The notes under the pieces: generated by a model
Told to the model about the DNA's origin: nothing
The model's database searches: none
Seen by the model: the letters and a program-made list of their open reading frames with translations, nothing else
NCBI GenBank assembly: GCA_030668875.1
Contig: DAOVER010000017.1
Span: forward strand, 1-32,000
DNA length: 32,000 nucleotides
DNA from: Candidatus Heimdallarchaeota archaeon
GTDB taxonomy: Archaea; Asgardarchaeota; Heimdallarchaeia; Heimdallarchaeales; Heimdallarchaeaceae
Direction of reading: 5' to 3'
Shown here: in pieces, positions 1-32,000 of the stretch
How the letters are laid out: each line of letters starts with the position of its first letter
How positions within the stretch are numbered: the stretch's first letter is position 1
Position numbers and translations under genes: made by a program

Positions 1-1
1 T

Positions 2-1363
2 CAAATCCTTCGGGACTGAAACAGAGGTGTTAAACGCTACCATAAACTCTCCCAAGCGGTTGATATCCAACCCCAGCACTTGTTTCTTACCTTTAGGAAT
101 CTTTGGGAGATAAGTGTGGAGAAGTTTGTGAGAGTGGAAACTGTTATGTGTCCCCTCTAAGACCACATCTACTCGAGGTTTGAAACAGGGAGCACTGCCG
201 CTGTTCACTTGGAAAACCTTAATTTCTGCACCATTTTTTACGTATTCCAAGACTTTGGGGGGAAAGAGAACTTGAGCAGTAAGTTTCTTCTTGCCCATTT
301 GTGGAAAACCTAAAGTGGTTCTACCATGGTTCTTTACTTGTCTGGTCAAATCTTTTGCATTCCCTTCACGGGTGATAACATAATCTTTTTTCATTAGTAG
401 TTTTACTGGTAATCTTCCTTGTTTTTTACGTTTGAATGGGAGAGGAACAAGCTTGTCTACAGGTAAACCTTGTAATAATTGAGGGACACTCTGCATGAAC
501 TGGTCAAAGAGTGTGAAAACTACCACCTGCCTTACGGCAGAAAAGAGTTTTCGAGTAGGCTTACCCATTATTTCTGCTAATTCCTTAGCTAATTTTTTGA
601 GACTTTTCCAACGAGAAGGGTGAAAGCTGTTGATCCACGAGGTGAGAAAGGGAGCAACAACATGTTGTTCTTGTTTCAAGAGTTTAAGTTTATTTTTGAA
701 AGCTTGCTGATTCTTCGTGAGGGTAGGAAGTTGTGAGAAATTATTGGTCTGGTGAGTCAGAACATCATCGATTGCTTGCACCACATCTTGTTGCTTGTAA
801 GTAGGTAAAGCTCCATTCAACACCAGATTATTAGAGAAATAGTAGTTCCTCTGTTTCTTCTTGCTAAAACTATCTAGCTGCATTCTAGAACTGGTCAGAA
901 GGTTAATGACGTACCTTCTCTGTAGTTTCCAATATTTTCCCAAACTCTGTTCTGTATAAGGCGAGCGACCAAAAATCATCCATTCCACCAGCTGTTGAGG
1001 GTTCTTATGCAAGAAGTTGAGCAACCCTTGCACTTTCTTCTCTTTGTCTATCTTCCCTTTTACTGCTATCTGGAGCCAGTGGTAAGCGCTCTCAGCGATG
1101 TTAGGGTTCTTCCCCACTGCTTTCCCTACCTGACGGACAAAGTAGCGTTCTTTAGGGTTAGTGCGGTAGAGGTCTAAAGCTTTCTTAACTACATCTTGAC
1201 TGAGAAGGTCGTGCTGCCTCTCTTCTAAATTCCTAATTCTTCGGTTGATTTCTTCTCGTTGAGAGGGGGATACACACTTCAACGCTACCTGATAACTCCT
1301 CATCACCTCGTCTAAGTTAATAGGTGGAGAAGTTTTAGAGGTGCTTGCTGCTTGTGTGCCCAT
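2..1363 (-). CDS. tnpB: Large TnpB/Cas12-like RuvC protein, N-terminal 454 aa (3'-truncated by window edge; absent from the ORF track)
   Basis: Manual translation from ATG 1363 is open to position 2: MGTQAASTSKTSPPINLDEVMRSYQVALK...KPRVDVVLEGTHNSFHSHKLLHTYLPKIPKGKKQVLGLDINRLGEFMVAFNTSVSVPKDL. Lys/Arg-rich, with RuvC-I-like VLGLDIN (Asp433, codon 67-65), directly downstream of an IS607 tnpA remnant. Confidence 0.75.
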   Translation of the reverse strand, partial: MGTQAASTSKTSPPINLDEVMRSYQVALKCVSPSQREEINRRIRNLEERQHDLLSQDVVKKALDLYRTNPKERYFVRQVGKAVGKNPNIAESAYHWLQIAVKGKIDKEKKVQGLLNFLHKNPQQLVEWMIFGRSPYTEQSLGKYWKLQRRYVINLLTSSRMQLDSFSKKKQRNYYFSNNLVLNGALPTYKQQDVVQAIDDVLTHQTNNFSQLPTLTKNQQAFKNKLKLLKQEQHVVAPFLTSWINSFHPSRWKSLKKLAKELAEIMGKPTRKLFSAVRQVVVFTLFDQFMQSVPQLLQGLPVDKLVPLPFKRKKQGRLPVKLLMKKDYVITREGNAKDLTRQVKNHGRTTLGFPQMGKKKLTAQVLFPPKVLEYVKNGAEIKVFQVNSGSAPCFKPRVDVVLEGTHNSFHSHKLLHTYLPKIPKGKKQVLGLDINRLGEFMVAFNTSVSVPKDL

Positions 1364-1394
1364 CTTCTACTCGTACGTATAATCCTTAAATTGC

Positions 1395-1402
1395 TATTTA
1401 AA
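1395..1402 (-). promoter_or_regulatory. Candidate archaeal TATA box (TTTAAATA) for the tnpB-like gene
   Basis: TTTAAATA on the minus strand ends 32 nt upstream of ATG 1363, inside the 50-nt tnpA-tnpB gap. Confidence 0.4.
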
Positions 1403-1413
1403 CCCGAAGAATC

Positions 1414-1627
1414 TCACTGGTTCTGTGGTGCTTTTCCTCTCCTCTGTCTGTGCAACCTCCCTGCAAAAGAAGTGACGAGAGCGATCATATCTTCTACTAA
1501 TTTGTTTTCAGTTGCTTGCTCCTCTTGTCCTCTTGCAAGGGAGGAGTTTTTCTTCCTTCTCCCACCTCCTCCTAGTACTAGCTGATACTCCTTGCATGTA
1601 TGCTGCTATGCCAATTCTAACTAACAT
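1414..1627 (-). pseudogene. tnpA: IS607 tnpA (serine-recombinase transposase) remnant with internal deletion and frameshift
   Basis: Frame A from ATG 1627: MLVRIGIAAYMQGVSASTRRRWEKEEKLLPCKRTRGASN* (MerR-type HTH of IS607 TnpA). Overlapping frame B: GQEEQATENKLVEDMIALVTSFAGRLHRQRRGKAPQNQ* (IS607 TnpA C-terminal LVED..SFAGRL helix). The catalytic YARVS domain between them is missing. Confidence 0.8.
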
Positions 1628-1721
1628 AGTTTTAGTTTTACTCTTCTTTCGAAAACATTTTCTGTTTTTTGGCAAGATTGAGCAATATTTCTTTCAGCTG
1701 TTGTTTACAGTTAGAACCACA

Positions 1722-2552
1722 TCATATCTTATCTGAAATGTTTTCTTGAACCGATTTCAGTAAATTGGATGACTGATCTGATTTTTCATGAAAGTTTAAT
1801 CCTATGGGGGATATGCTAATACTTTTCATGGTTTGCACTGCCCATGTATCGGTGTTTTCAGGAAAAGATTTTTTCTGTTCTCCCCACAACCATAAGTATG
1901 GGAGTTTTCGTGGATCTTTCTTCTCTACCATGTAGTTATCGTATTTATAAAACGCAGGCCTTGTGATATATACCTTTGTTTCTTCTGTAATCTCAGTAGG
2001 GTAATTTACGTTTAGAAAAGCTAGACTCTTTGGCCATTCCATATCCAATGTGTGCTCAACAATCATACTAGATATTTTTGCCATTCTATCAAAATTAATT
2101 CCTTTTTGTTCAATAAGTTGTGCATCATCAGATAAAGCAGCTGAAAAAGCAATTGCTGGAACATTATTGAAAGCTGCTTCGAATGCGGCAGCGCAAGTAC
2201 CACTTGTTAAAATTGAATGAATTGAAGAATTATCTCCATAATTAATTCCACTTACAACCATGTTAGGTTTCTTTTTTAGAACATGAATGCCCACAAGAAC
2301 ATTATCAGCTGGTGCACCAGTTGTACTGTAGCCTGTTGAACCATCATCATAATCTATTTGTGAGAAACGTATGGGTTTATGGAATGTAAGAGCCTTTGAT
2401 ACAGCTGAACTAGCTTCTGCAGGTGCAAAACACACCACTTTAGCTATTTTGGCAAGTTCTTCTCTAACAGAATTTAGGCCAATGGATTTAATTCCATCAT
2501 CATTTGTCAATAGAATAAGTTTATCTTTCACAAAGATAAAATGGACATCCAT
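1722..2552 (-). CDS. surE: 5'/3'-nucleotidase SurE
   Basis: ILLTNDDGI, SKALT, G(A)PADNV, VVSGINYGDN and SGTCAAA motifs. Confidence 0.95.
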   Translation of the reverse strand: MDVHFIFVKDKLILLTNDDGIKSIGLNSVREELAKIAKVVCFAPAEASSAVSKALTFHKPIRFSQIDYDDGSTGYSTTGAPADNVLVGIHVLKKKPNMVVSGINYGDNSSIHSILTSGTCAAAFEAAFNNVPAIAFSAALSDDAQLIEQKGINFDRMAKISSMIVEHTLDMEWPKSLAFLNVNYPTEITEETKVYITRPAFYKYDNYMVEKKDPRKLPYLWLWGEQKKSFPENTDTWAVQTMKSISISPIGLNFHEKSDQSSNLLKSVQENISDKI

Positions 2553-2662
2553 TTGTTAAGTTTTATCTTTGAAAATAAATTTTAGTTCAAACATAACGTT
2601 AAAAAAAACTAATCGTGCTGTTCTTTTAGAATAGATAATTACTTACATAAAGGTGTTTTACG

Positions 2663-5368
2663 ATGACAGAAAAATATGTCTATAAATTTTTTAGTAAAGC
2701 TATAAGTGAAGGAAAAGCAGAAATGAAACCATTGCTAGGTGGAAAAGGAGCAAATTTAGCTGAAATGACAAATTTGGGGCTGCCTGTACCACCAGGTTAT
2801 GTAGTAACAACTCAAGCCTGTCTTCATTTTCTAGCGAATAACGACTCCTACCCTGAAGGGTTGGAAGAACAAATAGAATTAGCACAACAAGGATTAGAAA
2901 ATTCCGCAGGGAAGAAATTGGGAGATGAAAATGATCCCCTTTTAGTTTCTGTAAGGAGTGGATCAGTTATTTCCATGCCTGGAATGATGGACACAGTATT
3001 GAACCTTGGTTTAACTGATAGTTCCGTTGAAGGGTTGGCAAAGGTGTCTGAAGACCCAAGATTCGCCTATGATTCATACCGTCGTTTTATTTACATGTAT
3101 GCTGATGTGGTAAAAGGTGTCAGCAAAACATTTTTTGAGAAAGAATTGAAAAAACTCAAGGAAGAACTCGGAGTAGAATCTGATACAGAAGTACCTGCTG
3201 AAGAACTCAAAAAACTTGTCCAAAAATACAAAGAAATCTATAAAGAACATTTGGGCGAAGACTTTCCACAAGATCCACGTGTTCAGTTATCTGATGCAGT
3301 TAAGGCTGTTTTTAAAAGCTGGAATAATAAACGTGCTATTGATTATAGAAACCATCAAGGCATTTCACATGATTTAGGAACTGCCGTCAATATTATGATA
3401 ATGGTTTATGGTAACCTAGGAGAAACATCTGCAACCGGTGTAGCATTCTCAAGAAACCCATCCGATGGAAGTAAGGGAATTTACGGAGAATATCTCATTA
3501 ATGCTCAAGGAGAAGATGTTGTTGCTGGAATTAGAACCCCAGTACCAGTTGCAAATCTCAAAGACGAGATGCCCCCCCTCTATAATGAATTAGTAGAGAT
3601 TTCTGGGAATTTGGAAACTAGATATAGAGACATGCAAGATATGGAATTTACAATTCAACAAGGAAAACTCTACATGCTTCAAACAAGAAATGGTAAAAGA
3701 ACTGGAATCGCTGCAAGTCAAATTGCTTATGATTTAGTTAATGAGGGCGTTATCACTAAGGAAGAGGCTATCATGAGGATCACTCCAAGTGATGTTGAAA
3801 ATGCTTTATTCCCATCTATTGATTGGCAACAAATAAACGCTAATGCTCCAATCAAACAAATTAAACATGAATTAAGTGATAAACTCCTTGGCTCAGGTTT
3901 AGCTGCTGGAGCTGCTGCTGCGACTGGACTTGCTATTTTTGATGCCGATAGAGCTGAAGAAGTAGCAAAACAAAATAAAGATGTAATTCTAGTAAGGGTA
4001 GAGACAAACCCATCCGATTTTCATGGTATGGCTGCCAGTAATGGTATTCTAACAATGAAAGGCGGTCTAACAAGCCATGCTGCAATTGTTGCAAGACAGA
4101 TTGGTAAAGCTTGCATTGTTGGAAGTGAAAAAGGTGGAATATCTATTGATGTTGAGAAAAACGAACTTTATGCTAAGGGTATAACCATTAAGGAAGGAGA
4201 CTGGATTACTGTCGACGGTGATGATGGTTCAATCTATGCTGGTAAACTGCCTACTAGGCCAGCTAACTTGCCAGATTCAATGAATATAATTTTAGATTGG
4301 TGTGATGAAACCGCTAAAATTGGTGTGAAAGCTAATGCTGATAAACCTGATCAATTCATAAAGGCTTTAGAATTTGGAGCTAAAGGTATAGGTCTATGTA
4401 GAACAGAACACATGTTCTTTGATAATCTTGATTTAGTTAGAGGTATGATTTTAGCCAAAACTGATGAAGAAAGAAAACACTATGTTGATCAGTTAGAACC
4501 TGTTCAAGAAGAGGATTTCCGAGGCATATTTGATGTTTCAAAAGGCTACCCTGTTATTATACGTTTGATTGATCCTCCTCTACATGAATTCTTGCCAAGT
4601 GAAGAAGAATTAATGACTGAGATTTTTGAAGCAAAATTAGCAGGAAAGAAGGATGACGATTTCAAGGAAACAGCTGATATGTTAGACGTTGTAAGAGAAA
4701 TGAAGGAACAAAATCCTATGCTCGGTTTAAGAGGTTGTAGACTCGGAATTACAATGCCAATTGTAACAGAAATGCAAGCTCGTGCAATATTCAAAGCAAC
4801 TGCTAAAGTTATCAAAAGCGGCAAAGAAGTACTTCCAGAAGTAATGGTTCCTCTTGTAGGGTTCCAAAAAGAATTCGAACACCAAAGAACAATCATTGAT
4901 CGCATTGCTAAGGAAGTGATGCAAGAAGAGAGTATCGAATTTAAGTATCTTGTGGGAACAATGATTGAAGTACCCAGAGCAGCTTTAACAAGTAGTGAAA
5001 TTGCAGGTGGAGAACAAGGGGCCCAATTCTTTAGTTTTGGAACTAATGATCTTCATCAAATGACTTTAGGTTTTAGCAGAGATGATGCTGGTCCATTTAT
5101 CTCCAAATATGTGGAACAAGGAATAATCAAAGATGATCCATTTGTTTCAATAGAAGAAACAGGTGTCGGACGATTAATGGAGATATGTGTAGAAGATGGA
5201 AAAACTGCAAATCCTGAAATTGAATTAGGGATTTGCGGTGAACAAGGTGGGGATCCTCAGTCTATAGATTTCTGTTATAGAATCGGTTTGGATTACGTAT
5301 CTTGCAGTCCATTTAGAGTACCAATAGCTAGATTAGCTGCCGCTCGCGCTACATTAAGCAATAAATAA
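2663..5368 (+). CDS. ppdK: Pyruvate, phosphate dikinase
   Basis: GGKGANLAEM, SVRSG..SMPGMMDT, GGLTSHAA (phospho-His), GTNDL and CGEQGGDP motifs; 901 aa. Confidence 0.97.
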   Translation: MTEKYVYKFFSKAISEGKAEMKPLLGGKGANLAEMTNLGLPVPPGYVVTTQACLHFLANNDSYPEGLEEQIELAQQGLENSAGKKLGDENDPLLVSVRSGSVISMPGMMDTVLNLGLTDSSVEGLAKVSEDPRFAYDSYRRFIYMYADVVKGVSKTFFEKELKKLKEELGVESDTEVPAEELKKLVQKYKEIYKEHLGEDFPQDPRVQLSDAVKAVFKSWNNKRAIDYRNHQGISHDLGTAVNIMIMVYGNLGETSATGVAFSRNPSDGSKGIYGEYLINAQGEDVVAGIRTPVPVANLKDEMPPLYNELVEISGNLETRYRDMQDMEFTIQQGKLYMLQTRNGKRTGIAASQIAYDLVNEGVITKEEAIMRITPSDVENALFPSIDWQQINANAPIKQIKHELSDKLLGSGLAAGAAAATGLAIFDADRAEEVAKQNKDVILVRVETNPSDFHGMAASNGILTMKGGLTSHAAIVARQIGKACIVGSEKGGISIDVEKNELYAKGITIKEGDWITVDGDDGSIYAGKLPTRPANLPDSMNIILDWCDETAKIGVKANADKPDQFIKALEFGAKGIGLCRTEHMFFDNLDLVRGMILAKTDEERKHYVDQLEPVQEEDFRGIFDVSKGYPVIIRLIDPPLHEFLPSEEELMTEIFEAKLAGKKDDDFKETADMLDVVREMKEQNPMLGLRGCRLGITMPIVTEMQARAIFKATAKVIKSGKEVLPEVMVPLVGFQKEFEHQRTIIDRIAKEVMQEESIEFKYLVGTMIEVPRAALTSSEIAGGEQGAQFFSFGTNDLHQMTLGFSRDDAGPFISKYVEQGIIKDDPFVSIEETGVGRLMEICVEDGKTANPEIELGICGEQGGDPQSIDFCYRIGLDYVSCSPFRVPIARLAAARATLSNK

Positions 5369-5405
5369 ACTACTTCTCTCTCCTTTTCTTTTTCTTTTCT
5401 TTTAC
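5369..5405 (+). terminator. Pyrimidine/T-rich tract, probable archaeal terminator between convergent genes
   Basis: CTTCTCTCTCCTTTTCTTTTTCTTTTCTTTT directly after the ppdK stop. Confidence 0.5.
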
Positions 5406-6352
5406 AATGATATTATTCTATCAATGCTATCTAGGAAGAAACTTATGTCTTCTGTGTATTCAAAGAGAAGCCTAACGAGCTCAGACTTTAATGAGGTTTT
5501 ATGAAGAGCTATTAATTCATCAAGCATCTGGATATTTGTCTTAGTATTTGCGAATTCTGTATAAACTCCGATTATATCTCTTTCTTGAATTGAACTAAGA
5601 AGATTTTCAAGAATATCAAGAATGAAATACATTTTGTTATTGATATCTCCTGATTCGCTATAGTTGTCTAGCATTATCTGTGTTGAGATTTCCTGAGCTT
5701 TTGTTGCGATGTCTTCATAGGCGATATCCAACATGTCGGTTACAATCTCATCTATGTTCATCTCATCTGCTCTCTGCTCCGTGGGCACCGTTGAAACATC
5801 CATTTTATTTGTTGTATCTTTGATCTCTTCATCTAACCATTTGACAAAGGAAGGTGTGATTATCGGTTTACGATCCAGAAGAGTGTCAGCAGATGCGAAA
5901 TCCTCTTGTTTTGGCTTAGGGTGAAAAAATTGTTCTTTTATTTGTGAATGAGCAGTGTATTCAGGGTAATTTTCGTAAACATACTCCACCAATTGCCGTA
6001 GACTATAGTTGTTGAAATCATAACAGAGGTCTTGGATAACTTGATCATAAATGTCCCCAAAATCATTTTCCAATAGATATTGTTCTCCGTGATCTGTTAT
6101 TTGATAACGATGAAGAATTTCACCACCAGCTTTCTCAACTTCTTCATGTTCAATATAACCATAGTCATCTAAATGCTGAATGTCCTCTTGGATAACTTGA
6201 CAATATGGTCCAAATTTAAAAGGAATAAAATCATAACCAGTATTGATATGATAATTCTTCTCCAAAAGAAACAAGAGTTTTTGAAACTGTACTCTCCCAT
6301 TAACGTATCCCATGTGTTTTAAAAGTAATAACAACGTGGAGTAACGGGACAT
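5402..6352 (-). CDS. YwgA/DUF4065 (Panacea/SocA-like) winged-helix domain protein with acidic C-terminal extension
   Basis: N-terminal GRVQFQKLLFLL...YDFIPFKFGPY...DIQHLDDYGYI fits the QKLxF...GPY pattern; the C-terminal ~170 aa are unrecognised. Confidence 0.65.
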   Translation of the reverse strand: MSRYSTLLLLLKHMGYVNGRVQFQKLLFLLEKNYHINTGYDFIPFKFGPYCQVIQEDIQHLDDYGYIEHEEVEKAGGEILHRYQITDHGEQYLLENDFGDIYDQVIQDLCYDFNNYSLRQLVEYVYENYPEYTAHSQIKEQFFHPKPKQEDFASADTLLDRKPIITPSFVKWLDEEIKDTTNKMDVSTVPTEQRADEMNIDEIVTDMLDIAYEDIATKAQEISTQIMLDNYSESGDINNKMYFILDILENLLSSIQERDIIGVYTEFANTKTNIQMLDELIALHKTSLKSELVRLLFEYTEDISFFLDSIDRIISL

Positions 6353-6406
6353 CTCAGTATAATTAAACAGAGATTAATATATAAACTCATAGAAATATTA
6401 GAGACT

Positions 6407-7420
6407 ATGATGAGTAAAACCCCCGTTTCAGGTAGTTTACTTGTTTCCATAGCTGCTTTATTATGGGGCACAAGTTTTGTTGTTATACAGTGGGGGTTTG
6501 AGAACAGTGAAATTAATCCCTTACTTTTTGTTTTTCTTAGGTTTGCCATAGCTGCAATAGTTTTCTTACCAATTGCTTTGTATAAACTTAAAGGAATCAG
6601 TAAGCTGCTTCTGTCTAGACCTATAATTCTCATCGGATTATTCAATGCTTTTGCATTCCTATTCCAATTTCTAGGACAAGACCATACAACAGCAGGAAAG
6701 GCCTCTCTTTTTGTCAATTTTTATGCCATTACGGTCCCTTTGATAGCTCCGTTGATATTACCTGAAAAATACAGTTGGAGAGTAATAGTAAGTACAATTC
6801 TAGGCTTTGGTGGTGCTTTTCTAGTCACAACTAATCTTGATTTTGCTGCATTGGGATTTAATGGAGATTCATCACTACTTGGTGATTTGCTCACACTCTG
6901 TTCTGGTGGAGCATGGACATTATATATCTTGGCTTCAAAAAAATATTTCGAGAAGGAGAAAAGTGCTTCCGGTTTAGATGTTTTTTTTGGAACTCTAATT
7001 TGGACAGCTGTTTTTCTCACCTTGGGACTACCTTTTGCTTTTATTAATACACAATGGAACGACATTGTCTCACAATTTACTTGGCAAGTTATAGTTTCCA
7101 TTTTTTATCTTGCAATAGTTTGTACAGTTGGGGCCTTCGCAATATACATGGTTGGGTTGAAAAAAACAGATGCAGGAGAAAGTGTTATCTTTATGTTTAT
7201 TGAGGTCATTGTAGCCTTTATATTGGGTTGGTTAATTCTTGAAACTGTACCAGAACCATGGGAGATAGTTGGGGCAATATTAATTATTATTGCTATTATT
7301 GTAGTTTCTCTCAAATTTAAGGAGGTAAAGGATTCAAAAATGGATGACAAGGATCACGTAACTAAGCAAAAGGAAGAGGGCAATCATGAGGAAAGTACAA
7401 CTGAAATTCAACCAGAGTGA
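6407..7420 (+). CDS. EamA/DMT-family transporter
   Basis: LLWGTSFVVIQ, LRFAIAA and two 5-TM repeats. Confidence 0.9.
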   Translation: MMSKTPVSGSLLVSIAALLWGTSFVVIQWGFENSEINPLLFVFLRFAIAAIVFLPIALYKLKGISKLLLSRPIILIGLFNAFAFLFQFLGQDHTTAGKASLFVNFYAITVPLIAPLILPEKYSWRVIVSTILGFGGAFLVTTNLDFAALGFNGDSSLLGDLLTLCSGGAWTLYILASKKYFEKEKSASGLDVFFGTLIWTAVFLTLGLPFAFINTQWNDIVSQFTWQVIVSIFYLAIVCTVGAFAIYMVGLKKTDAGESVIFMFIEVIVAFILGWLILETVPEPWEIVGAILIIIAIIVVSLKFKEVKDSKMDDKDHVTKQKEEGNHEESTTEIQPE

Positions 7421-7562
7421 AACCTTTACTCGTGGTTTCTTGAAGCTTTCTAAATGAAAAATTACCAAAGTGAGTCTTACTGGAATAATACACAAAGAAT
7501 ACGGAGTAAAAACAACCCAATTCACAAGATTTTATAAGAAACTCAATCCTCTGTACTGTATT

Positions 7563-8576
7563 ATGAAAAAGAAAAACATTATTGCTATCATTATGACTGC
7601 TATTGGAATAGCTCTCATAACAACAGCATTAGTTATAGTTTATACCTCTTATCAAAGAGCCAATCCAATTGATGCAGCAATAACTAATTACTTCTATGCC
7701 AATAGGAGTGAATCCCTCGAACTTATTATGTATATAATTACCTATTTGGGAGAATCCTTAGTATACTTTGGTATGTTGCTCCTTCTTTATTATCTCTGGG
7801 ATAAGAAGAAAACCTTCAGGACAATGTCACTAATAATAGCATCTACAGTTGTTAACACCTCAGCTAAAGCTATTTTTAGATTAGAAAGACCACCTAAATA
7901 TCAGCACTACAGTTTAATAGACGAGATATCTTCTGGCTTACCAAGTGGTCATGCCCAGAATAGTACAATCTTTTGGGGTACCCTTGGAATATTTCTAAAG
8001 AAAATAATGATTGTATTTTCAATTCTAATGCCATTACTGATTGGTTTCTCGAGAATATATTTAGGCGTGCATTGGTTTACCGATGTGATAATGGGATATG
8101 GTATAGGTTTTCTTGTATTAGCATTATACATTTTCTTTGGTGAATACATTGAGAATTTCCTCAATGAGAAGTCTGCAACAATTAAAATTTTAGTAGCTAT
8201 TGCAGTAACTGCTATTTTTGCTGTCATTGTAATTTTCTTACTTTATAATCGTGTTGAAAATGATATTGAGTTAATTTCCGGTGCCTTAAAACTCATTGTG
8301 TTGCTTACCACACTTTCTATTTCCTATACCGTTGAAGGTTCGCTAATTAATTTTAATAATGAAATTGATAAATGGTGGAAATACATTGTTAGGATTTTGA
8401 TTGGTGGTGCAACCTTCGGCATTTTCTACTTTGGGGTGTCAATGCTATTTGATCTTGCCATTAACGCTGTTGCTTGGGTAGGCATAGAATTAACACTAGA
8501 CCTAATTAGATATGCTATGCTTGGTCCGGCCTTCCTCCTCCTCGCTCCTTGGATAATGATGAAGTTGAAAGTCTAA
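7563..8576 (+). CDS. PAP2-family membrane phosphatase
   Basis: KAIFRLERP, PSGHAQ and SRIYLGVHWFTDV motifs; start reassigned to ATG 7563. Confidence 0.9.
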   Translation: MKKKNIIAIIMTAIGIALITTALVIVYTSYQRANPIDAAITNYFYANRSESLELIMYIITYLGESLVYFGMLLLLYYLWDKKKTFRTMSLIIASTVVNTSAKAIFRLERPPKYQHYSLIDEISSGLPSGHAQNSTIFWGTLGIFLKKIMIVFSILMPLLIGFSRIYLGVHWFTDVIMGYGIGFLVLALYIFFGEYIENFLNEKSATIKILVAIAVTAIFAVIVIFLLYNRVENDIELISGALKLIVLLTTLSISYTVEGSLINFNNEIDKWWKYIVRILIGGATFGIFYFGVSMLFDLAINAVAWVGIELTLDLIRYAMLGPAFLLLAPWIMMKLKV

Positions 8577-8700
8577 AGCAACTTCACACCTTTTTTTCTT
8601 TTCCTTATTTTTATGAATACTTAAACTCTTGTTATTGTCTTTCAACATTAGATTTTTAAAGTAAATATGATTGGCTAATTTAGTTGTAAGAGGATTCAAA

Positions 8701-9270
8701 ATGCACGAGGAAATTAAACTCTTCAATAAATGGGATTTCAGCGAAGTAGAAGTAAGTGATTTAGGTCTACAAAGATACATCTCTCTTCAACCTGTATATT
8801 TTCCACATTCAGGTGGTAGATATCAGGATCAAAGGTTTAAGAAAGCAGAGATGAGCATCGTTGAAAGATTTACCAACAAATTGATGAAGAAAGGTAAGAA
8901 TGCCGGTAAAAAACAGAGAGCAATTAATTTTGTAAGAATAGCTTTCGATATAATTTATGAAAGAACTGGCGAAAATCCCATACAAGTTTTAGTAGATGCT
9001 ATTACCAACGTTGCACCCAGAGAAGAAACAACTCGTTTAACATATGGTGGTGTAGCGCAACATATTGCAGTGGATATTTCTCCTCTCCGAAGAGTTGACC
9101 TTGCACTAAGATATATGTCCAATGCAATCAAGCAAAAAAGTTTCAATAACGTAAAAAGCGTTGAGGAAGTTACTGCTGAAGAACTAATACTTGCCTCCAA
9201 AGGAGATCAAGCAAGTGCAGCAGTTAAAAAGAAGTTAGAGATAGAACGAATAGCTCTATCCGCTAGATAA
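8701..9270 (+). CDS. rps7: 30S ribosomal protein uS7 (archaeal S7 / eukaryotic S5 type)
   Basis: KLFNKW, ENPIQVLVDAI, APREETTR, VDISPLRRVDLA and KKKLEIERIALSAR; start reassigned to ATG 8701. Confidence 0.95.
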   Translation: MHEEIKLFNKWDFSEVEVSDLGLQRYISLQPVYFPHSGGRYQDQRFKKAEMSIVERFTNKLMKKGKNAGKKQRAINFVRIAFDIIYERTGENPIQVLVDAITNVAPREETTRLTYGGVAQHIAVDISPLRRVDLALRYMSNAIKQKSFNNVKSVEEVTAEELILASKGDQASAAVKKKLEIERIALSAR

Positions 9271-9281
9271 AGATTTAGAAG

Positions 9282-9836
9282 GTGTTAAAAATAGGAAAAA
9301 GACCTGCCCGTTGCTATAGAAAAGTTAGTGGTCCTGCAAATACAAGAGTCGGTAAATTCGTTAGAGGTGTTCCAGATTCTAGAATTAGAGCATATGATGC
9401 TGGAAACCGAAAAGGAGTTTTTCCTGTACATATCCATTTAGTATCTAAAGAAAAATGTCAAATCAGACACACTGCTTTAGAGGCAGCAAGAATAGCAGTA
9501 AACAGAATACTTCAGAGAAATCTAGGACTTGAAGGGTATCATATGACCATAAGAATTCATCCTCACCATATTTTACGAGAAAATAAAATGATGGCTGTAG
9601 CTGGTGCAGACAGAATTCAAGATGGTATGAGGAGATCTTTCGGAAAACCCACAGATAGAGCTGCACGTGTCAAAGAAGGCCAAGAACTTGTTACTGTTAG
9701 AGCATATGCAAAGGATTATTTTGTGATTTTAGATGCCTTGAAAAGAGCTTCTGATCGTTTTCCAACAGCGTGCAAATACAAAGTTGGAAAAGGCCAAGAG
9801 CTAGTTGATGAATTCATGAAGAAAAGAAAAGTATAA
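9282..9836 (+). CDS. rpl10e: 50S ribosomal protein uL16 (L10e)
   Basis: RPARCYR, QIRHTALEAAR, PHHILRENKM, GADRIQDGMRRSFGKP. Confidence 0.95.
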   Translation: MLKIGKRPARCYRKVSGPANTRVGKFVRGVPDSRIRAYDAGNRKGVFPVHIHLVSKEKCQIRHTALEAARIAVNRILQRNLGLEGYHMTIRIHPHHILRENKMMAVAGADRIQDGMRRSFGKPTDRAARVKEGQELVTVRAYAKDYFVILDALKRASDRFPTACKYKVGKGQELVDEFMKKRKV

Positions 9837-9915
9837 TTTAACTTCTTTTCCTACTTTTCTCATTTCTATTTACAAAAATCAACAATGTTTTTAGTGCTAT
9901 CTTCTATGATAGTTT

Positions 9916-11004
9916 ATGGTTTCGGAGTTTACCCCAGGATTGAAATTATCCGAAATGTTCTTCCAAGAAGTAGTAAAGGGAATTATTGAGAGTACCTACC
10001 CTCATATAAAATACACCGCAGCATTAGTGGGACCTGGATCTGAGGTAATTGGTTTTGATGATAGTGTTTCTTCAGATCATCACTGGGGACTTCGATTATA
10101 TCTATTCATAGATACAGAAAGTTATGACAAACATTATGATTCGTTAATTAAATTATTCAGAACCAAACTACCTTTAGAGTTCAAAGGTCATTCTACTCAT
10201 TGGAGTTTACCTGATTTCAATGATTCAGGAAATCAATTCCCGCAATTCATAAAGGAAGGAGAAGTAAATCATCGAATAGAAATTTTTACTGTAAATAAAT
10301 ATCTTAAGAAACAATTTAATCTTGAAAACACAGATTTAACAGACATAGATTGGCTTCTATTACCTGAACAAAAATTATTAGAGTTTACTTCTGGAAAAAT
10401 TTTCTATGACTCTCTTGGAGAATTATTGGAAGTTCGAGACAAATTTGCTTATTTGCCTGAAAATGTTTGGAAGTACAAACTATTATCTGAATGGGAACAC
10501 ATTGCTCAAGAGATAGCTTTTGCTGGAAGAACAGGTGAGGTGGAAGATGAAATTGGATCAAAAATAGAATCTTCCCGTCTTATAAGATATGTTATGAGAC
10601 TTGCCTTTCTGTTGAGCAGAAGGTATACGCCATATACAAAATGGTTTGGAACAGTTTTTAGTAAACTCAAGATTGCTGAAAAATTGGAACCTCTTCTGTT
10701 AGCCGTTTTCAAGGAGGAAGATTGGAAGCAGAGGGATAAACTATTGTGTAAAGCTTACATGTTTCTAGTAGAAGAGCAGAATAAGTTAGAACTAACCCCA
10801 AAGATAATAGTTGAAACCATACCCTTCTTCAGTAGGAATATGACAATAATTGATGTAAAAAAGGTGATGGCAGAACTGAAAAAAACAATCAAACCACCTT
10901 TAGATAAAATCCCTCCCATTGGGTCAGTGGATCAACTAATGGAAGTTGGTGGGGGGTTAGGAGTAGAGTTTGCAGAGAAAGCAAGAATATTTTATGAAAA
11001 ATGA
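9916..11004 (+). CDS. DUF4037-domain protein (nucleotidyltransferase-like fold)
   Basis: ALVGPGSEVIGFDD..SSDHHWG, WLLLPEQKLLEFTSGKIFYD, PYTKWFG pattern recognised from memory. Confidence 0.7.
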   Translation: MVSEFTPGLKLSEMFFQEVVKGIIESTYPHIKYTAALVGPGSEVIGFDDSVSSDHHWGLRLYLFIDTESYDKHYDSLIKLFRTKLPLEFKGHSTHWSLPDFNDSGNQFPQFIKEGEVNHRIEIFTVNKYLKKQFNLENTDLTDIDWLLLPEQKLLEFTSGKIFYDSLGELLEVRDKFAYLPENVWKYKLLSEWEHIAQEIAFAGRTGEVEDEIGSKIESSRLIRYVMRLAFLLSRRYTPYTKWFGTVFSKLKIAEKLEPLLLAVFKEEDWKQRDKLLCKAYMFLVEEQNKLELTPKIIVETIPFFSRNMTIIDVKKVMAELKKTIKPPLDKIPPIGSVDQLMEVGGGLGVEFAEKARIFYEK

Positions 11005-11013
11005 AATTTATGT

Positions 11014-11292
11014 TTAATTATTCTCTTCAACGCTTGCTTCCCAGCCTATAATGTCTACAAACTGTTCTTCAAGTGCAATGACATCTTTGTTTTTTAATGG
11101 ATTCCATTCGTCAACTGCAAACTCAATGGCCTCTTCTTCGTTCCTAGCAGTTACTCGATAATGATAATCTCTTCTCTCTGTTCTTGTTACAATCACTAAG
11201 TAATCTTCGAATATATCTTCGTCCTCTATCACTTCTTCAATGACAATGGTTTTTCGCTTTGTTTTTTTCTTTTTTTTCTTTCTCTTAGGCAT
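11014..11292 (-). CDS. Small hypothetical protein with N-terminal polybasic tail and acidic body
   Basis: MPKRKKKKKKTKRK...YLVIVTRTERRDYHYRVTARNEEEAIEFAVDEW; start reassigned to ATG 11292. Confidence 0.6.
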   Translation of the reverse strand: MPKRKKKKKKTKRKTIVIEEVIEDEDIFEDYLVIVTRTERRDYHYRVTARNEEEAIEFAVDEWNPLKNKDVIALEEQFVDIIGWEASVEENN

Positions 11293-11423
11293 ATACTCTA
11301 TTGTGATATCTATTATAAAATAATTTTTCAAAAATTCTTATAGAAACCATGGTGTGAATACGTGAATTCCTGATATCGAACAAAAAAGATAAAAAGAACA
11401 GAATAAATTCTGGTCTAATAACT

Positions 11424-11549
11424 GGCTCGGTAGCTCAGTTGGCAGAGCGCAAGACTCATAATCTTGAAAAAAATAAGGGTTAGACTGCAAACGTGAACCT
11501 CAGATGCGAAATCTTGAGGTCGGGGGATCGAGTCCCCCCCGAGCCACCA
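11424..11549 (+). tRNA. tRNA with CAT anticodon (probably elongator Met; Ile2 not excluded), 50-nt intron, encoded CCA
   Basis: Acceptor GGCTCGG/CCGAGCC, D-arm GCTC/GAGC, anticodon stem CAAGA/TCTTG with loop CTCATAA, T-stem GGGGG/CCCCC, ACCA end. Confidence 0.92.
11461..11510 (+). other. tRNA intron at canonical 37/38 position (relaxed bulge-helix-bulge)
   Basis: Removing 11461-11510 restores a standard cloverleaf. CTCA(32-35) faces TGCG with 3 of 4 pairs, AAA is the 3' bulge, and TCT/AGA forms the outer helix. Confidence 0.75.
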
Positions 11550-11616
11550 TCTTTTTTTAAATTAAATTTATTTCCTTTAATCTCCTATATTAATAATTTA
11601 CAAAAAAACGAAATCA

Positions 11617-11630
11617 GGGAAAATCTTCCC
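11617..11630. repeat. Palindrome GGGAA-N4-TTCCC in convergent intergenic gap
   Basis: GGGAA AATC TTCCC between tRNA(CAT) and the cyclophilin 3' end; same core as 16435-16448. Confidence 0.5.
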
Positions 11631-11650
11631 CTTTACTTCTAAATTTAACT

Positions 11651-12124
11651 TTAAAGTTTCTTCAATTGATGGTTGGCAATTATATCAGATTCATTCTCAA
11701 TAGTAACTTTTACCATCTTGTCTCCTTGGACAATTCTATTTACAACATCCATGCCATCTACAACTTTTCCAAAAACTGTGTGCTTATTATTAAGATGTTT
11801 ACAGTTATTAGGATTAAGAACTATGAAAAATTGTGATCCATTTGTATTTGGTCCAGCATTTGCCATGCTTAAATGTCCCAACTTATGAATTTGTACTGGA
11901 TTATCTATTTCATCAGCAATTTGATATCCTGGTCCTCCTCTTCCTGTTCCTGTAGGATCTCCTCCTTGAACAACGAATTCAGGAATCACACGGTGAAAAA
12001 CAACCCCCTCATAATAGTTAGACTGAATTAAAGATACAATGTTTTTTACAGTATTAGGTGTATGTTCATCAAAAAATTCAATTTTAATAATACCTTTGTT
12101 AGTTTCCATTATTGCTATGGTCAT
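11651..12124 (-). CDS. ppiA: Cyclophilin-type peptidyl-prolyl cis-trans isomerase
   Basis: FHRVIPEFVVQGGDPTGTGRGGPGY, LSMANAGPNTNGSQFFI, HTVFGKV. Confidence 0.95.
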   Translation of the reverse strand: MTIAIMETNKGIIKIEFFDEHTPNTVKNIVSLIQSNYYEGVVFHRVIPEFVVQGGDPTGTGRGGPGYQIADEIDNPVQIHKLGHLSMANAGPNTNGSQFFIVLNPNNCKHLNNKHTVFGKVVDGMDVVNRIVQGDKMVKVTIENESDIIANHQLKKL

Positions 12125-12212
12125 ATAAATCTCCTAAGTGTCAATGAATTTTTCCTATTTTTATTTATAGCGATTAGGCAACAAATTCTTAATTGATAAA
12201 TTATATCCGATA

Positions 12213-12716
12213 TTGACGTTGATTAGATTGAATGCTATTGAAGATGTAGAAAAACCGAAATCAAGGCCCACACTAAAATTCACTCCATGGATTTCAGCTA
12301 TTGTTATCCTAATTTACTCCGTTGCAGTTCAGTTCTTACTTATTGCGAGCATGGAAAGCGCTTTTGATGTGGTAGAGGATTTTTTCGAGCGATGGTCATC
12401 TAGTTGGGCATTGATTGAGATACCACTACCTCTGATACTAGCGGCGATATTCTACTATTACAGTCAACATAGCAGATCGAGAAATATCAATCTATTCCTT
12501 TTTAGTATAACAGCATTAGCAACTGCTGTGTTGGGTCTTGTAATTTACGTGATTATAGCTCAATTTCTTGTTCAGGGTCAATATACTGATTTCATCTTCA
12601 TTCTCTCAACTGCAGCTATGTCCATTATATTTGCGTTCATTGCCCTTCTAATACGAAAATTTGTCAATAAACGAAAAACCTTGCAGCAAGGTTCCTTCAC
12701 CAGAAAGTTGACCTAA
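12213..12716 (+). CDS. Hypothetical multi-pass membrane protein
   Basis: About four hydrophobic segments; fills the gap between flanking genes; start uncertain. Confidence 0.6.
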   Translation: MTLIRLNAIEDVEKPKSRPTLKFTPWISAIVILIYSVAVQFLLIASMESAFDVVEDFFERWSSSWALIEIPLPLILAAIFYYYSQHSRSRNINLFLFSITALATAVLGLVIYVIIAQFLVQGQYTDFIFILSTAAMSIIFAFIALLIRKFVNKRKTLQQGSFTRKLT

Positions 12717-12799
12717 ACAACAAGGTTACATTTAGAATAAATTACTCTTCTAATAAGGTGTATTTATCCTCTCTTTCCCTCCCTAGATGCGTTTATTTA

Positions 12800-13558
12800 T
12801 TATTTTAAATTGTTAACAAGATTAGTAATGATTTTGGGCAGTTCATTCATATCCTTAATATAATATTGATGACTTGGCTCGAATTCACCAGTTAAACATG
12901 CTTGAATAATATTAGCACCACTGTTCAAAGCGCAATCGATAAACCTTGGTTTATCTTCGATGATTATTGTTTTATCTGGTTCAAACCATACATCATCTAA
13001 AACTCGTTTGAAGAAATTATCACTGGTCTTGTGTGTATTAACAAGATCTGGTCCATAGAAGTTCTCGAAAAGGTCCCTCACCCTCATACCTTGTAAATAT
13101 CCCTTTATCTCAAGAGAATCTTCTGCTGAAGCCGTATATAGATTAAACCCCAACCTCTTTAATTTCTTAATAGAGTCTACAACGCCTGGGTATGCTGAAC
13201 GAATATTGGGGGTGATATATTCAATCGCTTCTCGATATATCTGATTATATTCTGACCTTGCAGGAAGTTTAACTCCAACATAATTGAACATCTCTTTTAT
13301 CCATCTTTTTACAAAATCAGCATGATATGTTTTGTAATCAATGTCACTATCATCATAAACCGCTTTAGAGTATTCTTTCATAATTTCTTCTATAAAATTT
13401 ACATTACTTTCAGCCCACAAATATGGTTCTCCCCCAAATTTAGGAGTGAAATACTCCCCGACAAGTTTTTGATATTGTAAACCTCTAATGCGATTATCAT
13501 TCATCACCCCCCCATCATCAAAGAACACAGCAAATTCGGAGAATCTCGTCTGTGACAT
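12800..13558 (-). CDS. HAD-superfamily hydrolase
   Basis: Motif I VFFDDGGV, motif II TAS, Lys in NTHK, motif IV IIIEDK. Confidence 0.85.
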   Translation of the reverse strand: MSQTRFSEFAVFFDDGGVMNDNRIRGLQYQKLVGEYFTPKFGGEPYLWAESNVNFIEEIMKEYSKAVYDDSDIDYKTYHADFVKRWIKEMFNYVGVKLPARSEYNQIYREAIEYITPNIRSAYPGVVDSIKKLKRLGFNLYTASAEDSLEIKGYLQGMRVRDLFENFYGPDLVNTHKTSDNFFKRVLDDVWFEPDKTIIIEDKPRFIDCALNSGANIIQACLTGEFEPSHQYYIKDMNELPKIITNLVNNLK

Positions 13559-13797
13559 TACTATTCGCTTGAGTTAATAGTAAATAAAGATATTCCAAGA
13601 AATGTGATACATCTTGCGAATAGATAAACAACGAATACTTTCGTTAACCTCTATCTCCTTTAAAACCCCCTATTTTCGACTGGAAATTAGAAGATCAGCT
13701 TATTAGAAGATAGTGTCTCCATTAATGTCTAACAAATAAACAAACTTCTTTTGAACTATGAAAAATTTAATAATAGAGTGCATATGAAGCAAGGTAG

Positions 13798-14787
13798 ATG
13801 GTACTGCAGATTTACGAAACTCTACAAACAGAACAGTCTATATTGGATATCACTCCTGAGTTAGAACAAAAAGTTCACGACATGCTCATAACTACTGAAA
13901 GAAAGGTTCCAAATTTCTGGGAGATTGATACAACTGAAAGCCTATATGTTCCTGTAGCTGATGGAGAAATCAGAATATACCATTTTAAACCTAATATCCC
14001 AGTTTCAAGACGTCCTTTAGTTTTTATTCCTGGATGGGGAGGAACTGAAGAAGGATTCATGGATTTTTATGAAGTCATACATAATAAGGTTGAGTGTTAT
14101 TATGTAGAAACTCGTGAAAAGAGAAGTAGCAGATTGAATAGAAAAAGAGCTAAGATGGACATGAGTCAAAAAGCTAGAGACATTCAAGATGTGATTAACT
14201 ACTTTGAATTAGGCAAGAAAGATTTTGTTCTCTATGGTACTTGTTGGGGTGGAGCAATTGTTTTACAAGGTTTAATTGATGGAGTAATAGACGCTCCAAC
14301 GATCATTACCAATGATCCTATGCATACTCTATGGTTTCCGAAATGGTTTCTTAGATATGTATCGCCCATATTGCCCGTTTTTGTAGTTGAGCTCATTAAA
14401 TCAATAGTTAAACGATTACAGTTGCGAGGTATGAAGGAAGAGGTTCAAAAAAGAAGAGCTGAAACCTTTGCGGATAATGCTGAAATTTGGAAATGGAAAA
14501 GAGCAGCTGACTCCGTAAAGGATTTTGAGCTTTTTGGTAATGTTTCTGATATAACAAAGGAAGTTTTCGTAACCAATGGTACTAAAGATAAGATTCATGA
14601 TCAAATTACTTATCCACAAATTGCTGCTGAACTTCCAAATGGTAGATTTATTTACATGAAGACAGATGAATCCAGAAGAGAGAGATTAATGGGGCTAGTA
14701 ACATTAGAATTCAGCAAAATCACTAAAACCGATGGAATTCCTCCCTCTTTAAGAGATTTTGAAAAAACACTTCATCACTCACTCTGA
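13798..14787 (+). CDS. Alpha/beta-hydrolase fold protein
   Basis: VFIPGWGG oxyanion region, nucleophile elbow GTCWGG, NGTKDKIH. Confidence 0.8.
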   Translation: MVLQIYETLQTEQSILDITPELEQKVHDMLITTERKVPNFWEIDTTESLYVPVADGEIRIYHFKPNIPVSRRPLVFIPGWGGTEEGFMDFYEVIHNKVECYYVETREKRSSRLNRKRAKMDMSQKARDIQDVINYFELGKKDFVLYGTCWGGAIVLQGLIDGVIDAPTIITNDPMHTLWFPKWFLRYVSPILPVFVVELIKSIVKRLQLRGMKEEVQKRRAETFADNAEIWKWKRAADSVKDFELFGNVSDITKEVFVTNGTKDKIHDQITYPQIAAELPNGRFIYMKTDESRRERLMGLVTLEFSKITKTDGIPPSLRDFEKTLHHSL

Positions 14788-14896
14788 AAAGTTAGTTGAA
14801 AACAGAATTTTCTATTGTTTTAAGTGAATCTTTAAAATAAACTAGTATCAATTAAGAAAAAATTCTCCTTTATGAGATTTATTTAAGGTGAAGTAA

Positions 14897-16396
14897 ATGT
14901 CAAATGTAGACGTAGTTTTAGATAATAACGATATTAGAGAAACTGAATTAGAATCAAAACGATCAAGTAGAAAAAATGCTTGGTTGTGGTATAGCTATGA
15001 TATGGCTGACACTTTCTTTTCACAATCTGTAATAAGCTTAGCATTCACTCCATTTGTCTTATTAATGGGTGTTTCAATGGGGTGGGAGTACCCAACAGTA
15101 TTCATTGTAATGTCAATTTTTATGGCAGCTTCAAATTTGTTAATTGCCATTTTTGGGCCAATTTTGGGTGCTATCTCTGATAAAGCAGGGAAAAGAAAAT
15201 CAGCAGTACTCATCTCAGCTGGAATAATGATAACTGCAACAGGATTAATTACAGTTTGGGTTAACTTTTGGTGGACATGTTTTTTGTTTGTGATTGCAAA
15301 TTTCTGTTATCAAGCAGGTCGAATGTTTTATGACGCTCAAATTCCATTCATCGCTGAAACAGAAAAAAGAGGTTTTATGCAAGCTATAGGTGGAGCACTC
15401 GCTGCATTTGGTTCTGTAATTGCAATAGTTGTAAGTATGGTTGTAGCCCTTCCTGGTTTGTTTGGACCACATACTGAAGTGAATACTGGAATCTGGGAAG
15501 TTTCATCAACAGAACTTGGTCCTATAGTAGTACAAATTATAAATGGAAATATTTGGATGGGACCGATTGATTATGGTGGATTAAGATATTTATTTGTAAT
15601 ATCATCTGCCATCATAATTTTGATTAGTATCCCTTACTTATTCCATAAAGAAGTAGAAAATCCACCTAAAGAGGTTATATCACCAAGCGACTATGTGAAA
15701 TCATCATTATTTTCCTTTAAAACTTCGCTTAAAAATATTTTCTCTGACAAAAATTCTTGGCTGTTCTTCTTAGCTTGGTTCTTCATCACAGATGCCGCCA
15801 ATACAACAATCCTTTACATGGTACCTGTGGTTTCAACTGTAGGTGGAGATGCACTTGCAGGAATGACAAATTTTGTTATTTTAGGAGGAATAATATTCTC
15901 CATAATTTTTGGTATTATTGTTGGAAGACTTATGAATAGACTAGGGCCAAAAAATCTGTTCTTAGGTGTTGGTGGTTCTTGGTTTATTGCATTGATTATC
16001 TTTATCTTATCTGGACTGCAGATAGGTATAATGACAATTTCTTCCCATCTAATATGGCTTGGGGCGATATTCATAGGTATAGGTTTTGGTGGAATTTGGA
16101 TAGTAGGTAGACAATTTATCATGGTTCTTGCTCCTCCATCGAAATTGGCACAATATGGTGGATTTCAAAAAATAGCCGGAAGAGTAAGTGCAATAGTATC
16201 TCCACTATTATTTGGTTTAATGATATATGTATCAAAATCATTAGGTTTGGCCAATGCAATGCGTGTAGCTCTGGGAAGTTTGCTCGTACTCTTTTCAGCA
16301 GGAATCATTTGTACTTTCTTCATCGTAGATCCCCATAAAAGATATATGAAAGGAGAAAGAGCTCCTTACAAAGGTATCTATGATAAATCCAAGTAA
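14897..16396 (+). CDS. MFS transporter (UMF1/Atg22-like)
   Basis: WYSYDMAD, GAISDKAGKRK, FYDAQIP, FFITDAANT; about 12 TM segments. Confidence 0.85.
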   Translation: MSNVDVVLDNNDIRETELESKRSSRKNAWLWYSYDMADTFFSQSVISLAFTPFVLLMGVSMGWEYPTVFIVMSIFMAASNLLIAIFGPILGAISDKAGKRKSAVLISAGIMITATGLITVWVNFWWTCFLFVIANFCYQAGRMFYDAQIPFIAETEKRGFMQAIGGALAAFGSVIAIVVSMVVALPGLFGPHTEVNTGIWEVSSTELGPIVVQIINGNIWMGPIDYGGLRYLFVISSAIIILISIPYLFHKEVENPPKEVISPSDYVKSSLFSFKTSLKNIFSDKNSWLFFLAWFFITDAANTTILYMVPVVSTVGGDALAGMTNFVILGGIIFSIIFGIIVGRLMNRLGPKNLFLGVGGSWFIALIIFILSGLQIGIMTISSHLIWLGAIFIGIGFGGIWIVGRQFIMVLAPPSKLAQYGGFQKIAGRVSAIVSPLLFGLMIYVSKSLGLANAMRVALGSLLVLFSAGIICTFFIVDPHKRYMKGERAPYKGIYDKSK

Positions 16397-16430
16397 TTGC
16401 TAGATGGATTGTCATCAAGATAAAAAGTCA

Positions 16431-16452
16431 AAGTGGGAATCTATTCCCACTT
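16431..16452. terminator. Perfect 10-bp inverted repeat between convergent genes (terminator or protein-binding site)
   Basis: AAGTGGGAAT-CT-ATTCCCACTT followed by a T-rich tract. Confidence 0.55.
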
Positions 16453-16462
16453 ACCTCTCTTT

Positions 16463-17335
16463 TTAATTTATTTCTTTAGGAAATTTATTTTCTCTAAGCG
16501 TTTTTTTATGAAGTTCATTAACAACTTTGAAACTTTTTAGAATAAATCGTAAGGACCGTCTGTAATTTTTTCTTAAATCGAGAAGATTCTTTAGAAGAGG
16601 GTTGTCATAGTTCTTTTGGTGAAAATATTGAATGGCCTTTACTGTTGTAGTTGGTTCTAAGGTATAGCTGAAATAGCATGTTTGTAAACTCCATTTAACA
16701 GCTTCCATAGCATATTTTGTTGCATCTTGATGAAGAATGTAAGTTACAAGAGCTGCAGTGCAGAGGACAAGATTCATCACCTTGCTTTTTTTAATTTGGC
16801 TTTTTTTCACTTCAGCTAAACTTGCTTTTTCTAACAGATTTTCTCCCCATAACGTTGTAGCTGATTTTACAACACTAGCCCAAACAACATCAGTTGGGGC
16901 AAGTAATTTACATAGAAATAAATTTACATTAAATACCTTTGAGAATTTAGCTGCAAGAAATTCTTTTCTATAGCATACAAAGTGTGACACGTACATTCCT
17001 GTCATATCTTCAGCACGCTTGTATACAGTATCAACAATTGAACCATTCTTCTTCCTAAAAACGTGTTTATATTCTAGTTTAGTTAATTCTCGTCTAATTC
17101 GTGTTTTATCTTTCTTAGATGTATTATCGTTTATCACAAAAATTATGTCTACATCAGACAGATCTGGTTGATATTCTCCTCTTACAACACTACCAAAAAT
17201 AATCAAACTTAGTAAGTCTATTTTATTTTTAATTATCAACCCAATAGATTCTCCTATGTAATTTCTAGCCTTTGTAGCTAAGTTTTCAAGTAAATCTATC
17301 CGGGTTCCCACTGTTAACTCCTCTTTATAATTCAT
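16463..17335 (-). CDS. Nucleotidyltransferase-domain (Pol-beta/MNT-like) protein with helical C-terminus
   Basis: IIFGSVVRGEYQPDLSDVDIIFV (GS..DxD). ATG 17335 chosen; TTG 17374 is possible. Confidence 0.75.
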   Translation of the reverse strand: MNYKEELTVGTRIDLLENLATKARNYIGESIGLIIKNKIDLLSLIIFGSVVRGEYQPDLSDVDIIFVINDNTSKKDKTRIRRELTKLEYKHVFRKKNGSIVDTVYKRAEDMTGMYVSHFVCYRKEFLAAKFSKVFNVNLFLCKLLAPTDVVWASVVKSATTLWGENLLEKASLAEVKKSQIKKSKVMNLVLCTAALVTYILHQDATKYAMEAVKWSLQTCYFSYTLEPTTTVKAIQYFHQKNYDNPLLKNLLDLRKNYRRSLRFILKSFKVVNELHKKTLRENKFPKEIN

Positions 17336-17363
17336 GTAACATTTCAGTTTCTCTGGAATAATC

Positions 17364-17741
17364 CTATATAACAATAAAGAGTAGTGAAGTCAACATTAAC
17401 AATATGGCAATAATAAGCATTATCTCACTTGCCAATGTTCTCTTTTTAATGTCTGGTTTCAATGGTTCCTTACTTTCCCAGAAATTGTCAATATCTTTCC
17501 GATTTTTAATCATCCCTTTTACTAAAGGTTCAATCTGTATCCCTAAACTCAATAACAACATAATAATTGCAGTTGAGGCAATAATTGCATATGTTACAAA
17601 ACCTATATCATTATCTCCAAAATTAATTGCTTCTGTAACATCTAATGTAGTGATAATTACCCAGAACAGTAGGATAAAAATGGAAATCCTTAACCTTTCA
17701 TTTGTTAGTCTTACTTCGTTTTGCATAATTTCTGATACCAT
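17364..17741 (-). CDS. Hypothetical membrane protein (3 TM)
   Basis: Three hydrophobic segments; tightly packed between the phosphomutase and the NTase genes. Confidence 0.6.
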   Translation of the reverse strand: MVSEIMQNEVRLTNERLRISIFILLFWVIITTLDVTEAINFGDNDIGFVTYAIIASTAIIMLLLSLGIQIEPLVKGMIKNRKDIDNFWESKEPLKPDIKKRTLASEIMLIIAILLMLTSLLFIVI

Positions 17742-17747
17742 TAACGA

Positions 17748-19178
17748 TCACTTTTTTATGATAATCTCTTCAAGTTCCTTAACGATTTGCTCCACCCATT
17801 TGAATCTCTCCTTGGTTGGTGATTCATAATAAATCCTGATTTTTGGTTCTGTTCCTGATTTTCTTATTAGTATCCATGTTCCGTCATTTAGGTCATATCT
17901 AAGACCATCTATGGTTAACTCTCTTCCATCCTGATCTTTCATTTTTTCAATTAGCTTCTCTTTACATTTTTCAAATATTGTTAGAACACCTTCCACATCT
18001 ACCATGTAGGCTTTTCTCTCAGCGATATGGTTTGGAATGTCCCTCATAATATCAGAAACAGTTGTTTTACGCATTGTAATCACTTTCAACAATTTCACCA
18101 GAGCAAATAATCCATCTATCCATAAACCCCAAGATGGGAATATAGGTTTCCATGGTTCAGCAGCGAAGGTGATTTTTTCGTTTTTCTTTGTTAGTTCAAT
18201 TATTTTACCATGAAGTTCCCCTAGATTTGTTCTAATTGTTGTCGCACCGATTTTATCGACAGTTTTATCGATAGTTGTTGAAGAATCTATGCTTACAACA
18301 ATGCTTCCGGGCCCTTCTTCCTCTATTGCAAATGTTGCTAGTAGAGCGTTCATCCTTGAGAGATCAACAAACTCACCAGACTCATCAATGACTGCAATTC
18401 TATCTCCATCTCCATCGAAAGCCACCCCCATAGTTTTTTTCTCCCTACATAATTCTATCAATGTTCCTAGATTAGCTGGACTAGGTTCAGCCAAACGACC
18501 AGGAAAGTGTCCATCAATGTGTGAATTTATTGTCGTAACTTGGAAACCAAGTTTGGAAAGAAGCTTAGGAGCTAAATCAGACATAGGTCCATTAGCACAA
18601 TCTAGAATGATTTTTTTGCCATCTCCATGAAAGTCTAGTTTTTTTCTAATTCGTTTACTATACGTTTCATTAGCATCTGTTATTTTATTTTGTGGTGGTA
18701 TTTTATCCCAGCTTACATAGTTGAATAGCTTGTTTTGAATTGATCTTTTTTCTAGTTCATTTTCTATGCTATTTTGTTCCTCTTGGATAAATTCTCTCCC
18801 ATTTTTTAATACCTTAATTCCGTTGTCTTGTGGAGGGTTGTGTGATGCAGTAATATATATAGCAACACTGTGCTTTTCATCACGAGTTAAATTTGCAATT
18901 ACAGGAAAAGTACACAATCCAATTGAATACACCTTCCCTCCAGCTAGTGAAATAGCAGAACAAGCACTTTGGCTTAAAGCCTCTGAAGAAGTTCTGGCAT
19001 CATGTGCAACCAAAATCCCTTCACCTTTGTATTGATTAACGAGTATTTGACTTATACCAATAACAAGTTCAGCTGTTACCTTTATGCCATAAGGTCCCCT
19101 AATGCCAGCCGTACCAAAAAGCTTCTGCCTCTTATTCATTAATTCTAGGGTCTCGCCACGTAATATAACTTTTTTCAT
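17748..19178 (-). CDS. Alpha-D-phosphohexomutase (PGM/PMM/GlmM family)
   Basis: LFGTAGIRG, ITASHNP (phospho-Ser), FDGDGDR, RKSGTEPKIRIY. Confidence 0.93.
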   Translation of the reverse strand: MKKVILRGETLELMNKRQKLFGTAGIRGPYGIKVTAELVIGISQILVNQYKGEGILVAHDARTSSEALSQSACSAISLAGGKVYSIGLCTFPVIANLTRDEKHSVAIYITASHNPPQDNGIKVLKNGREFIQEEQNSIENELEKRSIQNKLFNYVSWDKIPPQNKITDANETYSKRIRKKLDFHGDGKKIILDCANGPMSDLAPKLLSKLGFQVTTINSHIDGHFPGRLAEPSPANLGTLIELCREKKTMGVAFDGDGDRIAVIDESGEFVDLSRMNALLATFAIEEEGPGSIVVSIDSSTTIDKTVDKIGATTIRTNLGELHGKIIELTKKNEKITFAAEPWKPIFPSWGLWIDGLFALVKLLKVITMRKTTVSDIMRDIPNHIAERKAYMVDVEGVLTIFEKCKEKLIEKMKDQDGRELTIDGLRYDLNDGTWILIRKSGTEPKIRIYYESPTKERFKWVEQIVKELEEIIIKK

Positions 19179-19219
19179 AAGCTAAAAACACATGTGAAAC
19201 CTTCAGCAACAAATCATGC

Positions 19220-19852
19220 TTACATAAAATCTACTAATGATTTCTGCTCACTCCGTTTGGATTTTTTCCTTGATTTTTCTCCATTAACTTGGTCATAAAT
19301 TTCAACCATCTTTTGAAAGTGAGCACTATATTCTTCTATTTTGTTGTAGTTTCGAAGGATATATGCTGGATGAAATGTAGCAAAAACAGAATAACCTTCT
19401 TCTAGTGTTAAAGTATTTCCTGCACTTTTCGTTACTTTTGCTGCTGGAAAAAAGAATTTCAATGATATACCACCTAGAGTAACAATTAGTTTGGGAGACA
19501 AGAATTTCAATTGTTTAAACAACCACCTGTCTCCACAAAACCTCAGTTCAGATTCCTTTGGTGTTCTATTATCCTTGTTTTCATCTGTTGGACGACATTT
19601 TACAACATTGAGAATACTCACTTCTTCTCGTGAAAAACCAATGCTATCAAGCATTTTATCTAGTAACTTTCCAGATCTTCCAACAAAAGGCACCCCATCC
19701 CTATCCTCATAAAACCCGGGTGCTTCACCAATAAAGCACAAACTATCCTTAGGACCATAAGTACCAGGAACAACTTGAGTCCTATATTCTTTAAGATGGC
19801 AAGCTTCACATTTTTTAATCTCGGAGGTTAGCTCTGCAAGTTTATCATCCAT
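19220..19852 (-). CDS. udg: Family-4 uracil-DNA glycosylase with C-terminal PIP box
   Basis: CEAC, GEAPG, NVVKCRP, HPAY; ends QKSLVDFM. Confidence 0.92.
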   Translation of the reverse strand: MDDKLAELTSEIKKCEACHLKEYRTQVVPGTYGPKDSLCFIGEAPGFYEDRDGVPFVGRSGKLLDKMLDSIGFSREEVSILNVVKCRPTDENKDNRTPKESELRFCGDRWLFKQLKFLSPKLIVTLGGISLKFFFPAAKVTKSAGNTLTLEEGYSVFATFHPAYILRNYNKIEEYSAHFQKMVEIYDQVNGEKSRKKSKRSEQKSLVDFM

Positions 19853-19916
19853 AAGATATCTTCTCCTTTATTACAACTGAAAAATAGAATTTATTAAGAT
19901 ATTCCCGATTAGTGCT

Positions 19917-21257
19917 TTGATAAGAGTGAAAGATATAATAATTGAAGCTGATTATTTAATTACAAGTAACACTTTAAATTCTGTTTTGAAGGATGCAGCA
20001 ATCCTGGTAGTAGACGGTGAAATTACAGCAATAGGCAGTAAGAAAGAGATTAACAAAGATTATTCTGCACCACATATTATTTCTGGTGAAAACAAGATTC
20101 TTATGCCTGGATTAGTTAATACCCATTCTCATAGCGTTCAAACTTTACTACGTGGTAAAGCAGATGATTTAGCTTTGCTTGATTGGTTGGAGAAAGTTGT
20201 TATTCCTGGTGAATCAAACTTTACAGCTGACGACGTACACACTTCTTCTCTGCTTGGTTTTGCTGAAATGATTCGAACAGGAACAACCACAGCAAACGAC
20301 ATGTTATCTTCTAGTAACGCAGAATCAGGGATTAATAGTGCAATTGAAACAGGTATTAGAGCTAGAATAGGTCAAATGTTGATGGATGTTAACCCTTCTT
20401 CACCTACTGAAGGTCTAGAAAATGCTGACGAAATAATTGAAACTATAAATCAGCAAATTACTAATTTTCATTATACACATAACAAGAGAATTAAGTATAC
20501 ATTAAATGCAAGATTCTTGCTTTCCTGTTCCCCAGAGTTGATGAAAGGCATTGTTAAAACACAACATCGATATGATGATTTGATGATTCATACTCATGCT
20601 TCAGAGTCACAAGCTGAATGTAGAGAAGTAGAAAAATATTACAAAACCTCTTACATTAGAGCACTAAGAGATGTGGGGGCTTTGGGCTCCGAAACAATTG
20701 TTGCACATGGGATTTGGTTAGATGAGGAAGAGTACGCTATAATGAAAGAAACAGATACAAGACTTACACATAATCCATCAAGCAACTGTAAATTAGCTTC
20801 AGGGATTTGTGATGTAAAGAAGCATTTGGATCTTGGAATTATCGTAGGGTTAGGAACAGATGGCGCTCCATGTAACAATAATCTCGATATGTTTAGAGAA
20901 ATACGTTTGGCAACCTTTTTACAGAAAGTGAAACATTTGGACGAAAAATTACTTCCCGCAAAACAAGTTTTGAGAATGGCAACTATAGATGGGGCCAGAG
21001 CTTTAAATTGGGACAAAGAGATTGGCTCTATTGAAAAAGGGAAGCGGGCTGATGTTGTTCAAGTAGATATTGATACCATTAATGCTATTCCAATTTATGA
21101 TCCTATATCTCATGTGGTATATTCAGCATCTGGTAAAGATGTGTGTATGACTATGATAGATGGAAAAATTGTTTATCAAGATAACAACTTCAACACTTTT
21201 AGCTTTGAAAGTTTAAAGAACAAAGTCAGTCAATATAAAGAAAAGTGGTCTCACTAA
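19917..21257 (+). CDS. Amidohydrolase (MTA/SAH or 5'-deoxyadenosine deaminase-like)
   Basis: PGLVNTHSH, HTHASES, HNPSSNCKLASG, GTDGAPCNNNLDMF, IEKGKRAD. Confidence 0.88.
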   Translation: MIRVKDIIIEADYLITSNTLNSVLKDAAILVVDGEITAIGSKKEINKDYSAPHIISGENKILMPGLVNTHSHSVQTLLRGKADDLALLDWLEKVVIPGESNFTADDVHTSSLLGFAEMIRTGTTTANDMLSSSNAESGINSAIETGIRARIGQMLMDVNPSSPTEGLENADEIIETINQQITNFHYTHNKRIKYTLNARFLLSCSPELMKGIVKTQHRYDDLMIHTHASESQAECREVEKYYKTSYIRALRDVGALGSETIVAHGIWLDEEEYAIMKETDTRLTHNPSSNCKLASGICDVKKHLDLGIIVGLGTDGAPCNNNLDMFREIRLATFLQKVKHLDEKLLPAKQVLRMATIDGARALNWDKEIGSIEKGKRADVVQVDIDTINAIPIYDPISHVVYSASGKDVCMTMIDGKIVYQDNNFNTFSFESLKNKVSQYKEKWSH

Positions 21258-21258
21258 G

Positions 21259-22323
21259 ATGAAGGAACTTCATGTTTCAACACCGGGAAGAATATGTCTT
21301 TTTGGTGAAGATGTAGACTATATGGGATTAGAAGTTATCACATTAGCTATTGATAAAAGAATAGAGTTAACTGGAACAATAACAGAAAAAAATATTATTC
21401 ACTTCAAGTTAGCAGATTTAGACAAAGAAATAGAATTTGCAAATAGGAAACAACCAATAAAATCAAAGACTGATTATATCTTTTCTGCGTTCAATATGTA
21501 TCAAGAACGGCTACCAAAATCGTTTGGAGCAGAAATTGAGGTTAAATCAAGTCTATCAATGGGGAAAGGTCTTTCTTCTTCATCAGCCTTTTGTGCAGTA
21601 TTAGTGGCATTTTTTGATAAAGTCGCAGGAGTGAATTCCTCTGATAAGGAACTTGCAAATCGAGCCTATTTTGCAGAAGTAATAAATCTAAATCAAGCTG
21701 GGGGAATGATGGATCATTATGCAAGCGTATTGGGGAACGTCATTTATCTTGAGTGCAGAGATCCATATAACTTCGAAAGACTGAATGTGAAATTGGATGG
21801 ACTAATTATAGGAGATACTCTGAAACAGAAGGAAACGATTCAAACTCTGATGGTTAGAAAGAAGGAAATAAATGAGGGAATAAAATGGATGAAAGAAAAA
21901 GACCTAAGTTTCAACCTATTAGATTATCCTACCAGAATGGTTGAGGAAGAATTCCAAGAAAATGAAAGCATTGGATTAAGGAGATTGATAGGGATTTTGG
22001 GGATAAGAGATGTGGTTAGAAGTGGTTATGATTTACTGAAAAATGATGGGGGAAACAAGGATCGATTTGCAGATCTGCTAAACCAACATCATCATATCCA
22101 ACAAGAATATCTCGAAAATGTAACTCCTAGAATGCAAGAATTAATCTTACACGCTCGTGATGCTGGTGCCCTTGGATGCAAATTAATGGGGAGTGGAAAT
22201 GGTGGATCCTTTCTAGCATATGCTCCAAATAGTGAAAAAGAAGTTATAGAAATTATCACTAAACACGGTGGAGGAGCTTACATGGTACAACAGGATTGTG
22301 GATTGGAAAGTTTATACAAATAA
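21259..22323 (+). CDS. GHMP-family sugar kinase (galactokinase-like)
   Basis: PGRICLFGEDVDY, GKGLSSSSA, MMDH, KLMGSGNGG. Confidence 0.85.
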   Translation: MKELHVSTPGRICLFGEDVDYMGLEVITLAIDKRIELTGTITEKNIIHFKLADLDKEIEFANRKQPIKSKTDYIFSAFNMYQERLPKSFGAEIEVKSSLSMGKGLSSSSAFCAVLVAFFDKVAGVNSSDKELANRAYFAEVINLNQAGGMMDHYASVLGNVIYLECRDPYNFERLNVKLDGLIIGDTLKQKETIQTLMVRKKEINEGIKWMKEKDLSFNLLDYPTRMVEEEFQENESIGLRRLIGILGIRDVVRSGYDLLKNDGGNKDRFADLLNQHHHIQQEYLENVTPRMQELILHARDAGALGCKLMGSGNGGSFLAYAPNSEKEVIEIITKHGGGAYMVQQDCGLESLYK

Positions 22324-22381
22324 TTAAATTCAGTTTAGTAAGCAAAAAACTGAAAAAGAACCGCTCAAACTTTGGTTTAGA

Positions 22382-22786
22382 ATGAATAACGATTGTCTTT
22401 TCTGTAAAATTGTAAGAGGAGAAATCCCAAGTAGCACTCTATATGAGGATGATGAAGTCCTTGTTTTCCTTGATATCTATCCCATTGCAAGAGGACACGC
22501 ACTTTTCATCCCAAAAAAGCACATAATAGACATATGTGAACTAAATGGTGAAAAAAAGGATTTTATGATGAAATTACCAAAAATCGTAAAAAAACTGAAA
22601 GAAGTTACAGGTGCAACAGGAATCAATATCTTACAAAGTAATGGTGAAGATGCAGGGCAAGTAATCTTTCACATACACTTTCATCTAATTCCGAGATATC
22701 CTCACGATGGGGTGATAAAATTCCCACGAAAAATAGAGTTTGATGAAGAACTAGCAAAAGATCTAATGAATAAATTTGCAGAATGA
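22382..22786 (+). CDS. HIT-family protein
   Basis: CLFCKI, GHALFIPKKH, HIHFHLIPR. Confidence 0.93.
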   Translation: MNNDCLFCKIVRGEIPSSTLYEDDEVLVFLDIYPIARGHALFIPKKHIIDICELNGEKKDFMMKLPKIVKKLKEVTGATGINILQSNGEDAGQVIFHIHFHLIPRYPHDGVIKFPRKIEFDEELAKDLMNKFAE

Positions 22787-22858
22787 ACAAACTTACAGAA
22801 AAATAGAGCAGAAAACTTAATAAAAATAAAATAGTATGAGGATGAAAAGGGGAAAAAG

Positions 22859-23422
22859 ATGACAGAAGAGCAGGGTAAGAAATATATCTTCAAGATTGTT
22901 TTACTTGGAGATCCAGGGGTAGGAAAAAGCTCCCTAATTACAAGATTTGTACATAACAGATTTCAATCTTCATATTTAATGACAATTGGTGTTGATATAT
23001 TAAGTAAACAACTCTTTGTAGGAAAGGATGAGGTTCTTTTTCTTATAAGTGATATTGGTGGTCAAGAAAGATTTGCTTCAGTCAGGGAGAAATTCTATCG
23101 TGGTTCGAGAGGTTGCTTTCTAGTCTTTGATCTTACAAGAGAAAACACCTTAACTTCAGTAAAGGCATGGAAAAAAGGTCTAGATGCTGTTGAAGAAGAT
23201 GTAATTTATTTCTTGATTGGGAACAAAGCAGATTTGAAAGAACAAGTATCAGTTTCAGATGAAAGTATACAAGCAATAATCGAGGAACTAAATTTACCAA
23301 AAGAGACATTTTTCATAACCTCAGCTAAAACTGGAGAAAAAGTTGAGGAAGCATTTGTTACTTTTTCAAAGGAATTGATAAAAGCAGTCGAGAAAAAAAG
23401 GGTAGAAGTAGGTTTAGATTAA
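22859..23422 (+). CDS. Rab-like small GTPase (Ras superfamily)
   Basis: FKIVLLGDPGVGKS (G1), TIGVD (G2), DIGGQERF (G3), GNKAD (G4), TSAK (G5); no C-terminal Cys. Confidence 0.92.
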   Translation: MTEEQGKKYIFKIVLLGDPGVGKSSLITRFVHNRFQSSYLMTIGVDILSKQLFVGKDEVLFLISDIGGQERFASVREKFYRGSRGCFLVFDLTRENTLTSVKAWKKGLDAVEEDVIYFLIGNKADLKEQVSVSDESIQAIIEELNLPKETFFITSAKTGEKVEEAFVTFSKELIKAVEKKRVEVGLD

Positions 23423-23490
23423 AACAATAAAACTAGCATCTTTTTCTTTTTGACAACGTATTTTTATATGGAAAATCTTACAAGTAAACT

Positions 23491-24465
23491 ATGGATGATT
23501 CCACAATAAATTGGCTATTAGATGCAGAACCTTGGGTAGAATACAAAACTAGATTAGATATACTTGGTCAATCTCCTAAATCCAATGAAATGATATTAGC
23601 TAAAAAAAAGATGATAAATGATTCACAAGTCAAATTTTTGTTAAATGAAGTTCAAAAATGGCCTAAACCTCCATTGAAAAGACATAATGATGCTTCTCAC
23701 CCTATTCATAAACTAGCTTTTTTAACAGATATTGGAATAAAGCAAGATAACGAAATATTAAGTGAGATCTTAAAGAAAATCATTAACACTCAAGCTGATG
23801 ATGGAGGTCTACAGATTTTAGTAAATATACCAACTAGATTTGGTGGAACTGGGGAAGACCAGCTTAGTTGGATGTTATGTGATGCTCCTTTACTTCTTTA
23901 TGTTCTGCTTAAAAGTGGGATGGACGTTGAAAAAACAGCAGGAAAGACAGTGAAACTGTTAAAGGAATTGGTAAGAGACAATGGCTGGCCATGTAGCGCA
24001 TCACAAAACCTAGGTAAATTTAGGGGACCAGGGAGAAAAAGTGATCCATGTCCATACGCTAATCTCCTCATAGTTAAAGCATTATCGCAAAAAACAGAAT
24101 GGAGAGATAGTAGGGAATGTAGAACAGGTGCAGAGACATTGTTGAATTTGTGGGAACATCGGAAGGAGATGAAACCATACTTATTTGGAATGGGTACTCG
24201 TTTTAAGAAGTTGAAGGCACCTTTGATTTGGTATGATATTTTACATGTAGTTGATGTTCTATCGAGACTTCCTTGGTTAAGAAAAGATGAAAGATTGCAA
24301 GAAATGGTACAAATTATAATACAAAAGGCAAATGAAGAGGGAAAATATTATGCAGAATCTGTTTGGAGAGCTTGGGGCGGCTGGTCATTTGGACAAAAAA
24401 AGAACCCATCAGAGTGGATAACTTATTTGGTATATACAATATTTAAAAGGATGGAGATAGGGTAA
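23491..24465 (+). CDS. Hypothetical protein, probable alpha/alpha-barrel (prenyltransferase/terpene-cyclase-like fold)
   Basis: QADDGG, NGWPC, CPYANL, WYDILH and Trp-rich repeats; family recalled as conserved but uncharacterised. Confidence 0.55.
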   Translation: MDDSTINWLLDAEPWVEYKTRLDILGQSPKSNEMILAKKKMINDSQVKFLLNEVQKWPKPPLKRHNDASHPIHKLAFLTDIGIKQDNEILSEILKKIINTQADDGGLQILVNIPTRFGGTGEDQLSWMLCDAPLLLYVLLKSGMDVEKTAGKTVKLLKELVRDNGWPCSASQNLGKFRGPGRKSDPCPYANLLIVKALSQKTEWRDSRECRTGAETLLNLWEHRKEMKPYLFGMGTRFKKLKAPLIWYDILHVVDVLSRLPWLRKDERLQEMVQIIIQKANEEGKYYAESVWRAWGGWSFGQKKNPSEWITYLVYTIFKRMEIG

Positions 24466-24521
24466 ATCAAAAGAAGACGACCAAACATTTACTAAATCAA
24501 ACACCTATTTAATTAGAAAAA

Positions 24522-24630
24522 TGGCGAGGCAACCGGGATAAACATCACTTAGAGCGCGTCTAACACGATTTTGAACCCGGGTCCATGGAGTGACAGTCCA
24601 CGATCATCGGCCGAACTAAACTATTGCCCC
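24522..24630 (-). tRNA. tRNA-Asp(GTC) with 31-nt intron in the T-loop, encoded CCA
   Basis: Minus strand: GGGGCAA...GTGGA CTGTCAC TCCAT GGAC CCGGG TTCAAA[31 nt]T CCCGG TTGCCTC G CCA; anticodon at 24594-24592, discriminator G. Confidence 0.88.
24539..24569 (-). other. Non-canonical tRNA intron at 59/60 (58/59 gives the same product)
   Basis: ATCGTGTTAGACGCGCTCTAAGTGATGTTTA folds as a hairpin (TTAGA/TCTAA, ATCG/TGAT); removal restores TTCAAAT. Confidence 0.75.
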
Positions 24631-24757
24631 GCAGTTATTTCTTTTCTCTTTACAACTTTTTTTAAATATGTCGGTTATTACTAATATATTTACCACTTCC
24701 ATAGCCATGCGTTCTCAATTCGATATATTTTTATTTACAATCTTCTCATACATGTTA

Positions 24758-25411
24758 ATGAAAAGAACCCAACTGTTCTTAGTGATTCTCCTTTCGTTAG
24801 TTGTGGTACAATATATGCCATCCGATAGTTTAGCAGCTATTCCTGTTGTTGAAGATGGTGATATGCTCGCTTTTGGTTATACACTAACAGCAGATGCTTC
24901 AATAGTGGAAATCTATACTGAAGAAAATCCTCGACGAATTTTCGTTAGAGTGGGCACTTTTACTCCACCTGGTCTTTACAATGCTCTTCTTGGCATGGCT
25001 CTTGGCACAAATAAAGATGTAGTCGTTCCTCCAGAAGAAGGTTTTCTTCCTACAGACATTGATCATGCCGACTTGGCTGGCTTAACATTATACTACACCA
25101 ATCTCAAGGTTTTCGAAATAAATGGTTTATATTATACAGACCTTCCTACAAATGGAACTGAACCTGGTTCTTTCGGATATTATGCAATTAGGGTGGGTTT
25201 GGGACTTGTTGGAGCAGCTGCTTTTGTAGGATTAGTGTATGGCGGTTACCGTTTATATCCTAAGGTTTTCGGAAAGAGATGTGCAATATGTAAAACTCTT
25301 GCAATTGGTACATGCACAAAATGCGGAAGAAAATTCTGTGAAAGATGTTATTCTAATGGCTGTCCTTACTGCAAGGCTAGAACACTGATAAGATTTAAAT
25401 CCTCCTCTTAA
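24758..25411 (+). CDS. Signal peptide - FKBP-like domain - TM - C8 zinc-finger membrane protein (paralog 1)
   Basis: GDMLAFGYTL...PGLYNALLGMALG...VVVPPEEGF...LAGLTLYY (FKBP/SlyD-like); TM IRVGLGLVGAAAFVGLVYGGY; CAIC-x7-CTKC-x4-CERC-x4-CPYC. Start reassigned to ATG 24758. Confidence 0.8.
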   Translation: MKRTQLFLVILLSLVVVQYMPSDSLAAIPVVEDGDMLAFGYTLTADASIVEIYTEENPRRIFVRVGTFTPPGLYNALLGMALGTNKDVVVPPEEGFLPTDIDHADLAGLTLYYTNLKVFEINGLYYTDLPTNGTEPGSFGYYAIRVGLGLVGAAAFVGLVYGGYRLYPKVFGKRCAICKTLAIGTCTKCGRKFCERCYSNGCPYCKARTLIRFKSSS

Positions 25412-26064
25412 TGTCCATCTCCGAAATTCTTTTAAGTTTCTATAAGTCATTCGTCATAATGGTTTCCCGCAAAAAACTAGTAGGATCCTTTATAGTACTG
25501 GTTACCCTCTTAATTCAAATTGCAGCTATATCCAGTGCATACGATGATGTTCAAGGAATAGAATTAAACGATGTAATTGATATTTCATTTGATCGTTATA
25601 TAGATGGTATTCAAGAATCAGGTTACGATGATGAGAACCCTTTTGAGTTAATTGTGAATAAAAAATACATTAATGAGATATTTGTTCTTGAAATGATTGG
25701 TATGAAAGTTGGTGAAGTTAAACCAAGCATTAAGTGGACGGTGGATGAAGGAGGAGGAATTTTCACCGAATATGAATATGTTAACACAAAGATTATTCGA
25801 ATAGTTAAAGATGCTACTCCTGCAATTAGTCCTATTGGTCAGACTGTTCTAATTATTTTTGAGGTTATTCTCGTAATCGGAGCGGTAGTTGGTGCTATCT
25901 TCTTGTATCTCAAAGTCATTCGTCCTCGCTATCTCAGTAAGAAATGTTTGACATGTGGAAACCAGGCTACTTCCAAATGCTCTAAATGTGGACGATTCAT
26001 TTGCTCAGAATGCTCAGTTAAAGGCTGTCCAAGTTGTGGAAGTCAAAAATATATCCGTCTCTAA
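25411..26064 (+). CDS. Signal peptide - degenerate FKBP-like domain - TM - C8 zinc-finger membrane protein (paralog 2)
   Basis: NDVIDISF...NPFELIV...MIGMKVGE; TM VLIIFEVILVIGAVVGAIFLYL; CLTC-x7-CSKC-x4-CSEC-x4-CPSC. ATG overlaps the upstream TAA (ATG 25459 is an alternative). Confidence 0.8.
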   Translation: MSISEILLSFYKSFVIMVSRKKLVGSFIVLVTLLIQIAAISSAYDDVQGIELNDVIDISFDRYIDGIQESGYDDENPFELIVNKKYINEIFVLEMIGMKVGEVKPSIKWTVDEGGGIFTEYEYVNTKIIRIVKDATPAISPIGQTVLIIFEVILVIGAVVGAIFLYLKVIRPRYLSKKCLTCGNQATSKCSKCGRFICSECSVKGCPSCGSQKYIRL

Positions 26065-26130
26065 TTTCTTCAAATTAATAGAAGAATTTTTTAATTTCAT
26101 CTAAATCTTTGGTACAACATCCAAGTAAGT

Positions 26131-26213
26131 GCCAGGATAGCCAAGCGGTACGGCGGGGGTCTCGAAAACCTCTGGTATTAGCCTCCGGGGTTCAAATCCC
26201 CGTCCTGGCTCCA
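26131..26213 (+). tRNA. tRNA-Ser(CGA), encoded CCA
   Basis: GCCAGGA/TCCTGGC acceptor, GGGGT CTCGAAA ACCTC anticodon arm, 13-nt variable region, CGGGG TTCAAAT CCCCG. Confidence 0.92.
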
Positions 26214-26321
26214 TTTCTAGAAATAGCGCCTCTCTTGTAACAATGTGTTTCTCTTTAGCTACTATTATTTCATTAAGTTTTTAATTGTTTGAGTTTTATT
26301 TCGTTTATAGGTTTGAGAATA

Positions 26322-27758
26322 ATGGTTTCTCCAAAGTTTCGTATTAGAAGTATTTATGATGTGCCCATTATCAAATTGATTTTGGATAATCTTGATTATG
26401 AACTTGTTCAACCAGATTTTAAACAAGCAAAACTGTTTGATGTAAAAGACAAGGTGTTTTCCTATGATATCGAAATCATCGATATATTAGACGGGTATGG
26501 GGCTTCGATTGAGGGTGAAGAAGAGTATGTGTCAGCTATAACCTCTCTTCTTCTAGAGAAGATACCCAACTCGATAAGACTTCAGCACCCTGTGCAGTTA
26601 CATGCAGTATACAATGGCAAGGTTGTTCACGTGAACCATGAGAAAAATCTGTCTGTTGTTGATATTGGAGAAAATATTAATACTATTATGTTTGGTTCAG
26701 ATTTTCATAGAGGACAGAAAATAGTTGTTCAAATAAAGCAATTAAACATTTTTGAAGATCAACTTCCGGTTTGTTCTACTATAATTCATTTTCCTGGACA
26801 AACAGTAATTCTTGAAAGAGATGCAAACTTTGTAAGAGTTTCTAGGAAGCTTCCTAAAGCAGATAGAGATAGACTATTTGAGTTAGGTAAGAAATTGTGC
26901 CCCAGGGATCACGGGTTAATTATGAGAACTAGTGCAAGTTCTTCATCTTCTGAAGCTATTCAAGCGGATATTGACCATCTCGTACAAGGGGCAGAAGAGC
27001 TTGACCTTCTTATATCTGGTTCATCCTATGGTCCAGGTATACTACAACCAGGTCAAACTGTTGCACATACACTATTCCCAAAAGATGCAAAAGACACCCT
27101 TACTAACATCAGAAATGAGGTTATTCCAACAATTCCCTTGTATCATTGGTTCATGTCTTATTCCCCTGAACTTAAAATTACTACAATGTTTGCAGAAAAA
27201 ATATCCTCTGAAATAGAAGGAGAAAAACTCTCGCAAATTTTGAAGCAATTAATATTGGAAAAAGACTTTTCAGATAACACTCTCATTCGACTACAAGAAT
27301 ATAGGTTGACCTCTCCTCCACAAGAAAGAGTATTAGGTCAGCTGAATATCAAGGATAATATATTAACAATAAAAAGAAGCTTCCGATCTTCCCGCGGAGT
27401 TCATTATGGATTAAGTTCTGATATACAACAAGGTGACACTTCAATCGTCATTACAAAGGAAGGAAGTTGGACAATACACTCAAAAATATCACGTGATGAA
27501 AAGATTATTGGTGAGCTTGTAAAGGTTGTAACACCAATTGAGCTTTTCGAGGGTAGTCGTATCCGATTTATTGATTTAGGTTTAACTATTATTAAGCAGA
27601 GTGGTGATATAGAAGTTAAAGATGAGGGCTTAGTACGCACTTTATCCGATCAAGGTATAATCTCTTCGACTTTCAAAGACAAGATATATTCATTATTCGA
27701 AGAGTGTCAAAAACAAATGGAAGATGGAAACGAGGAAATTTTAATCCTTTCTGAATAA
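26322..27758 (+). CDS. fau-1: FAU-1-like ribonuclease (RNase E/G-like N-terminus + DUF402 C-terminus)
   Basis: FRIRSIY...KLILD...LVQPD N-terminus, RVSRKL..DRDRL..LG, GLIMRTSA, VTPIEL..IRFIDL; start reassigned to ATG 26322. Confidence 0.7.
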   Translation: MVSPKFRIRSIYDVPIIKLILDNLDYELVQPDFKQAKLFDVKDKVFSYDIEIIDILDGYGASIEGEEEYVSAITSLLLEKIPNSIRLQHPVQLHAVYNGKVVHVNHEKNLSVVDIGENINTIMFGSDFHRGQKIVVQIKQLNIFEDQLPVCSTIIHFPGQTVILERDANFVRVSRKLPKADRDRLFELGKKLCPRDHGLIMRTSASSSSSEAIQADIDHLVQGAEELDLLISGSSYGPGILQPGQTVAHTLFPKDAKDTLTNIRNEVIPTIPLYHWFMSYSPELKITTMFAEKISSEIEGEKLSQILKQLILEKDFSDNTLIRLQEYRLTSPPQERVLGQLNIKDNILTIKRSFRSSRGVHYGLSSDIQQGDTSIVITKEGSWTIHSKISRDEKIIGELVKVVTPIELFEGSRIRFIDLGLTIIKQSGDIEVKDEGLVRTLSDQGIISSTFKDKIYSLFEECQKQMEDGNEEILILSE

Positions 27759-27763
27759 ATTTT

Positions 27764-28687
27764 TTGGAGATTAACTTGAAAGAACACTTAACCGCAGTTA
27801 AATGGGATCCTGATATCCCTCCTTACTCTTTCCTTTTTGTAAGGGATTTTGAAAATGCTCCTGATATAATCTATAAGAAAGCTATTGAACTTAATCAGCC
27901 ATTTAACCTTGAAATCAAAAACAGTAAAATTTGCATAGGACATTCAATCGATAAAGACAACTACCACCTTTGTTCAAATTTTACGGATGAGAAATATGTT
28001 AGATGCTATAATTGTGAACAAAAGGATTTTCAAAAATGCTTTATTCTTTGTGATGCAAGTAAACCTTTTGGAAATTGTTCCAATAATCCTGCAGCATATG
28101 AGTATTGTAAAACACATCTGTCCTCTGTCTATCTTGCTTTAATCGCAAATGAAGTGAAGGTTGGCGTTTCTTTTTCACCTCTTAAACGGTGGATAAATCA
28201 AGGAGCTGACGTAGCCGTTGAATTTTTTAAAGCTAAAAATGGTTTTGATGCTCGAACACTTGAAAAGGAAATATCAAAATCGCTTAGTATATCACAGTCT
28301 ATTAGGAAGACAAACAAAGCTAGGAAACTTAACTTTGATTTAACCAAATCCCTTCCAGAGTTTCACAAGTTAAAGGATAGAGTCATAGAATTTCTAGATC
28401 AACACAATTATGTCTCACAAGAATCTGACTTATTACACAAGGAGCAACACCTTTCTTCTTACTATGGTGATATTCCTAAACTATCAACCTCTCCTATAAT
28501 CAATGATGTAGAAAAAACAAATCAGATTGTTGGGACAGTTGTTGGTGTAAAGGGAAAACTGCTTGTCACTAAAGTAAATAGCAGTTATTATGTAACAAAT
28601 CTTTCTAAAATCGTTGGACGAATCATTGAGTTCTCAGACCTGCCATTGAAACTTAAGGGTCAGAAATCATTATCAGATTACTTTTAG
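27764..28687 (+). CDS. DUF2797-family protein with C-terminal PIP box
   Basis: CIG..C..C..C Cys cluster, VYLAL..VKVG...RWINQGA, GTVVGVKGKLL; ends QKSLSDYF. Confidence 0.75.
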   Translation: MEINLKEHLTAVKWDPDIPPYSFLFVRDFENAPDIIYKKAIELNQPFNLEIKNSKICIGHSIDKDNYHLCSNFTDEKYVRCYNCEQKDFQKCFILCDASKPFGNCSNNPAAYEYCKTHLSSVYLALIANEVKVGVSFSPLKRWINQGADVAVEFFKAKNGFDARTLEKEISKSLSISQSIRKTNKARKLNFDLTKSLPEFHKLKDRVIEFLDQHNYVSQESDLLHKEQHLSSYYGDIPKLSTSPIINDVEKTNQIVGTVVGVKGKLLVTKVNSSYYVTNLSKIVGRIIEFSDLPLKLKGQKSLSDYF

Positions 28688-28760
28688 TTGACCTGTCTGC
28701 ATAGTGAGTAAGTGTAGAATAGTTTAAATTATAACGGAAAAATTGATTAATTGATAATGT

Positions 28761-28997
28761 ATGAGTGACTTCAAAAATCGTAATATAGAGTGTATTATGG
28801 CTATTCTGAAGGAAAAAAGCCCAGCGACAACCAAAGAATTACTGGCTCTTACTGATAAATTCCCAGATTTATGCATTGGCTGTTCTTCTGGTGGAGACGT
28901 TATCATGGCAGGTAAAGAATTAGTTGAACAAGGGCTTGTTGAACGAAATTGGACTTCTAAAGGATACTCCTGGAAGTTAATTAACGATACAGTATAG
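28761..28997 (+). CDS. Small winged-helix-like protein with CxxC
   Basis: ILKEKSPATTKEL...CIGC...GKELVEQGLVER..GYSWKL. Confidence 0.65.
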   Translation: MSDFKNRNIECIMAILKEKSPATTKELLALTDKFPDLCIGCSSGGDVIMAGKELVEQGLVERNWTSKGYSWKLINDTV

Positions 28998-29015
28998 ATT
29001 TGATAAGGTGTTAAT

Positions 29016-30281
29016 ATGGTAGTTTGGTCTAAGATAAGAAGAGATTTTCCTGTGTTAAATCAGCTTTACGAAGGTAAAAATTTGATTTATTTTGATTCAG
29101 CTTGTATGGCACTCAAACCTGTTCAAGTTTGGGAAGCTATGGAATACTACTACAAATATTTAGGAGCTTGTGGAGGTGCTGGTAGGTCGACCCACAGCTT
29201 AGGTCAAGAAACAAGTATGCTTACTGAGGAAGCAAGAGTGAATATGGCAAGTTTCATTAACGCGACCTCTCCCAACGAAATAATCTGGACACGTAATGCT
29301 ACTGAAGGTTTAAACATTGTAGCCGCTACCATACCGCTCAATAAAGAAGAAAATGTTGTGACAACGACATTAGAACATCACAGTGGTATGCTTCCGTTCT
29401 ATAAGAGATGTCAAGAAACTGGAAGCGAAATGAGATTAGTCCAAGCTGGTAAGGATGGTACATTAGATCCTGCTGAGTTTGAAAAACAAATTGATGATAA
29501 AACTAAGATTGTCTCGTTTGTTCATTCATCCAATTTAACCGGAACTATAGCTCCCTTAGAAGAAGTAGTTGAAATAGCTCATAATCACGGTGCTTTAGTA
29601 GTCTCCGATGAAGCTCAATATGCTCCACATAACAAACTAGATGTCAAGAAAATTGATGTTGATTTTAGCGTTTTAAGCATCCACAAAGCTTGTGGTCCTA
29701 CTGGAGTTGGTGTTCTGTATGGAAAATATGATCTTCTTGAAGAATTGGACATGTTCCTAGTTGGTGGAGATGTAATAGAAGATGTAGTTTACAAAGATGG
29801 AAAAATCTTTCCCAAGTATCTTCCTCCTCCACATAAATTTGAAGCAGGGTTGCAGAATTATGGTGGGATGATGGGTGCAGGAGCAGCTGTAGAATATCTG
29901 CAAAAAATAGGTATGGATAATGTTCATAGAAGAGAACAAGTTTTTTCCCGAAAGCTCTTAGAAGGGATTCTTGAACTTGAAAAGTTCGAAGTACTGGGAC
30001 CTTTGGATTATAAACAAAGAGCAGCCCTTGTTTCGTTTAGACCAAAGTCCGGAAGTGTAAATCATAATGATATTACTGAGTATTTCAATGAAATGATTCC
30101 AAACCATAAGATACTGATGAGGTCTGGAAATATGTGTGTTCACCCCTTCCAATATCAAATTGGATTGAATCCTGGCAAAGGTGAGGGTATAGTTCGAGCT
30201 TCACTTTATATCTACAATACAATGAATGAAATTGAGATATTCTTAACTGAACTAGAAAACTTTGCTAAGTTAATAGATTAG
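29016..30281 (+). CDS. sufS: SufS/CsdA-type (group II) cysteine desulfurase, PLP-dependent
   Basis: YFDSAC, LEHHS, DEAQ, SIHK (PLP Lys), KFEAG, RSGNMCVHP (catalytic Cys). Confidence 0.85.
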   Translation: MVVWSKIRRDFPVLNQLYEGKNLIYFDSACMALKPVQVWEAMEYYYKYLGACGGAGRSTHSLGQETSMLTEEARVNMASFINATSPNEIIWTRNATEGLNIVAATIPLNKEENVVTTTLEHHSGMLPFYKRCQETGSEMRLVQAGKDGTLDPAEFEKQIDDKTKIVSFVHSSNLTGTIAPLEEVVEIAHNHGALVVSDEAQYAPHNKLDVKKIDVDFSVLSIHKACGPTGVGVLYGKYDLLEELDMFLVGGDVIEDVVYKDGKIFPKYLPPPHKFEAGLQNYGGMMGAGAAVEYLQKIGMDNVHRREQVFSRKLLEGILELEKFEVLGPLDYKQRAALVSFRPKSGSVNHNDITEYFNEMIPNHKILMRSGNMCVHPFQYQIGLNPGKGEGIVRASLYIYNTMNEIEIFLTELENFAKLID

Positions 30282-30415
30282 TTTAATGGAAACCTGTACA
30301 AAGCCTTTCATTTACCAATCACTTTTTCTAATTTTTTATTCTAATCAACCGAAAGCATTAAAAAATAGATGTGTTTTGAAGATATTGGATAAAATTTTTC
30401 ACAGAGGTTTTTAGA

Positions 30416-30691
30416 GTGAGTGATGAAACCCTCGAGCAGGTAAACGAAGCAATTCAATTGTTGGAAAGAATAAGCGAGGATACAACTGTACCCCGAAATA
30501 TAAGAAGAGCTGCAACAAACTCTCTTGAAATCATAAGAGAACTTGATCCTGAATTGAGTTTGGCAGTCAAAGCAAATAATGCAATAGAAATACTAGATGA
30601 AATATCTCAGGATCCTAACTGTCCTGCTCATGCAAGGACGATGCTGTTACAGATAATAACTCTTCTAGAGATAACAGACTACGATTACTAA
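30416..30691 (+). CDS. UPF0147-family archaeal protein
   Basis: EDTTVPRNIRRAA...LDEISQDPNCPAHART. Confidence 0.85.
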   Translation: MSDETLEQVNEAIQLLERISEDTTVPRNIRRAATNSLEIIRELDPELSLAVKANNAIEILDEISQDPNCPAHARTMLLQIITLLEITDYDY

Positions 30692-30744
30692 CCTTGAGTG
30701 TTAGTCAATTGTGACTATTCCATCTATTGTTCTCTTTTTTTTAG

Positions 30745-31983
30745 CTATTTACTCTCTTTATTGTCAGATATGTAATCATCTCTAATTGTTGTTCCGGGTG
30801 CGACAATGGAATTGGTGGGTATTTTTCTTCCAGCAAAGATGAGTGTATTTACTCCTATATCACAATTATCCCCAATTATGGCTCCAAGTTTTAAAAGACC
30901 CGTATTTACTTTCTTGCCATTAATATTCATAGAAACTTCTTTCATACTTGTTTCTGTAATAACAGTCATAACCCCCGATGATATACATGTTTTTTGACCT
31001 ATCACACTGTTCCCAACATAACACAACCGGAAAATTTTAGTTTCATTAAATAGGACAGAATTCTTTATCTCACTTCCAAATCCAATAAGAGACCCCTTTC
31101 CTATTGAACAATGGTCTCTGACTAAAACATTGTTTCCAATATATGTGTTCGCACCAATATATAACGGGCCGTTAAGAACAGATCCAGAACTTATTTCCAC
31201 ATTCTCTTCGATTATCACTGCGTTTTTTAATTCCACATTAGATGCGATTGACACATCCTTGGCTATTCGTGATTCTTGTATATTTGATAACAACAACCTA
31301 TTCGCTTCGATAATATTCCATGGTTTTCCAATATCAACCCATTCTTTTTCCCATATCGCCGCTGACACTTTATCTCCCTTCTCTATCCTCGCATTTATTG
31401 CTTGACTCAATGATTGTTGTAATCTAATCTCATCAAATAAGTCGGTTCTAATAATAAAACAACCCGCATCAACATATTTGCTCTCAGATGTTTGCTCAAT
31501 TTTCTTTATACCAGCTTTTTTTACTAATCCCATAGAATCTATCTCAACAATGCCAAAATCTCCAGTATCTCCTCGCAAAGTTAGGGTCATTGTCATATCA
31601 GCTTGTGTATTCTCAAAAGCATTCAATGCTCGTTGCATCAAACCCTTTTCTGGAACAATATCACCAAAAAGCAATAAAAATTCTGAATCATTTTTAACAA
31701 ATTCTTCGGATGCTAATAGTGCTGATTCAATTCCTTCCTTCTCGCCTTGGTCTGCATATTGAATGTTAACATTGAAGTCTGTTCCTTTCTTGAAATATTC
31801 CCTAATTTGTTCTCCTTTATATCCAGTGACAATAATGATATCGGTTAAACCCATGCCCCGTAGTTCTTCAATCAAATATTGCAAAATAGGTTTACCTAAC
31901 AAAGTAATCATGGGTTTAGGTCTAGTTTCAGTTAATGGATACAAATCTAAGCCCTTGCCACCAGCTAATATTACTGTTTTCAT
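30745..31983 (-). CDS. Sugar-1-phosphate nucleotidyltransferase with left-handed beta-helix (archaeal GlmU-like)
   Basis: VILAGGKG..LYPLT..RPKPM, WVDIGKPW, hexapeptide repeats, LGAIIGD; start reassigned to ATG 31983. Confidence 0.85.
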   Translation of the reverse strand: MKTVILAGGKGLDLYPLTETRPKPMITLLGKPILQYLIEELRGMGLTDIIIVTGYKGEQIREYFKKGTDFNVNIQYADQGEKEGIESALLASEEFVKNDSEFLLLFGDIVPEKGLMQRALNAFENTQADMTMTLTLRGDTGDFGIVEIDSMGLVKKAGIKKIEQTSESKYVDAGCFIIRTDLFDEIRLQQSLSQAINARIEKGDKVSAAIWEKEWVDIGKPWNIIEANRLLLSNIQESRIAKDVSIASNVELKNAVIIEENVEISSGSVLNGPLYIGANTYIGNNVLVRDHCSIGKGSLIGFGSEIKNSVLFNETKIFRLCYVGNSVIGQKTCISSGVMTVITETSMKEVSMNINGKKVNTGLLKLGAIIGDNCDIGVNTLIFAGRKIPTNSIVAPGTTIRDDYISDNKESK

Positions 31984-32000
31984 TCTATTCCTAGACACTA

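Follow-up and report, generated by a model that had tools for sequence, protein, structure and literature searches.

The 32,000-nt stretch of DNA considered here (the window; G000:C12:1-32000) comes from a Candidatus Heimdallarchaeota genome, and a long open frame of putative transposon origin lies at its very beginning. This frame had been proposed to encode an oversized TnpB/Cas12-like RuvC protein, which raises the question of what kind of nuclease the locus specifies, whether the copy is a functional gene or a relic, and whether the family to which it belongs is informative on the origins of Fanzor and the larger Cas12 proteins.

A tnpB Frame Truncated by the Contig Start

The original prediction described a stop-free, basic ORF of at least 454 codons carrying Asp433, and the ORF listing and the translation showed that this description was correct in every detail. 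The frame has an ATG start, runs stop-free through its 454 codons, and is open at its 3' end (table 1); it is cut at this length because the window begins at base 1 of its contig, and thus it is the contig start, not a stop codon, that truncates tnpB. The encoded protein is basic and terminates ...QVLGLDINRLGEFMVAF..., with Asp433 (codon 67..65) sitting in VLGLDINRLG, and the segment QVLGLDINRL is translated from window 82..53 (-). Its nearest full-length relative, P0063 (647 aa, encoded at locus L037), showed 94% identity to the window protein across all 454 residues, and the DNA identity of L037 to the window element was 94.5%. The dN/dS of the window tnpB was 0.15 compared with L037, C37, and C48, and values of 0.13–0.17 were obtained across all pairwise comparisons, window versus L037 included. 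The frame is therefore under purifying selection, and because of its dN/dS of 0.15 the window ORF is no chance frame. The full length, which had been forecast at 630–680 aa, is 638 and 642 aa in two paralogs and 647 aa in P0063.

Table 1. Features of the window copy, layout of the P0001 model, and paralogous copies in the same genome. Domain limits of the window copy follow the AF2 model of P0001 (residue numbers minus 3) and the model of REC alone (window-protein residues 15-322).
Feature	Position or content	Strand	Basis
tnpB, 5' part (454 codons, ~70% of ~647 aa)	window 2..1363	(-)	ORF listing, paralog comparison
WED strand 1	window-protein residues ~19-29	(-)	AF2 model of P0001, numbering minus 3
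Helical REC lobe	window-protein residues 33-305, window 449-1267	(-)	P0001 model and REC-only model
WED barrel	window-protein residues 320-405, window 149-406	(-)	P0001 model transfer
RuvC start with Asp433	window-protein residues 429-454, Asp codon 65-67	(-)	P0001 model transfer
IS607 tnpA (serine recombinase) remnant	window 1420..1627	(-)	tblastn with intact TnpA P0004; NF033518 partial match C12:1432-1527
Non-coding left end of element, ~80 nt	window 1628..1706	(-)	alignable to left ends of other copies (CAATCTTG block and others)
ACTGT flanking target-site motif (family consensus AC-N-GT)	window 1707..1711	(-)	occupied/empty-site alignment
P0001 model layout	WED strand 22-32; all-helical lobe 36-308; WED barrel 323-408; RuvC from 432, ribbon inserted		
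C48 copy	intact tnpA of 196 aa, then 638-aa ORF		
C37 copy	642-aa ORF		
C87 copy	interrupted by in-frame TAG		
C96 and C76 copies	fragments at contig ends; C48/C87 subfamily, 88-90% identical to P0001		

Protein Fold and an Enlarged REC Lobe

The AlphaFold (AF2) model of the paralogous protein P0001 (pLDDT 86.8, pTM 0.73) showed the architecture WED-REC-WED-RuvC-TNB(zinc ribbon)-RuvC. Its best Foldseek match was CnCas12f1 (E 3.6e-10), and in VIA-align it matched AsCas12f with Z 13.5 (rmsd 5.2, 364 residues aligned), the IS607 TnpB of ISFba1 with Z 12.6, and the TnpB of ISDra2 with Z 11.7, each of these alignments covering model residues 22-634; Fanzor2 reached Z 10.2. In addition, the TnpA of an intact copy (P0004) scored 163.8 bits on NF033518 (cut-off 110) and contains Resolvase and MerR domains, so that in this copy tnpB is directly preceded by the gene of a serine recombinase whose N terminus is a MerR-type HTH, as in the IS607 family. 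The assignment of the window frame to an IS607 element, as the gene of a RuvC protein with the TnpB/Cas12f fold, thus stood, both in the structural matches (Z 11.7–13.5) and in the recombinase score.

In compact TnpBs, REC comprises roughly 100 aa. The ~240 extra residues that had been postulated ahead of RuvC-I were borne out by the P0001 and REC-only models, and they belong mainly to a helical REC of ~270 aa. When modeled alone (window-protein residues 15-322), the lobe gave a pLDDT of 89.8; the best Foldseek match of this model in the PDB had an E of 0.4, its best wide VIA-align match had Z 7.7 over 85 residues, which is within noise for helical models, and the REC cores of TnpB, Cas12f, and Fanzor2 aligned to it with Z 4.7–5.6 at most. 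The REC insert is assignable to no known fold.

The curated family models touched only the C-terminal ribbon, and all of them scored below cut-off, with 24.8 bits for PF07282 (cut-off 26.3), 16.6 bits for NF040570 (guided_TnpB, cut-off 100), and 11.7 bits for NF038280 (IS607_TnpB, cut-off 350). At least 16 ordinary TnpBs, mostly open frames of 406–426 aa, are encoded in the same genome, and these scored 115–159 bits. The low curated scores compared with those of ordinary TnpBs in the same genome indicate that the large proteins, which carry a histidine in RuvC-III as described below, are a separate lineage. One ordinary TnpB match (126 bits; G000:C58:52070-52954) was located within a 1043-aa open frame, for which fusion or read-through is possible.

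A Histidine in the RuvC-III Motif

Among 32 aligned family members, D436 was invariant, and E535 in ...LKIE.L..., the residues H591, C594, C610, and C613, and H620 in NTHxNAAxNI were each at least 90% conserved. In HMM alignments to Cas12f chains, the RuvC-II Glu was matched by E535, and the RuvC-III Asp, namely the Asp of NADxNAAxNI, by H620. Since H620 occupies the RuvC-III Asp position, the triad is D-E-H, in which the RuvC-I Asp and RuvC-II Glu of the TnpB triad D-E-D are kept and the last Asp is not. The expectation that the usual RuvC-II, zinc-finger, and RuvC-III segments would follow the visible part of the frame was consequently only partly realized: the full-length copies have the RuvC-II Glu, a zinc ribbon (H-x2-C...C-x2-C), and the RuvC-III motif, but the Asp of this motif is replaced by His. 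The same His was found in every readable motif among 158 relatives, which were recovered out of 1.84 billion cluster representatives.

Only a few Asgard genera carry the family. The only organism names among the homologs are Heimdallarchaeota and Heimdallarchaeaceae, in agreement with the Asgard host that had been suspected from the DNA, plus Odinarchaeota for longer relatives. Proteins of 1200–1784 aa (P0155, P0169, P0181, P0186, P0189, P0190, and P0194) have the C-terminal part with RuvC, ribbon, and His in common. Relatives of 800–1784 aa occur, and the two with names are from Odinarchaeota; among those of 1200–1784 aa, which carry N-terminal parts of 1000+ residues, one weak MazE-like match and several proline-rich tails at the end were observed.

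In other RNase H-fold nucleases, for example in the DEDH center of Argonaute, His is the last metal ligand. It is possible, short of probable, that the lineage with the D-E-H center and the large REC comprises active RNA-guided DNA nucleases that are confined to Asgard archaea, rely on a histidine in their RuvC chemistry, and have a novel REC lobe, perhaps as monomers where Cas12f dimerizes, and that it represents a distinct, uncharacterized class of OMEGA effectors. If so, the lineage could provide a compact-editor scaffold, and its relatives of 800–1784 aa would be further elaborations. Cleavage by a His center would broaden the chemistry and the domain plan of TnpB-family RNA-guided nucleases, and it would supply a defined protein, an RNA scaffold, and a candidate TAM from archaea that stand near the eukaryotic stem.

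Alternatively, the His-type protein could be RNA-guided but catalytically dead, or a nickase, and act as a DNA binder that, for example, represses or marks the target or donor for TnpA. This is unlikely. It would fit with the replacement of the RuvC-III Asp by His in all relatives with a readable motif, and nuclease-dead TnpB derivatives (TldR, Cas12k, and Cas12m) are known (PMC10691335, among others). However, the RuvC-I Asp and the RuvC-II Glu are invariant or nearly so, and strong purifying selection acts on NTHxNAAxNI. In lineages that became inactive, several catalytic residues and the transposon link are usually gone, whereas this family is mobile and tnpA-linked, and the terminal His of the Argonaute center mentioned above argues in the same direction. 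TnpB clades with a conserved RuvC-III Asp-to-His change, namely RIIIr-4 and archaeal branches, have also been argued to be probably still active (PMC10691335). A protein that does not cleave would be a transposon-borne, not domesticated, nuclease-dead TnpB and would bear on the help that OMEGA systems give to transposons.

A Conserved RNA Scaffold at the Right End

A conserved 3' RNA and right end had been named as features to look for across the genomic copies, and both are present in the full-length ones. The ~90 nt that follow the stop codon are better conserved among the family copies than the coding sequence is, and the homology among copies ends abruptly after ...TTTCATAACGTGCGT. The consensus RNA consists of a hairpin (CCCCUC-N9-GAGGGG), an AAAC/GUUU stem around an 8-bp stem, and a pseudoknot in which the loop of the hairpin pairs with the last 8 nt. 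The cells of this consensus were paired in 95%, compared with 25–44% when the partners were slid, and seven pairs were changed on both sides, compared with 1.6 in shuffles. The pseudoknot has at least 7 bp in 27 of the 31 copies, and compensatory changes in it were observed in L017, L018, L024/L025/L037, L031, and L032, extending to subfamilies that are only 39–44% identical in protein. At least L031 and L032, from a second subfamily, have the same hairpin-plus-pseudoknot design with a fully co-varied sequence. The ending ...FPSxHVRG of many homologs is the translated hairpin. A single-sequence fold of the 3' 239 nt gave a z of -1.21, which by itself says little, and an Rfam search (E<=1) with the C48 copy's 3' region returned no family, RAGATH-18 included. 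In the paralogs and relatives, a conserved structured RNA thus overlaps the 3' end of tnpB and terminates where the element does, at its right end. The predicted scaffold ends exactly where an omega-RNA would.

We infer RNA guidance and the identity of the TAM by analogy with characterized TnpBs. In such a system, transcription through the tnpB 3' end would yield an omega-RNA whose scaffold ends at the transposon right end and whose guide would be the adjoining flanking DNA. The ribonucleoprotein would then find the donor or target site in its empty state (AC-N-GT plus flank) and cut or bind it, by which the element would be retained and spread. TnpA from intact copies, acting in trans, would move the window element.

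Copy Number and Mobility of the Family

The window genome (G000) holds diverged copies of the element with about 71% nucleotide identity (table 1). Copies were present in all 23 genomes of the genus and in both genomes of its sister genus, with 1–12 matches per genome, and in none of the four genomes from three other genera of the same family. Of the ~30 loci, about 9 have a full-length tnpA ahead of the gene, and about a dozen more have tnpA remnants. A second subfamily (G000:C95:34008-35831; L029, L031, and L032) shows about 40% protein identity and has no adjacent tnpA.

For the C48 copy (locus L003, element 912-3637 of G000:C48), an empty site was found in related genomes. Metagenome contigs from runs X1 and X3 joined L003 912 directly to 3637, the flanks being otherwise identical, whereas contigs from runs X2 and X4 crossed the left junction into the element; thus, filled and empty alleles of L003 coexist, which points to recent movement. 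Loose ends clustered at L003 911 and 3638 in marine-sediment metagenomes. The empty allele has a single base, A, between the flanks where both junctions have C, and with this A-for-C difference the crossover at the C48 copy is placed only approximately. Depth over the right-end scaffold (L003 3542-3658) was 10–30 times higher than elsewhere, since many copies in the community share this scaffold. Deletion derivatives without about 555 bp of tnpA recurred in the metagenome (L003:1016-1580) and in the genome (L005, G000:C96), and the window copy with its internally deleted tnpA is a parallel case.

The presence of several copies and of both occupied and empty sites, together with the lack of long target duplications and terminal inverted repeats, conforms to the mobility of IS607 elements. 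The element is thus of the mobile OMEGA type and belongs to an Asgard-restricted, uncharacterized TnpB lineage.

Insertion Site and State of the Window Copy

The IS607 tnpA remnant that had been recognized upstream of the frame proved to be real. When the intact TnpA of a paralogous copy (P0004) was used as the tblastn query, its residues 1–37 were found at window 1627..1517 with 84% identity, and its residues 156–196 were found in a different frame at window 1539..1420 with 73% identity; a 55-aa ORF in the remnant matched a MerR HTH (E 3.9e-5). About 118 tnpA codons are deleted in between, the serine-recombinase core among them, and because this catalytic core is lost the window copy is non-autonomous.

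The first base of the element proper is window 1706, right after ACTGT, which is located 9–10 nt past the surE stop codon (window 1722-1724). The sequence AC[C/T]GT stands at each of the 12 left junctions, the right ends of the family copies terminate ...CGT or ...TGT, with ...TTTCATAACGTG(C/T)GT expected for the window copy, and the junctions have in common just the short AC-N-GT / ...CGT core. Upstream of AC-N-GT, the TAM search found no conserved position among the 12 left flanks. We regard AC-N-GT as the putative recombinase crossover core and as a candidate TAM. Alignment with the occupied window showed that the insertion site is empty in the related genomes G025 (L045, G025:C177) and G020 (L046, G020:C68), where ACTGT is also present, with ...TAACTGT on one side of the insertion point and TAATTT... 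on the other. In G021 (L044, G021:C97), an element of a different subfamily, with a C48-like left end, lies at the same point 9–10 nt past the surE stop, which suggests that one AC-N-GT site near surE was used repeatedly or that one element was replaced by another. By eye, the 276-aa gene at window 1722-2552 (-) is surE-like (5'/3'-nucleotidase) from its N-terminal sequence, and the 901-aa gene at window 2663-5368 (+) is pyruvate phosphate dikinase-like; both look intact, and the insertion is placed in the 3' flank of surE.

Beyond residue 454 the window copy is unassembled, right end and RNA included, and its integrity is judged from the 94%-identical L037. The window tnpB is very unlikely to be a dead relic that was truncated or decayed in the genome itself and not by assembly. 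Such a relic would fit with the destroyed tnpA of this copy, with the absence of a matching C-terminal part from all other G000 contigs, and with the further copies in G000 that are broken, for example C87 with its in-frame TAG; however, the 454 codons are intact, with a dN/dS of 0.15 against a full-length ortholog, and contig ends inside copies of the same repeat are common in the MAG (C96, C76, and C87). Contig assembly would have broken within the multi-copy repeat, leaving only residues 1–454 of about 647 visible. C76 and C96 were ruled out as the missing C-terminal part of the window tnpB, being members of the C48/C87 subfamily.

Taken together, the window ORF is very probably the tnpB of a tnpA-deleted, non-autonomous IS607 element located just 3' of surE in a Heimdallarchaeial genome, and a member of an Asgard-restricted TnpB/Cas12f lineage with the layout WED-REC-WED-RuvC-zinc ribbon-RuvC, an enlarged REC, and a D-E-H center. 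The locus itself is ordinary, a decayed IS607 copy keeping its tnpB, and it is the lineage that is unusual in its large REC and D-E-H center. The window copy, truncated and tnpA-dead, adds little by itself; the useful material is the intact C48 paralog and the near-identical L037.

Comparison with Known Systems

The proposal that the family is an undescribed, expanded OMEGA clade specifically informative on the origin of Fanzor or of the larger Cas12 proteins deserves almost no credence. In its favor are a length and an enlarged REC like those of mid-size Cas12 and Fanzor1, an Asgard host, and relatives of 800–1784 aa, of which the two named ones are from Odinarchaeota. Against it, both structure and sequence are matched best by Cas12f and TnpB and not by Fanzor, the derived state lies in RuvC-III and not in RuvC-II, a CRISPR array is lacking, no REC of a Cas12 or Fanzor matches the REC insert, the occurrence in few Asgard genera (158 clusters of 1.84 billion) indicates a side branch, and Asp-to-His clades were already catalogued (PMC10691335). 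The label of an undescribed clade was accordingly too strong, the catalogued RuvC-III Asp-to-His TnpB clades having been set against the family by description; a literature search for Heimdallarchaeota together with TnpB returned no relevant paper. The special Fanzor link did not hold either, since Fanzor2 (Z 10.2) ranked under Cas12f and TnpB (Z 11.7–13.5), the PDB profile search returned no Fanzor chain even at E<=10, and the homologs bear Asgard names only. Downstream of three full copies, where a look for any CRISPR array had been advised, no direct-repeat families or tandem arrays were found, and the family has neither the adjacent array nor the cas adaptation genes of a type V effector. 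Nothing links the family specially to Fanzor or Cas12 origins. It also departs from TldR-type proteins in being tnpA-linked, multi-copy, and polymorphic, with one catalytic position changed.

Fanzor2 (ApmFz2, PDB 9b0l) has the TnpB superfamily fold and IS607-type ancestry in common with the family. The family differs from it in the low structural score, in the lack of a profile match, in its prokaryotic host, those of Fanzor being eukaryotes or giant viruses, and in a canonical RuvC-II combined with an altered RuvC-III, whereas Saito and colleagues are said to have named a rearranged RuvC-II Glu in 2023 as the Fanzor hallmark.

TnpB clades with a RuvC-III Asp-to-His change were described by Altae-Tran et al. 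2023 (PMC10691335) as RIIIr-4 and the archaea-only RIIIr-6/Ser-6, and some of these clades are both archaea-only and linked to serine recombinases. Compared by description, RIIIr-4 and RIIIr-6/Ser-6 have the same clade-wide Asp-to-His change as the family, which is likewise archaeal and serine-recombinase-linked. RIIIr-4 is described without a zinc finger, whereas the family keeps its HCCC ribbon, and, as a further difference, the family is without an RHH/MazE partner gene.

The best matches were to Cas12f (AsCas12f, 8dzj; CnCas12f1, 8hr5; OsCas12f, 9nzq), with Z 12.3–13.5 in structure and E 9e-7 in sequence; the segments in common are RuvC-II, the zinc ribbon, and RuvC-III. In contrast to Cas12f, the family is transposon-borne, with no CRISPR array or cas genes, and has a D-E-H triad and a larger REC. 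Compared with the IS607-family TnpBs (ISFba1 TnpB-reRNA, PDB 8iaz; ISXfa1, PMC10711439), which are about 390–430 aa, the family protein is about 640 aa, its REC of about 270 aa has no structural match, its RuvC-III has His for Asp, its NCBIfam IS607_TnpB score is 11.7 against a cut-off of 350, and its RNA falls outside Rfam, RAGATH-18 included. In both, tnpB lies behind an IS607 serine-recombinase tnpA, the WED-REC-RuvC-zinc-ribbon fold is common to the family and ISFba1 TnpB (Z 12.6), and a structured 3' RNA extends up to a right end that lacks terminal inverted repeats.

Follow-up and report, generated by a model that had tools for sequence, protein, structure and literature searches.

Human FKBP11 (FKBP19; PDB 9n9j/9ygy) is found at the secretory translocon of the ER and consists of a signal peptide, an external FKBP domain, one transmembrane helix and a basic cytosolic tail. 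This transmembrane FKBP binds ribosome-bound translocons and needs a positively charged cytosolic C-terminal helix, which adjoins uL22 and the 28S rRNA (PMC12804085). The archaeal and bacterial FKBPs of the SlyD and MjFKBP26 type are cytosolic and carry the IF domain as a chaperone insert. Further folding catalysts anchored at the outside of the cytoplasmic membrane are PpiD, PrsA and the thiol-disulfide oxidoreductases of the TlpA/ResA type. These bacterial proteins have N-terminal or lipid anchors and no cytoplasmic zinc finger, and PpiD and PrsA are parvulins and not FKBPs. In the eukaryotic PA-TM-RING E3 ligases an ectodomain, a single transmembrane helix and a cytosolic zinc-binding domain follow one another. 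To our knowledge little is known about protein folding outside the cytoplasm in archaea.

Here we describe a pair of genes from a stretch of 32,000 nucleotides of Heimdallarchaeota DNA (the window). The first-pass annotation of this DNA had claimed two open reading frames on the same strand, sharing a signal peptide, an FKBP-like ectodomain, a single transmembrane helix and a cytoplasmic C8 zinc finger, and had not recognised this architecture from any described prokaryotic family. Both open reading frames are present and the shared layout is right for both of them. Literature searches for a signal peptide, an FKBP domain, a transmembrane helix and a B-box-like finger in one protein yielded nothing relevant, and in the literature searched we also found no described family with this architecture. 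The pair comprises the following features:

24758..25411, + strand: ORF1 (FKBP-A), 217 aa plus stop
24758..24838, + strand: ORF1 signal peptide, aa 1 to about 27 (n-region MKR, then a hydrophobic core; SLAA at the end followed by IP)
24839..25132, + strand: ORF1 extracytoplasmic FKBP domain, aa about 28-125, without IF insert
25172..25252, + strand: ORF1 transmembrane helix, aa about 139-165 (AlphaFold2 helix 139-171; hydropathy peak 142-146)
25280..25408, + strand: ORF1 cytoplasmic all-Cys B-box-like zinc finger and C-terminal strand, aa 175-217
25459..26064, + strand: ORF2 (FKBP-B), 201 aa plus stop (alternative start 25411, giving 217 aa)
25459..25539, + strand: ORF2 signal peptide, aa 1-27 (from hydropathy; MVSRKK at the beginning, ISSA at the end followed by YDD)
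25540..25812, + strand: ORF2 degenerate FKBP-fold ectodomain, aa about 28-118 (pLDDT 83-92; Foldseek; TIGR00115)
25834..25908, + strand: ORF2 transmembrane helix, aa about 126-150 (AlphaFold2 helix 126-159; hydropathy peak 121-138)
25945..26061, + strand: ORF2 cytoplasmic all-Cys B-box-like zinc finger, aa 163-201

Two hydrophobic segments are found per protein, an N-terminal one behind a basic n-region and a later one which forms the transmembrane helix. The signal peptide of ORF1 was assigned from hydropathy windows and from the AlphaFold2 model, in which an N-terminal helix (residues 3-18) is followed by a low-confidence linker. A26 is nearly invariant in the ORF1 family, as is A27 in the ORF2 family, where Y28 is invariant. 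The cleavage sites would accordingly be expected behind SLAA (ORF1) and ISSA (ORF2). The ectodomains carry a net charge of -11, whereas the tails carry +11 (ORF1) and +10 (ORF2). An FKBP domain outside and a finger inside therefore fit the positive-inside rule, by which the cytoplasmic location of the finger had been proposed. Neither protein contains a cysteine outside the finger. We are highly confident of the architecture and topology as described.

AlphaFold2 models of ORF1 and ORF2 were built on family alignments, and the ectodomains were predicted with pLDDT values of 92-97 and 83-92, respectively. The ORF1 model matched SlyD (score 13.1, rmsd 1.6 over 84 residues), FKBP12 (12.1), FKBP13 (12.0), FKBP11 (11.4) and MjFKBP26 (11.3, 33% identity). 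With Foldseek the ORF1 model matched FKBP13 (TMt 0.75-0.79), and the ORF2 model matched SlyD-deltaIF and FKBP13 with a TMt of about 0.6. Matches to the FKBP domain took up the lists of the fold searches. The five-stranded sheet wrapped round a short helix, which defines the FKBP fold, is present. The models and the Foldseek matches thus bear out the FKBP-like ectodomains of the first-pass annotation for both proteins. In the Pfam search FKBP_C (PF00254, cut-off 21.1) scored 19.3 bits with ORF1; the six-frame search gave 21.0 bits, and 21.3 bits when in-frame neighbours were included. Several ORF1 homologs carry a precomputed PF00254 match. For ORF2 no FKBP_C match was obtained with Pfam and only the trigger-factor PPIase segment TIGR00115 was matched (E 0.0013).

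The substrate pocket of FKBP12 is formed by Y26, F36/D37, V55/I56, W59, Y82 and F99. In HMMER alignments to MjFKBP26 and wheat FKBP73 the corresponding pocket positions of the ORF1 family are occupied by Y41, V/I50-E51, P70-x-G72-L73, G95-F96 and an aromatic residue of the last strand; Y41, E51, P70-x-G72-L73 and G95-F96 are near-invariant in the family. ORF1 therefore appears from its sequence to keep the archaeal/SlyD-type pocket. The equivalents of W59 and Y82 are leucine and phenylalanine in ORF1, so its activity could be weak or absent; MjFKBP26 likewise has leucine and phenylalanine at two pocket positions. In the ORF2 family the motifs PxGL and PPxxG[FY] are replaced, and ORF2 consequently looks catalytically degenerate, with the pocket lost.

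ORF1 and ORF2 could be aligned by BLASTP only in the transmembrane helix and the finger (37% identity, E 3e-12). When the families were compared as profiles with hhalign, the alignment extended over 208 columns (probability 99.8%, 22% identity), and the two proteins are thus ancient paralogs from end to end. In a sister family belonging to the same order, single-copy relatives carry the same transmembrane helix and a variant of the finger behind an FKBP domain that is canonical (E 9e-14 to wheat FKBP) and in which the residues Y, FD, LIEGF, GY and F are present. Considering this canonical single-copy outgroup, the ancestor was probably an ordinary exported PPIase.

The cysteine spacing Cx2C-x7-Cx2C-x4-Cx2C-x4-Cx2C, reported earlier as identical in both proteins, was confirmed and is kept in 61 of the 62 sequences checked, the exception being a partial record. 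The IRF/IRL ends were found as described, ORF1 ending in LIRFKSSS and ORF2 in YIRL. The tail is about 45 residues long without any further domain, and its net charge ranges from +5 to +12 with a mean of +8.5 (42 tails). The isolated ORF1 tail matched ANCHR-like_BBOX (E 6.6e-4, 20.2 bits) and zf-B_box (E 0.013, 16.0 bits), and the whole ORF2 protein matched zf-B_box (E 0.0078). All 42 isolated tails matched zf-B_box (best E 2.2e-5) and ANCHR-like_BBOX (best E 1.3e-4), with scores that are all below the Pfam gathering cut-offs (24.1 and 27 bits). RING families matched only 7-12 of the 42 tails at E 0.026 or weaker and were outscored by the B-box families in every tail. When a tail profile was searched against 1.84 billion representatives, only 33 proteins were found at E 0.001 or better. 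FKBP-A, FKBP-B and redoxin forms make up the strong matches; among the weaker matches are proteins with multiple B-boxes whose own ANCHR-like_BBOX or zf-B_box scores exceed the Pfam cut-offs, and through these the tail is linked to the B-box transitively.

The first six ligands of B-boxes are spaced Cx2C-x6-17-Cx2C-x4-8-Cx2-3[CH], and with Cx2C-x7-Cx2C-x4-Cx2C the tail falls within this range. Some fingers of the relatives have histidine instead of cysteine at ligand 6, and a cysteine/histidine exchange at a ligand is typical of B-box variation. In the models the finger consists of a hairpin, in ORF2 followed by a short helix at the third cysteine pair, which would suit a B-box with two cross-braced zinc ions. 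Structural look-alikes of the tail in the ESM Atlas all scored 0.77 or below, too low to be informative. The C3HC4/RING-H2 spacing, Cx2C-x9-39-Cx1-3H-x2-3-Cx2C-x4-48-Cx2C, is not present in the tail: x7 stands where a RING needs at least 9 residues, x4 separates ligands 4 and 5 where a RING has 2-3, and all ligands are cysteines. Of the B-box/RING-like finger proposed in the first-pass annotation, the B-box part is thus supported by the sequence matches of all 42 tails, and the RING part is contradicted by the ligand spacing. Judging from these matches, the finger is best classed as a divergent all-Cys B-box.

A search of the same genome with the tail profile revealed a third tail gene (G000:C84, L006:817-1629), an observation new to this analysis. 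It codes for a redoxin/TlpA-like protein of 270 aa with a signal peptide, an AhpC-TSA/Redoxin domain (E 2.8e-18), a WCPPC motif, the transmembrane helix and a finger ending in KFIRL. The scores of 66.5 bits for AhpC-TSA (cut-off 26) and 61.3 bits for Redoxin (cut-off 26.6) together with the CxxC active site place the protein among the TlpA/ResA-like redoxins. Its tail is of the ORF2 type, with 60-63% identity to ORF2-type tails as against 41-45% to ORF1-type tails. The redoxin form with this tail also occurs in at least 10 other genomes of the home family. Since the transmembrane helix and the finger are common to the FKBPs and the redoxin, they represent a shared module of two kinds of extracytoplasmic folding catalyst, which is the main argument against a sensor devoted to peptides.

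The tail occurs only in some of the Heimdallarchaeia and was found in 39 of 399 Asgard genomes. This phyletic census is new, as are the canonical single-copy outgroup and the promoter evidence on coupling given below. The tail is distributed as follows:

Home family, the window's own genome excluded: tail in 28 of 29 genomes, 1-4 copies each
Sister families of the same order: tail in 7 of 12 and 1 of 1 genomes, single, weaker copies
Another family of the class: tail in 2 of 22 genomes
Remaining families of the phylum: tail in 0 of 335 genomes

The homologs of ORF1 form 37 clusters and those of ORF2 22 clusters; all named homologs are from Heimdallarchaeota or Asgard metagenome bins and are called 'hypothetical protein' or, once, 'FKBP-type peptidyl-prolyl cis-trans isomerase' in the source. 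The sequencing runs listed are of DNA, from marine sediment and cold-seep metagenomes. The tandem is conserved in a fixed order, A then B. It is kept in three genera of the home family, and two genera carry one copy only. Three genomes have a triple tandem, whose middle copy has an ectodomain like that of ORF2 and a tail like that of ORF1.

The pair is situated in a syntenic block made up of an amidohydrolase, a GHMP kinase, HIT, a Ras-like GTPase, the A/B pair, the RNase E/G-like FAU-1, DUF2797 and a cysteine desulfurase. Many genomes of the home genus have the Ras-like GTPase next to the pair; a second genus has a 324-aa gene in its place, and in a third genus the neighbours differ. A functional tie to this upstream GTPase was considered and rejected, and the arrangement is treated as synteny only. 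Among the neighbouring genes we detected no link to Sec or ribosome components. In an Rfam search of positions 24300-26400 a tRNA-Ser was the only match, with none in the spacer between ORF1 and ORF2.

The first-pass annotation had also proposed that the two genes are translationally coupled. The TAATG overlap at 25409-25413 on which this was based does exist, the stop codon TAA (25409-25411) sharing a base with the ATG at 25411-25413. We examined the start sites of both genes together with the sequences upstream of them, where two promoter-like elements are located:

24719..24733, + strand: BRE/TATA-like element TTCGATATATTTTTA upstream of ORF1, the C of its CGA 37 nt before the ATG at 24758
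25422..25436, + strand: spacer element CGAAATTCTTTTAAG, with TTTTAA at -29 to -24 from the ATG at 25459

In the home-family loci the upstream element of ORF1 is conserved as TTCGATAnnTTTTTA at a near-constant distance to the ORF1 start, and its pattern matches only four times in the genome of 3.2 Mb, the ORF1 site included. It would therefore be the promoter of ORF1. A core of the spacer element, GAAATT[CT]TTTTA, is kept ungapped and at a fixed distance to the downstream ATG in all 21 ORF1-ORF2 spacers (21/21), and its distance to the ORF1 stop varies. The exact 15-mer CGAAATTCTTTTAAG is unique in the genome even with up to one mismatch allowed. The spacing from CGA to ATG is 37 nt upstream of ORF1 and likewise upstream of ORF2 (25459). 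Both TTCGATATATTTTTA and CGAAATTCTTTTAAG resemble BRE/TATA elements positioned for leaderless transcripts, and they were presumably duplicated along with the gene.

The spacer from the ORF1 stop to the MVSRKK-type ATG measures 47-54 nt and can be read in frame as 'FEILLSF' in many loci; most of these have no start codon upstream of 'FEILLSF'. Called ORF2 homologs mostly begin at MVSRKK, corresponding to 25459 here. Because of these homolog starts and the conserved spacer motif ORF2 most likely runs from 25459 to 26064 with its own promoter-like element, and coupling via TAATG is unlikely. A start at 25411 may be an alternative in this genome. For ORF1, start calls of homologs lie mostly at MKRT or MLMKRT. 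A longer ORF1 frame from 24668 was rejected, as homologs start at MKRT and the promoter-like motif would fall inside the frame. We also rejected a regulon under the BRE/TATA-like motif: of the four sites of the looser pattern two are within genes and a further one stands before an unrelated gene of 512 aa. Upstream of the redoxin gene the motif is absent.

What could be the function of these proteins? We propose that ORF1 and ORF2 are type-I membrane proteins which would expose an FKBP-type domain at the outside of the cytoplasmic membrane. The most likely role of ORF1 would be that of a prolyl isomerase, or of a chaperone that holds proteins as they emerge from the membrane, and ORF2, the old tandem duplicate, would probably serve as a non-catalytic binding or partner subunit. 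A foldase or chaperone role in general appears likely to us, with some reserve. The basic B-box-like finger would be a shared docking or assembly module which brings folding catalysts to one partner on the cytoplasmic face. We read it in this way because the same transmembrane helix and finger are fused to a thioredoxin-fold oxidoreductase; for this role of the tail the arguments for and against are about balanced. The whole reading, membrane-tethered extracytoplasmic foldases with a basic tail docking on a cytoplasmic partner, is held with equally divided confidence.

As the partner of the tail we would prefer the translating ribosome or the Sec translocon, on the model of human FKBP11 and its basic cytosolic tail; this specific assignment is doubtful. 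Rather unlikely is the fully specified version, in which the B-box finger would dock on the ribosome or the Sec translocon and would bring to translocating chains a prolyl isomerase together with the degenerate partner of this isomerase and a thiol-disulfide oxidoreductase. Self-assembly, lipid binding or a regulatory role of the finger may fit equally well.

Among the alternatives to docking, self-assembly or membrane retention survives best. The fingers could bind each other, as the B-boxes of TRIM proteins do, or bind anionic lipids and so gather the FKBPs and the thioredoxin-like protein into patches, without needing any other partner in the cytoplasm; they could also lock the C-terminus inside for the sake of topology or stability. 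The B-box kinship of the finger, the positive charge of all 42 tails, the presence of the module in three proteins of one genome and sub-threshold FYVE-type matches in 12 of the 42 tails are in favour of this explanation. A passive anchor, however, would not need eight invariant cysteines and near-invariant flanks at an overall identity of 45%, and we regard this explanation as fairly improbable. If the tail were only a clustering or stability device, the family would be a lineage-specific domain shuffle of modest interest.

The first-pass annotation had favoured a transmembrane sensor. In such a model the two FKBP ectodomains, which might pair as an A/B heterodimer, would capture unfolded or proline-rich peptides outside the cell and the transmembrane helices would relay this to the finger, with a change of partner binding or gene expression in the cytoplasm. 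The one-pass succession of ectodomain, transmembrane helix and finger is suitable for such a protein, a catalytically degenerate ORF2 would suit a role in binding only, and A and B remain in tandem across the three genera mentioned. Against this, the occurrence of the same tail on the ectodomain of a redox enzyme is hard to square with a dedicated peptide sensor, single copies are found in two genera of the home family and in the sister-family genomes examined, and neither a response regulator nor a kinase or transcription factor is conserved beside the pair, the synteny being with housekeeping genes only. We found nothing that supports a peptide sensor or an A/B heterodimer and consider the sensor distinctly improbable.

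Weakest is the ubiquitin-ligase output, i.e. a membrane-bound E3 ligase whose finger would tag membrane or secretory proteins for quality control with host E2-like proteins: some B-boxes have reported E3 activity, the tails show weak sub-threshold matches to RING families and to RING chains such as BIRC7 (E 0.019) and RNF4, and four UQ_con (E2) matches above the Pfam cut-off elsewhere in the genome mean that partner absence is no argument against it, but the RING spacing and its histidine ligand are absent, B-box families score better throughout, the tail is short and has no other domain, and no ubiquitin-system gene is conserved in the neighbourhood, so that we found no support for this reading and judge it very improbable.

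Compared with the known systems, the archaeal pair differs from SlyD and MjFKBP26 in having no IF domain, in being exported and membrane-anchored and in the zinc finger behind the membrane helix. The tail shares with the B-box fingers (PF00643 zf-B_box; PF22586 ANCHR-like_BBOX) the core Cx2C-x7-Cx2C-x4-Cx2C and a conserved alanine between the first two pairs. It departs from them in the last two ligands, which are Cx2C at x4 instead of histidine, in scores below the Pfam cut-offs and in its fusion directly behind the transmembrane helix of an exported enzyme; the kinship is one of sequence. The order of domains is that of the PA-TM-RING ligases, but the ectodomain is an FKBP and not a PA domain, and the finger does not have the RING-H2 spacing.

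The layout of human FKBP11 is found in both ORF1 and ORF2, and FKBP11 chains are among the structural matches. The likeness is one of layout only: the tail of FKBP11 is a basic helix and the archaeal tail a zinc finger, the two being unrelated, and in profile comparison (E 0.021) FKBP11 is no closer to the archaeal pair than other FKBPs are. Unlike FKBP11, the archaeal proteins form a diverged pair and have their tail in common with a redoxin. The Heimdallarchaeia are the nearest known relatives of eukaryotes, and in this family they possess a membrane-tethered FKBP of the FKBP11 layout together with a thioredoxin-fold enzyme on the same anchor. The shared invariant basic tail is a handle on what organises extracytoplasmic folding in these cells and on a possible tie of this folding to the ribosome or translocon. 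If docking on the ribosome or the translocon should prove true, the proteins would be a Heimdallarchaeial counterpart, by descent or convergence, of the translocon-associated foldases of the ER, FKBP11 and the TMX-type thioredoxins, and co-translational folding stations at the translocon would have existed in the closest archaeal relatives of eukaryotes.

Each of the two genes of the pair, both encoding a signal peptide, an FKBP ectodomain, a TM helix and a cytoplasmic C8 finger (the tail), is preceded by a promoter-like motif. The pair and its surroundings in the window are arranged as follows:

22859-23422, small GTPase of the Ras family (E 3.5e-43 to Pfam Ras)
23491-24465, 324-aa gene without Pfam match
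24719-24733, BRE/TATA-like motif TTCGATATATTTTTA, its CGA 37 nt ahead of the ORF1 start
24758-25411, + strand, ORF1, first gene of the pair
25422-25436, BRE/TATA-like motif CGAAATTCTTTTAAG, its CGA 37 nt ahead of the ORF2 start
25459-26064, + strand, ORF2, second gene of the pair (probable start)
26131-26213, tRNA-Ser(CGA), between the pair and the FAU-1 gene
26289-27758, RNase E/G-like FAU-1 gene

The two motifs are related to each other and share the same spacing from CGA to start. Both are nearly invariant across the family, in which the protein identity falls to about 45%.

Across genera, no neighbour accompanies the pair more constantly than the FAU-1 gene. Many home-genus genomes have the Ras-family GTPase upstream of the two genes; in the window it is separated from the pair by the 324-aa gene. 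An intron-bearing tRNA-Asp had been proposed at 24522-24630 in the first-pass annotation, a gene that was called neither by ARAGORN nor by Rfam over 24300-26400. In several related loci (L001, L003, L009, and L018) the promoter motif of the first gene is preceded, at a distance of about 35 nt, by a tRNA-like 3' end, GGGTTCAAATCCCGG.

Three Asgard genomes, G037 (L011:943-2944), G020 (L013), and G021 (L024), carry triple tandem arrays of the pair genes. The middle gene joins an ectodomain of the ORF2 kind to a tail of the ORF1 kind, a mosaic that points to recombination between the two paralogs.

Elsewhere in the window's genome four E2-like (UQ_con) matches exceed the Pfam cut-off (C68, C80, C64, and C91), none of them near the pair. 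Two further genes concern the finger:

C13, L007:1324-1611, - strand, 95-aa soluble protein, B-box-like Cys cluster at the N-terminus
C84, L006:817-1629, + strand, redoxin-type tail carrier, 270 aa

The 95-aa protein matches the profile built from the finger tails weakly (E 0.017) and is possibly a cytoplasmic relative of the finger. In the redoxin-type protein a signal peptide precedes an AhpC-TSA/Redoxin domain that carries WCPPC; a TM helix follows, and then the C8 finger seen in ORF1 and ORF2, here ending in KFIRL. This combination of redoxin domain, TM helix, and C8 finger is present in at least ten further genomes of the home family.
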